Below, one piece after another: positions 1-64,000 of a stretch of 64,000 nt of DNA. The stretch's first letter is position 1. Every line of letters begins with the position of its first letter. The position numbers and the translations under genes are program-made. The notes under the pieces were generated by a model that was not told the DNA's origin, ran no database searches, and was given only the letters and a program-made list of their open reading frames with translations. Source of the DNA: Moniliella sp. 'wahieum' (Eukaryota); the NCBI GenBank assembly GCA_003971905.1, contig RSEE01000011.1, positions 682,001 through 746,000 on the forward strand, given 5' to 3'.

Positions 1-259
1 TGAGATGTTCGCGACGGTGCTGTAACCAACTTTGGCACCGTCTTAGTAGAAAAACAACAACGACTGTTGCCGGCAAATGGAGCCAGATGACGTCGACGAC
101 GGATAACGATGACTGTCATGCATCCCACTCCCAGGGGCATGGCCGAAGCGAAGGGGCGGTTATGGAGGAAGAGAAGGCCATACGGTGAGGCGTGGGTTGC
201 AGCCTCAAATTGCTGTCGCGACAAGCGTGAGGTCTTCTCTGCTACGTGCCTCCCCAGCC

Positions 260-445
260 CCACCCCGCTCATCCAGTCGATCAACCCATGTTCCAATCCC
301 TCATTTGCCCATGTTACTCGGCCTGTGCAGACTTACCGTGACAGATGGCGGAGGGCGTGTCAGCTACCTGTTGGGAGCGAAGGTGGAATATGACCAAGAG
401 GCCCGGACCTGCGCTCTTAGCCAACAGGGGTACGTGGAGAAGGCC
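260..445 (+). mobile_element. Degenerate Ty1/copia reverse transcriptase fragment
   Basis: Translation 'LTVTDGGGRVSYLLGAKVEYDQEARTCALSQQGYVEK' follows the copia RT pattern (D-G..YLG......LSQ..Y). The upstream 'IQSINPC' resembles the 'TQSLTEPC' motif of the intact element at ~23.6 kb. No LTR pair seen. Confidence 0.55.
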
Positions 446-959
446 TCTCGGGCAGAGAACAGAAGCAAAAGAGCGAGAGACACAGGATGCAAGATTGGAA
501 ATTGGAGCGAGGGTTTAGTTTAGTGCTAAGCCCCCCGATGACAGTAACACTTCCGTGAGCAATAGTTAGTAGTAGCTCCTTTGGCCTCACCCTCACCACC
601 CGGCCTTGCAAGCTCACCGAGGGGCTGAGAGGGCAGTGCTAGCATTCGCCTGCACGGTTCCCAATTAATTGATCGGCGACGCTGGCTGGCGCGTTTGCCT
701 CGTTCTCGTTTGCTCACGTCCGCTCACATTCGCTCCGAAAATGAAATGTGAAGGCGGGCGGCGGAGGAAGAACAAGTGGCGCAAATCACCCAAGCGGAAC
801 ACCAATTCCGCCCGCACTTCCCCCCCTGCCCGGCATGTTCGGGTCACCGGTCAGGCATCCCAATCATTCCTCCGGCGCGGAGGTTTAGGCTGACTTGCTA
901 AGGCAACTTCCTCATTTTTTGGTCCCCGCTCTTGTTCCTGTTCTTCCACCACCACCACC

Positions 960-1545
960 ATGTTTCCCGCACTCCGCTCCACCCTCTCGATAGGTGTTGC
1001 TGGACCCCGTCTCGGCGCTGCGTTCCAGCGGGGGCTTGCCACCTCGGCCCCTGCCAACCAATTCGCACGTCTATCCGTGATTGGGGAACTTACCAAGGTT
1101 ACGGACGTGCGCCACACGAAAGAAGGGCGGCCCTACCTCTTCTACACCGTTGCCACCAACGAGTATCCTGAACAGGGCGATTCGTCGAGACGCAGCTTCT
1201 TCCGCATTTATACCCAAGGTGCTTCGCAGATTCAGCATGTTCAGAAGTTGAACGTGGGCGATGTGGTCTCTTGCGAGGCGTCGGTCCGGATCGAGCAATC
1301 CCGCCAAGTGGATGCCGATGGACAGCGTCAACAACGCTTCCTTAATCTTCACCGTACGTTTTTCGCTTTCCTTCGTGTTCGTTGCTCCTAGATACGAAAC
1401 TAACCTTTGTGATTGATCATATTGATCAGGCCGAGTGAACACTATTGTGCCGCAGTCGCGCCTGGCATCCAAGGCGGACGAGGGGAAGGAGAATGTGGGG
1501 GACTCCGCTAATCAAGTGGAGTCTGAGCCTGCCAATGAGCCCTAG
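960..1545 (+). CDS. RIM1: Mitochondrial single-stranded DNA-binding protein (SSB/OB fold), 2 exons (960-1353, 1430-1545)
   Basis: Arg/Ser-rich transit-like N-terminus, then 'FARLSVIGEL...TKEGRPYLFYTVATN...SFFRI'. Intron GTACGT(1354)...CTAAC...CAG(1429) splices in frame to a TAG at 1543-1545. Confidence 0.8.
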
Positions 1546-2273
1546 AACAAGGAGGAGTCTATTTAGCAGACAGACGAGTCTGTTGGCAGCAAGTGAAGCC
1601 AATGAAGCTCGAAGGGCAAAGCAATTATGATATCTGAGACGGAGCGTTCTCCGATTCTGTTTGCCATTGCTGTGCTCCTGTGCCGTAGTGGACATGCACG
1701 GATGCGTGGTGGACGATGGACCAGGCCATGCTGCATTCGCTGTGTCCACGGCTACTTGGTTCCTCCCCACGGAAGCGTTAGTGATAAGAAGTGATGAAGT
1801 TGGCGTGGCTCGCATATAACGCAGCAGAAAAGAGAGAGTGAGATCTGCATGCTAGTGCCTCCTGCCCAGCCGAGCCTGTGATCGGTGCCCTGCTCCCACA
1901 TGCGGGTGCCCGGCGCATCTCGGGGATGGATGGGAAACGCCGGCAGGTGCAATAATGGATGGCAAAAAGGTTCTCTATTTGCGCATCGCGCGCATCCCGG
2001 GCAACCGCAAACCCCCGATCGCCGACAGCAGACAATATATATACGCGAGCACGCCGAGGAGAATATAAGCGAGCTGAGCTGCGCACCACGCCTTGCGTTT
2101 GGCGTTTGGACGGATCGAGCAGCGCTTGCGGGCGGCTGTCGCCGGAGACCCACGGCTGGTGACTTGTCCGGCACCCACCTCCCACCCCTGGACTGCTGGG
2201 CTCGTGGACGCCCGCACGCTTCATATGCCTCTGCCTCACCCACACCATCCCCACTTCGTTTTTGCACGCCGCC

Positions 2274-5200
2274 ATGCCCCGTCCAGCTCCCCTCCCCACC
2301 TCTGCCTCTGTGCCGTCGCCGCTTGCCAGTCTAGCCGCAGCGGTTCAGCGTGCCCATGCCCACCAGCACTCATCGGGCTCCTCCACTACCACCGTCACCA
2401 GCAGCACTGCCAGCACTCCCCGCCCGGTCCACTCCACTGCTAGTACGGCAGAGGAGCGTGCCCCCGCACCCCCGGTGCTTTGGGGCGCCGCTCACAGCAC
2501 TGTCTTCCCATCCTCTTCTACTTCTTCATCTCTGTCGGAGGTCAATGAGATAAGAGATCAGCATGTACCCACATCTCTCCCTGAGACGCTTGATCCGGAG
2601 CCCCTGTTGCAGCCTCAACAAGACCCAGCTCCTCTACCGGCCATTCAGACGGCCGATCTCCGCGTCAAGCTCCAACGGCCATCCCTCTGTCGCCACAAAG
2701 CATTTCTCTGGCACCCACCTCGGCGATTGAGGACTTGTCACTCGAATCGGCGGTGACCCATCCTTCCCCTGCAACCAATATCATGGCGACACGGTCCATC
2801 CCTCCTCAATTGGAGACGGTGCAAGCGTCCTCAGACGCCCAGCAAGAAGCTACCGAACTTGGCTTTGAGTACAGCGAGTCATTTGGGCAACGCATTTGTC
2901 AAGGTGATGTGAGAAATATGCCCCTCATATCAGGGCCCTCTGCTCCTGGGACCAGATCGTCTGGCTTTTATACGACTTCGCCCACCTCACACGCTGGTCC
3001 GCACGCATGGGCACAACACGGGAAGGACTACGATCTCCCCCCATCTGGGCGGCCTACGGAAGAGAACACTACAACTCTTTCTCTCACACCACACCTTGGG
3101 CAAACTGAGCGACATCTTACCGAAGGATCCGAAGGCGTCTTTTCGAACCAACACCAGCTTCAGTTACCTTTGAACGATCGCCTTCACGCCACCACGGATT
3201 CGACCAGCAATGTTTGGGCGGTTGATAATCGCGATCCCCCTGTAGGCCCCCATTCTTCAACCATGTCACAAGTACCGAGTGCTATGGCAATCAACAGTCA
3301 CACAACTGATACCTGCATGATGCGTTGGAGAGTACTGAGGGACAGCAGCGTCAGCACTTGCTAAAGTTATCTTCTTCGGCTTCCCATGGAACACGTTCAT
3401 TAAGGGCGTCTCCTACTTTCTCCCGCAGGAGGCCGGGGCTTCCCCTCCCCAGCACAGTGAGCGGATCCAATCAATCTCCTCCTCTCGGATTCGCTTCCCG
3501 GGTCTGGTGTGTCAACCCCAACAGAGTCCAGAGGGATCCTCCGTTCGTCAGTCATTCATGCTCGGGCCTCAACAGCCACACTCGTCGATTCTCACCGCAA
3601 ATCTCTGGCCTCTCTCTTGGACCCGGGCACCAAACCCAAGTCGTTCATGTCAACTCATCGTTCTAGCATGGCCACCCTTGTAGCCCCCACAGGGCACAAG
3701 AAGTCTATGTCGGATGACACCAAACTTGTTGGTGGCCCTCCAGGAGCTCCCCTGGAGGAACTCCTCCCCCCGGCGGCCCACCTGGGGGGAAACCTCCTCT
3801 TGAGTTTGGAAGTCATGACTTGTTCGACCCCAAGTTACGCCCTCTTTTTCGGCCCATCTTCAATGGCTATCTACCATTCATTGCCATTCTTTCCATCATT
3901 GTCGTATGGGCATCGTGCCCATCTTTGTAAGTATCATTTCCTTTCCATGGCGTACACACCTTTTCACCTTGGTTTTACTGTTTTAATGAGAAGTTTGAAA
4001 ACTGACACTCTGGATACTACACAACAGTGGGGATCGTTGTACAAGCTCACCAGTCGCGAGCTGGTAGGATTCGTGATCAACGGCGATCAAAACGACTACC
4101 AGATTGGTTCTACATTCGAAAACGCCTTTCTGAACAGTGATAACAAGTCCAACCCGGACCGTCTCCATTGGGAGCGCCGTTCACGGAACATGTTCCCCAA
4201 CAACGAAAGCATTATTCAGACCCTCAAGACCGACCAAAAGGCATGGATCGTCGTTCAGATTATGGACAATGCAACAACCTCTCTGCTTAACGCTCAAGCA
4301 ACTGGGTGATGGCAACTGGAATCCTCAAGGTGTAGTGACCATTTGGTACGCTACGGCACGCAACTACCAAGCTTTGCACGACAGCATTGTAGCCCCCACG
4401 AAAAAGATCTTGGTTGAGAGTATGGATGCGCTCAACTTGAACATCACTGCCACCTGGCTTGGCAACAGAGTAGCGGACAATGACAGTACGACCCTACGGA
4501 ACAATATCAACTTGGCCCTCGCTGCGCCTCAGACTATTGGCCACGCGGTTGACTTTACCGAGGTTGACGTGAATCCGTTTAATCAATCCGTCACGGTTGC
4601 CACCACCTTTGTTGGTTGATCTACATATTGCTCTTGGCATTCAACATTACCATGGCCCTCTTTGGTGCTCGGCAACCAATCCTTCCCTTTCTCAAGTTCA
4701 AGCACTTGCTTTTGCTGCGCTTGCTCATCCCTCTTGCTACCAACTTCTTGGTAGCGTTTCTCTTTAGTTTGATCAACCTCCCCTTCCACGTTTCTTTCCG
4801 GGGATACGGGCGGGTGGGTTCTTTGCCTTTTTTGCCATTATGTACACGGGCATGATGGTCCTCGGACTGTGCACTGAGGTCGCCCTCGAGATCCTCGGAC
4901 CCAAATTCGTTGCGTTTGGGTTACTTTTTCTTGTCATTCTCAACGTCTCGGGAGCGGGTACCCAATCCCGATGCTCAACACGTTTTACCGCATCTCGTAC
5001 GCTATGCCCTTTTACAACTTGCGCAAAGCGTTTCTCGCTTTGCTCTACGACCAAGGGAAAGGGATAGATATTTTCATCAGTTGGGTCATCTTGGCCGCTT
5101 GGCTCGTCCCTCCTCGCCCTCTTTCCCTATTTGGTTTGGCGCGAACAAAAGAAAGCCATCCAGATGCGCAAAGCGGCTCAGGCGGGTGTTGGGCCGGGGG

Positions 5201-5427
5201 GACCTCCCCTTGGTCCACCATCGGGTCCACCTTCCGCTCCCCCACCCAACGTGGCTCCTCGCGCTGCTCCTGACGCTACGGTCCCAACGAAGGCTCAAGA
5301 TCAAATGGGATTGCGTACCGAGAAGAATCTGCCCCCCCTTCCCCCGGATGATGATCCGTCGCTGGCCCCCCTGGGGATCCTTGAGCGTGCACGGCCCCCG
5401 CACACCGAAGAGGTGCAGGAAGCCTAG
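2274..5427 (+). CDS. SNG1-like / DUF3533 multi-pass membrane protein (frameshifted in this assembly)
   Basis: Consecutive ORF pieces give 'TIWYATARN', 'LIYILLLAF', 'LLLRLLIPL', 'LFLVILNVS' and 'FYRISYAMPFYN', typical of the fungal SNG1 family. There is a long Ser/Pro-rich N-terminal extension; the start is uncertain. Confidence 0.7.
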
Positions 5428-6313
5428 TTTTCGTTTTCCTTCTCAACTTGTTCTGTTGCCCACATAGAGGCTTTCAAACCAGTTTCCTACATGATGTGGA
5501 TGACCTTTGTTGGTGTCTCGGGTGTTTGCGTGAGAGGCGTCGCGAACGTTGGCTCTTTCAATCGATCTCGTTTCCCAAGCCGGTTTTGATGGGATTTTGA
5601 GATCCTCTGACGAACGGTTATGTTTTCTTCTGTTCTACACTGAGGTACTGAGTCCTGAAAGACGCCGTCGACGGTACCTCGGTTACCCTTACCCTTTGAC
5701 CTTACCTTTTGACCTTACCTTAGACCTTAACTATTAGTATACTGCCATGAGGCCTGAGGCTCAGGCCCCACATGTCACATGTCACACTCCCACATACTAT
5801 GCTGGCATTTCTTTCATCACCCCTTTTACGCTCCTGTTGACTCATCCAACAGACAACAAGTCGAACTGGGCGTGAGTACTCAGACTGAGTACTGAGTGGA
5901 TCCATCAACTTACTGATGGTCAAGCGCGGACCAGGCTACCCAGTTACTCATCAGTAGACGTAGTAGCGCTCTTCTTCCCTTCCTTTTCTTTTCTCTGTGA
6001 GACCTGCTGCGCGCTGAGCTTTCCGTCCTCCTTTCTTCAATGCCATGACTTTGGACGCGCTACTACACGCTACGAATTACGATTGGCACATCCCAAAACG
6101 CGCAAACTGTGTAGAGCACACATTGCATATTCGAGAGATGCATTGCACGCATGGGAATGCGATCGACGAGGAGGAAAGTGGTAAAAGTACTCATCAGATT
6201 TCTGCTCCATGAACGTGCATGAACGAGCATGAACGTCCAACACGTCCAACACGTTGAAACCGTAGTATCCTTCGCGGAAGGGACACTCGTCACTTGACCG
6301 GTCGCGGTCCCGG

Positions 6314-9300
6314 TCACAACGCGTCGCCCGCACTGGCCGGCCGGCGCAGTGCGCGAACGCGGTGAATCGGGTTCCGTCTGGCAGGCGTAGGGCATCGGAG
6401 GCAGTGGCTGATGTGGCGGTGGATCACGCGTACTTCCTCTCGTCGGGATAGGCAAGGAAGAAGTAGCAACAGTAGCTGCAGGAGCGTAAGGGGAGGAAAA
6501 AGATACGCTAGACCGTCTAGGTCCGTCGCCGTTGCTTCCTGCCCGTTGCCGTGGTACGGTGGGAGGGACCAAGCGCCAGCGCACATCAGAGGAGGAGGTA
6601 GGTGTCTCGCCGTTTCTTTCGACTGAGGTCGGTGGGATGCAGGGTGGGTAGTAGCCTCGGTGCCGAGGGTGAGTTGGCCTTGGCTCATCGTACCCAATGA
6701 CGAGGATCGGAACTTGTTCTCTTCTTGTTCGTTCGTACTAGCCTACCTTTTTGGCCGGGCAGATCGTCCCCCGTGCTCGGTGTTGGGATAGGTAGCGTCG
6801 GGGATCGCACCGTCGGTTGTACCTTCCACTCGGCGCGTCGAGGTCGCGTTCGTGCTGGACCAGAAGGGTCTAGGTGCGCGAGCGATTCGAGTCCACGTGC
6901 ATGGGTTGTGATCCCTGTGCAGACGGTACACAGTTCGGTCCAAGGATCGGATGGTGGAGGAGGACGTTCTAGGTGGGCTTTGGAAATAAATGCAGAATCA
7001 GAACCAGAAGCAGGAGAAGGAGAATGAGCTGAAGCAGACCCTAAAGCAGACGTAGAAGTCGAGACAGCCGCAGAAGTGGAAGCAGGGATGGGAAGCGCAG
7101 TGGAAGCAGGGCTGGAAGTAGGCGTGAAAGATGAGGAAGAAGAGAGCTATTCTCCATGCCCGTTACCCCTTCGGCCAAAGTGGCAAGCAAGATGCGTTCT
7201 TTTCGAAGGTAACTTTCTTCGTCCATCCTGCGAGGGGAGGCAAGAGGGGGGCCTTGGCCCCCTAGTGGACGGAACCGTAGGTGACGCCATGCATCGTCGT
7301 CATTCAGCGTCGTCTGAACTGGGGCAGGAAACTGGTATTGCGTTCCTCGGTCGTGACGGTCCCCTTTGGGACAGCAGCCGACGCAAAAGAGGAAGAGGGG
7401 AAAGAGGGAAAGAAGGGTGAGGAGGAGAGACGGTCAATCAGTAGCTTGTAAGCACCAGCTTGGGCGTTGATAAAGGGCTTGCAGCGTGTAAAATGGCCGC
7501 TTTGGATCCAAGGGAAGAAGGTCTGCCCGAGCCCATCAGTGCTAGCGCCGGTGTCTTGTTACTCTCACTCTTCCCTTCCTTGCGCCCGTTGTCCGGGTGG
7601 GCCATCATCAGAAACACTTTGGCCAGCAGGGTGAGGATTTGTTGCGTCTCGTTGGCCCCAGATGGCGGCATGGCCACCAACTGAAATCGATGCGGTGTGG
7701 TCAGGGCCGGTCCGAGCAGACGGAGCACGAGAAAGGAACTGACGCATTGTCGTCCCACCTCGACTTGGCCCGTATGCGCCACGCTGGAAGCCCGAACGTC
7801 AGCTAATAGCTGACACAACGACCGAGGCACTTTATGCGCGTGCGCTTGTAAGCTCGCCCAGATCGTAGCTACCAACGCGAGGAACTGGGTGAGGGGCCGA
7901 TTGGCTTTTGATTCAGCTTCAGCTTCTGCTTCTGTTTCTGCTTCTGGCACACTGGCTTGTCCGGAAACAGAGAAGGAAGCGGGCACAGAAGCTGCCCTGT
8001 CATCTTCTCGCGGTGCAATCCCACCTGCTTCCGCTTCGCCGAGCGCCAGCAACCCTGCTTGGTCCAGTTCCCATTCGCCATGGACTAGGCGGCGTAGAAT
8101 GGGCCCAAGGGAAGCTTGGAGCCACGCTTCGCATGCGAGTTTTGGTACTCGTCCAGCGCACGGGTAAAGGGCGAGTTGGCGCTACCTCATCCCCAACCCC
8201 CCACAATTAGCGTGTGCGAGACGATAAGGAGTCAGTTCTAATATAAGATGAACCCGGGGCACGGTGGGGATCGAGCCACTCACCGAAACAAAAGCTGCGA
8301 TGGACCATCGAGCTCACTCTCCTCTTGGCGAAACAATTCGAACAATACAGCTTCTGCCTCGCCGACCCAGGCATAGTACTGCATCAGCAGCGGGGTCAAG
8401 ATTGGTGCTTGCGCGCAGAGCGTGCGGACTAGCCTAGCCCGCTGCGTACTCGATAAGATTGCTTTGAGTGCGCATAGTTTTCTGTAGGTAGCAACGCGGT
8501 GCGCACACCCCGAAGTGACAGACGGATCTGGCCGAGGGGAGGTACGCGGTACCCCCTTCCTTCTTCGCTGCATCCCCCTTCTCCCTCTTCCCTCTTCCCT
8601 TTCGACGTGGAGGAAAAAAAGCTAGTAGCGCGCGGAGCGGGATAAAGGTCGAACCAGCCTTCGACCTGGTTGAGTGGCGTAGCATCGTGCTGCTGAGCTT
8701 GCCATACTTTGGAAAGAGGAATCTGTGTTCCAGCTATGGGATGGAGAAGCGTCATGCCTGTCGGCGTGACCAGACGGTACACCACCTCAACACGAAGCAC
8801 GGTGCTCTGAGGCCCCACATCGTCAAAGCAGAACGTTTGCAACCAAAACGGTCCTTCGTCCAAGGTGCACAATTTGCTGCGGCCGACCCAGGTGTCGTCG
8901 AGGAATACACGTAGGCCAACAACGCTTGGTCAGGCACCAGGTCAAATCCGTACTTTTTCCACACAGAGGTGGACCGTGAGCTAGGGTACGCAGTGTTGCC
9001 AGGGGGAGGGTGTCCGTTGTGTGTTCGGACGCAACGAGGGGGACACGATAGGGTCAGCGCACTCGAGTCGGGCGGAAGAGCGGGATCGGCAAGGGTGCGG
9101 GCAGGTAGCAGAGGGCTTCGGTGAGGTGCAGTTGCTGTATGGGCAGTATGGAAGAGGTATGGGTCCGAGGAGACACGAGAGAGCGAGGCAGGTTGGGAGG
9201 AGGAGCTGGTGGAAGGTGCACGCGTCAGGCTGGTGCCTCGAGCTTCATATACTGTCAAGCGGAGGGAGCGGTAGACTGGAAACGGGGACAGGATGGCGCT

Positions 9301-10137
9301 GTTGTTGAGTCGGGAAGAGGTGTCGTCGGGGCGGAGGCGAGGTCGGGGTCGGGGGAAGGACTGCTGCTAATAGGACGGTGAGACAGATGGACTTCTTTTG
9401 CGGAAGCAAGATGAGGGAGACGCGATGAGGAAGACGTAGCGGTCGTATTAGAGGGTGATGGAAGAGAAGATGCTTTCAAGGGAAGAGGATAATACAGTTC
9501 GGGCATAGTGTGGGCGCGAAGGGGGCTTGCCACTTGGTTAGCTTGGCGCGCGTCAAGAAGGAAAATAAGAATGTGCCCTGGCCGGAAGACCTGGGGGAAA
9601 CAGAAGGTAGGAAAGAGCGTGAGATAGATGGTGGAGAGGGGACTTTCGGGTGGTGGACGAAGAAGATAAGGATTCTTCTTGAGCGACACGTGTTGATACG
9701 GACAAGACATAGGGCAGCAAAAAACATCGACGGATCTACCCACGTCACTTCCCACTCCCACAGCTGCCCAAGGGGGAGTGGAACTGGTTTGGGTCGTCGG
9801 GATCCGACGCAGGGTAGGGTACATGCAACGTTGCGCCTGACGTGTCGACTTGGAGGTGGAGCTGGATCGGGTGCCAAGCGCCGGCTGCCTGAGCTGGCCA
9901 TGGGGCAGCGCTGTGGCCAGAGAAAGACACAAGGGGGACATTGGTCAGTGCGAGTGCACCAGCGAAAGAGGGGATGACATACGCTGGCTATGCTCCATGC
10001 CGTCAACGCGGGGGTGAGGGTGGGAGGGAGAGGAGGTTGGGCGGCGGTGCGAGGCGGCGGATGCTGTGGCGCAAGCGTGGCCGGGGGAAGGTGACGGGGC
10101 TGGGGGAGGCAGTGGGGGAGGCGACCCAAGAGGACAT
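6314..10137 (-). CDS. Ras GTPase-activating protein with C2-like domain (multi-exon, frameshifted; ends approximate)
   Basis: RasGAP signature 'SSFLVLRLLGPALTTPHRFQL...ILTLLAKVF' (7438-8052). An arginine-finger-like 'LLFR' ends at a GTGAGT donor (~8285). C2-like 'PFWLQTFCF...LRVEV...IPL...EGWFDL' lies in 8429-8872. Confidence 0.7.
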
Positions 10138-10773
10138 GGCAGTGCCGGGAGGAGGCGGCGGTGGCGGTGCGGGCGGTGGCGGTGGTGGCGGTGGCGGTGA
10201 GCGGCATGGGATGGTGTCGTCCTCTTCAGCCGGCGGGGTGGCATTGGCGGGGGAGGGGGAGGGCCAATCCTTAATCCAAGGGCAAGCAAAAGCGACGCTT
10301 ATTGGATCCTCCGTCGGCTCGCGTGCATCTCCCCCACCCCGCCTCACTGCGGCCCCGTGCCCGCCTGCGCACCCGCCGTCCGCCACGCACCACGACTGCC
10401 CCCCTGCGCAGACGCACACCCCAGGATCCAGATGGGAGGGTGTGCGCCCTGGCCACGTCCTCGCCTCGCTCCCCGCCCCCACATGGCCCCCCAACCACCA
10501 CCCATCCAACGCTCGCCGCTCCTTCGGCACTCTACACCACGTACGCCACGCCACCAAGTGAAAGCAACCAATGACATGCAGACAGGCGACAGGACGGCGC
10601 GACACATATATAAAGACAGAACACAGTACCCCCCCCACAAAACCACAATCATAAGAGACACCGGAACCGGAGGAGGAACGAACAGGGCCCACCAGGACAA
10701 ACAGTAAATAAAAAGGTAAACAAAACGTAGCAGGAGCGCCAGTTAAGCTAGTCAAGCTTCAAGCTTCGCCGAA

Positions 10774-13231
10774 TTAGGCCGAGGGAGCAACGGCCAAATA
10801 CTTGCCTGCCACGGTCGACCGCACACAGGGCATCCACACCACCTCCTCCTGCTCGGCCTCATACACCTGCGCAGCCTTTTGCTCGCCAAGGCGGGTGAGA
10901 AGGAGGGAGGATAAAGTGCGTCCATCCATACGCCACCCGACTGAAACTGGCTGCGGTTGTGGCGGGACGAGGGAATCGATACGGGCAAGGATACGGTGCG
11001 CCTCGATGCCCTGAGGAGAAGGTACAGACCAACTTAACGTCTCGCTCTTTTCGTCCCACAGCCCGGAAGGCTTGGACCGCGCAGCGTCCACCCGCACGCC
11101 CACGGGCGCACGGAAAGTCAGTTGGTCCAAAGGCATAGACGAGGACGAGGTAGACATGTCTTCCCCGCCCTCCCGCCCTCCCCGCCCTCCGCGCTACTCT
11201 CAACGTACCCGCCATGGCCAGCGCAGCAATTCCCATTGAGAGCGTACTGAATCACCATGCTGCCCCCGCCCGGCTCGGTACGCCAATGCACGCCCACGTG
11301 AAGCGGCACACTGTTCTCCTCGCAGCGGGGCACAACCACGTACTTGAACAAGGGCAAGCTGACTTTTTGTTGTACCCCAGGCTGGGGCTGGTCAGACGCG
11401 TGGGCGATAGACGCACGCTGCGCAGCTTCCCAAACCGCATTCAAGTCCAACAAGTAATCGTAATCCTTCGTGTCTCTCACTTTCCCTGCGGGTAGAAGCT
11501 TGGACAGCATGCACAAAGTCCGGATGCGGCGTGAGACGGTCCACTTGGTCCCCCCCCGTTAGGCGGAGCGGTACGATCGCCTTTTTCCCCTGCCTGATCC
11601 GAGTGCGAGTGCGGTTCCAGCCAATCCGTCCCAGGAACGATCGAGATTCGTACCTCGCCCGTGATGAGCAGCCGCCGGACCTGTGCGCCAGCAACCAATG
11701 CGTTCACGGTCTCTGTCACGCTGGGCTCGATGGTCAGCAGGCGTCTCGGATTGCTCCCTGCCGCCGCAGAGAAGGGCAGAGGCAGGGGCAGGGGCAGGGG
11801 GACCGGCGCGTGGCGCAATGGCGAGGAAGAAAGAGGTGGGGCAAACGTATCCCCCAGAGGAGACGATGCGGCGGATGTAACCGAGGACCTAGGGAGCGAC
11901 GAAGTGGAGGGTAGAACGTCGTTGTGAAGCCTGAGGGGCGGGAAGAAAAAGGGCATGCAGTTAGCAAAGGGTGGGTCCATGTAGAAATCCTGCAGAGATA
12001 CCAGGAAGAAGAAAGACGTACAATGGCGCTTGGTCATCATCGCTAGGCAAGGTCAAGGGTGTCGAAGCGGATGCCGTGCGGGACGTGACCCCCGGAAGAG
12101 AGAAACTGTCTAGCACTTTGTTACTGGATTCCTTGGTTCCCTTTCCGGTGCTTCGTACGGAGTTGGCCTGTGCCCGCCATTTGAGCACAGCCGCCGTCTT
12201 GGATGGTCGGGGGGTAACGCGTACTTCCTCTGCAAACACGGGCTGCGGTGGCGGCGGCGGCGTACGGCCCCGTGGCGGTGTCACCCCCGGTTGGGTCCCC
12301 ACGGCGTCTGCACAACAGAAGGGTGATTTACCTCCTCGTCCGAGCTGCTGGGCAAGGAGATGTCAGCGACCAAATCGGGCCGACGCAAGGCCAGCGGCGA
12401 GTTGGATGCGGAAGTGGAAGTGAAGCAAGCAGAAGCAGAGGCCGAAGCAGAAGCAGAAGCAAATGCAGCGCGAGACTTTTAGGCGTGAGGCGGTAAGCCA
12501 GATTGTGGACTTCAATGGACCCAGTACCGTGGGTACGATAAATTTGGCGTAACGTATCGTCTCTTACTACGCCTTCCCACCTGCTTCACCCGGTTCGATG
12601 CATGCCCGTTTATCGAACCGGGGCAGGGCGGGGGTACCGGCACGCCCGCGGGACCCGCGGGACCCGTACGGGTTCCAGCATCAGATCCAGGTCCAGCTCC
12701 AGGTGCAGATGCAGGCCCAGATGCAAGTGTAGGTACAGGTGCAGGTCCTGTACCCCCACGTTGGAGGAGATGGATTGGGACTTTTCCGCCGTCGGGACAT
12801 TAAGCTGCTCAGGGTGGAAGAGCGCTTGAGTGGGTCCGGTACAGGTGGTACAGAAGATACAGATGGAACATTTGGATTGGCAGATTCGCCAGGTGCAGAA
12901 GCAGTGGCTGCCATGGTATGGGCAACTCCACGTGCCTCGTCAGGTCCACACGACCTCCCGCGTCGTCCGACCGGCCTGGCCTTGCCAAATTTACTAAACG
13001 CCGTCTTGAGCGGGTTGACATAGTCGTCATGCAGATCGCGCAGCGACGTGATGGAACGCGAAGGACGAAGTGCGTGGCCATGAGAATAACCATGAGAATG
13101 GTCATGGGAATAGGAATGGCCATGGGAAGGGGAAGGGGAATGGGGATGGTGGTCCGTTGTTGAGCTCAGATGACCCATCGAAGCGGCGGCTGCGTGCTGC
13201 TGCATCACACTCGGGGCTGGAGAGACGGCAT
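10774..13231 (-). CDS. Muniscin-family protein with C-terminal mu-homology domain (SYP1/FCHO-like); start approximate
   Basis: 'SVTETVNAL...LITGEVRI', 'LFKYVV', 'PLHVGVHWRTE...IQYALN', 'SKPSGLWD...LSW' and terminal 'VAGKYLA' match the muniscin muHD. The N-terminal half is low complexity. Confidence 0.75.
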
Positions 13232-14252
13232 TGGGAGGTACCGTGGCTTTGAGGTGGGGACGCGATGAGTGGAGTAGGGGAAGATAAGTTCAGGTAAAGA
13301 GGGTGCGAAAGGCTGTGAGGCAACAGACGCGGGAAGTCCCTTCTCATTCTGATTCTGATTCTGATTCCCATTTGATTCCCATTCTCCCGCTCGGTATTCT
13401 TTCCCATCGCAACATCGGAAAGCAGAGGCGGAGGCGGAGGTGGAGGTCTGTACGAGAAGGAGGAAGCAGGGGCTGCAGCAGGCGCAGTCAGGCAGGCTAG
13501 GTGCTGGCGTGCAGCCAGCTCGGTGGCCGAGTGCATCTTGTGCGCTGCAGTGGAGAGAGAGTCGGGGGCGGAAGAATGGACCAAGGGTTGGACGGAAGTA
13601 GAGAGTGTATGGGCGAGGGTGGCATGTGTATCGGCCATGCGGCCCAGTGCGAGGGGCAGGGGCACAAGCAGCTGGCGCCAGCGGCGGACAAAGCTGGTGC
13701 GTGGCGCTGGACACAGGACGCAAGGGCCGCGCGTACTGGGCCTCGAGCGCGGCGCACTCGCTGATAAAGTCCCCCGCGGCGGGGCAGCAGCGCAGGCGAG
13801 GCGGCGCCAGGTGCATCCATGCGGGGCAGAGGTGGTGGTGGGAAGAGGACGGCACTGGCCAGCAAGCGGCCGCAAGAGCCGGGGTGGGATCTTCGGGCGG
13901 CTGTGGAGCCGAGCAAGGCGAGCACACAGGCAGCACAGCCATCCGTCGACATCCTCCCTCCCGCTCCCATCAAACAAGCGATCGATCACTGGCGCGTGAT
14001 GTGCCTGTGATTGGGTGTGATGGGCGTGATACGCCACCCACACGTGGCACGTCGGGCTGCCTGACCCAGTCACGTGTCCCATCCCACCTGCTGGCCGCTC
14101 ACCATTTCAATCCCGCAGGCACGTTGCACCGACTGCGGGCATGCATCGTCCTGTGCCTTTCTTTTTCGGCCTGGACGAGTCACTCACAGGAAAACATTTT
14201 CCCCAGCAGCCTCTTGCAGCAGCCCCTCGGCCCCCACCGCCCACTGCTAGCC

Positions 14253-16131
14253 ATGGCCGACGCTGCTGTCTGCCCGCCGCGCCCGCCTCGCCCTCGGGCG
14301 CCGACGAGGCCGATGAGGACGACATGCCCGACTACTCTACCCTGGAAGCGCTGCTGGACGCGCGCGCTGGTACGGCAGGTGCTTCAGCAACTGCCAAGGC
14401 GGCTGCCGGCTGCCGACACGGCCGCCGCTGCCTTCTGCCCAAACGCGGCGAAAAGGATTTTGAACCGACGGGGTTTGCTGGTCAAGCTAAGGCACTCGCA
14501 CGCTCACGCGCTACCATGTACCGTGCCATTTCGGGCCAGCGTGTCGCCGTCGCACGTACCCTCGGCCACGCCGTTCTCGACCCCGTCTCGCGCTGCGCAA
14601 CTCTCACTGTTACTCGGCGCAGGGTGTTCGAGCAGACGGGTATCACTGTACGTGTTGGCCTCCGCACATGCCCCACTCGCCTGTGCCTTTGTCCCAACCG
14701 GCTGAGAAAGGCGAGAAAGGGGAGACAAGGGAGCCAGGCGCGACCCGCAACACACCTAGCTTGACTCGTCTCTTCCCGGAAGAAACGCTGTATCTACTGG
14801 AACGGGGTCACTTATCTGTCATCTACCTGTACCTTCCCTCACTGCTCCAGGCGGGTCACAGGAACTGGCCCCACTCAGCATTGAGCAAGCTACCGCCCTC
14901 CTCCTTGCGCCTACGGGGACTGAAGGGCACACCGCCCCCACGGGGAACTATGCATGCACCCGCGAACAGTACCATGTCTACGTCTACCTCAAGCGGCTTG
15001 GGTACATTGTCCAACGAGCCGATGTGGTGGACGAGCTGCGTGCCTCGGCTGCTGCTGCACGTGCTCGGCAGCCTGCACAGGCCGGCGGGGGGGGAAGCCT
15101 ACCTTTGTCAGAGGTAGCTACGACTCCCTCGTCTTCGTCTTGTCTTTGTCTCTGTGGGGCAAAAAGGTTGTGTGGGTCCTGGCTTCCCCCTTGCTCTTCC
15201 TCGGTCGAGGGGTACAGTGGACCGCCCAGGTCTTGGGCCACGCTATCGCGCTCCCAATTCACGGTGCTTCGTACCTGATCCATCGTGTTGTCAGGGGCGT
15301 TGCGGCGCTACCGACGCAAGCACGGCGCAGGGGATGCGGAGTACTGCGTCTTGGTTTACACGGTGCCTCTCCCACGTCGTACAGTTCGTCTTGCTTCCTC
15401 CTCCTCCTACTCTACTCTCTTACCCTTCTACCTTGTTTTTTTTTTCCCTGTTTTTCCTGTTTTTCTGGCTTTTTTTTGTTTCCTGTGCTAACTGCCCCTC
15501 CCTCTGCTCAGACGAAGCGTTTGCCGCACTACAATTCATCCCTACCTACACCCCGCCACCCCCCCGCCGCCACAGGACCTCCAACCGTTCTTCTACGCCT
15601 GGCGTCCTGCTACGTCGTACAAACGCACCGACCCACCGCCGCCCGAGTTCCGCATCGCTATCATCAACGCTGCCGAACGGGACATGCTCAGTTTACCCGA
15701 CTTTGCTCAGATGTTCGAGCAGGTACCTCTACCACCTACCGATGGCGAAGATAAGCTCCGCGCCGACGCTGTGGGCTTACAAAACCGTTCGGCCTATGGT
15801 CGTCATGCAGCTTGGGCCGCAGCACGCGCAAAAGCTCTCCAACAAGGTCTCCCTCCGCCAGAGGAACCGTTCCGTCGACCTGCACCTACCGCTCTCTTCT
15901 CCCCCTCGTCCGTCTTGGTGGACCTTCTTTTTGCCTTGGTTCGTATCCGCTCGCAAGGACGGCCAAGCTCAAGCTCATGGCCCGGCACCACGGCCCCGCC
16001 CACCCAATCCTTTCCCACCCCTCAAGTCCGGTCGGCGCAATATGGTCGTGGCCGTCGTGGATGAGGGCACTACGTCTATCTTCCGGTTTGGACAGAGCGA
16101 CTTTGTTGGTCATAAGTTGGCTGGGGTGTGA
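14253..16131 (+). CDS. SEN54: tRNA-splicing endonuclease subunit Sen54 (frameshifted; probable intron ~15378-15510)
   Basis: 'LPKRGEKDFEP...ALARSRATMYRAI', 'LFPEETLYLLERG', 'YVYLKRLGYIV' and C-terminal 'VAVVDEGTTSIFRF'. Confidence 0.85.
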
Positions 16132-16905
16132 AGTGATCGATGCGAGTCGGAGTGGGAGTGGGAGTGGGAGTGGGATGGGGATCGGGTGGTGGATCGCGTA
16201 GTGGATCGCGTGTCCTTTCTCGCTTTTTTTGTCGTTTATCGTTTGGTGCACCAAGGAATGCAACTATGGAAGACGATGAGGATACGTAGCAAGGGTGTGG
16301 GGCGACACGTATATAGGTGTATCACGTAGACCGTGTTCCCGCTGTGGGGGAAAAGGTCTACTGAGGATACGTGAACAGGGCGAACGTGGAACGATGGCTT
16401 GGTGGACAGACGAGAAACGGGTAGAAATGGATAAAAATGGGAATGGAAATGGAAATGGAAATGGATCACAATACCCAGAACGAGAAAGCCAGATAGTACA
16501 CAAAGTAAGAAAACTTGAGACTTGAGGACTTGAGACTTGAGGCTTGCAGCCTTACACTACACGTCGAAAAACTTGACGCGAAGCAACCATCTATCCACCA
16601 ACATATCCAAAACGTATAGTTGTGGATACTTGATTGCAGTTCGCTGAACGCACCCCATCTACTCGACTCCCCCACACAGCGACCAACACAAATACAAATA
16701 CAACCATCACAACCACACCTCGCACCCCGCACCTCGCACCTCGCACCTCGCACCTCCCCGCCCTTACGGGGGAGACAGCTCTGCCTAACCATCATACCAG
16801 CCCACCAAAAAGAGGCGTAGTATGCACCCCAGCCTCGACACGTGCTACTCCCTCCCCCAAATTCGCCATCCGTCACGCGTTATGAGTGAGGTCAACGCTC
16901 GTCCT

Positions 16906-19178
16906 TCAATGTTGGCCAATAAGGAGTTCACCTGCTGCCGACTGGTCGGGCTTGAGCTTGCAGTTGGACTGGGAGTTGGGCCTGTACTTGTGCTTGTGCT
17001 TGTGCTTGGGCTTGTGCTTGTGCTTGTGCTTGGGATTGCGGTTGGGCTGGCGGTAGGGATTGCGGTTGCTGCTGCTGTACCTGCTACCTGCCCCTGGAAT
17101 GCGTAGAAGCGTGGTCAGTTGCGCTGCACCCAGAGATACTAGAAAGGAATCGTGCTCACCAAAGAATGGGTCAAGTAGGTGGAGGGGGTCGAGGGGGGCA
17201 CATGGGTCAAATGGGTCGGGTAAGAAGTCCACCGATTAGTTGTAGTTGTAGTTGTAGTAGCTCGGGAATTTACACTTTGATGGGCACCGTTGGGCGAGGT
17301 AGGACGCATCCTTCCGGGCGCAACGGGTGAACCTGGAGGCACGGGAGGTGAGCCGTGGGAGGGGGGTAAGGTACGCGTACGCGTGCGCGTGCGCGTGTGC
17401 GTGGGAGTGCCCGTGTGTATGTGCGGGAGTATGTGTGCGACGAGAAGAGGGGTCGGTTATTGGTTCACGTACCGGTCCCATGTAGTTGGCGTACGTATTG
17501 GAACCAGTGATGTTTGCGGAGTTATTATTATTGGGTGGGGTGGTGCTCGTACCGCTTAGTCCTGTTGCTATGGGTACCGGTACCGGTTCGACCCGCCTTC
17601 GTTTTGGTTGGGAAGCAGGGCGGGCGGTGGTGTTGGTGTGGTAGTACGCCCTTGCTTCCGTGGCGTAGGGCTTGGTCATAGCTCGACTCGCGTTTGGTAG
17701 ATGAGCTAACGTGCTGGTCCCACTGGGGACACGCGTAGACTGTTGTGGTGCGCTGGTCCGCTTGGCTTCGTCCTGCTTGGCTTGAGCTTGGAGCGCCAAG
17801 TTGTCAGGATCAGGATCTGGGTACTCGCTCGGGTCCACATGGACCGGCCAGCCGTTCGGCGGATTGGAAAACCGTTCGTCCTCGTCAACCCGTCGTAACT
17901 GTCCGTCTTGCAAGTCCCGTTTGTGGTAGTAGGAAATGACGTGCAACTTGCGTCCCGAGGTGGTGGTGATGGTGAACGATTGCTTGATCAAGCCATCGAC
18001 TTTATATTCGTTCTGGGTAGGGCAGCCTACCGCCCCATTCCGACTGGGCAAAAGAGCAAACCAATAAACCTATAGGTCAGCGCACTGGTACCAACATGCG
18101 AAAAGTTAAAGGGGAGAAGAGGGTCCATCAGGGTGGAAGCTAAGGGGAGGGAGGAAGGACATACTGCTTGCGCACAAGAAGTTCACGGTACGTCAAGAAC
18201 CCACCATTCACACGACTCGCAGACCAGACCCGTCCATCGGTCCAACGACGAATACCAGTCTCCGCCTCGTCCCAGGCAAACACGTTGCCTGAAAAACCAA
18301 TGCCGCACGTTCCGATTCGAGCAGGCGACGTGGGATCCGACGTGGTGGATGGTTCGGCGTGCCCTTGGGAAGGTCACATGCAGCAAGCAACTTGATCGCC
18401 TCGCTGGTGGTACGAATTAGACCGACATACGTTGGTTGCTGGCGTAAATGCGATAGGTGGAAATGGAAATGGGCTTGTTCCGAGGTAAGAAGAGCTGTAG
18501 AGGCTTGGCCCGACCCGGACCCAGCCACGGATGCAGACACGGACACAGGCGGCGGCACAGTGGGAAACCGCAGCGCAGCTGACGCGTCATCGAGGGGGAG
18601 ACAGGAGGTGGCTGAGTTGACTTGCGGAGTGCTGCTCAGCCGGGTGCGGTAGGGCGCAAGGGGCGCAAAGGACATCTCGGGCACACTGTACCCGCGGTCG
18701 CGCGGGGGGAAGGGGACGGGGTAGTAGCCGCCCGGGTGCGGGGCGGGGGTGAAAAGGGAGAGGCGGGCTCGGCCAACAAGGGGGGAGCCGTGTCGGGGGG
18801 CGGGCGGGCGACAAAGGGGTCGGACATGGGGCGGGGGCCGGCGGACGCAGTGAGGGATGGCAGCGAGTAGAGCTCGGGGTAGTAGGACGACGGACCGGCG
18901 GCGGCGGGGGGGTAGGCGTAGTTGCTGCCAGGGTAGGCGGGCGGGCGCATGGGCAGACACGACGAGGGTGCGGGGGCAGAGCGGAGAGGGTAGTAGCCGT
19001 CCATCTCGGCTGACGAGGGGGTGGGCGGAGGGATGGGCGTGGGTGTCGTCGGGCTGGTGCGGGAGGCTGGTGAGCGGGGCCGGGCGTAGGCGCGGGGGGC
19101 GGCGGAGGGGGGGCGTGCGTCGGGGGGGACGGATGCTGGGCAAGGACGAGGAGGAGAGGAGGGAGGGGAGTAGGCCAT
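16906..19178 (-). CDS. Gti1/Pac2 (WOPR) family transcription factor
   Basis: WOPRa 'PTYVGLIRTTSEAIKLLAAC...IPRRLLESER...GNVFAWDEAETGIRRWTDG...GGFLTYRE' and WOPRb 'YKVDGLIKQSFTIT...KLHVISYY', with an intron between them. Ends are approximate. Confidence 0.85.
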
Positions 19179-19743
19179 GCGGGGGGGGGGGGCGAACAGA
19201 CGGGGGGGGGGGGGGGTAGAGATGCGGCGGCAAAAGACGGTGGTGTTTATAGTACTCGCAACACAGCCGAGCACACCCTGTCAGTCTCTGCGGTGAGGGG
19301 GCCAGTGCGGCGGTGCGGCGGCAGGACTTGGCCCTGGCAGGGCTCGGCATGGATCGGTGTTTATACGATAAAGCAGCGCGGGGGGTTGCGGGCGGCAGGG
19401 GGCCGCAGCGGGCTTGGACGACGGACAGCACAGTGGCAGCACGCCAGGTCTACGGCCCCAGGGTGCTCAACCCACATTGACGCGTCCTGGCGCCCCGCCT
19501 GCGGTTGGCCGTGGTGTGTGCGTTTGGTACGGACGAGACGCAGGGACGATGGATGATGGATGCTCGATGCTTCATACCTTCATTCTGCCGTGCGCTCCCC
19601 GATGCCACGCCTCCGACTCCGACTAGACCCCAGCCGCCCGTCCCTGGCCCAGGCCCAGGCACCGTGAGCTCAGATGGCGATGGGAGAGACCCCGTTACCC
19701 ATTGCCCGTTGCTTTAACCGCGTTCGCGTTTTAAATTTTGCCA

Positions 19744-19956
19744 TGTTGACATCCGTCCTAGGACCGCGCGGACCCTGAGTCACGTGAGTCAGCTTTCATT
19801 CCTTCCGAGCTCGCACCAGTCTTCTGGACGAGTCAGTCGCAGAAGCTTCTTAGTCCAATACGACGTTCAGTGCTCACATTCTGTGGTAGTAGCGAGAGCT
19901 TCTTAGTCCAATACGACGTTCAGTGCTCACATTCTGTGGTAGTAGCGAGGCCGACA
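19744..19956 (+). repeat. 5' LTR (213 bp, includes 53-bp tandem duplication)
   Basis: By eye identical to the 3' LTR except for a second copy of 19844-19896 at 19897-19949. Confidence 0.95.
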
Positions 19957-20010
19957 GAGTTACATCCTTATCTGCTCATCCCTGAGCTGGCCAAAACTAC
20001 ACCCACAACC

Positions 20011-23000
20011 ATGGGCGCCAACGCTAACACCGATCTCTCGGTCAGCGACACCACAATGGTGAACAAGCGCGATTACTGGACACCAACCGGTCGCGATCCG
20101 CCACCGATTGGCACCGACAACGAGGAACTCATGATGCTTTGCGCCGAAGCGCACCTGTGGTTCAAGAAGACGAACGACATCGATGTCGTTAAAGAGAAGA
20201 TCAACAGAGCTATACACGACAGAGCCGAGTGGCTTGGATGGAAGGACGAACCTACGTCTATCACGACAAACTGGGTTCGACGGGCTACGAATTTTGTGGT
20301 GCAAAACATCCACCAAATGGAAACTCAACCCAACGCAACTTTGGGGGCACCTACAGGCGCAGCCTCGCGACCCGAGTACGACCTTACAGATCACTACCGA
20401 GTCTCCCACCAAGAATATCAAGTGGCCTGATCTGAACAAAGACCCGTCGCCTACAGCGCTTGGGAAGACGAATTTCTCTTCGCGATAACAGATGCCCACC
20501 CCCACGCAAGCGACGTCGTCCAGAATGGTCGCAGCTCCCGCTACTTCACCGAGGACCTCGACAGACGCTTGCACAACCTTCTTAGGGAAGCCATGCCGTC
20601 AACCCTCTTCCGGACGATCCGCACCCACCACGAAATATCATGCACCCAGGACACGCTGAACATGCTGCGTCAGCGGTATGGATATACGCCTACCGCAAAC
20701 AGAGGGCCTCTACTCATCGCTACTTTTCGGCCCGACCAAGGAAACCGATCGGGTCGAGACTACCTCGACTACATGGAAGAGATCAGTGCAAGCCTGACGC
20801 GAGCGGGCATCCCACTTACGGAAGAGCAGGAACGCACTGGGATCCTACTCGGCTTACGCGACTGAGCATTCGCCCAGCGTGAAGAGCGCTCGAGTCTAGA
20901 CAAGTTACGGCAGGCCGTGATGGACATACCAGCCGCCACGTATCCCGGTGGAGAAAGGAGAGAAACGGAGGCAAGCCGGTCAACGGAGGAACGCCTTGGA
21001 CTCGACCCGACAGCGGGGGACGACCCACCAGCGGGGGAAAAAAAACTCCAGCGGGGGCAAAGCCGGCGACGACAACCTCGCGGACACAAAGACCAAGGGG
21101 CAAGACCGCACCGCACCAACCAACCCTGGCGCAGCGCGACGTCTAATAACCTGTTGTCCCTCCGCGCAACCCAGGCCGAGCCAACGCTCACGTCGCTCAG
21201 AGAGCGAGCTCTCCCGAGTCTGAGTGATTGACGTTGATGGGGCACAGCTGACTACTAGGAACTCGGGGGCGAAATGCGAATCATCCGGGCATTATATGAC
21301 AGTGGGGCATTCCCATCCATTTGGAAAGACAAATCCGTCTTCAATCCATGACCCCTTGCGACGACGAGATAGAGGTTGCTAACGGGACACATGTAAAGGC
21401 GGAAGGACGAGGCACGGCCACAATCCGTATCCGATGCTTAGGAGGACACCAAATGGAGATAAAACTCCCAACAGCCTATACATGCCCCGTTTCAGCCGAA
21501 ATCTCGTCAGTGTAGCACACCTGTCGAACACCGGAATCGCATCATACTTCGCCCCACACCAGAAGGGTATCTGGCTTGGTAACCAGGATCCACCCTACGA
21601 AAAGTAACCGGCAGTGACTATCAATTCACGATCTTACACAACCCGCGAACGCCACCCACACCCCTGCGGGCCATGGCGACCAAACGATCAAACCGGCCGA
21701 CCCACCCTCAACCCCAAACTCCCTCGCAGCATCCCTGCCCTGGACCACGTCTCTAAAGCCCACAAACGCTGGAACCACGCAGCCATCGACCTCCTCCCCT
21801 GGCTTACACGATCGGAAACGCAGGCCTCCGCGTCACAGCCAAGCATATCCCTCTGTCGTTCAGAGTGGGATTGCCCAACATGCGCGGTGGCACTAGCGAC
21901 AGCATCGCCCCATCCGAGCCGGGACCGCCTCCGATCCAAAAGACCTTTCGAGGTCCTCCACGTCGACGTAGTAGACCTCCCCCGGGTAACCGGCATGGGG
22001 CACGGATACGCCCTCGTCGCCGTTGATGACTTCACGCGGTACGTCTTCACCACAGCGATCCCGACAAAGGGCGCTGCAACGAAGGAACTGCGGAACCTCA
22101 TATTGCGGGAGCAACGCTACGGCCCGGACAGACTGCTGCGGACTTTGCGCACGGACAACGCCCCCGAATTGACAAGCGCACTGCAACCTTTTCTGGACGA
22201 GCAAGGCATCACGTCAGAACGGACAATCCCGGGGCAGAGTGCTAGCAACGGTGTGGCTGAGCGTGCCATCCGAACATAACGACTCGTGCAAGGCAGTTGC
22301 TCTTGGGTACAGGTCTTCCGACGTCGGACTGGTGGGAACACAGCCTCCACGCTGCGTGCTTCACCCAAAACCAAATGCCACTCAAAACATCCGGGGAAGA
22401 CAACAAATCGCGATTTGAGCGATACAAAGGCACGCATACTCGTTACCGATGCAACCCTTTGGCCGCGTTGCATACCTCCATCTGCCCGAGTCACGCCGCG
22501 AGCACAAGCTCAGCGCGCGGGCAGAGGAAGGATGCTGGTAGGATACCACCATCAGCGCGGATCAAAGGGATGGCTCTTCGCCACATACCAACCATCCTGG
22601 GTACCTTCACTACCGCTGGTCGAAACCGTACAAATGGGGCAACGCCATCTACCCCATCTCCCACCCCGACCACTTCCACACCCGACATCTCCAAATCACC
22701 TCAAATTAAAATCGACAGTGAAAAAGACGCTAACCCTACTCCGCCAGCCGCGGCAGCACCCATGCCCCGAACCGCCGCCACACCCCAGACACCCGCTCCC
22801 ACCACCACCCCCCCTCCGCGCCGCTACCCCCTCCGCCAGCGCACCACCCGCACCTCCCTCGACCTGCACACACTCCCAATCGCTGACGACCCCACCGACA
22901 CGACCTACCATGCTCGTGCTGCAGCCGCCACGCCCCACTGCGCCGCACCAGAGATCGGCATCGCCCGCCCCCTACCTGACACATCCGCCCCCCCGTTTGC

Positions 23001-24690
23001 CGACACAGTTCAACCTCCCGAATACGCCGCCATGACTGCTCTCAGCGCACCCATCCACCCGGACACGGTTCAGCTCACCAAGGATGGCGTACCCCTCGCT
23101 CCCAAGACGCTCAAGGGTCTCGAGACTCACCCCTCCTTTGCCATGGTCAAGCAGGCTATGGCCGACGAGGTGGCCACACTCGCGCGATACGGCACCTACG
23201 AGGCTACGTACCCACCACCGGGTGCACAAATCCTCATAGGACTATGGCGCATCACCACAAAGACGGACGCCGAGGGCCGGTTCCTGCGCCACCGCGCGCG
23301 CTTTGTCGCGGGCGGACACCAACAATCGGCCGAGACTTGGGGCCAGACGTTCGCACCATCGGTGCGCACACCTGCCATCCTGACCCTCGTCGTGCTGGCC
23401 GAGAAGTATAAGTTTGGCCTCTTCTCGGCGGACGTCAATGCAGCGTACCTGAACGCCCCCCTCGAAGAAGCAGTCTACATCCGCCCACCCCCCTACTTCC
23501 CCGAAGCGGGTGGTCGCGTGTGGCGTCTCAAGAAGAGTCTATACGGGCTACATCAGAGCGGAGCAAACTGGGCACGATACATCCGGAACCTGCTGCGTGA
23601 CAAGCTCGGCTTCACGCAAAGCTTGACCGAGCCCTGCTTGTTCGTGCGCGCTGCACCACCGGGTGAGCAGATCCTCCTGGCGGTCCACACCGACGATCTG
23701 CTCCTCGCATGCAAGTCACACCAAAAGTACGAGGAGTTTATGGCCGAGATAAACACACACATTGATGTTCGTGGTAACGGTCCCCTTCACTACCACCTGG
23801 GATGCCAATACGATCGGATCGGTGGGGAGCTGTACCTGAGCCAACCAAAGTTCATCGAGGAAGTGGTGGCAAAGCACCACATCAAAGCCCCGTGGATCCG
23901 GACTCTCCCACATCCCGTACGGATGATACCGCCCCGTGCCGACCCTGAACCCCCATCCCTCCCAGCCTTGCGCAAGGCATATCAGGGGAAGATCGGATCG
24001 GGACTGTGGGCTGCACGAATGGGCCGGCCTGACTCCCTCTTCGCTATCACGGCCCTCAGCAGAGCCGCTGCCGACCCATCGCAGCAGCATCATCAAGCAG
24101 TCGATGACTTCCTTCGCTACCTGTACCATACTCGAGGAAAGGGCCTGAGGTTGACCCCAACATCAGATGCACCGGCCATTGCGCTGTATACAGATTCCGA
24201 CTTGGCGGGAGATCCCATCCAGGCACGCTCCACATCTGGATGCCTACTGATGGTGTACGGTGTGCCGGTGTCGTGGCGATCCATTCTTCAGCCGAAGAGC
24301 GTTACCAGTACCGCCGCCGCCGAATATACGGCAGGATATGATGGACTGGTTGACGCCAACTATGTCAAGAACATCATGATCGAGCTTGGGGCCATCGGCG
24401 AGGGTACACCCATTCATTGGTATTGCGACAATAAGTCTGTCGTCGATCTCGCCCACAAATTTGGCAGCACCGGCAAGCTCCGAGAGCTGAAGATCCGGTA
24501 CCACAATGTACGGCAACACGTGGACTCGGGCGAGGCCATACTTGTACACATCCCCGGCGAAAGGAACCCAGCGGACGTCCTCACCAAGCCTCTCGGCCGT
24601 CCCGCCCTGACAAGCCATCTTGCTCAACTCCGCGTCGAGGAGATGGATCCAGTCCACATGACTGGGCCCTCCGGTCAGCGGGGGTGTTGA
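20011..24690 (+). CDS. Gag-Pol polyprotein of the copia element (several frameshifts)
   Basis: Protease 'LYDSGA' (~21295). Integrase HHCC 'HKRWNH...CPTC' and DDE 'HVDVV...VDDF...DNAPE...NGVAER'. RT 'DVNAAYLNA', 'LKKSLYGLHQSG', 'VHTDDLL'. RNase H 'YTDSD','AEY','YCDN','ADVLTKPL'. The stop codon lies inside the 3' LTR. Confidence 0.93.
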
Positions 24691-24844
24691 CATCCGTCCT
24701 AGGACCGCGCGGACCCTGAGTCACGTGAGTCAGCTTTCATTCCTTCCGAGCTCGCACCAGTCTTCTGGACGAGTCAGTCGCAGAAGCTTCTTAGTCCAAT
24801 ACGACGTTCAGTGCTCACATTCTGTGGTAGTAGCGAGGCCGACA
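24685..24844 (+). repeat. 3' LTR (160 bp)
   Basis: TGTTGACATCC...GGCCGACA, matching the 5' LTR. Confidence 0.95.
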
Positions 24845-25651
24845 TGCCACAACCCCCGACCGGGGGTACTGCACCAGCGCTGTTGCGGCTGGGCCTTGCG
24901 CCTTGCGCCAGGACACTTACGCGCTAAGCGTAAAAACCGAGGTTACTTGCCCTTTGTCACATGTCACCGATCAGCGCTCACACGTCATGACATTTTAGTA
25001 CTTAGCACCCGCACGTGCTCTCTCCTGCGCGCCGGCTGCCCTGACTATGACTGGACGCAGCTTTGAACTCTTGACGCGTGACGCGTGACGCTTGCCGCTG
25101 CGTTTAGAGCGTCCCAGGTCGGCAACCAGACAGTGCCCCCGCCTGTCCGTGCGTACATACCCCGCGTACCCAATCATAATCACCCTTTGGAATGCGCATC
25201 GATTCGATGGATCGATGCAGGATGGCCGAGGGATGCAGCATGGCGCCTCACCCGTCGATCGGCCCGATTGCATTCTCTCGCAGGTATAGTATTTTCGGTT
25301 GCCACACCAACCTCACATACCGTCGCCCTGTCACACACCAATACCTCTGCTACACGTACGCGGCGTTAAGCGATACGATACGTTTTTTTTTGCTTCCTCG
25401 TCCGCCTTACGCCTTCTCACCCCAGTCAGCTTATAGTACGCCTAGTCAGAGCTAGCAAGCCCTAATAAGCGCTAACGTTAACCGGACTAAGCGCCAAGCG
25501 CTAACCACTGATTAGCTTCCTCCCCGTCCAGCGGCAAGCATGCATGATGAGCTTGAGCAGTTGGCATTAAGCCCTGGTAGCCACAAGCGAGAGATACGCA
25601 CTAGGCAGCCATAGATACCCTTGGCCTGGTGCAAAAAAGAGATAAAACAAA

Positions 25652-25722
25652 TGGACGAACAGGAATTGAACCCCGGACCTCATGCATGCTAAGCAAGCGC
25701 TCTACCCCTGAGCTATCCGCCC
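25652..25722 (-). tRNA. tRNA-Ala (anticodon AGC)
   Basis: Reverse complement GGGCGGATAGCTCAGGGGTAGAGCGCTTGCTTAGCATGCATGAGGTCCGGGGTTCAATTCCTGTTCGTCCA forms a cloverleaf with the G3:U70 Ala identity pair and loop TTAGCAT. A T6 Pol III terminator lies at 25633-25638 on the minus strand. Confidence 0.9.
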
Positions 25723-27645
25723 TTGTATCGGCCAAATTGCCAGCTGAAATACACCTCCGCAACCCTTTGTGTGTATATTACAAGGACCTGCATCGTCTTG
25801 TACTTCATCGACTTTGTTGTCCAGCATTGAAGCCATTGGCTTTACCCCACAGTTTGATTTCCTGCCAATCGCAGTAGTCTGGATGGGCCTGCGGCGGAGG
25901 TTGAGTGCAGTGTTATTGGCCACGGGGGGGTTAGGTTGACATGTTGATATCAGCCCCTGTTATTGGCACCATGGCGTATCCCTTTTTGTGGCTACTAGGA
26001 AGGACTTTTAGCCAAGGATCTTTTGCTTCAACGGTGTGAGATCAACAGCAAATTGGTGCATGGTTGCAACCAAAGGCGGAAGCGGGAATGTTAACTGTCA
26101 ACTCAGAGCCATCAGAGATGTCATGAAGAAGTGGGGGTGTGAGGATAGTAGAGAATGTACGGGGGAGTTGGGTTAATAGAGGACGGCTGAATTTCCTGGT
26201 CCTTTGTTTTGCTCACATAATGTCTTCTGCTCTTGCTTGCCCCCCCTCCCCCTTCGAATGATTTTTATTACTTCCGTCGACTTTTTGTCTTGACACTCTA
26301 GCTTCCCTCGCCTTATATCGCTCCAGACTGTGACAGCCTCCTCCGGCCACTTTGAGCACGGCATCTCCTTACCCTCTGCCTCGAGACAACGACGTGGACG
26401 CGCAGTGCCAGGCGCTTTTCCCAGCACACAGGACGAAGAGAGCCGGCGGAGGTCACTCTTCTCCCCCGCCCCGTCCACTTTTATATATACGCAAAAGTTC
26501 ACCGTCGTGGGATTGGTAGCCACACCGTGCCTGCGTCGGCCTTTTCCTCCCGCCTCATCTAGTGTCCACTTCGGTGTTTGCTTCAGTTTTCTTTAAGTCT
26601 TCTCCCCTAGCGGGCGTGTAGCCTCCATGGTCCCCACTGCCGAAGCATACGGTGCCTACGCAGACTCTTATTCCAGCTTCTTGCCTGTCCCTTTCCTAGT
26701 GGGTCTGCTCTTGTGGCTCCAGAAACGAGGGAGGTCAAGGCGCCCGTCACGTCCCGTCCTAAACCTCTAGCCTTGACCAAACCACCCTCTCAACCGCGAC
26801 CTTCCCCCCCGACCAAACCACCACCGGCACAGGCGTCCACATCCCGTCCCAAGGTTCATCCTCTTAAAACATGCCATTGCACTAGCATGATCGATCGCCT
26901 GCCGAGAGACACAAACTGAATGTGCAGCCTGCAATTAGTACACGGTTTGCATCCCCCCCCCCCCTCCGCGCGCGCATCTCTTGTATCTCTTTTCTTTTTT
27001 TTCACACGAACTGACTGCTACGGATGGACCACGGGCCGTGCGTACGAGTACACGGGCTCAGATGCGGGGCGGATGTACCCAGGTCCGCGCTGCGTCTGCT
27101 ACGAGGTGGTTCGAGGTCAGTAGTGGAGCAGTTAGGCTAACTGGGTGGGTGGGAAGACTACCGGGCTGCGGGAACGCGGTATAGTAAGCTCGCTGTGGTC
27201 TGCCTGTACAGTGGCCCTCTCCCCCCCCCTGCATGGCAGTAGATCAGGGGCGCATGCATGGCTATCTCCCGTGGGCTTCGGACGATGGAAGGGTTCGTTT
27301 AGGCCTCAGAGCAGGTGGAAGGACAGAGGGGGAAGTGATAAGTATACCCAGTCTCAACGTTCAGCCTGAACTGTTGCGCCCAGAAGCGCCGCTCGACTGG
27401 GTGGAAGCCGCGGGCGGATTAGATAACGTTCCATGCACCCCCCCCTCTGCAATGCACATTTCAAATTGCAACGCCCAGCAGCCACGTTTCAAGGTTCAAC
27501 GTTCAAGGTGCAATATTCAATTTCCAAAGTGGCCACAGCAGGCCACAGGCGCGCACGCCAGCAGCCGCTGCTCCACACTGCTGGGCCCGTCTTGCGTCTT
27601 GCCTACCACCCCTCCCGCTGCCCCTCCCCATCCTGCCACTTCATC

Positions 27646-28845
27646 ATGGGCCAACAAGGATCTCAACTGCTCGACGAGATGGAGCACACGACCAACTGTA
27701 TGTCTCCTCCTTATTCCGCTCCTCCCCTGCCCTCGTGGATAGGCGTGGTTGTGCTCTTTGTTCTGTTCTGTTCTGTTCTGTTCTGTTCTGTCTTGTCTTG
27801 TCTTGTCTTGTCTTGTCTTGTCTTGTCTTGTCCTGTTCCGACCCCTGACCTCTTGTCTGGCCTCCCGTGCCCCCCTCTCTAGTCTCCGGCCCGGAGATCC
27901 GCCGGCTGAAGAAACGCTTTATGAAGCTGGACACGAACGGTTCAGGATCCATTGAGAAGGAGGAGTTTCTCCAGATCCCTACTGTGGCCAACAACCCGCT
28001 CGCTCTCCGCCTCATTTCCATCTTTGACGAAAAGTTGGTCATCCCCCCTTGCTCTACCCCCAGCTCTGCTGCCTCCTCCTAGTCTCCTCTTGCATGGGTG
28101 GGAGCTGACTGCTGACTGTTGTTATTGTCTTTTTTCTCCTTCTTCTAGCGGCACGGGTACGGTCGATTTTAAGGAATTCGTCAAGGGTCTCAGCGCATTC
28201 AGCAACAATGGCAGCTCGGACGAGAAGCTGAAGTGTACGTCGAGTTCGGATGTGGATGTGGATGTGGATGTGGATGGGTTTTGGTGGTTTTGGTGGTGGT
28301 TGTGCGTGCGTGCGATGCATGGTGTTGCCGTTTCGCGTTCCGCATACGACCGGGGACCGATGAACTAACGATGAATCTGAATCTCCCACGCGTGTGCTGC
28401 TTGCACTTTGCCACGGCGTTCCAGTTGCCTTCAAGGTATACGACATGGACCGAGATGGCTACATCTCCAATGGCGAGCTCTTTCTCGTTCTCAAGATGAT
28501 GGTCGGTAACAACCTCAAGGACCAGCAATTGCAACAGATCACCGATAAGACCATCATGGAGGCCGACAAGGATGGCGATGGTAAAATTGACTTTGAAGAG
28601 TTCAAGGCCATGGTGGCCAACACGGATGTACGTCCCCCCCCCCTCCTCTTCTCCTTTGGTTTCTCCCTTCCCCCCTTGTCTGGGTGCTCTGGGTGCTCTG
28701 AGGGTTCTGAGGGCTGCAAGGGCAAAGCGAGCTACCCTGTGTGACATGTGAGGCCAGGTGGACTGACAGTGTGGCCGGGCGCTGGTGCTTGGTTGTTCGT
28801 TTTGTACAGATCGCCAAGCAACTAACGTTGGAGGACCTATTTTGA
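27646..28845 (+). CDS. CNB1: Calcineurin regulatory subunit B, 5 exons (27646-27697, 27883-28033, 28149-28234, 28425-28627, 28810-28845)
   Basis: Spliced product '[12 protein letters not shown]...[13 protein letters not shown]...[12 protein letters not shown]...[39 protein letters not shown]...[11 protein letters not shown]' has four EF hands. All introns are GT-AG and splice in frame. Confidence 0.96.
27759..27831 (+). repeat. Compound microsatellite (TGTTC)n(TGTCT)n in CNB1 intron 1
   Basis: Directly visible pentanucleotide tandem repeats. Confidence 0.9.
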
Positions 28846-29558
28846 TCCATTCGATTCGGCCCCGCCTCAGGCCTCAGGGGACGCCGTGGCGTATCCCTTG
28901 CCTATTGCCTATTGCCTATCGCCTACCCACGCACCAATGCGTGTGGGTGCATGTGCGCCTGGCGCCTGGGTTGGGCTTGGACTAGGGGCGTCGAGAGCGC
29001 GCCGGTTCGTTGCCTGGCGCTAGGCTTAGGCTAGTTAGGCCTTAGGCCCCTTGGGCAGCATTGTACTACTTACCATCCCGCGTCCCTGGTGTGCTGTCAG
29101 TGCCAGGCCTCAGGTTCAGGTAGGGAGGAGGCGCTGTGGGTTGGGGTGGCTAGGTGCACCGGGTTATTCTGCAGCCCTAGCGGGACAGGCAGCAGTCAAG
29201 CTAGTCACTAGCTACTGGGTGGTGGGTCGGGTGCGGCGGAATGAGTAATGAACTCGGCTGCTGGTGCGGGCATGCGCCGGGGGCGGAACGGGTGGGCCGC
29301 GATCGTCCCATCCCCCGCACCAGCGCACAGCCCCGCGCTCCTCCCGCAGCCACGCACCGCGCCACTCGACGTGGCACCACCCGGCCCCCCCGGCGGAACC
29401 AGGGCGGAAGACGCCGCACGCCAGGGAGACTGGCGTCGTGCGGGCGGTCCCAGCGCGCGGGGGGGGGGGGCAGATACACTGCCCGTGTGCGGGTGCAGCG
29501 TGGTCGTTTTTTTTTTTTTTTTTTCGGTGGCAGCAGAGGTGGCGATGCGCCGCCAAGG

Positions 29559-29566
29559 TATATAAA
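29559..29566 (+). promoter_or_regulatory. TATA box of TEF1
   Basis: TATATAAA about 70 bp upstream of the ATG, after a poly-T tract. Confidence 0.6.
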
Positions 29567-29632
29567 CCTTCTGCTTGGCGCCGCGGGGCAGGGCTTTGCT
29601 TTCTCCCCACCAGGTTCACTCCATCGTTCACC

Positions 29633-31090
<1,458 letters not shown>

Positions 31091-31542
31091 GCGATTGGTC
31101 CCGCTAGGCTTTCAGGCTTTCTTGAGCTCCTCCCCCCCCCTGCGTTGCGTTGCCCACTAGTTAAACTACGTGGTTTCGTTGTGCGTTGTGGTGGGCAGAG
31201 GTGCTCGAAATAAAAATTGAACCACACCACATCTTTCCCCTCTTCTCGCCCGAGAGCAAGCCTCGGAGTGTGCTTGTACCCCCTCTCCCCCTCTCCCTCT
31301 GGTCCCTTGGGTCTGTTGGCCCGGGCCGTTTATTGCATCTTTCATGCTGCATTTACCATTCACCTGTCTGATCTGAGATCTGACTTGATGTAGTCGTGTC
31401 TCCTGGGTACAGAGTAGGTTAAGCTACGCGCGTTTCATCAGCTGCCAACGATGTCCATATGTCCATGCCAAATCGCCCGTTGGTAGCTACATGTACGATC
31501 CAAGACGCATAGGTGTAAGTAGGAGTGCAGATGCCCAACGCT

Positions 31543-33348
31543 TTATCGGTTGGTACTACGAAGCTCGTGGCGATGGTTTGTCGGTGCCTGGGAAGTCGGG
31601 GGGACTTGGGACGCCGATACGGGCTGGGACGAAGTGGGGGTTGGGGTAGGTGTGGTAGAAGGAGGTGCTTGCGCTTGCAAATTGCGAAACCGAATCGCGT
31701 TGCGATGCGATTCAGCTACCACCAACGCTTCTTCCACCCATGATCCACGGAACGTTTCTGCCCGCCGCACTTCTTCGCTCCCCACGGCTGTCACTGTGCC
31801 CTTGCCCCCCAACAAGGGTTGGCCCGCAGCTGTCGCCAACTCTTTCGCATGCTCCGAAATCCACGAATGGATGTGCTGCCTTGGTTGGCGCGCAAAGCTG
31901 GTGAAAAAGTCTCGTACTGCCGCGTGGTTGCGTACCGCCGTCGCTGCTTCGGCAATCTGCCCATTCAATCCATGTTCAACGTTTAACGGTCAGGACCGAA
32001 CACCAACACGTACGCAACCAGGTCGAAAGAAAGCAGAAAACACAGCAGATCAATCAATCATAGCAATGGTTAGCCAGTTTCAAGATGGTCTTCGCTGTAC
32101 CGCGCACCCATGCACCAAAGAGCCAAATACGTACCCGTTCCTCCAGATCCGCCACCTCGCTCGGCACACTGGCTTGGGCATCGAATCGGGTCAAGATCTC
32201 GTGGCCACGCAGTTTGTGACCAAAGTCGTCCAGGTCCACATCAATGTCGTACGCATACTCAGACTTGTGCTCGGCTTGGTCGGTGCGGATCCAGTACTCG
32301 ATCCGGACCGGTTCTGCCGGCAAGAGGAACCGGTTGATCATCTCGGGCAAATGATGGTAGTGGACCGTAGGCGTTTGAAACAGTTCTTGCAGAGCCGGAT
32401 TGCATAGGATCCGTTGTCGGTCGTTCGGATCAAGTAGGTCCTTGGTCCGCACGTACGTCCACAGCGCCGCCACTACCTCGCCCCGCGTGCCCGTGCTCAG
32501 GTCTAGCAACGTACACAGCGGCGCAGATACACGGAACTGTTCCGGATTGCACGCAGGGTACAACAAGATGGTCGCCTTGACGGTCCGATGACCTAGGCGC
32601 TTAATCTCCAGCCCATCCAGCGGTCCAGGGGTGGACGTCAATTGGCCCGGCTCCAACCCGCTCGTCGCACCCGCTTGCGCAGAAGGCCCTCCATGCGCAC
32701 CGGTATTCTGCCCGAGCGGAACAGGGATCGGCGTAGGCTGCTCCCACTCGGCAAGAGGTACATCCACAGCCGGCTTGCCGCCTTCGTACTCAAACCACAA
32801 GCACTCGACGAATCAAATTGGAGAACTTGTAGGCGCCAATGCGCGCGGCCGTCCCGCGTGCACCTTCGGCTTGGTTCGACCGCGAACGTACAGTCGGATC
32901 CAGCAGACGACCTTCGATGCGTAAGGTCCAGCTGGCGGGGGGGGACGTGTGCGTGTGCGTATTCGTGTGCGTGGCGGGCAGGTCGGGGCGGGGCGAGGAC
33001 GCGGACGCGGACGCGGACGACGACGGCACTTGGTGCGCACACGTGTGGGAGAGAAACACACGTACTTTACGACGCGACTTGGGCGCCGGCTGGAGCGCCT
33101 GTAGCAACTGCGCACGCCGTTGCGCAACAGCCCAGTCCAGCTGCCGTTCCATCTGGCGCAGGTGGGTGTAGAGCGCTCTCGGGTACCGAGGCGCGCAGGT
33201 GCGGCGCCGCTGCGCGGTCAGTAGGTCGGCCTCGCTTGGTGAGCCGCACGCCTGTGGCTAGCAGCTCGTCGAGCGCCACGCGCTTGCGCATGCTGCGCTC
33301 CCACCCGCGCTCGGCCTCGGGCTCACACGTCTGCTGCTCAGGCGACGT

Positions 33349-33388
<40 letters not shown>

Positions 33389-33390
33389 AT
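31543..33390 (-). CDS. SNF12: SWI/SNF-RSC subunit BAF60/Swp73 with SWIB domain
   Basis: 'MERQLDW', 'WTLRIEGRLLD', 'KFSNLIRRVLV', 'DGLEIKR', and SWIB 'PEQFRVSAPL...VVAALWTYVRTKDLLD'. C-terminal 'RDFFTSFARQP'. Confidence 0.88.
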
Positions 33391-33833
33391 GGCCACGGCG
33401 TCCTTGGGTGCTTCGCACTTAGCCGTCCTGGGCCAGCCGGCTGCGGTTCGCTTAGCTCCAACCGGCCCCGTCTGGCTCTTCACGTCGACACGCCCGCAGC
33501 ACGGCGGAATGCACATTCCCCGCGCCCGCATTCCGCCCCGCTTGCTGCCCCCGGAAATTTGCCATGGGTACTCAACTGAGTGTGCTGAGTCCTGAGTGGT
33601 GGACATTGAACGTTTACAAAGTGGGGCTGCTCGCTGCGCCTTCGACTGCCACTGGGCCTGGGCCTGTGCCCTGCCGCCCCCACCGCCCGGTTCTCCAGAG
33701 CACGAAACACGGCGCGTCTATATTCATTCCTCCGTCCTCCATCCTCGCGTCCCGCGCTGGACAGTCGACTTCATGCGTACACAAATTCACATTGTTCCCT
33801 CCTTGCACCATCTCCCCTTCGCTCCCTCACATC

Positions 33834-36049
33834 ATGGTCGACGGGGAGCGTGACCCGCTGCTCGCCATCCACCCTCAGGCCTGAGGCCTGACGGCCACGC
33901 TCCCGTCCCGTCCCTCTGGGCGCGGGTCAAGCGCTGCACAGCCACCACCTTGGCCCCACTAGCTTACCCCGCATCATGCATCAGCTCCGGCCGCTCGAAA
34001 AGGTCCTGCTCATCTCATCCTCGCTCTCGCCTTCTTTCTCTTCCTCTTGTCCTCCGTATTTATGGCTCTCTTTGTTGGCGTGTCCAACCGCCTCTTCCAC
34101 CTCCCGTCTCTGCCCGGGCCACCTTCCCCTTCGCCCACCCGCCAGACGACCCTGACCCGTGGCAGCCGCACCCGCCGCCTCCTGTCGAGCACGTGTGCAC
34201 CACCCGGCTGCTTGCGTTCTGGCTGTGAGCGACTTGCTCCACCGGCATGGACCAGCCATCCCGGACGATGCTGGTCTGGTTGGCGCGGGAAGTGGGTCGC
34301 GGCGCACAATGCCCGAGGTGGTACGTAAGATACTTGCAAGACGCCCCGACTTCCGTCCCGTCTAAACTTACCTGGGACGATCTGGGACGATCAGGCGTTC
34401 GTCAAGCTCCGCACCTACTAGTACGACGCGTGCATGGACACGTCTATTCAGGATATTAAGGCCGACGCTCTGCTTCTGGACCTAGTGGCTAATGTCACTC
34501 CGGCTTTGCTAAGGGCGAGGGCAAGGGAAGGGGAAGGGGAAGGGGAAGGGAAAGGGCAAGGGCAAGGGTACGGGCAAGGGAATGGAAAGGGCACGGGGAA
34601 TGCCAAGGGCAAGAAGGACATGGAACCGCGTTCGTCGGTGGATCAGCTTGCTATGGTTGATGCGGCCGCGGGCTAGCCCCAATCATCCCGCTTTGGGCGA
34701 TCCGGGGGTTCTCCCGCCTGCTCCGGGCGGACCGCAGTCGCGTCAAGCCCGTCTGACTCGGACTTTGGCGTGGCTCCATTCGCGTGGCGTGCCCGCGCTG
34801 TTTGAATAGACGGTGGATGGGGACTCGGGGTACAACCCGCAGCTGGGCACTCTGACCTTGACTGCTTCGGGGTTTGGCTTGCCTGACGTGAGTTACTACG
34901 AGCACGAGGAAGACCGCGTGTTTTACCTCGATGTGGTCCGCGACACGTTCCAGGTGTTGGCGTACGATGGACCGAACAAGGTGGCTGAATCGGTGGTGGG
35001 GTTCGAACAGGATTTGACTGCCTTGTCGGACGAGAAGGGCGAAGTGGACCCTTGCGCTCTACAACCCCGTCAACCTATCCACCTTCTTGGTCGCGCTCAA
35101 ATCCATCGAATGGACTGGGTACTTTAGTACGCTCACAACCCGCCTCCTCGGGTCGTCATATCCTTACCTATTCCAAGTGGCCTCACAAGCTGGACGACTT
35201 GTTGTCGCGCACGTCAGACGAGGTGGTGAAGTCATATTTGATGGGTACCCGGACAAGTATTCCGACACGGACGATGCCCAGGCACTGGTTGGGTTTTATG
35301 CCGACCTGCTCGTTTTGCCCGACGACTTTTTCGGCAACGCGCTGCGTTCGGCCATGCGCTTGCAGTTGCGCCAGTGGCTGTACAATGATTAATGACCGTG
35401 CGCTCAACCCCAACCGGTGGGACATGTTCCCAGCCGAGGTCAATGCGTACTACAATCCGACCGGCAACGAAATCGTGTTCCCGGCAGGCCTGTTGCAGCC
35501 ACCGTACTTTGATGCCAGCTGGCCCGATTACATGAACTACGGTGCGTTTGGCCAGACTGCCGGACACGAACTGTCACTGTCCCATGCGTTTGACCCGCAG
35601 GGACACCTGTACGACAAGTATGACTACTTGCGCGACTGGTGGACCAACACCATCACCGCCGAGTTTACCTGGCGGGAAGCGTGCATCCTCTCCCAGTACA
35701 GTAACTATATACCGTCGACGATGGCAAGGGCCAATGGTTGTCGTTGCATGCCGCCGCGTCAATTGGGGACGACGTGGCGGAAGGAGGCGGGTTGGAACAG
35801 GCGTTCCGTGCGTGGAACGCGTCGTTTAGTCCCAACACACCGGCATCGCGCGCGTCCAACGTCCGCCTCCCGGGCCACGGCACGTTTACCCGCCAACAAA
35901 CTCTTCTTCATCTCGTTTGGCCGTGCGTGGGGGCGCGCAACATTCGCTCGATGGAACAGATCAAGCGCCTCCGCACCGACGAACATTCGCCCACCATGTA
36001 CCGCGTCGTGGGTGCACCCCGAGGAGCGGTGTGCGGTCTGGTAGCGTGA
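33834..36049 (+). pseudogene. Decayed M13 (neprilysin/ECE-like) zinc metallopeptidase
   Basis: 'VNAYYNPTGNEIVFPAGLLQPPYF...NYGAFG...GHELSLSHAFD', 'VCTT', 'GLPDVSYY', 'KLFFISFG', 'TDEHSP..YRV'. There is an in-frame TAG at 34807, a disrupted HExxH and an altered third zinc ligand. Confidence 0.8.
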
Positions 36050-36309
36050 ATGGATGGATGGATGGACAGTAGGGGAACAGAGGAGGTAGCAGCAACCCTA
36101 GCAGACGCGCAGGCAGGAGTGCAACCTAGTGCGGGGCGCGTGGCGAAAAGGCCATGGGTGGCCCGAGGCAGAGGCCGCGAGGGAAGCAGCAGAACCCGCC
36201 GCCAGCAGCACCCACCTCCGCCGAGCATCGCACCCCCCGCCCGCATTCACCCCACCCTGCCCGCCGTGCTGCCCACCGCCCGCGCGCCCTGGCCCTCTGG
36301 CTCCCTGCC

Positions 36310-39300
36310 ATGCCCCCCGCCACGGACTGCGCCCCGCCGCCCCCCGCGCGCGGCCGTGCGCGAGACCCACACCCTCGCCCTCCACACCCACCCCTCCGGC
36401 CGCCGCATGGTCAACCAGTACCTCGTCCTCTCCGCTCGCCGCGGCGTGCACGGACGCGTCCAGGGCCACCGACACCTCCACCGACCAGCCCGTGGCCATC
36501 AAGATCGTTGACCGCGCCACGCGTCCGCGCTTACGCTCCGCCCTCGCCCCTCCCCCCGCACCCCACGCCCCTCCCATTCCACGCTGCGCCGCAACCGACG
36601 ACAAGGTCCTCCGTGAGATTGCCATCCTCAAGCAATGCGCCAGCGACCACATTGTCCGTCTGCTCGAGGTCATTGATGACCCCTCAGTAAAAAGATCTTC
36701 CTCGGTACGCCTCCTCCCGGCTGCTCCTTCTTCTTGTCCTGCCTCCCCCTCTCACCCGCCTGCGCGCGCGCCCTCTGCGCTGCGCGTCGGTCTGCCCGTT
36801 AAGAATCGCTGGCTGACCTTTCCTGCCGCCGCCCAAAGTGCTCGAGTACATGTCCGGAGGCGAGGTGCAGTGGAGAGACACGCACGCTCGCCCGCTCCTC
36901 TCGGTCGACACGGTCCGCAACATTACTCGCGACGTGGTGTGTGGCCTGCAGTACCTCCACTACAATGGTATTATCCACCGCGACATTAAGCCCAATCTGC
37001 TTTGGAACCAAACCCATACCCACGTCAAGATCTCCGACTTTGGCGTCAGCCACTTTAGCTTGCCGCTCTTTCGCCGCGGGCGCGGCCAGGCACTCGAGTA
37101 CCTCGAAGGCGAAGAGGCTCCTCTCGATGCCCAGTCTCGCCCCCTCTCGCCAACTGGTCGCGCCGAGGTAGAGACCGACGCCGAACTCGAAGCGCGCGAC
37201 CAAACCGAGTTGGCTCACACCACTGGTAGCCCAGCGTTTTTTGCGCCGGAACTGTGCTTGTCGGGCGAACAACCACTGACGACGGCACAATGCCAACAGC
37301 TGGGCACGCCCCCGCCCGAAGGACAGCCTCCACCCCCCGTCCCACCCACCCATGGCGGTCGGGTTATCACTCAGGCAATTGATATCTGGGCCTTTGGCGT
37401 GACGATCTACTGTCTCTTGTTTGGCTCGTTGCCGTTCAATGCGCCCAGCGAGTTTGCTCTGTTTTCGGTAATCCCTTGGTCGGACTATGCCTTGCCGCGC
37501 ACGATGGGCTCGGACCAGGTCCTGGTCGGTCCGCGACCCCGATGGGACACGGGTCGGTTGCAGGCAACAGTGCACGACCAGGAGATGAGTTCCTCCATCA
37601 GCCGATTCTTTCAAGCTGACGGCGCTCGGTCCATGATCCTCCCTTCAGCTTCGTCTACATTCCCTTTGGATTCGCACCTGGCCGAGCCCGATGTAGCGCT
37701 GGACCAACTGGACCCGGACGCGACTGCGCTCCGTGCGCGTTGGATGGCACTCTGGAGAAAGATCCGGGGTCTCGCTCCGCCTTGGAGACGGTCAAGGCCA
37801 GCCCTTGGACTACGAAGGGCCTGTCCAACCCACAAGCCTGGCTTGATGCTACCGATCCCGAACTGGGGCCATACGTGCCTGTGTACTACACTGATGTACC
37901 TGATGCCACAGTGGCCAATCAGATCAAAAAGCCTCGCTCGGGTGGACTGATGGGCTTTAGCTTTGCCAAGCATCACACCGCTTTCGCTCATCCTTCTTCC
38001 GAGAATGCCCACGCCCCAGCACCCCTAGCAATGGGAACACGACGACGATCCGAGTCCCATACGGGGGGGAGCAACTTAGGCAACCGTGTACGCAACCAAG
38101 TGAGTCGCGTCCGAGCTCGGATCCATCGACGCGAATCCTTCTCAACCCCTTCCAATCATCCTTCTTCCACCTCCCGCCCCACCCCACGGTCTACCCCGCC
38201 ACCAATCATCTCTCCAAACGGTCGGTGCCAACAGTGAGATGCGCCCCCCGCCCAGGAGAGACGATTGGTTTGCTTCGCTCCCGCTTACCACTCCTGCTTC
38301 GGAAGGCACGGGGACCCACGCGCGCCCTCTATTGCCCAGATCTTTTCCCACCCACGACCCATGTCGGCTCTCAGTGCTCCCCTCGACAGTGGCCATGGGG
38401 ATCAGAGGATACGGGGGCGCGACTCGCAACCCCTCTCCGATACCAACCCAGCCGGTTCGGAAACAAGTACGCGCCAGCACCTCTTCGGCCGTCATCGGCC
38501 ATGGCGCTGGACCGCCACCCTTCCATCCCTATCCCTGATCGTGACCTAGGCCCAGTCTCAGTCCCCGCCGTCCGTCCCAGTACAACGACGTGCAACGGTC
38601 CAACCTCATTTTCCCTCCCCTGCCGTGCCCGACTTGCTGGCCGACCCCCCTTCTACAAACCTTGCCACGCCCAGTACTGCCAGCGCAGCCGATACGCTCG
38701 CTACTACCGTCCTTACCACACCCCGAACAGCGAAGGAGCGGCACCGCCTTTGCCCCCGAATACCAAACAGCGTCACTTCCCTTCGCTCCTTCCTAGTCGG
38801 CTTAGACTGCGACGCCAAAAAGTACTACCTCGCTTCGTTCGCGCATGTCCGCCGGCCATGCAGGCAGCGCTATTGACATCCCCCCGTTCCGCCTTCGAGC
38901 TACGGCCGGTCGAACAGTAGTGTAGCGTCCACGTCGCATGGCGATGGTCCCCCCCTTTCCACCGCTCGTCCCGAAAAAGTGTAGCGACTGGCCATGGCTC
39001 CCACCCGAGCGCCGGCAGTATTGCAAGTTCTTCCGCCGGATTGCCTTCGATCCATGATATGCCCCGCTACCCCCGCATTCAGGACAATGCGGACGAAACG
39101 GGTGCGGGTGTCCTGGATGGTACGACGGGCGGAAGGTGCGAGTCTTCCCCCGCACCCTCGTTGACTGCCGCCGCCCAGATCCTCTCCCGTTCCTATACGC
39201 CCACCCTCGCCCGCACCACAAGTGGGACTACACCTCAGGGACAGGGGGAACCGGACCGTGCTGGTTCGCCTACTACGTCAGTACGTTCACGCTTGCAGCG

Positions 39301-40755
39301 CTTCTCCTTCCATCGACGACCACGCTCCCGCGCCAATACTGCCACCTCCCTTCGCCCCCCCCCGACTACTTCCTCCGTGTCCCACAACCCACCGTACCCG
39401 ACGTACTAGGTCAGGGGGCACCGCCGATCGAGCTGGCCCGGTCAGTAGCTAGTTCCAATACGTGCCCACAACCAGTAGCCAGCACAGCGCGCAAATGATT
39501 CCCACCTCTAGTGGCGCATCTTATCGCCGACCCATCTCGAGCGGCGCTTCGCACCGCGGTGCAGGTCTGCGCACCTCTGTTTCGGGCCAACAGTTGTTCT
39601 TGTCTTCTACTCCGGGCGGAGAGTACGGAAGTGAGGGCGAGGTGAGGGAGGGAGAGGAGAGGATGAGGAGATGGATTTGTCGGATGACGAGTTGGATGCC
39701 GATTTGCATGCGGCGGCGCATACTGGGTTTTGGCACAACGATGGAAGTGGATGGAAATTTGTCGGTCCCGAAGGAGGAAAGAGTACTGGGCTGCCCCCGC
39801 CGCTGGCTGCGAGCCAAGCTGACCCCTTGCCCATCTCGCTCCGTTCGACCCGGGATTGCAAGCGGGAATTGACGGCACAGCCTTGGCACAAGAAGAGCTT
39901 GTTCATCGCCCACACCCACACCAACACCAACACCAAGATGATGACGACTTGATCCCGTCCAGCTCTAGCCCGTCCAACTCAGTCGAGGGCGGGTACAACT
40001 TGTACAAGCATGTGGACTGGAACCATGTGCGCTCCCGTACCCCACCTAGTGCTGCTGCAGCTATCGCCACCGCTTTGGCAGGGGGACAGGTAGGCCCCCA
40101 GGGACATTTGGCCCCCGTATTTCCCCCCCAGTCGTACGTTTCCCCTTCGCGCCCACGGAGGCCTGGGAGCCAGCTCACCGTCGCTTCGGACCGGCGGCAC
40201 AGTGCCACGGCTCTGGAGGCACATCAAGTGCCCTTGCCAGAACCACAGGACGACTCTTTTGGTATTGGTACGACTTCTGGACTTTCCAACGAGCTTCCCT
40301 GGACGATGGCCGATTTTCAGATGCGGACGAGGAAACAGGTTCGCCTTGGCCTGCTCTTTCTGACGAATTCCCTTTACCACCCACTTCGCCTGCCGTTTCC
40401 ACCCCTATCTTTTCCCCTCCCGCTCCGTCCGCAGGCTCCACCGGCCCCCGCTCCACACGCCCATTCGACCCTCGCTCAATCCACATACCCTGCCTACCCA
40501 CACCCACACCCGGACCAGGAACCTAGTTTGTCCCCGGCCTATGTCAGCGCGTTTGTCCAAGCGCGCAAAGACTCGTTGCCCTACCACCCCTCCCCGCCCC
40601 GATCTGCATCGGCGTCTGCATCGGCGTCGGCGTCCGAGGAGGACACAACGGTTCACCTCAGCGCATTGGCATCGACACAGTCATGGCTCGCGTCTCCAGC
40701 ACCCGGAAATGCTCATGACCGACTCAGCTGCTTCGTCGATCTACGGGCGGTTTGA
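36310..40755 (+). CDS. CAMKK-family Ser/Thr kinase (SAK1/ELM1/Ssp1-like Snf1-activating kinase) with long disordered C-terminus
   Basis: 'RRMVNQY', 'VAIKIVDR', 'VLREIAILK', 'LLEVIDDP', 'LEYMSGGEV', 'HRDIKP', 'ISDFGVS', 'GSPAFFAPE', 'DIWAFGVTIYCLLFG'. Confidence 0.88.
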
Positions 40756-41085
40756 TTCGGCCGATCCGCCCCCGCGCGCTTCTACCCCCCGCGGGTAGCT
40801 CTTCCCTCGTTCTCCCTTGTTCTCTCTTGTTCTCCCTCGTTTCCTCTCGTTCTCCTCGTTCTCCTCGTCCCTCGTTCTCCCTCGTTCTCCCTCGTTCCTC
40901 GTTCTACCTCGTTCTACTCCTCCTTCGCTCCGGCGGCTCCCCTATTTTGCTCGCGGGGGTGTGAACTAGTTTCTTTTTCCTATATCTGCCCGCGCTTACT
41001 CCGTTGGCCTTTGACATGAGACATGGATGACATTTGCTGCATTGGTCGCGGTACCTTCGGTAGAGAACTGAAACGCTACTTAACG

Positions 41086-42238
41086 CTATAGCGTCGGCGT
41101 CCACTTCGACCCGGCCCGCGTGCCAGTTGGGCCTCGAACGCAACAGCCTCCTTGAGCGCAGTGCGGGGTAAACCTTCTTCTCCTCTGCCAAGGGCTGGAG
41201 AGGTTGACGCGGCGCGCCCAAGTCAATCCCCCACACATGGCTGGTGGCCCATTTGGTGCCTGGGATGCCTGTTTTAGCACACGCCCAATCCGCCTCGGCG
41301 ACAAGAGCTTGGAGGCGCTGTGCTTCGGCAAGCGCCGCGCTATCCCCCGCCGCAGCTTGGGCGGATAAGGTACAGAGTTTGGCAAGGGTGAAAGGCAAGA
41401 CGTTGCCCGTTCCCGCGATCACTCCGTCCATCCCCACCACGTAGCCGGGAAGGACAATGTCGGCAAAGCCAGGCCAGACGTGGAATGGTGCACCGCGCTT
41501 TTTTAGCGCCGTCACAACTCGCTGTCCTTTGCCCACTTGGCCACAGGTAAGCTGTAGAATACCAAAGCGCACCAAAACAAGTGTGGAAAAAGGAAGTCAG
41601 TAGATAGTCCAATGTTTTGCTTGCATCGCTTCGCTTCGCCTTTTGCACATAGCCACCGCTGGCTCCCAGCACCCAGGCACCCCGCCGCACCCGATCAGGA
41701 ATGAGATAGCACGTACCTTGGCCCCGAGAATGTTCGGATGCTGAGCAATCTCAATCAATGCGTCGCTGTTCAAGTCAATCCCCGCCGATGCACCGGGGAA
41801 GTTGTAGACGAGCAGGGCAGCGGAGACGCATCCGCCACGGCCTTGTGGAACGTCACCAACGCCTGCGGATCCTGCAACATCGCACCGGCAAAATGCGGCG
41901 GGGTCAAGACCAATACCGCATCTGCCCCGTCTTTCGCAGCGTCTTGGCAAAACGAACTGGTCTCCTGCAACGACCCCCCCCCGTACCCACCACAATCGGG
42001 ACTGACGCACCGACGCTCGCGCGCACCGTTTGCGTAATCAACGACCGCTCCGCACGACTTAGGTGCGCTGCTTCCCGTTCGTGCCTTGCAGCACAAGTCC
42101 GCACCCGGCTTGGGCAATGCGCGTGACGAGCTGCTTGAGCGCAGCAACGTCCACTTGCGCCTCGGCGTCAAAGGGCGTCAGGATGGGGACGTAGGCGCCG
42201 CCAGGAATGGGTTGCTTGGGTTGCTGGGAGGATGCCAT
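41086..42238 (-). CDS. Dihydrodipicolinate synthase-family aldolase (GaaC/LGA1-like)
   Basis: 'PGGAYVPILTPF', 'LVLQGTNG(E)AAHL', 'VYNFPGASAGIDLNSD', Schiff-base Lys 'ILGAK|LTCGQVGK' across an intron, and 'DGVIAGTGNVLP'. The 3' end is approximate. Confidence 0.85.
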
Positions 42239-43300
42239 GGGAGCAGAGATGTAAAATGGACCAGAGACTGGTGGGGGAAGAAGGAAGAGCGGGGTTGGGG
42301 ATGTGGGAGAGGAAAGGCCAAGAAGAGACGCTCCCCGCTCTCCTTTTATGCGACCGACTGCGTCTGGTAGCGCAGGTACGATTCTCTTCTGCTGGACACA
42401 CTTGCACGTATCAGTGCGCCGAGAGCGGCGGCGTGGGATGGATGAGCGGTGATTATGATTGCTGATTGGACGCAAAGGCTGGCCAGCGCCGCGCCGCGCC
42501 AGGCCCAGCCCCAACCACAATCAGCGCTGGGCCAGGCAAATCAATTACCCCGCGCCCCCGCCCACGCCACCCTCCCGTCCCCTTCCCGCCGCGGCGGTTT
42601 CGCCGGATCGCGGCTGGCAGCGGCGTTTCCGCGTTCGATTTCTTTATTTACCCCGAGCAGCCTTTTGCTCCATGGCCCGCCAAGGCCCCACGGGGCCATC
42701 AAACTCGTCAAAGCTCAGCCTGAGCGCTCAACCTAGCTCGAGTGGGCCCCAGTGCGTTTAGTGAGTCTGACTGAGGCTGGAGGCGTGAGATCGTCAGACC
42801 GGCAGTTCGGGTAGTATGTTGTGTGCGCTTGGCACACTCCTCTCATGGCAGATAAGTTATAGATAGCCCTCGCTCTCTCGAGACGATACCGTGCTGGCAC
42901 AAAAAGGACAATCTCGGCGTTAGTGACGTTCAAGAAGCATCGTCTCTATCTTCTACATGGCAATAAGTCCGGCTCAGAATCGTGAGCTCGTGCCAAGTGC
43001 AATGAATGTGTTCATCACATTCAACGTTCACTGCGAACCAAGGCAGAAGTGGGTTCTTTCGGGGAGGCGGGAGATGCCCAGTGGATTCACTGTATGCGAA
43101 TCGTCCCTGAACTAGAATGTGGGAAGTGAAAAATGGGCCAAGGGGGGCTAGATGCAAAGGGTGGTCGGAGAATGGGAAAGACGAGAGACGAAGCTCCAGA
43201 CGCATTTTAGAGTAGGGTAAAATGGAACCGGAAAACAAGTGAAGCGCACGTAGATCATGCAGAGTTCACTGAGTGTAATGCGCAGGTGTTGCGCTACTTT

Positions 43301-44726
43301 TTAGTCGTCAAACGTCATCTTCTTGCCTGCCGCCGGTGCAGCTGCTCCAGACCGACGAGCCCACCCATTGTCACTCGCCTGGAACCCGCCACGACCACCG
43401 CCACCAAACCCTCCACGGCCACCGAACCCTCCGCGTCCACCGCCACGTCCCCCCACCACGACCACCAAACCCACCACGTCCGCCACCACGTCCGCCACCG
43501 CCAAAGCCACCCCGTCCACCACCGTTGCCTCCGTCGCGGTCGCGAGGCGGCGCATAGTCCAACCGAATGGCTCGGCCTTTGATCTCAGCCCCATTCAACG
43601 CGTTCAGAGCAGAGGTAGCCTCGTCGACAGAAGCAAACTCAACGTATGCAAATCCCTTGGGCTGGCCCGTGTTAATGTCGGTCGGCAAACGTACGCTCAC
43701 CGACCCATTTCGCCAAACGCGGCCCGCAAATCGTTTCCTCTGCAGCGAAAGCCAAGCCACCGACAAACAAAGTGGGAGAAGGGTCGGAGGCGGGGCGCCG
43801 CTGGTCCCGCCGCCCCTCACGCGCTTGGTTTTGGTCGCATCCCGAGGCGCGCGGGGCGTAGCTAGCTCCAGCCGGATCGCACGACCGTCGACCTCGTGCC
43901 CTTGCAACGTCTCTACGGCCTTCTTGGCTTCGGATGCCGAGGCAAACTCAACAAATCCAAACCCTCGCGACCGTTGCGAGTCGCGATCCACTTGCACCCG
44001 AGCCGACTGCACCGTGCCACATCGGCAAAGATACTGGCAAGCCACTCGTCGTCGATGTTCCACGACAGTTGACCCACGTAGATGTTCTTCGGTTCCGCCT
44101 CTTGGTCAGGACTGGGATGGGCAGCAGGCGAATCGGTTTCGGTCAGTTTGACTGCTTTGCTACTGCTCTCATGTCGTCGGTGTCGTCTCAGCCTTGCGCT
44201 TGCGGTTCTTCAACTCAGACTCGTCCGAAGAAGAAGCCGACGTCGCGTCCGAATCCGAGTCGGAGCTGTCCGAAGGGACTCAGCGTTGGACGAGGGGGAT
44301 GTTTGCCTTGGCCTGCTCCGACTTGGGAACAGCAGAGGCAGAGGTAGATGTAACGGCGTTCGTCTCTCGTCCGATCCGAGTCAGAATCGCGTCAGATTGG
44401 GCAAGTCCTTCTCTCCTTCTTGTCCTTCTGCTCTCCTTTTCGCTCTTCTTGCTCGCCTTGGCCGCGCCTTGAGCTTCTTTGGCAGCTTCTTTTCCGCCTT
44501 CTCGGCTCCTTGGCAGCGTTCTTCTCTGCCTTCCCTGCCTCCTTGGCAGCCTTCTTCTCTCCTTCTCTGCTCCTTGGCAGCTTTCTTCTCCGCCTTCTCC
44601 GCCTCTTGGCAGCTTTCTTCTCGACTTCCTTGGCAGCTTTCTTCTCAGCCTTCTTGGCAGCCTTCGCCTCCTCCTTCTGGTCGGCCTTGGCCTTTACCTC
44701 GGCGGAGTAACGTCCTTCTTGCCCAT
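43301..44726 (-). CDS. NSR1: Nucleolin-like protein (Lys/Ala-rich and acidic N-terminus, two RRMs, RGG box)
   Basis: RNP1 motifs 'SRGFGFVEF' and 'PKGFAYVEF', GGRGGF repeats, and C-terminal 'GKKMTFDD'. Confidence 0.9.
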
Positions 44727-45486
44727 TTTCACGTATCAAACGGAAAGAGGGAGTGCAGCGCAAGATGGGGGTGATGGAACGAAGGCAGGAGTAGAAGGGG
44801 CTAGCGCTAGCGTACATGGCCTAACTCGGCTAAAAAAAAATCGAACAGCTGCGACACGAAAAATAAATTGAAATGTTGTCGTCTGCTCCCGCTCGCTGCG
44901 TAACCACGCGTCACGCGTCACGTGAGGCGCATGAAACGGACACCGCCAGCCCGCCAGGATTGGTCACGGGTCCGTGGTGTGGGATCGAAGCATGGCCTTG
45001 CGTTACTTCCGTCAGGGGTGTCAACGCCAGCCCGCCCAATCTTCATCGGTCATCTCAGTCGGCGGTCAATCGGCCTTTGGCTTCCACGCCCGAAACAGAG
45101 GCCCCACACCTCCCACCTCTCTGTCCATGCGGTACCAAAGCACACCATGCGTAGCCAGGACGAACCCACGATACACAAGCCGCTGTGGGATGGCAGCCAC
45201 CTCTCCTCACCTCTATCTCCAGTCTCTTGGCTGAGTTGGACAGACAAGAACAGCTAGACATCGTACATCTGATGGACCAGACATCGAATTCGGTGGCAAG
45301 CATAGACACATACACCCGTTTCCCCCTTCTCCTTCCCCCTCCTCCCTCCATGCGCCGGCCAAAACGCATGTCAACACCTCTAAAGAACTTGGATCAGAGA
45401 AATCCTATTCCTTGGCGTACTTGGCAGTCCATTCGCGCGCCTCGGCAAGAGCCCTGGAAAGAAAGAAGAGAAACATTTAGTTAGCT

Positions 45487-46270
45487 TTAACTCGGAACGG
45501 TTTGTCCCAAGGCCCAACGCCCCCAATATCGAATTCCCAAGCGAACCGGATGCGCAAACCTACCCGGGCAGGTCGGACTTCCAATGCTCCGCCACATCGT
45601 TGGCCAGCGGGTCGTCCGGGTTGGGTGCAGAAAGAAGGGCTTGGATCGACAGAGGACAGTGCGAATCTGAAGCGCAGGAGACCACTTGTCCTTGAGGATG
45701 TCGAGACAGATGCGACCGAGCTTGTCTGGAAACACAAGGAGAAGAAGAGGTCAGGGTGGCGCTTCGAAAGGAATGGATGGCAAAGGAGCCGGTTTGTTAG
45801 ACATACCAATGTTGGGGTGGTAGAGCTGAAGCAAATCAGAAAACAGAAAAGGCCGAGTTAGCGAGCTGCAACGCCGGGGCCAGATACGCATCAGGGCTCG
45901 AAGCCGGACCAGAAGGAGGTGAGACGTACGCGGGTCAAGAAGCGGACCTTGGAGGAGAAAGAGGATAGTCCTCCATCAGGAAGAGCTCCAACTTGAACTT
46001 GCCACCTGAGGTAGGTGCCGATGATGCAAACAAGTGTTAGGGTCGCCAAAGCATGAACGAGTAGAGCAAGTGGGAGAGGTGGAGGAGACAAAGGTGAAGG
46101 TGGGGCAAGGGAAGGGAGAGCGGCGTACCTTCAAACGGGCTGGACTCGGGGCCATCCATCACAACATCAAAGTACCGCACATTGTCCTCGTGCGGCGTGG
46201 CGACGATGCCGGGGACAGGGTCGGCGCTGAGGCGCTGGGTCTCCTTGATGATGCGTTTGGGCAACGACAT
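45487..46270 (-). CDS. UBC13: Ubiquitin-conjugating enzyme E2 N (4 exons; 3' end approximate)
   Basis: '[30 protein letters not shown]', 'GKFKLELFL', 'KVRFLTR', 'LYHPNI', '[25 protein letters not shown]'. Confidence 0.93.
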
Positions 46271-48266
46271 GGGTCGTGCGGGGATGCGCAGGTGGGATGG
46301 GGGCGGCGGCAGGAGAGAGGGATGGATGGACAGAGGCGACGCTCTCTCTGGCCGAGCGGCTCAGGCTGAGCGCTCGGGCTGAGCGTCAGCGGCTGAGCGC
46401 TGAGCCGCTGAGCCTCGGAGGTTGAAGATTGAAATCGAGTAGGCCAGGGCGAACCCTAACACGCGTGAAAGGGCGACTGCGTGCTTTACATCCAGATCCA
46501 CCTTGGGGTTTCGAGGCCATGATGCATGAGGGAGAAAGTGAGGGCAACGGCAACAAGAGTGGCCCCGTGCGGGAAGGGTGGCTTGCGCACTGCGCCCACG
46601 AGCCACCGCGTGCACACTGCCCGTATGCCTCTCGTCCCAACCAACACCAGCGTCTCTACGCGACCATTCAATGGCCTAACGGCTAACCTTGGCCCTCATG
46701 TGATACTCCCCAACACTCCGTCTTCTCCCCACCCTCTCTCTGTCATGGGCCGGCCCCGCCAGGGAGCTCGCCCAGGGTTTATGAGGTACAACCCTTTAGG
46801 AGACGGTAAGTCAACTCACGGTAATTTCGCGCTTGTGGTAGTTGGTGGATCCAAGCAGAGCTAGTATAGGGACGAGGGGAGGCCTTAATTTGGGTACGAA
46901 GCCGAGGCGGCTGCATGTGTTGCGAAGCTGCATATGCGCCGGCTTGGGCCGTAGTAACGTGTCTGAATCCTCCGCGGCAGGAGGCAGTGGCGGACAAACA
47001 CCGTCAGAACTGAGACTGGGCAGGGACGGCTGTCGACGTGGCTAGATCGGAACCCACGTGAGGAGCTCGTACGGGGAATCGACGCGGTAGAAGGTATAGG
47101 CTCGCCGCGATTGGAAGGATGGAGCTGGAGAAGAGGAGGTGGGATCTAAAAAGAAAGGGGGCTGTCTGCACTGGATCAATTGGCTGGAAACGACAGGGGT
47201 CGGATAGGATAGGCGGGAAGAGTCGAGAACGGAAACAGAAGATGGCGAGAAGGCGTGAAAGCCAGCGATGGTGGACCGATGTGGAACCACTTTTGCAACA
47301 TCTTGGGCTCAGAATTGTATCATAACTCGGTTGTCGACGACAGAATGGCCGAAGGAGCCAGCCTCCTTTCTCCAGCCGGCCGACACCTATGGCTATACGT
47401 TCTCCCCGGTAGGTATGCACGCGGCCTTGCTCTCCCTTATCGCCGGCGCCCTCGCCTACGGCATATGTTCTTCGGCAGTTTCGTGGCATTTTTCTTGTGG
47501 GCAGCACCCGCTCTGGTGCCCTGTCCGCCGTCTCAGGAAGTGGGCGATATAAACGAACAGGATACTCCCCACAAGGTAGCCTCGGCCTTGCGAGCCAACC
47601 CTTTTCCTCAAGCATCGGCTAGCGCACTCCATAAGCCCCCATCAAGAGTTGCTATTCAGTGATGCATCCCTCGTCCCGCTCTGCTCTTTCCTCCGGCTCG
47701 ACTTGCTCGTCGCATGAACTACCTGGCCTCGGATCGAGGCGCAAAACCAAGAAACAACCCAAGTCTCGCTCGGGGGAAGAGCGGATCAAGGATCTGGCTC
47801 TCCCAGCAGCGATTGGGTTTTTAGGTATGGTAGTTTTGGATGTTGATATGATTGCCCTCCCGTCACACAGCAGCAACCGGTCCCGTTAGTCCTTCTTCTC
47901 TCTGGTCAATGAGAGACACTTTGTGGGGGTTATTTAGAGGTGTGAGCGATGAGCCCGCCTTCCGTTCTCGGCTTCATTCATTCTGCTTCAACCCGTTTGC
48001 CAGGAGTCGGCTACCTCCACTCCACTCCACACCATATCTTACTCCTTTGGCATCTCGGATTTCTGCCGGATCGATGCTATGGCGGTTGTCTCTTTCTCAC
48101 GTTCATGACGAGGACCTGCATCTTCCTTCTGTGTGCTATAGGCCATTCATCACCACATACACCTCACATTGTTCTACCACACACACCGATCTCAGTCGCG
48201 AAATCAGCCTCGCGGGCTTCTCCCGAACGATTCTCGCCTTTGCACGTATCATCGTCATGAGAACAC

Positions 48267-50660
48267 ATGATGAGGGATACTGGTGTGTTTCTGCCCCTTC
48301 TCCCTGCAACACTGTTCTTTGCATCATGTGACGCCCTAGCCTTACGAATTCATATTACGCGCCTTACCACGTCCCCCCGCCCACCCCCTTCGACGGACAT
48401 ATATTTCCCTTCCTATATCTCTTCTGCTTCTTCTTGGGGATGTTCGCTCATCTCCAAGTCCCGCATCCTGTCATCGTTCCGGCCGGTATCACCCCTTCAC
48501 CCACCTTCAATGGCAAGACATAGACTACATTTTCGTCGGAGACGGCACAGCCGGCCTTTTGTCCTTGCCTCACGTCTGACAGAAAATACTGGTCACACCG
48601 TCCTGGTCATTGAACCCGGAGCGAAAGGCGACACGAATATCACCACCCCCAACGCCCTATTCAACCCTAAGACCGTCACTTTTGGGCATCGACAAGGATT
48701 GGCAGTATCTCACCGACCCGCAGCTCGAGATGGACAAAAGACAAGTGTCCTAGCCCCGTGGCAAGATTCTCGGTGGATCAAGCGTGATCAACATTATGCT
48801 CTTTGTATCTCACTGGCTGTCAACATGATAAAGAGTAAATTCTTTGAGCCTGTGCCTCCGGGAAACACCTCTTTGTCGTCCGACCTACCGCGGGCAGTTG
48901 ACTTCCTGATGGCTAATCCGACATCCCACGGGACCATGGGGCCTTTCCAGACGTCCTGGCACGGTGTGCATTAGTACGGGTAGGAAGGTGCATTTCTGTA
49001 AGCTGCCGAGAGTAGTGACCTGATGTTGACTGTGATCCTAGACCGGCTCCCAGTCGGTAGACCAGTTTCGCCTCTGTTCCATCGGCTTCCACGCTGGTGT
49101 CCCAACGTGTCACTGTATCCCTGTGCCCTGCACTATCTCCTGTGTGACACATTGGCCCTGTGCCTAGTCCGGCCTCCTATATAGATGCCTCTGTACCCAG
49201 ACCCAACTCTGGCTCCAATCCATCACCTTCTCCTCATCCTTCTGCCCGACCGCTCCCTAGGCCAACACCTGATACTCAACCCAGATCCTTACTGTCATAG
49301 TTTGGCTGATCTCGCTCCCATTTCCAATTTCTTCGTCTCGAGCGTCTCGCTCCTTCCCTGTTCCTTCCACTTCGCACTATGTTCTCTGTGATCTGGCTTC
49401 TTCCCCACGAACGATTGCTACACCCCTTGGCCTAGTCCCAATTCTGGTTTCCCTCGCCTTAGCCCCGACTGTGACACTTACAGTGGCAACAAAACGAGAT
49501 TCTCTCTGGATCTTTCCTTCATCCGTCAAAGTAGCGGGACCTGTTCCTTTTCTCGGGCTCTGCGTACCTGGCTGGATCCAAATGTGTTCCGACATAACTT
49601 GCATGTCCTGACGGACCACCGCATTTGCACACTGAAGTGATCAGGGCATCGTCTGCCTCGTTAATCGTGTACGCCGGGTCGAAGAGCGGAGAGTCAAATG
49701 GATCCGTGGAGTTGAATAAGACGCTGTCTTGAGCAAAGGTGTGTGGCAACGCACAGGTACTAGAAAATCTGAACCGTGGCATGTTTAATTCGAACCAATT
49801 ATCTCTACTGAAGGCATATCCACCTCATATAAGTCTCAGCAACAATCAAATGTGACACCTTTCGGTACTCATCCTTCACGCTGGCTGGAGCGCCGTATGT
49901 CTGTGGACTCATTGTCCAATGCTGGAGCAGACCGTGTTGAGTACAGCTGTTGTGTTGGTGACGGTCTTGCTGAACGGAACTAAGAGAGGTCACTGCAGAT
50001 GTCAAGAAACTATTCACTTTGGGGTCTTGATTCGTGCCTCTGGAAGTGGAGGGAAGCCATCCTTCAGCTTGTGGTGATATGGTATTACGCCTTCTCTATA
50101 AGTGATCTTGGAGGTGGTACCTAGCCACTGGGACGTCCGCGACTACAGAGATGTTGGGCTTGGAGAGTTGCGTAGGCTCGCCTACACCGCTCAGTTGTAG
50201 AAACTGGGGCGTACCAATGGATCCGGAAGAAAGGACTTGTACGCGCCACACGCACTGTTCTTTTCATCCTTTTTCTGGAACTGCAAACCGGTTGCGCGTG
50301 GAGGTGATGCGCCAACAAACAGAGCGCCTTCACAACCTGAAGACTGCCCGTCTCATTGCCGCCCACCCCCTCATGCATCTGTATGAGGGGGCGGAAACAG
50401 CACCGGGGGCTAATGTTAAACTACTAGTTGGAACAGAGTACCACACAACGGCTCCACTGGCAGCCAGCTAACTTCCCTTTGAAGAGTGGAGTGGTGGACC
50501 CGGTGCTGCGGGTATATATGGCACTTCCAGACTCCGCGGGGCAGATGCTTCCATCCTCCCTTTTGTCACCACACCCAGCACCTAGTTCCGGTGGTGTATG
50601 GACTTGCGGAAACTGCTGTTGAGATTATCCTCAGTGGCGAGTGACTATGCGAACATGCAT
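48267..50660 (+). pseudogene. GMC oxidoreductase pseudogene with internally inverted segment
   Basis: Plus strand: 'DYIFVGDGTAG..VLASRLTE...VLVIEPG', 'PRGKILGGSS.IN', 'RPN'. Minus strand (49630-50310): 'ATGLQF', 'GSIGTPQFLQLSGVG...HLQDH', 'NSTDPFDSPLFDPAY'. Plus strand again: 'TEYH', 'GVVDPVLRVY', 'DASILP'. Contains stops and indels. Confidence 0.85.
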
Positions 50661-53600
50661 CTAACTGTTAACGATGGTGCCAGTAGTACATCTATAGCAC
50701 GCCTATGATTTACACGGTGCTGCAAGCCAGGCTGAGGATAAGTTCGGGTTGACCTTCTGGCTGAAATACTATATACACAAAAATATACCGAAGGTTCAAA
50801 CAAATGAAGAAACTAGGTCGTGATATAGAATCTTCCCAGTGGGTCGACGATGTTCATGTCCACAACGACCGACATGACTAATATATTCTGTTGAGCAACC
50901 GGGTGGAGGCTCTCGTGCCTTGTTGACCAAGGTACCTTTCATTCCCACCTCAGGCTTAATAGGAGTTCCGCTTCGTTTTGTCTTTCCTCCAGCCCCGCGG
51001 TGATGACTGGCTTACTTGATGCCACAGGCGAATACAGACTGGCAAACCTCGTGGGACTTATGCGTTCCCTTCGCCTCCCTATCCCCGATTCCAAAACCCG
51101 CTCCCCAATCCAACCCATTCCAATCGTGACTAGCCAGAGCATCAATGTTACGGATCACTGTGGATGGGCTTGCTCGCTTAAACAACCCATCTACACACCG
51201 TTGCGCCTAAAGGAAGCATGCTTCTGTCAATCTGTGCGACCAAGATCGAGTCCCTTCTGAACGGCTGAGGAGATCCGTGCCTGAGCTTTGAGCCCTTACT
51301 GTTTTTATTCTACTCCAAATGGTCTTGAGTGCAAGCGAGCTCTAAGTTGAGCTGCCGGATCTGGACATCCGTTTTCTCTCCCGAGCGTCTCGTTTTCGCG
51401 GTGAGATTCTCCCCTCATGCCTTTTACGTTCTTGCTGAGGGCGGAGAACTTTTGCTTATTACTTCGAGCCCTTTTCGTGTTTATGGCTGTTCCTGTTCCT
51501 CGGGAACCTTTTCTTTTGATGTGTGCTTCATTGAGAGCCACATTCTCCTTAATTGCTGTCTCTTTCCACGTTGTACGTTGCTTCCTTAAAGTTCCTGTCT
51601 ACATAGCCTTTCCTCTGTGTTCTTCCCCCAGAGGTGGGTCATTTTGTAACAACATCTACTGTTACGAATCCATCTCCTGGACCCACCAGACAACCGCGTT
51701 ACTCCCTACTAGCTCACCGTCAGTCCCATCAACCTGCGTCAGCGACCACATTTTCGTCCGGCCCTGAATCCCTCCGTCCAGTCATGCTTTGCCGTCGAAC
51801 TCCCTCCAACTTACACAGTCTCCTCTGCACGGATCCTGCTGCCATCCCACCAGAATCGAGTTGTTCTGTGACAGAACCTGCCCGACCATGTCTTCGTCTG
51901 CGTCAACCTTCCCAATTGTACAGAGTTCTGAGTGTACAGGCACGCCAGTCTTGCTTGTTCCGGGCGCAGCATATGCAACCTTGCCTTGCTAACGGAGGCC
52001 CCAATTGAGTGGCCTTACCTCGTCTTTAGCTCCGTTCGGATCCGACAATAGCGTTCCAGCACCATAAACGGTCAATGGGCGCCTCCAAGAAAACAAAGTA
52101 CCCCTTAACCGTGGGTTGGGCTCCAGTTCGGCTTCCGCCCATAGCCTCCTCCTCTACGGTTCCCTTTTGGAGCTCTTAGATTTCACCGACTGACATGGTA
52201 TATCTGATTTAACTGATATCAAAAACCCAATTCAATGCGACTATAGTATCAAGGGTTTATACTACGCATTCATTTCATCAACTATGGCTATCCAGACATC
52301 TTTGGAATATATGGGGCTGCCGATCTCGCTGATTTCGCTGAATGTTTTGGTGTCCCCGTCTTTCGAGGAGGACCCCCTTGACTTCAGATGGATGGGTCGC
52401 GGCCGGGAACTTCGATGAATCTGCACTCTGTGATATCAGAATGAGGTCCGTGGTGATAATTGAGAGATTGAGCCATTTCGGCCCGTACAACTAGTAATGC
52501 TTGCATATTTGCACTTCTCTCTGGAACTTGCGGAACATTCAGTTGGTGCGACCATCTATAAGAGATAGCAATGTTGAGTTGGGCTCTGACGTAATTGTAG
52601 CCATGTTGCCCGTCTCGGCCTGCTGTATCTATGTTTGCTTTTGGGAACTCTGGAGAGGTCTACCACCGGCAAAGAACTACAGACTCAATCAGGTCAGATG
52701 ATGCAGCTTTTCATCATCTCCGTCATTAGACTTCTTGTACCCCTTTTATGGTCGGTTTGGGACAAGACTTTTATTGCCCCCTGCTCGTTACGATCCGAAT
52801 GATGTCAATACACAACAATATGTGGCACTAAGATGATTATACTTGGGCTTGCAGGTAACGGAAAAACTAAAACACAAACCATTGACTGCTTTACCTTTCA
52901 ATGAACTCATTAGCAGTGCTTGGGTGACAGGCTGCATAGCTTGAAGTGAATATCTTGCAAATATTGCAAAAAAGGAAGTTGAAGGAACCCGCTATAGTCC
53001 AGATGAATTGCATGCTGCATTGGTGACATCAGGGAACATGCGACCACTGACACTGTCGCAGCGTTGCTCTTATTTGTCTTCATTTCGCCCTTCTGCTATT
53101 GGGAGCATAGCTCTTGGGAGCTAGACAATGAATACATCCATACGAAGTTTGCTGCACACTAGTTTCCCATTGTTAATGACCCTGCTAGGTTAGAAACTAT
53201 AGCGTATGCCGGACAGGTTTTTGTAACCTTCATGTGGCAAACCCTACCTGGTTTGGGAAGGGCTCTCCCGCAATCCTCCAGTAGGTGTAAGCTGGTTCTC
53301 TCCCACTGCTCAAGTAGAGGCTGGTAGCAATGATGAAAAATGAACACAAAGTACTCGGTGTCTTTGCAAGATTTATAACACCGGTCTACCTCTACCTTTC
53401 TCTGTTGCGCTTGTGGCAACGGCTCTCTCTTCCCATGGCCCTTCGATTTTTGTCTGGTTTCCCTCCCAGACCTAATCCGTGTCATTGGTTGGGGCCATTG
53501 CCCCTGGCATATTTTTCGTCATTCATGTACGTCCTTGCTCGCCTCCTGCAGCCGACCTCCTCCTTGGTTGCTGCCAGATTAATCAATACGGGCAATATAG

Positions 53601-56600
53601 TTTCGTCTCAATCTCTTTCCCGCCATTCCTCTTCGTCTTCTAGCTCGCATCTACCCGTTGTTACCTCGCTAAACAAAAATGTAATTCACAGATCGAGGGC
53701 GGGGGAGGGGCGGCGGCGCACTCCAAGATAAAATGCACATACGATCGCAGCTGCCGTTTGCGATTACATTGGTTTTTCCGATTTAGACTACATTAGCCAA
53801 ATCATAAAATCATGCCTTCAGTAATACTGGTGATGCCTAGGTCCCGTATGAGAATTAAATTGGAGCTAGGTATTGCTACTGGTCAATAAAATCGTAATCG
53901 TTACAATAACTAATTCGACCGCACTTTCCGACGCACATACCCAGCCTGCTATAGGGAATGCCTTTGAAGATGTCCCGGTATACATTAGAGGAAAGTCATC
54001 ACCTAGTGGCAGGAATCAGATTATGAGAGCAACCCGGCGCTAACAGTACACCTGAGAGAGATGGCCAATACATCGTGCGGTTATTTGCGCAGCATGTGTG
54101 AGAAAACTCCTCCGCTCCATTTGGAAAGCCTCTTTGTCTTTTTATTCAGACAGTGCATTTCCGCGTCCCTTGGTACTTTTAATCCCTCGGATCACGCGAT
54201 TTTCCAGTAAGGATTTGTATATGCTACAGGATTTGGTCAACACAGCGGTTTACTCGCCACGACGTGGCCACTCTAGGTCAACAATATATCCCTCCTGTCT
54301 TGACGGCCAGGACTTGCAGGTGTCGTCGACCCTTCTATACTGTTCATTATATTCTTCGATCAAAGCAGCTTCCTGGCTTGAAAACAATATGTTTCAGGGA
54401 TATCTCTGTTATCTTATAGCCCCGGTTCCTCAACCTGGTTCTTTCTCAATCAATACCTGTTGGGTAAGTGAATGCGACTTGTTTACGGAACCAAAGGTCG
54501 TGGTTCGATAATACGCCAGATAAAAGAGATTAAGCGGCAACACAGGCAGAGGGGATGGAAAGGAACAGAGGGGGACGCAGAGTGACAGCCTAAGTCGCTC
54601 CATGAATAACTCTGATGGACCGATGTATGTACATCGGCCCATGAATGCGAACCAAAGTGTCAGCAAGTCTTCCATTTTTGAGGGCTATGTGCCAGAGCCA
54701 CCTAATTGTTGAGTGCGATTTGGAAGTGCTCGGGAAACATAAGGGATCTTTTGTGCAGCTAATTGGGGGTGAAGGTGGTAAAATCATAACATTCACTGCA
54801 TAGCTCCCACACGCGCTATGCTCTGATTCACGGGAAGGGAAAAATAAGAACATTGCTGCTGCAGTGCCACTAGTCGCATGTCACCAATGTAGCGCGCAAT
54901 TCATCCACACAACAGGATCAACTGTGAAACAGCTTTTAGTTAGACAAGGCGTGGTGGCACGGATCTTCACGCTCGGGTTGCAAGGAAGAAGGAGTAGGAG
55001 AGAGTCGTCAGGCGGAAGGTGGAGCGAGCAATCACTATGCGTCCGCAGCCAGCTGGCCGCTGCTCCTAAACCGGCCTATACTCATCTGGCGCGTGCTAGT
55101 TGTTGGCACCAAACCTGTTGCCAAATCGGTGGAACGGCGTATTTTTGCAGTATTATTTTAAGAAAAGGATGTGTCAAGCCGTGCGCACACGGCAGGTAGT
55201 AGGCGTAAGCACATTTTGTGGTGGCCCACAGCAAATAACGCTTCGATCGATGGATGAAAGCTTTGGCTTTACCGGCGCTCGCACCAATCATCAACACTTA
55301 ATAAGTTCTCCTGGGAGATTGTTTTGTCGGAGGAGATCTGCCCAGCGGTCTGCTACCGGTGAGGTCAGGGAGATGGTTGACTGAGGAATGAATTACTGGG
55401 GGCAGAAGCCTCGGAAGATCTGTTCCGGAATAAACCGGAGATGGAATGGGCTGAGCCGCAGGTGACGTCACACTCAACACGTTTACAACAAACACGGTCC
55501 TGTCAGCTATAATGGTACACTTCGCCAGCGATGACTGCCATCTGGATACGGGATGCATTGGATCCGAGATGGTCGGATCCAAGCTAACGCTCGCCTTCCC
55601 TGCACATGCTCAATAGAGCGTGCTCCGCAGTCCAAGCAAGTGTGATGATGGTTGGTTAAATTAGGTGCGATGACCCGAGGGGCCATGCGTCCGCGCGACA
55701 ATAGTCGCCCCCCGCCCAAGTCCAAGTCGGATGGCCTAAATAAGGCCATCAAGCTTCCCATATCTCTGCGACGACTGTCGTCCCCGTTTCCGCTTCCAGT
55801 TTGCCTTTCCCGGTCGCGCCTGCGGCGACCAACTTTGACGTTGTGTCTTCCTTTCTGCACCCCCTTTTGTATCCGGTTCCCTTTTGATCTTGCCCGTACC
55901 CTTGGTTGATGGGGATCCTTTCCCCCATTCCATTCTCGTTTTCCTCTCGTCTTCCTCTCGTCTTCACCCTCGTCACCTTCTCCCTGTTTCCCGTTTTCCA
56001 GCCAATTGATCCAGTACAGGTAGAGGTAGGGCAGCCTCCTCTCTTCTTAGCACACGATTCCTCTTCCGACCTCGTTCTCCAGCACTCCATCAGTCCAGTC
56101 GCGCGAGCCCCCCTTCGGCCGCGTCGAAGCTCAACCACACCTGGCTCTCCTCAATCCCATCAGCCGTGTGTCTTCGGCTCACCGACAAGCAGGCTCAGAT
56201 TGGTCTCCAATTCCGCACTTTGTGCCTTTTCATGCACCGCAGGTGTGAGTTGTAGTGTCATGTCTTCGCTTGAGCACTTCATGACTTGCACCCGCACCCA
56301 GTTCACAAGTTTGGTTCATTGCACGGGGCAGCGTGGGAGCTCATTCTCCAAAGCTTGTGTGCTCCATCCCCGACACACACCCATATCGACGAGCCAACTG
56401 TGGAGGAAGAGGATTGGACGAGACGTCGTACTAGGAAGGCGATGAGTACTGACCACAGGGTGTTGGGACCTGGCGCATTCGGAGGATCGGGAATGAAGGC
56501 GGACCACACGTTAGGGGCTCGGTAACACGGGAGGCGCTGTCTGCATACCGGAGGGTGATACACGAGACCACCGCCACACTTTTGGGATGCCGTGAGAAGG

Positions 56601-59600
56601 AGCTGTTTCGACTGCTGGAACAAGCAGAGAATGCGACGAAAACGCCAAGTACGGGGCCGCACCCAATAATCGTTTTTTCTCCTTGGTTTTGGCGAAGCTA
56701 GGACACTATGCCACCAATACAACGGGCAAGATGTTTGGGAACTGGAAGGAATTGACTAGTGAGTCTCAATGGGGATGGCTCACCGCTCGGATGTCTACCA
56801 CGCGTTCATCCTTATCCACACGCGCTATACCTTGGGTTTGGAAATGGATGGGGCGTCAGAGGGTCTTGTGATTTGCAGGCGCACGGCTGCGGGGTTGGTA
56901 TGGGATAAACCCAAGTTCCCGGAACAACTGGCTTAAAAGCACGGCCATAAACTGAATTGCTCTTGGCCATTATCCAAATCTCGCTATAATAGAAGTACTT
57001 GGCTTAACCTCATGTTTGTGCCAAGGTTATATATCCAAGCAATTCGCACTTGTTTAATCCTAAGTTCGATCAAATGCATTTTTTGGGTGGGTTAGGGTGT
57101 CCATTCTGGCCTGCGGCCACATCAACATTCGCCATCGCGGCCTTAAACGTTGCGCTTCAAACTTGATGCCCCTTCAGCAGCCAGGACCACACATCCACCA
57201 TCTCTCCTGTGGCCACCTTCTCCTCCAAAGAAATGGGTTAGGTTAGGGGGTAGCAAGGTCATGACCAATGTAAGCATAAAACGTACCGCCAAATCGAGAA
57301 TGCGACGACGCATGCTCGACCAAGTCGGCTTCAGGAACACCGTCAACAGAATTTGGACAAACTTTTTGTCACACGACCGATATGGGCCAGAAGTTGTCCC
57401 GGCTCAAAAGTGAACTCTTCCAGATCTTGAGGGGAACAAGCCGCTTGCGGACGGAAAACCAAGCTTACACGCGAGCCATTTGTGCCATTTCTGTCAGTGG
57501 CGATTTTTGTTCATGGAAAGAGAAAGTGTCAGTATAGTACAAAGTAATCCTGGGGTGCCCAGCTAGAGCTGATGGTCCTGACCTTTTTGTGCTCCAGCAA
57601 GCGTTCGAAATACTGGCGTGGGTTGGACATGGTAAAGCTCCTGGCCAGCGATTCCAGCTTCGCATTGTTTGACAAAAAGAGCAACCGAAGAGTCTTGATC
57701 TCGCATAGACTTTCCTCGCTGAGTGATGCATGTTGCCCTTGTAATGAGGGGATCGATAAAATGTGGATCCCATCCTCCGGCGAAAGGGCCAGATAAGAGT
57801 GGGAATGCCAGCAAATTCGTCCTGATTAACGAAAGTCTCTTCGTCAGCGTTCATTGTGCGGGGAACAAGGTGTCAGCGTCAATATCCAGCGCATCTTCGT
57901 CTGTTGTTCGTCGTCGTCGTCTGCGGGTTCAATTGACCCCGCGTAATCATTTCACGAACCAACACGGGAGTACGGAGGGGGAGGGACTACAAAGTAACTC
58001 TCGGTTCGTACTCCTTTTTCCCTCTCCTCCGTCGGAGTCGCGGCCGGAATCGCTGTTGATCCCACTGCTGCCACCAGTGGTTCTTCAGAGGACGGTTCGT
58101 CACCTTCGAAAGCAGTCTCCACCACGGGCTCCGGCTCAGGGTTGATACGTCGTGTGTCCCTCGGGCGGCGAGCGCCGTTGCTGGTCACTGGGGCGTCCTG
58201 ACGGTGCGGGAGGGAGGCATTGTAGAGTGGCAGTACTGGCTCAAGAGAAAGATAATGGCGGGAAAGGTGGTGGGCGAGGGCATGCAGTTCGCCTAAAAGG
58301 GATGCAGCTGTGTGGTCGCTTCCCCACCAGGGGTCGGATTCCCAGGGTCGATCGAGCTGAGATTTGCGGAGCGTGAATTGACTGTACACCTCAAATTGAG
58401 GCCTGGGGCCGCTGTTTCAGCGATCATCCTGCATCACCCCAAAAACAGAAGCATAGTGCTGAGAGCATGCTGTGCTGCCCTGCGACGTGACGCGTGAGGC
58501 CGCTGACGCCCGTGCGGGGCAGAGTCGCTTGCGCGAAGCAAATATTGCCATGCAACTATGCAACATGTAGTGAGCTAGTGATCGGTGCAGAGAAATATAG
58601 GTAAACGGACAGACAGTTCATGTTGAGCCATCGGATGGCTCGTGCTTTGGCCAATGTCCCTTCAGCTCCTCCTCAGGCCTGGGAGTTCTGTTGCTTTCTC
58701 TCCTGTTTTTCCTTGTTCCGCAGCTTAGCCCCCGGTGGCAACTCGCTGCTTGCTGTTCCTCTGTAGGCGTTGCTGGTTGGCTTAGACCACACACCACCAT
58801 TGCGATTGCATCACCCTCAAGGACCATCCGCACTCCAGGTCTCACCAGTTCAGCCCACTTCCAGAAAGAGACACCTGTTCACCTAGCTGAGGAACTCTCC
58901 TACAGGGACACCATCACCATCTCCCCTACAAAAAAATGTGCCAGTCGCATGCGATATCGCCAGAACCCGGAAATTGATCCAGAAAACGGAAACCATTGCC
59001 GTCACCAAACGTGACACCCTACTCATCAATGTTGCTGTCCAAAGATCCCCCCCGCTATGCTTGGGTTCCATCCACAGGCACGTCAAGACCCACCGGGCAC
59101 GCAAGAGCCAAGACCCAACAGATGAGGACCAGCTTGATACCAGGTCATCACTATTGATGTCTTGTAGAGATTCTCCCGTTTCCAAAGTAGGGCGTGCACG
59201 TGTCGTAACACGGCAAATGGACACAACCCCACCTAGCCGCGACATTATCCACATCCTTTTGCGCAAAGAAGGAAACCAACACTGCTTGACTCCGGGTTTC
59301 GCCTTACTCCAATGGCAGGGAAACAAGATGGTGCAATTGCCTCGCCCCCCGGTGCGCCGAATCTGATCGCTCAATGCTTGGCTGAGATCAGGGCCAAACG
59401 AACGCTTGGTACTCCCTCCGCAAAGCATTTGGCGATTCAATGGTTGCTCGAGGCTAACCGCGCGTGCATTGCCTGACAGAGGATATGTTACTTCAAAAGC
59501 CATCGGCATCAACCAAATCTTGGTTGAATCGATACTATTCATCGGCACGTTGCGCATCTCAAGCATGTCCTGGTGGAGTACGCATTGAAAATCCCTCCAA

Positions 59601-60042
59601 AGGGCCACAGCAACCTCAATTTGCTCCGGGACAAGCGAGCACAGAGCAGCGCGAAGTCGACACACTAGCCCAGTGATAGCTCAACGCCGCCGGGCTGCTG
59701 TGGGTGCTGCCCCTTAAGCATACCGCCGGGAGGGCGCGAGACGGTATAGCCCATTACGCGGACCATTCGCCCGTCCACGCATCTGTTTGGATGCTACGAA
59801 GATGAAGAGTCTGGATAGGAATGCCGCATCAACTGTGAAGCAGGTGTATGAACCACCAGCGACGAAGACAAATCTCTGTTGGGTATATAGTCGAGCACTG
59901 GAACGCCAGTGGCGTTGATATATTAGTAGCCAGCATGCAACCTATAGTAATAGTGGAGGAGATGTATGCCTTGTTCGCCTTCTACCCTTTTGGTTTGTGC
60001 TTTCGCAGGGAGACCCTGTGATCCTACAGCTGCTCCTATCGC

Positions 60043-60114
60043 GGCTCGATAGCGTAGTGGTAATGCATCCCTGACCAATCGGCGATGTCATGGATTCGAT
60101 TCCACTTCGAGCCT
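60043..60114 (+). tRNA. Degenerate tRNA / tRNA pseudogene, isotype undetermined
   Basis: 72 nt with a perfect acceptor stem GGCTCGA/TCGAGCC, A-box TAGCGTAGTGG, D stem GCGT/ATGC and T-loop TTCGATT. The anticodon and T stems pair poorly. Confidence 0.6.
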
Positions 60115-60403
60115 ATCTTTCCTCACTATTTCCCCCGGGCTCTGCCTTCTCACTATGGATATTTCCAAGCGGATGCACTATACCGGCAAATAGATGAATG
60201 CTACGCTGATCTGGGAAACACTAAGGAAGTTATATATGCCCCATAGGAAAACAACGTGCTTTTGTTAGAGGGTACTGCTAGGGTTCTCCTGCGCGGCCCT
60301 CAAGGATCGGTGACCTCGCCTAGCCGAGCGGAAGCGTTCCGCTCGCAGGCCGCGCACGCCCTGCTCGCTCCATCTCCCTTCTCTCTCTCCTTTCTCCTTC
60401 CCT

Positions 60404-60559
60404 TCAGACGTTGCTTGAAGACTTGTGGCTCACCACTTTGCCTTCACGCCTTGTCTGAAGGTACGCCTCTGCTTCCTTTCTTGACCTGTTGCTCCTCACA
60501 ATCAGACGTTGCTTGAAGACTTGTGGCTCACCACTTTGCCTTCACGCCTTGTCTGAAGG
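60404..60559 (+). repeat. Two identical 58-bp direct repeats (60404-60461, 60502-60559) separated by 40 bp
   Basis: TCAGACGTTGCTTGAAGACTTGTGGCTCACCACTTTGCCTTCACGCCTTGTCTGAAGG occurs twice. Confidence 0.92.
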
Positions 60560-61809
60560 CTGCTTTGCAGCTGATCCATAGGATCGCGAGTGCTCTCAAG
60601 TCACACTCTAGCAGCTTTAAATCCTAAGAGCCAGAACATGGAAATTTCACAAGTCCGCAGCCGTGCGGTCCTCTCGTTTCCTAACCGGGTTTGGTACTAG
60701 CAAGCAACACAGGCTGGGTGAGCAGGCCGGTTTATAGGCGCAGCGTTTCGTTGTCCACGCCTTAAAAGGCCCTGTCAAGATATGATATGGTGTCAGTATA
60801 TATAGTGGGATGCTCACTTGGCCTCCGCGATCTTGCCTTTCGGTTGGCGTCACATCACCCATGTGCTTACACTTACCGGCCCGAGTGAAACCGGGCGGTA
60901 CAACATATAGAAATCATGTTTCTTCATAGTCGCAGCTGGCTTGAATCATGGGGGGAACCAGCCTGTCAGAATTATAATTACCTCAGGCGTCAGCCTGACG
61001 CCTGTAGGAGTCAAGTACGCCGTGCGCTCAGTATTCCGTCCATCGCCGGGGAAGAAAAACAGGGGGGTTGCGCCATGCCCAGAAGGCAATCGAGATATAA
61101 TTGGCAACCGATAACCGACGATATTCGATAAGCGCTAATTAATAGAGAAGGCGCCCTGAGGCCTGAGGCACTGAGGCGCAAAGGACCCTATTCCGCTAAC
61201 CGCTATAACTCTCCTAGGACTACGCCGAGTGCGTCCAAGTGCTGTGACATGTAAGAGTCCTATTTCGTTTCTGAGCCCCCTTCATGCATCATGGTGCATG
61301 ATGCATGACGTAGCCTCTTGTTCCTGACTTTTAGACGCCCTATTCGCCGGCAGGCTGTGTCGACCGTCGATGCACATCTGCCCTGTGTTTGTAGTCCTCC
61401 CAGCCCCAAGCACGTCCGTCCAGGCACCTGCGCTCGCCCTCCCTCGGCTTCGACATCGGTTCCCAGCAATGCGCCCAGTGCCGGACACTGCACGACTGCG
61501 CTGCTGAGGGCCTCCTGTGCTCGGGTGGTGAGCATCTCGGTGCGTCCCGGCACTGCACGCCGAGACATCCGACTGCGGTAGTGCGCGCAGCCCCAACAGG
61601 CCCCAGCCAACCGGGACTCGGGCACTGTCACACCCTTTGTTGGTTCGCAAGATATGTACATACTGACGTCACACATCCAGCTCGTCTCCGCAGCAGCTAC
61701 TCTTGTGAACCTTCCCGTTTGATGCCCGCATCGTAGTACCACCAGCCCTCCATCGATATATAATCGAACGTGCTTTGCCCCGCGAAGCCTCGCTCACAGC
61801 CACACTCCA

Positions 61810-63541
61810 ATGCGCCTCGCTTTGTTCGTCATTTTCGCCTATATTGCCACGGGCGCTCTGGTTGGCGCCTTGCCCATGGGCAGGAGCAAACCAGCAAGCC
61901 CCAACCGCTCAAGCGTCTGACCATGCCCTTGTATCGCTCCTCTTCTAACGCTCACGCCAACGGCAAGCGCGGTCATCTAAGGGGCGAGTCTGTCGCCCGC
62001 TTCGAGGCCGAGGTCGCGCGCCTACAGGCCAAGTATCAGAAACGCAATGGTGCTCCTGCTACCGCTCGTGCCAACCAGGGAACTCCTGATCTCCTATCAA
62101 AGCGCCAGCGTACTGCGCTGACCGACACCGGACCCGACATCGCCTACTACGCTCCCGTGAGTTTTGGTACCCCTCCTCAGACTCTGAAAGTCGTGCTCGA
62201 CACGGGAAGTTCCGATTTGTGGATTGTCAGCGACCAATGCGCCAGCGATTCGTGCGCCCCCTACCAAGTTTGTTACGGGCGATTCCACGACGCTGGAGTA
62301 TTCAAACGAGCCTTGGGAGGATTCGTATGGCAAAGGCGACGCCCAGGGGACCCTTGTCTCGGATCGCGTTGAGTTGGCAGGATCGGTTGTCGATTCTCTT
62401 CCTTTGGTGTCGCATCCGACATGACTCAGAGTCCCTTCTTTCCACCCAATTCAGGTCTCATGGGCATGGGTCTTCCTGGATTGGGCACCATGGGCATTAC
62501 TCCGTTCTGGATGGTGCTCGCCGAGTTGCACTCCATCACTCCGGCCTTTTCGTTTCAAATGGCACGCAACCCAACTGTTCAAAACGATACCGATGAGTCG
62601 CCGGGAGGCACTTTCACTTGGGCGAGATTGACGCCAGTCAGTATTCGGGCGATATTAACTGGATCAACACGGTGGAAAATGTTCATTGGGCTATCCCCCT
62701 GGACGCAATCACATTGGGTGAGAGTACTGCTCCTTTGCAGCAGTCGTGGGCGCTCATGGACTCAGGTAGGTTCATCCTCTTCTAACCTTGGGTGTCTGTG
62801 GCGCCGCCAGCTTTTTTCCAAGTACTGACCTTTTGTTTGTGTGTGGCTTTCTGTCAAAAGGAACAAGTTTGATCAGCGTGCCACCCGACGTGGCATTAGC
62901 GGTGTATAACGCTATCCCTGGGGCAGCCACTCTCCAGGGTGATGGTGGTTCATCGACTTCATCAGCCCAGAATTTCGTATTCCCTTGTGAAACCCAGGTG
63001 GAGCTGTCATTCACATTGGGTGGAACGGTATACCCTATCGATCCCGCTGATTTCAGCCACGGTCCGGCCGACGACGAGGGTACAATGTGCGTTGGTGCCA
63101 TTTTGCCGGGCCAGATTTGGGTGATGACGCTCCCAATTTCATTCTGGGAGATACTTTTCTCAAGTCATACTTTACTGCTTTTCAAGTGGGCCCGCAAGGC
63201 CCTCAGTTGGGATTGCTGCGCTTAAAAACGGTACGGCGGCCCAGACCATGCCAGTGAATGCATCGTTCATCTCCAACACCCAGGTTGCCCAGTCCCTTTG
63301 GGATTTCACCACCGATGTCTTCGAAACGACCGAGCCAGTAACAGGCGCAGGGATCGATTGGGCCACCCCCCTCTTCTCAGCCCCTGTTGCATCTGGTACA
63401 GGGGGGGTGGCGACAGCGACTTACATGGGGCCCGACGGTGATGGCCCACTCACGGCTGCAGGTGGTGTCACGGTTACTGAGAGCGCTACGAGCTCTGCTG
63501 CTACCAGCGTTCCACAGCCACCGCCAGTTCTCACCCACTGA
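61810..63541 (+). CDS. Secreted pepsin-family (A1) aspartic protease, intron 62766-62860, Ser/Thr-rich tail
   Basis: Signal peptide 'MRLALFVIFAYIATGALVGA', 'YYAPVSFGTPPQ...LDTGSSDLWI', second catalytic 'MDSG|TSLI' across the intron, and 'ILGDTFLKSY'. Confidence 0.9.
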
Positions 63542-64000
63542 GTCGTTGACACGGTCAAGAAATCCAGCCTGGTATTGCGTGTGCCATGAATTGCATGAAT
63601 GGTCTTGCTTACTCACTCGTTCGAGGTCTACTCACCGGGGGACTGCTCTCCTGAAAGTGCTAAGCTACATATGTTAATACACCTTGCTCCAACAAGCTCT
63701 CACAGTTCTATGCCGTTCAATCTATACTCAACTTTTGTGCTTCTCTTCTTTTGTCATTTTATTTGTTATTGACATTTGTTATTGACATATATGACTTTGC
63801 ACCATAAATGGGTTTTGATCCCTTTAAGTGTGGCTATGCAAAGATGATTGCACTATACACAAAGAATACATTAATACATTCCGATAGACTTTGCTATATC
63901 TCTTTATATCGTCCCCATCGTAGTAATTATACATCAACGCGCTGTTTAGCAGGCACAAGGATATAACAGAGCATTGAGATACTTCAACCCCAAACGTTTC

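What the first reader, a model, noticed from the sequence alone, without database searches (positions are those of the whole stretch)
19957..19977. Copia element with a non-canonical primer-binding site: possible priming by an unusual tRNA fragment
Seen: the 5' LTR ends ...CCGACA and is followed directly by GAGTTACATCCTT. This is neither the TGG... site for a tRNA CCA end nor the GGTTATG... site used by copia/Ty5-type elements primed by the tRNA-iMet half molecule (established). The element looks recently transposed (perfect TSD, matching LTRs), so the site presumably worked. Inference (a): the 13-mer pairs, with three G:U wobbles, to GGGGATGTAGCTC, the 5' end of many eukaryotic tRNA-Ala, implying a 5' tRNA fragment cut in the D arm as primer. 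Inference (b): GAGTTACA pairs with a UGU-AA-CUC anticodon arm of tRNA-Thr(UGU), analogous to half-tRNA priming. The neighbouring tRNA-Ala(AGC) gene matches only about 6 nt. I found no complement of this site within the LTR, so Tf1-type self-priming is not supported.
Basis: partly seen in the sequence, partly recalled or inferred. Interest (0 to 1): 0.7.

Follow-up and report, generated by a model that had tools for sequence, protein, structure and literature searches.

The report
Copia retrotransposon with half-tRNA primer site
A copia-type jumping gene in a smut-related fungus most likely starts copying itself from the front half of a cut tRNA, probably tyrosine tRNA, which is a known trick used here with a tRNA not reported for it.

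Summary
A Ty1/copia element (19744-24844, TSD TGCCA) has GAGTTACATCCTT directly after its 5' LTR. This is neither a CCA-end site nor the initiator-tRNA half site.

Read as tRNA, the site fits an anticodon arm in only 1 of 8 registers. That register ends at nt 40, the copia/Ty5 cut position, and gives U33, A37, two stem pairs and anticodon GUA (Tyr). Only 1.4% of window 13-mers pass these four tests.

New here: the next 20 leader bases (19973-19992) are antisense to a tRNA D arm. They form 20 pairs with the window's own tRNA-Ala, used as a stand-in (dG -32.8). None of 1000 shuffles and 3 of 14,156 genomic 26-mers do as well. The spacing fits tRNA nt 9-40.

Best reading (0.5): priming by the 5' half of tRNA-Tyr with an extended site. 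Self-priming is rejected.

Limits: no host tRNA-Tyr or second family copy could be seen, nt 32 would be A and nt 38 C, and this copy's genes are broken.

The scan read two other copia elements on other DNA of this genome the same way. Half-tRNA priming with tRNA-Ile and tRNA-Arg is already published, so this is a new member of a known kind.

The parts
19739..19743 (+). Target-site duplication, left copy (TGCCA)
   Evidence: Identical to 24845-24849
19744..19956 (+). 5' LTR, 213 bp, TGTTGACA...GGCCGACA
   Evidence: Direct repeat with 24685-24844. Equals the 3' LTR once one 53-bp unit is removed
19844..19949 (+). Perfect 2 x 53-bp tandem duplication, present only in the 5' LTR
   Evidence: Units 19844-19896 and 19897-19949 are identical
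19957..19969 (+). Core primer-binding site GAGTTACATCCTT. It reads as the complement of tRNA nt 28-40 with anticodon GUA
   Evidence: It abuts the LTR. Only the register ending at nt 40 gives U33, R37 and the 31-39 and 30-40 pairs. Priming from nt 40 in Hemivirus elements is stated in passages of PMC1181622
19973..19992 (+). Second pairing block, antisense to a tRNA D arm: nt 21-25 with 19973-19977, nt 8-19 with 19978-19989, and a possible nt 2-4 with 19990-19992
   Evidence: RNAduplex with the window's tRNA-Ala(AGC) nt 1-26 gives dG -32.8 and 20 pairs, 17 of them Watson-Crick. 0 of 1000 shuffles and 3 of 14,156 genomic 26-mers are as good. A local alignment score this high occurs in 109 of 12,790 windows
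20011..21228 (+). gag-like frame from the first ATG, interrupted by TGA at 20428 and 20863 and ended by TGA at 21229. No Pfam match
21289..21604 (+). Protease-like region, split over frames 3 and 2
   Evidence: tblastn of P0003 residues 7-73 matches 21289-21488.
21608..22276 (+). Integrase core (rve), frame 2, with further frame changes
   Evidence: Pfam PF00665, E 8.9e-11. Contigs of run X1 carry one extra base at 21684, 21736 and 21818, and one more in 22121-22312, which accounts for the frame changes
22261..24690 (+). Open frame of 809 codons holding the integrase C-terminus, RT (RVT_2, about 23212-23886) and RNase H. Its last codon and its stop lie inside the 3' LTR
   Evidence: Pfam PF07727, E 4.6e-37. 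70% identity to P0002, which ends with the same residues
24676..24684 (+). Polypurine-like tract (GCGGGGG run) abutting the 3' LTR
   Evidence: Sequence read directly
24685..24844 (+). 3' LTR, 160 bp
24845..24849 (+). Target-site duplication, right copy (TGCCA)
25652..25722 (-). Host tRNA-Ala(AGC) gene, 807 bp from the element. It is not part of the element. It served here as the only available stand-in for a host tRNA D arm
   Evidence: ARAGORN and Rfam RF00005 at 49 bits

Best explanation
The element is a Ty1/copia retrotransposon that primes minus-strand DNA synthesis in the copia/Ty5 (Hemivirus) manner. The primer is the 5' half of a host tRNA cut in the anticodon stem, and DNA synthesis starts from the 3'-OH of nt 40. 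The tRNA is not initiator tRNA-Met. The 13 bases after the LTR pair with nt 28-40 of a tRNA whose anticodon reads GUA, which means tRNA-Tyr. Because nt 37-40 pair as one continuous stretch, the tRNA would be the spliced form.

The same half-tRNA can also pair through its D arm (nt 8-25) with leader bases 19973-19989. This gives an extended, two-block primer site that covers about nt 8-40 of the tRNA.

Shown here: the anatomy of the element, the tRNA-arm shape of the site in one register only, and the D-arm complement with its spacing. Inferred: the identity of the tRNA, the cut at nt 40, and that this site was used when the copy inserted.
For: 1. The site abuts the LTR, so the primer's 3' end must pair at 19957. 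Established retroelement logic says that U5 ends where the primer begins.
2. Of 8 registers tried, only the one ending at nt 40 gives U33, purine 37, and pairs 31-39 and 30-40. It reads anticodon GUA. 1765 of 127,974 window 13-mers (1.4%) pass these four tests.
3. Nt 40 is the published priming position of half-tRNA elements (passages of PMC1181622).
4. Leader 19973-19992 forms 20 pairs (17 Watson-Crick) with nt 2-4, 8-19 and 21-25 of the window's own tRNA-Ala, dG -32.8. 0 of 1000 shuffles and 3 of 14,156 genomic 26-mers are as good. In a separate alignment test, 109 of 12,790 windows score as high.
5. From the A9-like base to the site's end is 32 nt, the length of tRNA nt 9-40.
6. Half-tRNA priming with other tRNAs is documented. 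Half tRNA-Ile is the dominant site type in 92% of 260 Bianca elements (PMC6317226 passages and supplement 3). [quoted passage not shown]
7. The family was recently alive. The LTRs are identical apart from one duplication and the TSD is perfect. Contigs of another sample lack this copy's frame breaks.
Against: - No host tRNA-Tyr could be seen. No genome is held, the window has one tRNA, and the 63 fetched loci have none.
- A perfect match would need A at nt 32 and C at nt 38. Intron-bearing tRNAs use C32 or U32 for the anticodon-intron pair, and all studied eukaryotic tRNA-Tyr genes have an intron (passages of PMC10275265). So at least one mismatch, or a bulged nt 32, is likely. A mismatch at nt 38 would sit only three bases from the priming end.
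- The D-arm evidence uses tRNA-Ala as a stand-in and was noticed after the fact.
- Between the two blocks the lengths do not fit exactly. There are 3 template bases against 2 tRNA bases, and one tRNA base is bulged in the D loop.
- Infernal found no tRNA-like match on the antisense strand of 19957-20020.
- No second copy of the family covers the site, so its conservation is unknown.
- This copy's genes are broken, and the assembly may carry one-base errors.
Confidence: 0.5

Rival explanations
1. Half-tRNA priming is correct, but the tRNA is not Tyr or the site has drifted. Under this reading the 13-mer is a mutated or mis-assembled version of the family's true site in a defective copy, so its letters do not report the primer exactly.
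For: The copy has three in-frame TGA codons and several frame changes. Contigs of run X1 differ from the window by four one-base insertions at two-base runs. Positions 32 and 38 are atypical for an intron-bearing tRNA.
Against: The two LTRs agree at all 160 positions. The RT-RNase H frame is open over 809 codons. One-base losses of the kind seen (CC to C, GG to G) cannot turn a standard loop complement into this site without also needing substitutions. That last point is my own reasoning from the contexts.
Confidence: 0.15
2. One reading: the primer is a 13-nt 5' fragment of a tRNA-Ala, cut in the D arm, pairing with three G:U wobbles.
For: The last six bases of the predicted primer resemble the common U8-A9-G10-C11-U12-C13 motif, allowing one wobble. 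The window's tRNA-Ala pairs over about 6-9 bases (dG -9.8).
Against: The D-arm complement at 19973-19989 lies on the wrong side for a primer whose nt 1 pairs at 19969. The visible tRNA-Ala(AGC) has a different acceptor 5' strand. I know of no retroelement primed this way (recalled), and none appeared in the passages I read. Three wobbles should be erased when the site is recopied from the primer, which is established retroviral logic.
Confidence: 0.05
3. One reading: the anticodon arm of tRNA-Thr(UGU) is the primer.
For: In the register ending at nt 41, pairs 31-39 and 30-40 form and nt 37 is A.
Against: The same register puts A at position 33, which is U in elongator tRNAs, puts G at 32, and mismatches 29-41. 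It also ends at nt 41, not at the documented nt 40.
Confidence: 0.03
4. The primer is some other cellular RNA, or the mechanism is unknown. The tRNA-antisense leader would then be a fossil, for example of an old read-through copy of a primer, with no present role.
For: The primer was not seen. The two blocks do not fit a single tRNA without bulges. Infernal sees no tRNA-like match.
Against: The combination of tRNA-arm shape, the known register and the correct spacing to a D-arm complement is hard to get by chance.
Confidence: 0.15
5. Tf1-type self-priming by the 5' end of the element's own transcript.
For: None found.
Against: The best duplex between the 5' LTR and the site is -8.8 kcal/mol. 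438 of 500 shuffled sites do as well or better.
Confidence: 0.02

Closest known systems
Drosophila copia and yeast Ty5 (genus Hemivirus; also Osser and 1731)
   Same: These are Ty1/copia elements. The primer site abuts the LTR, pairs with the anticodon stem-loop, and DNA synthesis starts from nt 40 of a half-tRNA (passages of PMC1181622; PMC5371799).
   Different: Those elements use initiator tRNA-Met. Here the anticodon position reads GUA (Tyr). This element also has a long second block complementary to the D arm. Its phylogenetic position relative to those elements was not tested.
Bianca lineage of plant Ty1/copia elements (half tRNA-Ile)
   Same: Half-tRNA priming with a tRNA other than initiator tRNA-Met. 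It is the dominant site type in 92% of 260 elements (PMC6317226 passages and supplement 3).
   Different: The host kingdom differs (plants) and the tRNA differs (Ile, with inosine). No relationship of the proteins was shown here.
Candida albicans Tca2 (gamma LTR) and related families
   Same: These are fungal copia-type elements whose primer site matches an internal region of a non-initiator tRNA, Arg(UCU). In some families the match is 'extensive' (passages of the review PMC4139406).
   Different: The tRNA differs and the host is an ascomycete. The primary papers were not held, so I could not compare registers.
Ty1 and Ty3 bipartite primer sites
   Same: Extra template segments pair with other arms of the primer tRNA (passages of PMC5371799).
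   Different: Those elements use the full tRNA from its CCA end. In Ty3 the second segment lies at the far end of the RNA.

Membership tests
Ty1/copia (Pseudoviridae) LTR retrotransposon | LTRs with TG...CA ends and a 5-bp target-site duplication | tested here: met
   The LTRs run TGTTGACA...GGCCGACA, and TGCCA flanks both sides.
Ty1/copia (Pseudoviridae) LTR retrotransposon | Integrase lies upstream of RT, and the RT is of the RVT_2 type | tested here: met
   rve at 21608-22276 precedes RVT_2 at about 23212-23886.
Hemivirus-type half-tRNA priming | The site abuts the 5' LTR and is not complementary to a CCA end | tested here: met
   GAGTTACATCCTT starts at 19957, and there is no TGG.
Hemivirus-type half-tRNA priming | The site is complementary to an anticodon stem-loop, with the primer's 3' end at nt 40 | tested here: inconclusive
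   The shape tests pass in that register only (U33, R37 and two stem pairs), and the D-arm spacing fits. However, no host tRNA with anticodon GUA could be seen, and nt 32 would be A.
Hemivirus-type half-tRNA priming | The primer is initiator tRNA-Met | tested here: not met
   The anticodon position reads GUA, not CAU. Half tRNA-Ile and internal tRNA-Arg sites show that this feature is not universal.
Hemivirus-type half-tRNA priming | A cleaved tRNA is found joined to minus-strand strong-stop DNA | not testable with these tools
   This needs cDNA or small-RNA data. No RNA run holding the element was listed.
Genus Hemivirus by phylogeny | The RT groups with copia, Ty5 and Osser | not tested
   No reference sequences were fetched. 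PMC1181622 states that primer type does not follow the RT tree.
Tf1-type self-priming | The transcript's 5' end is complementary to the site | tested here: not met
   Best duplex is -8.8 kcal/mol, and 438 of 500 shuffles do as well or better.

The most novel reading that the evidence does not exclude
The leader 19957-19992 may be a fossil cDNA copy of nt 8-40 of the primer itself. It would have been laid down when plus-strand synthesis read far into an unblocked half-tRNA. The positions where it departs from a standard tRNA are the D loop, around nt 26, nt 32 and nt 38. These would then mark modified bases or, for the three bases after nt 37, the start of the tRNA-Tyr intron. In that case the element would be primed from an unspliced or partly processed pre-tRNA-Tyr, not from the mature tRNA.
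Probability: 0.07. Interest if true: 0.65.

Novelty: new member of a known kind. Interest (0 to 1): 0.35.

Why it matters
If confirmed, tRNA-Tyr joins initiator tRNA-Met, tRNA-Ile and tRNA-Arg(UCU) as a source of half-tRNA primers. It would also show this priming mode in a basidiomycete (Ustilaginomycotina) copia lineage, with an unusually long second contact to the D arm.

That long contact matters for annotation. Tools that look only for CCA-end or initiator-tRNA half sites would report 'no PBS' for such elements.

Because every studied eukaryotic tRNA-Tyr gene has an intron, the site could also report whether the primer is taken before or after splicing.

The gain is modest, because the mechanism itself is known.

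Tried and rejected
Searches that could not deliver the host tRNAs or a second family copy:
- Whole genome: none is held, so the host tRNA set could not be scanned.
- Sequencing runs: one search listed three runs of one food-metagenome study. No RNA holder was listed.
- Laying those runs: four contigs matched parts of the element (21611-21849, 22121-22312, 23999-24308, 24317-24779). None covered 19753-20586, so conservation of the site could not be checked.
- Related loci: viral contigs gave 0 relatives. Genome contigs gave 0 relatives. Metagenome contigs gave 63 loci, all at 44% identity or less in their best segment (38% or less in the 56 best-supported rows).
- In those 63 loci, self-alignment gave six direct-repeat pairs. 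The clearest LTR element, held in duplicate as L027 and L028, carries an ordinary TGGTAT... site. None of the 63 loci holds a tRNA.
- The closest proteins are P0002 (70% identity) and P0003 (49%). They come from contigs whose DNA cannot be fetched.

Other tests that gave nothing:
- Infernal on 19957-20020 found no tRNA-like match.
- The reverse complement of the site occurs nowhere else in the window with 1 mismatch or fewer.
- A full-text search for the site's letters found only unrelated primers.
- Searches for half tRNA-Tyr priming found nothing relevant, and a search for Ustilago copia primer sites found nothing relevant.
- Papers not held: PMC537179, PMC1369817, PMC1383729, PMC179655 and PMC60234.
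- Overall leader-to-LTR similarity is not significant: 202 of 1000 shuffles reach the same score.

Rejected readings: self-priming, tRNA-Thr(UGU), and the idea that tRNA-Ala(AGC) itself is the primer.

Full report
**What is there**

The window holds one Ty1/copia element at 19744-24844.
- The 5' LTR (19744-19956) and the 3' LTR (24685-24844) both run TGTTGACA...GGCCGACA. TGCCA flanks both sides.
- Integrase core (PF00665) precedes an RVT_2 reverse transcriptase (PF07727), which is the copia domain order.
- No other copy and no solo LTR lies in the 64 kb.
- A host gene in the window has its best named relatives in Tilletiaria, Tilletia, Sympodiomycopsis, Ceraceosorus and similar genera. The host is therefore a member of the Ustilaginomycotina.

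**The observation**

Three details need correction.
- The 5' LTR is 53 bp longer than the 3' LTR, because of a perfect tandem duplication (19844-19896 = 19897-19949). Without one unit the two LTRs are identical over 160 bp.
- The gag frame carries TGA at 20428, 20863 and 21229, and the protease-integrase region changes frame several times. The 809 codons from the integrase C-terminus through RT and RNase H are open.
- Contigs of a food-metagenome run match parts of the element at about 99% identity. They carry one extra base at 21684, 21736 and 21818, and one more within 22121-22312. Each sits at a two-base run. By coordinates, the three located ones account for the window's frame changes from 1 to 3 to 2 to 1 seen. 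So a copy with an unbroken frame across that region exists elsewhere. The window's breaks are either real lesions of this copy or assembly errors.

**Reading the site**

U5 ends where the primer begins, so the primer's 3' end must pair at 19957. I read the reverse complement as tRNA in eight registers, with the 3' end at nt 37 to 44.
- Only the register ending at nt 40 gives U at 33, a purine at 37, and base pairs 31-39 and 30-40. Its anticodon is GUA (Tyr).
- 1765 of 127,974 window 13-mers (1.4%) pass these four tests.
- Nt 40 is the position from which half-tRNA elements start DNA synthesis (passages of PMC1181622).
- Weak points of the Tyr reading: nt 32 would be A and nt 38 would be C.
- Passages of PMC10275265 state that all studied eukaryotic tRNA-Tyr genes have an intron, and that intron-bearing tRNAs pair C32 or U32 with the intron. 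A pyrimidine at 32 is therefore expected.
- An alternative alignment takes AAGGA as the whole 5' strand of the stem (nt 27-31) and leaves nt 32 unpaired. Both visible stem pairs then become Watson-Crick, but nt 38 remains unmatched if it is A. That nt 38 is usually A is recalled, not checked here.

**A second block**

The leader beyond the site is antisense to a tRNA D arm. I used the only host tRNA available, tRNA-Ala(AGC) at 25652-25722, as a stand-in.
- Its nt 1-26 form 20 pairs (17 Watson-Crick) with 19973-19992: nt 21-25 with 19973-19977, nt 8-19 with 19978-19989, and nt 2-4 with 19990-19992. The duplex energy is -32.8 kcal/mol.
- None of 1000 shuffles of the leader is as good. Only 3 of 14,156 genomic 26-mers are as good.
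- A separate local-alignment test scores this high in 109 of 12,790 windows, some of which overlap the tRNA gene itself.
- From the A9-like base to the end of the site is 32 nt, the length of tRNA nt 9-40.
- tRNA-Ala itself does not fit the 13-nt site (dG -9.8). The stand-in therefore only shows that the partner has a common D arm.
- The fit is imperfect. One tRNA base is bulged in the D loop, and 3 template bases face 2 tRNA bases between the blocks. Infernal reports no tRNA-like match on that strand.
The test is therefore post hoc.

**What this does to the hypotheses**

- A D-arm complement placed 3' of the site in the template makes sense only if the primer extends 5' of the paired 13 bases by about 30 nt. 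That means a 5' half-tRNA.
- Self-priming is rejected. The best LTR x site duplex is -8.8 kcal/mol, and 438 of 500 shuffles match or beat it.
- The most likely mechanism is therefore as follows. A host tRNA with anticodon GUA is cut after nt 40. Its nt 28-40 anneal at 19957-19969 and its D arm anneals at 19973-19989. RT then extends into U5-R.
- The anatomy is shown. The tRNA's identity and the cut are inferred.

**What could not be done**

- No genome is held, so the host tRNA-Tyr is unseen.
- No read or contig covers the site in another copy.
- The closest relatives, P0002 (70% identity) and P0003 (49%), are known as proteins only.
- Scans of viral, metagenome and prokaryote-genome contigs gave no family member.

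**Comparison with what is known**

- Half-tRNA priming is established for copia, Ty5, Osser and 1731, all with initiator tRNA-Met.
- It is the dominant site type in the plant Bianca lineage, with tRNA-Ile, in 92% of 260 elements.
- I found no report of tRNA-Tyr in this role in the held library.
- The scan had already read two other copia elements on other pieces of this genome as primed by a tRNA-Tyr half (notes e1-7642328 and e1-7642163). I reached the same register before opening those notes. They are not independent evidence.

**Verdict**

This is a real primer site of a known, uncommon type, with a probable new tRNA partner and a long second contact. Confidence in the tRNA-Tyr half reading is 0.5. 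Confidence in half-tRNA priming of any kind is about 0.65. I rate it a new member of a known kind, of moderate interest.

Noticed in passing
window 19844-19949: A perfect 2 x 53-bp tandem duplication near the U5 end of the 5' LTR is absent from the 3' LTR. It could be slippage after insertion, a reverse-transcription error or an assembly artefact.
   Followed up: partly
window 21611-22312: Contigs of a food-metagenome run match the element at about 99% identity. They carry one extra base at 21684, 21736 and 21818, and one more in 22121-22312, each at a two-base run. The three located ones account for this copy's frame changes, so the breaks may be assembly errors.
   Followed up: partly
window 20428, 20863, 21229: All three in-frame stops of the gag frame are TGA. 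I did not test whether any is a programmed gag-pol stop. Earlier notes describe gag-stop-pol junctions in other copia families of this genome.
   Followed up: no
window 19776-19791 (and the same place in the 3' LTR): U3 carries TGAGTCA twice, and the two copies flank and overlap CACGTG. Their resemblance to AP-1/Gcn4-type and E-box sites is recalled and was not tested.
   Followed up: no
window 19958-19967 versus 19745-19754: The start of the primer site (GTT-ACATCC) resembles the start of U3 (GTTGACATCC). 102 of 5000 shuffles and 303 of 18,280 genomic 20-mers score as high, so this may be chance.
   Followed up: yes
window 24676-24690: The pol frame runs through the polypurine tract, and its last codon and TGA stop lie inside the 3' LTR. 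The 70%-identical protein P0002 ends with the same residues.
   Followed up: partly
window 25652-25722: A tRNA-Ala(AGC) gene on the minus strand lies 807 bp from the element's 3' end. The element sits on the tRNA gene's downstream side, so this does not look like upstream-of-tRNA targeting.
   Followed up: no
window 19181-19216: A G-rich low-complexity stretch attracts many short metagenome contigs with variable lengths. This looks like a simple-repeat artefact of laying contigs.
   Followed up: no
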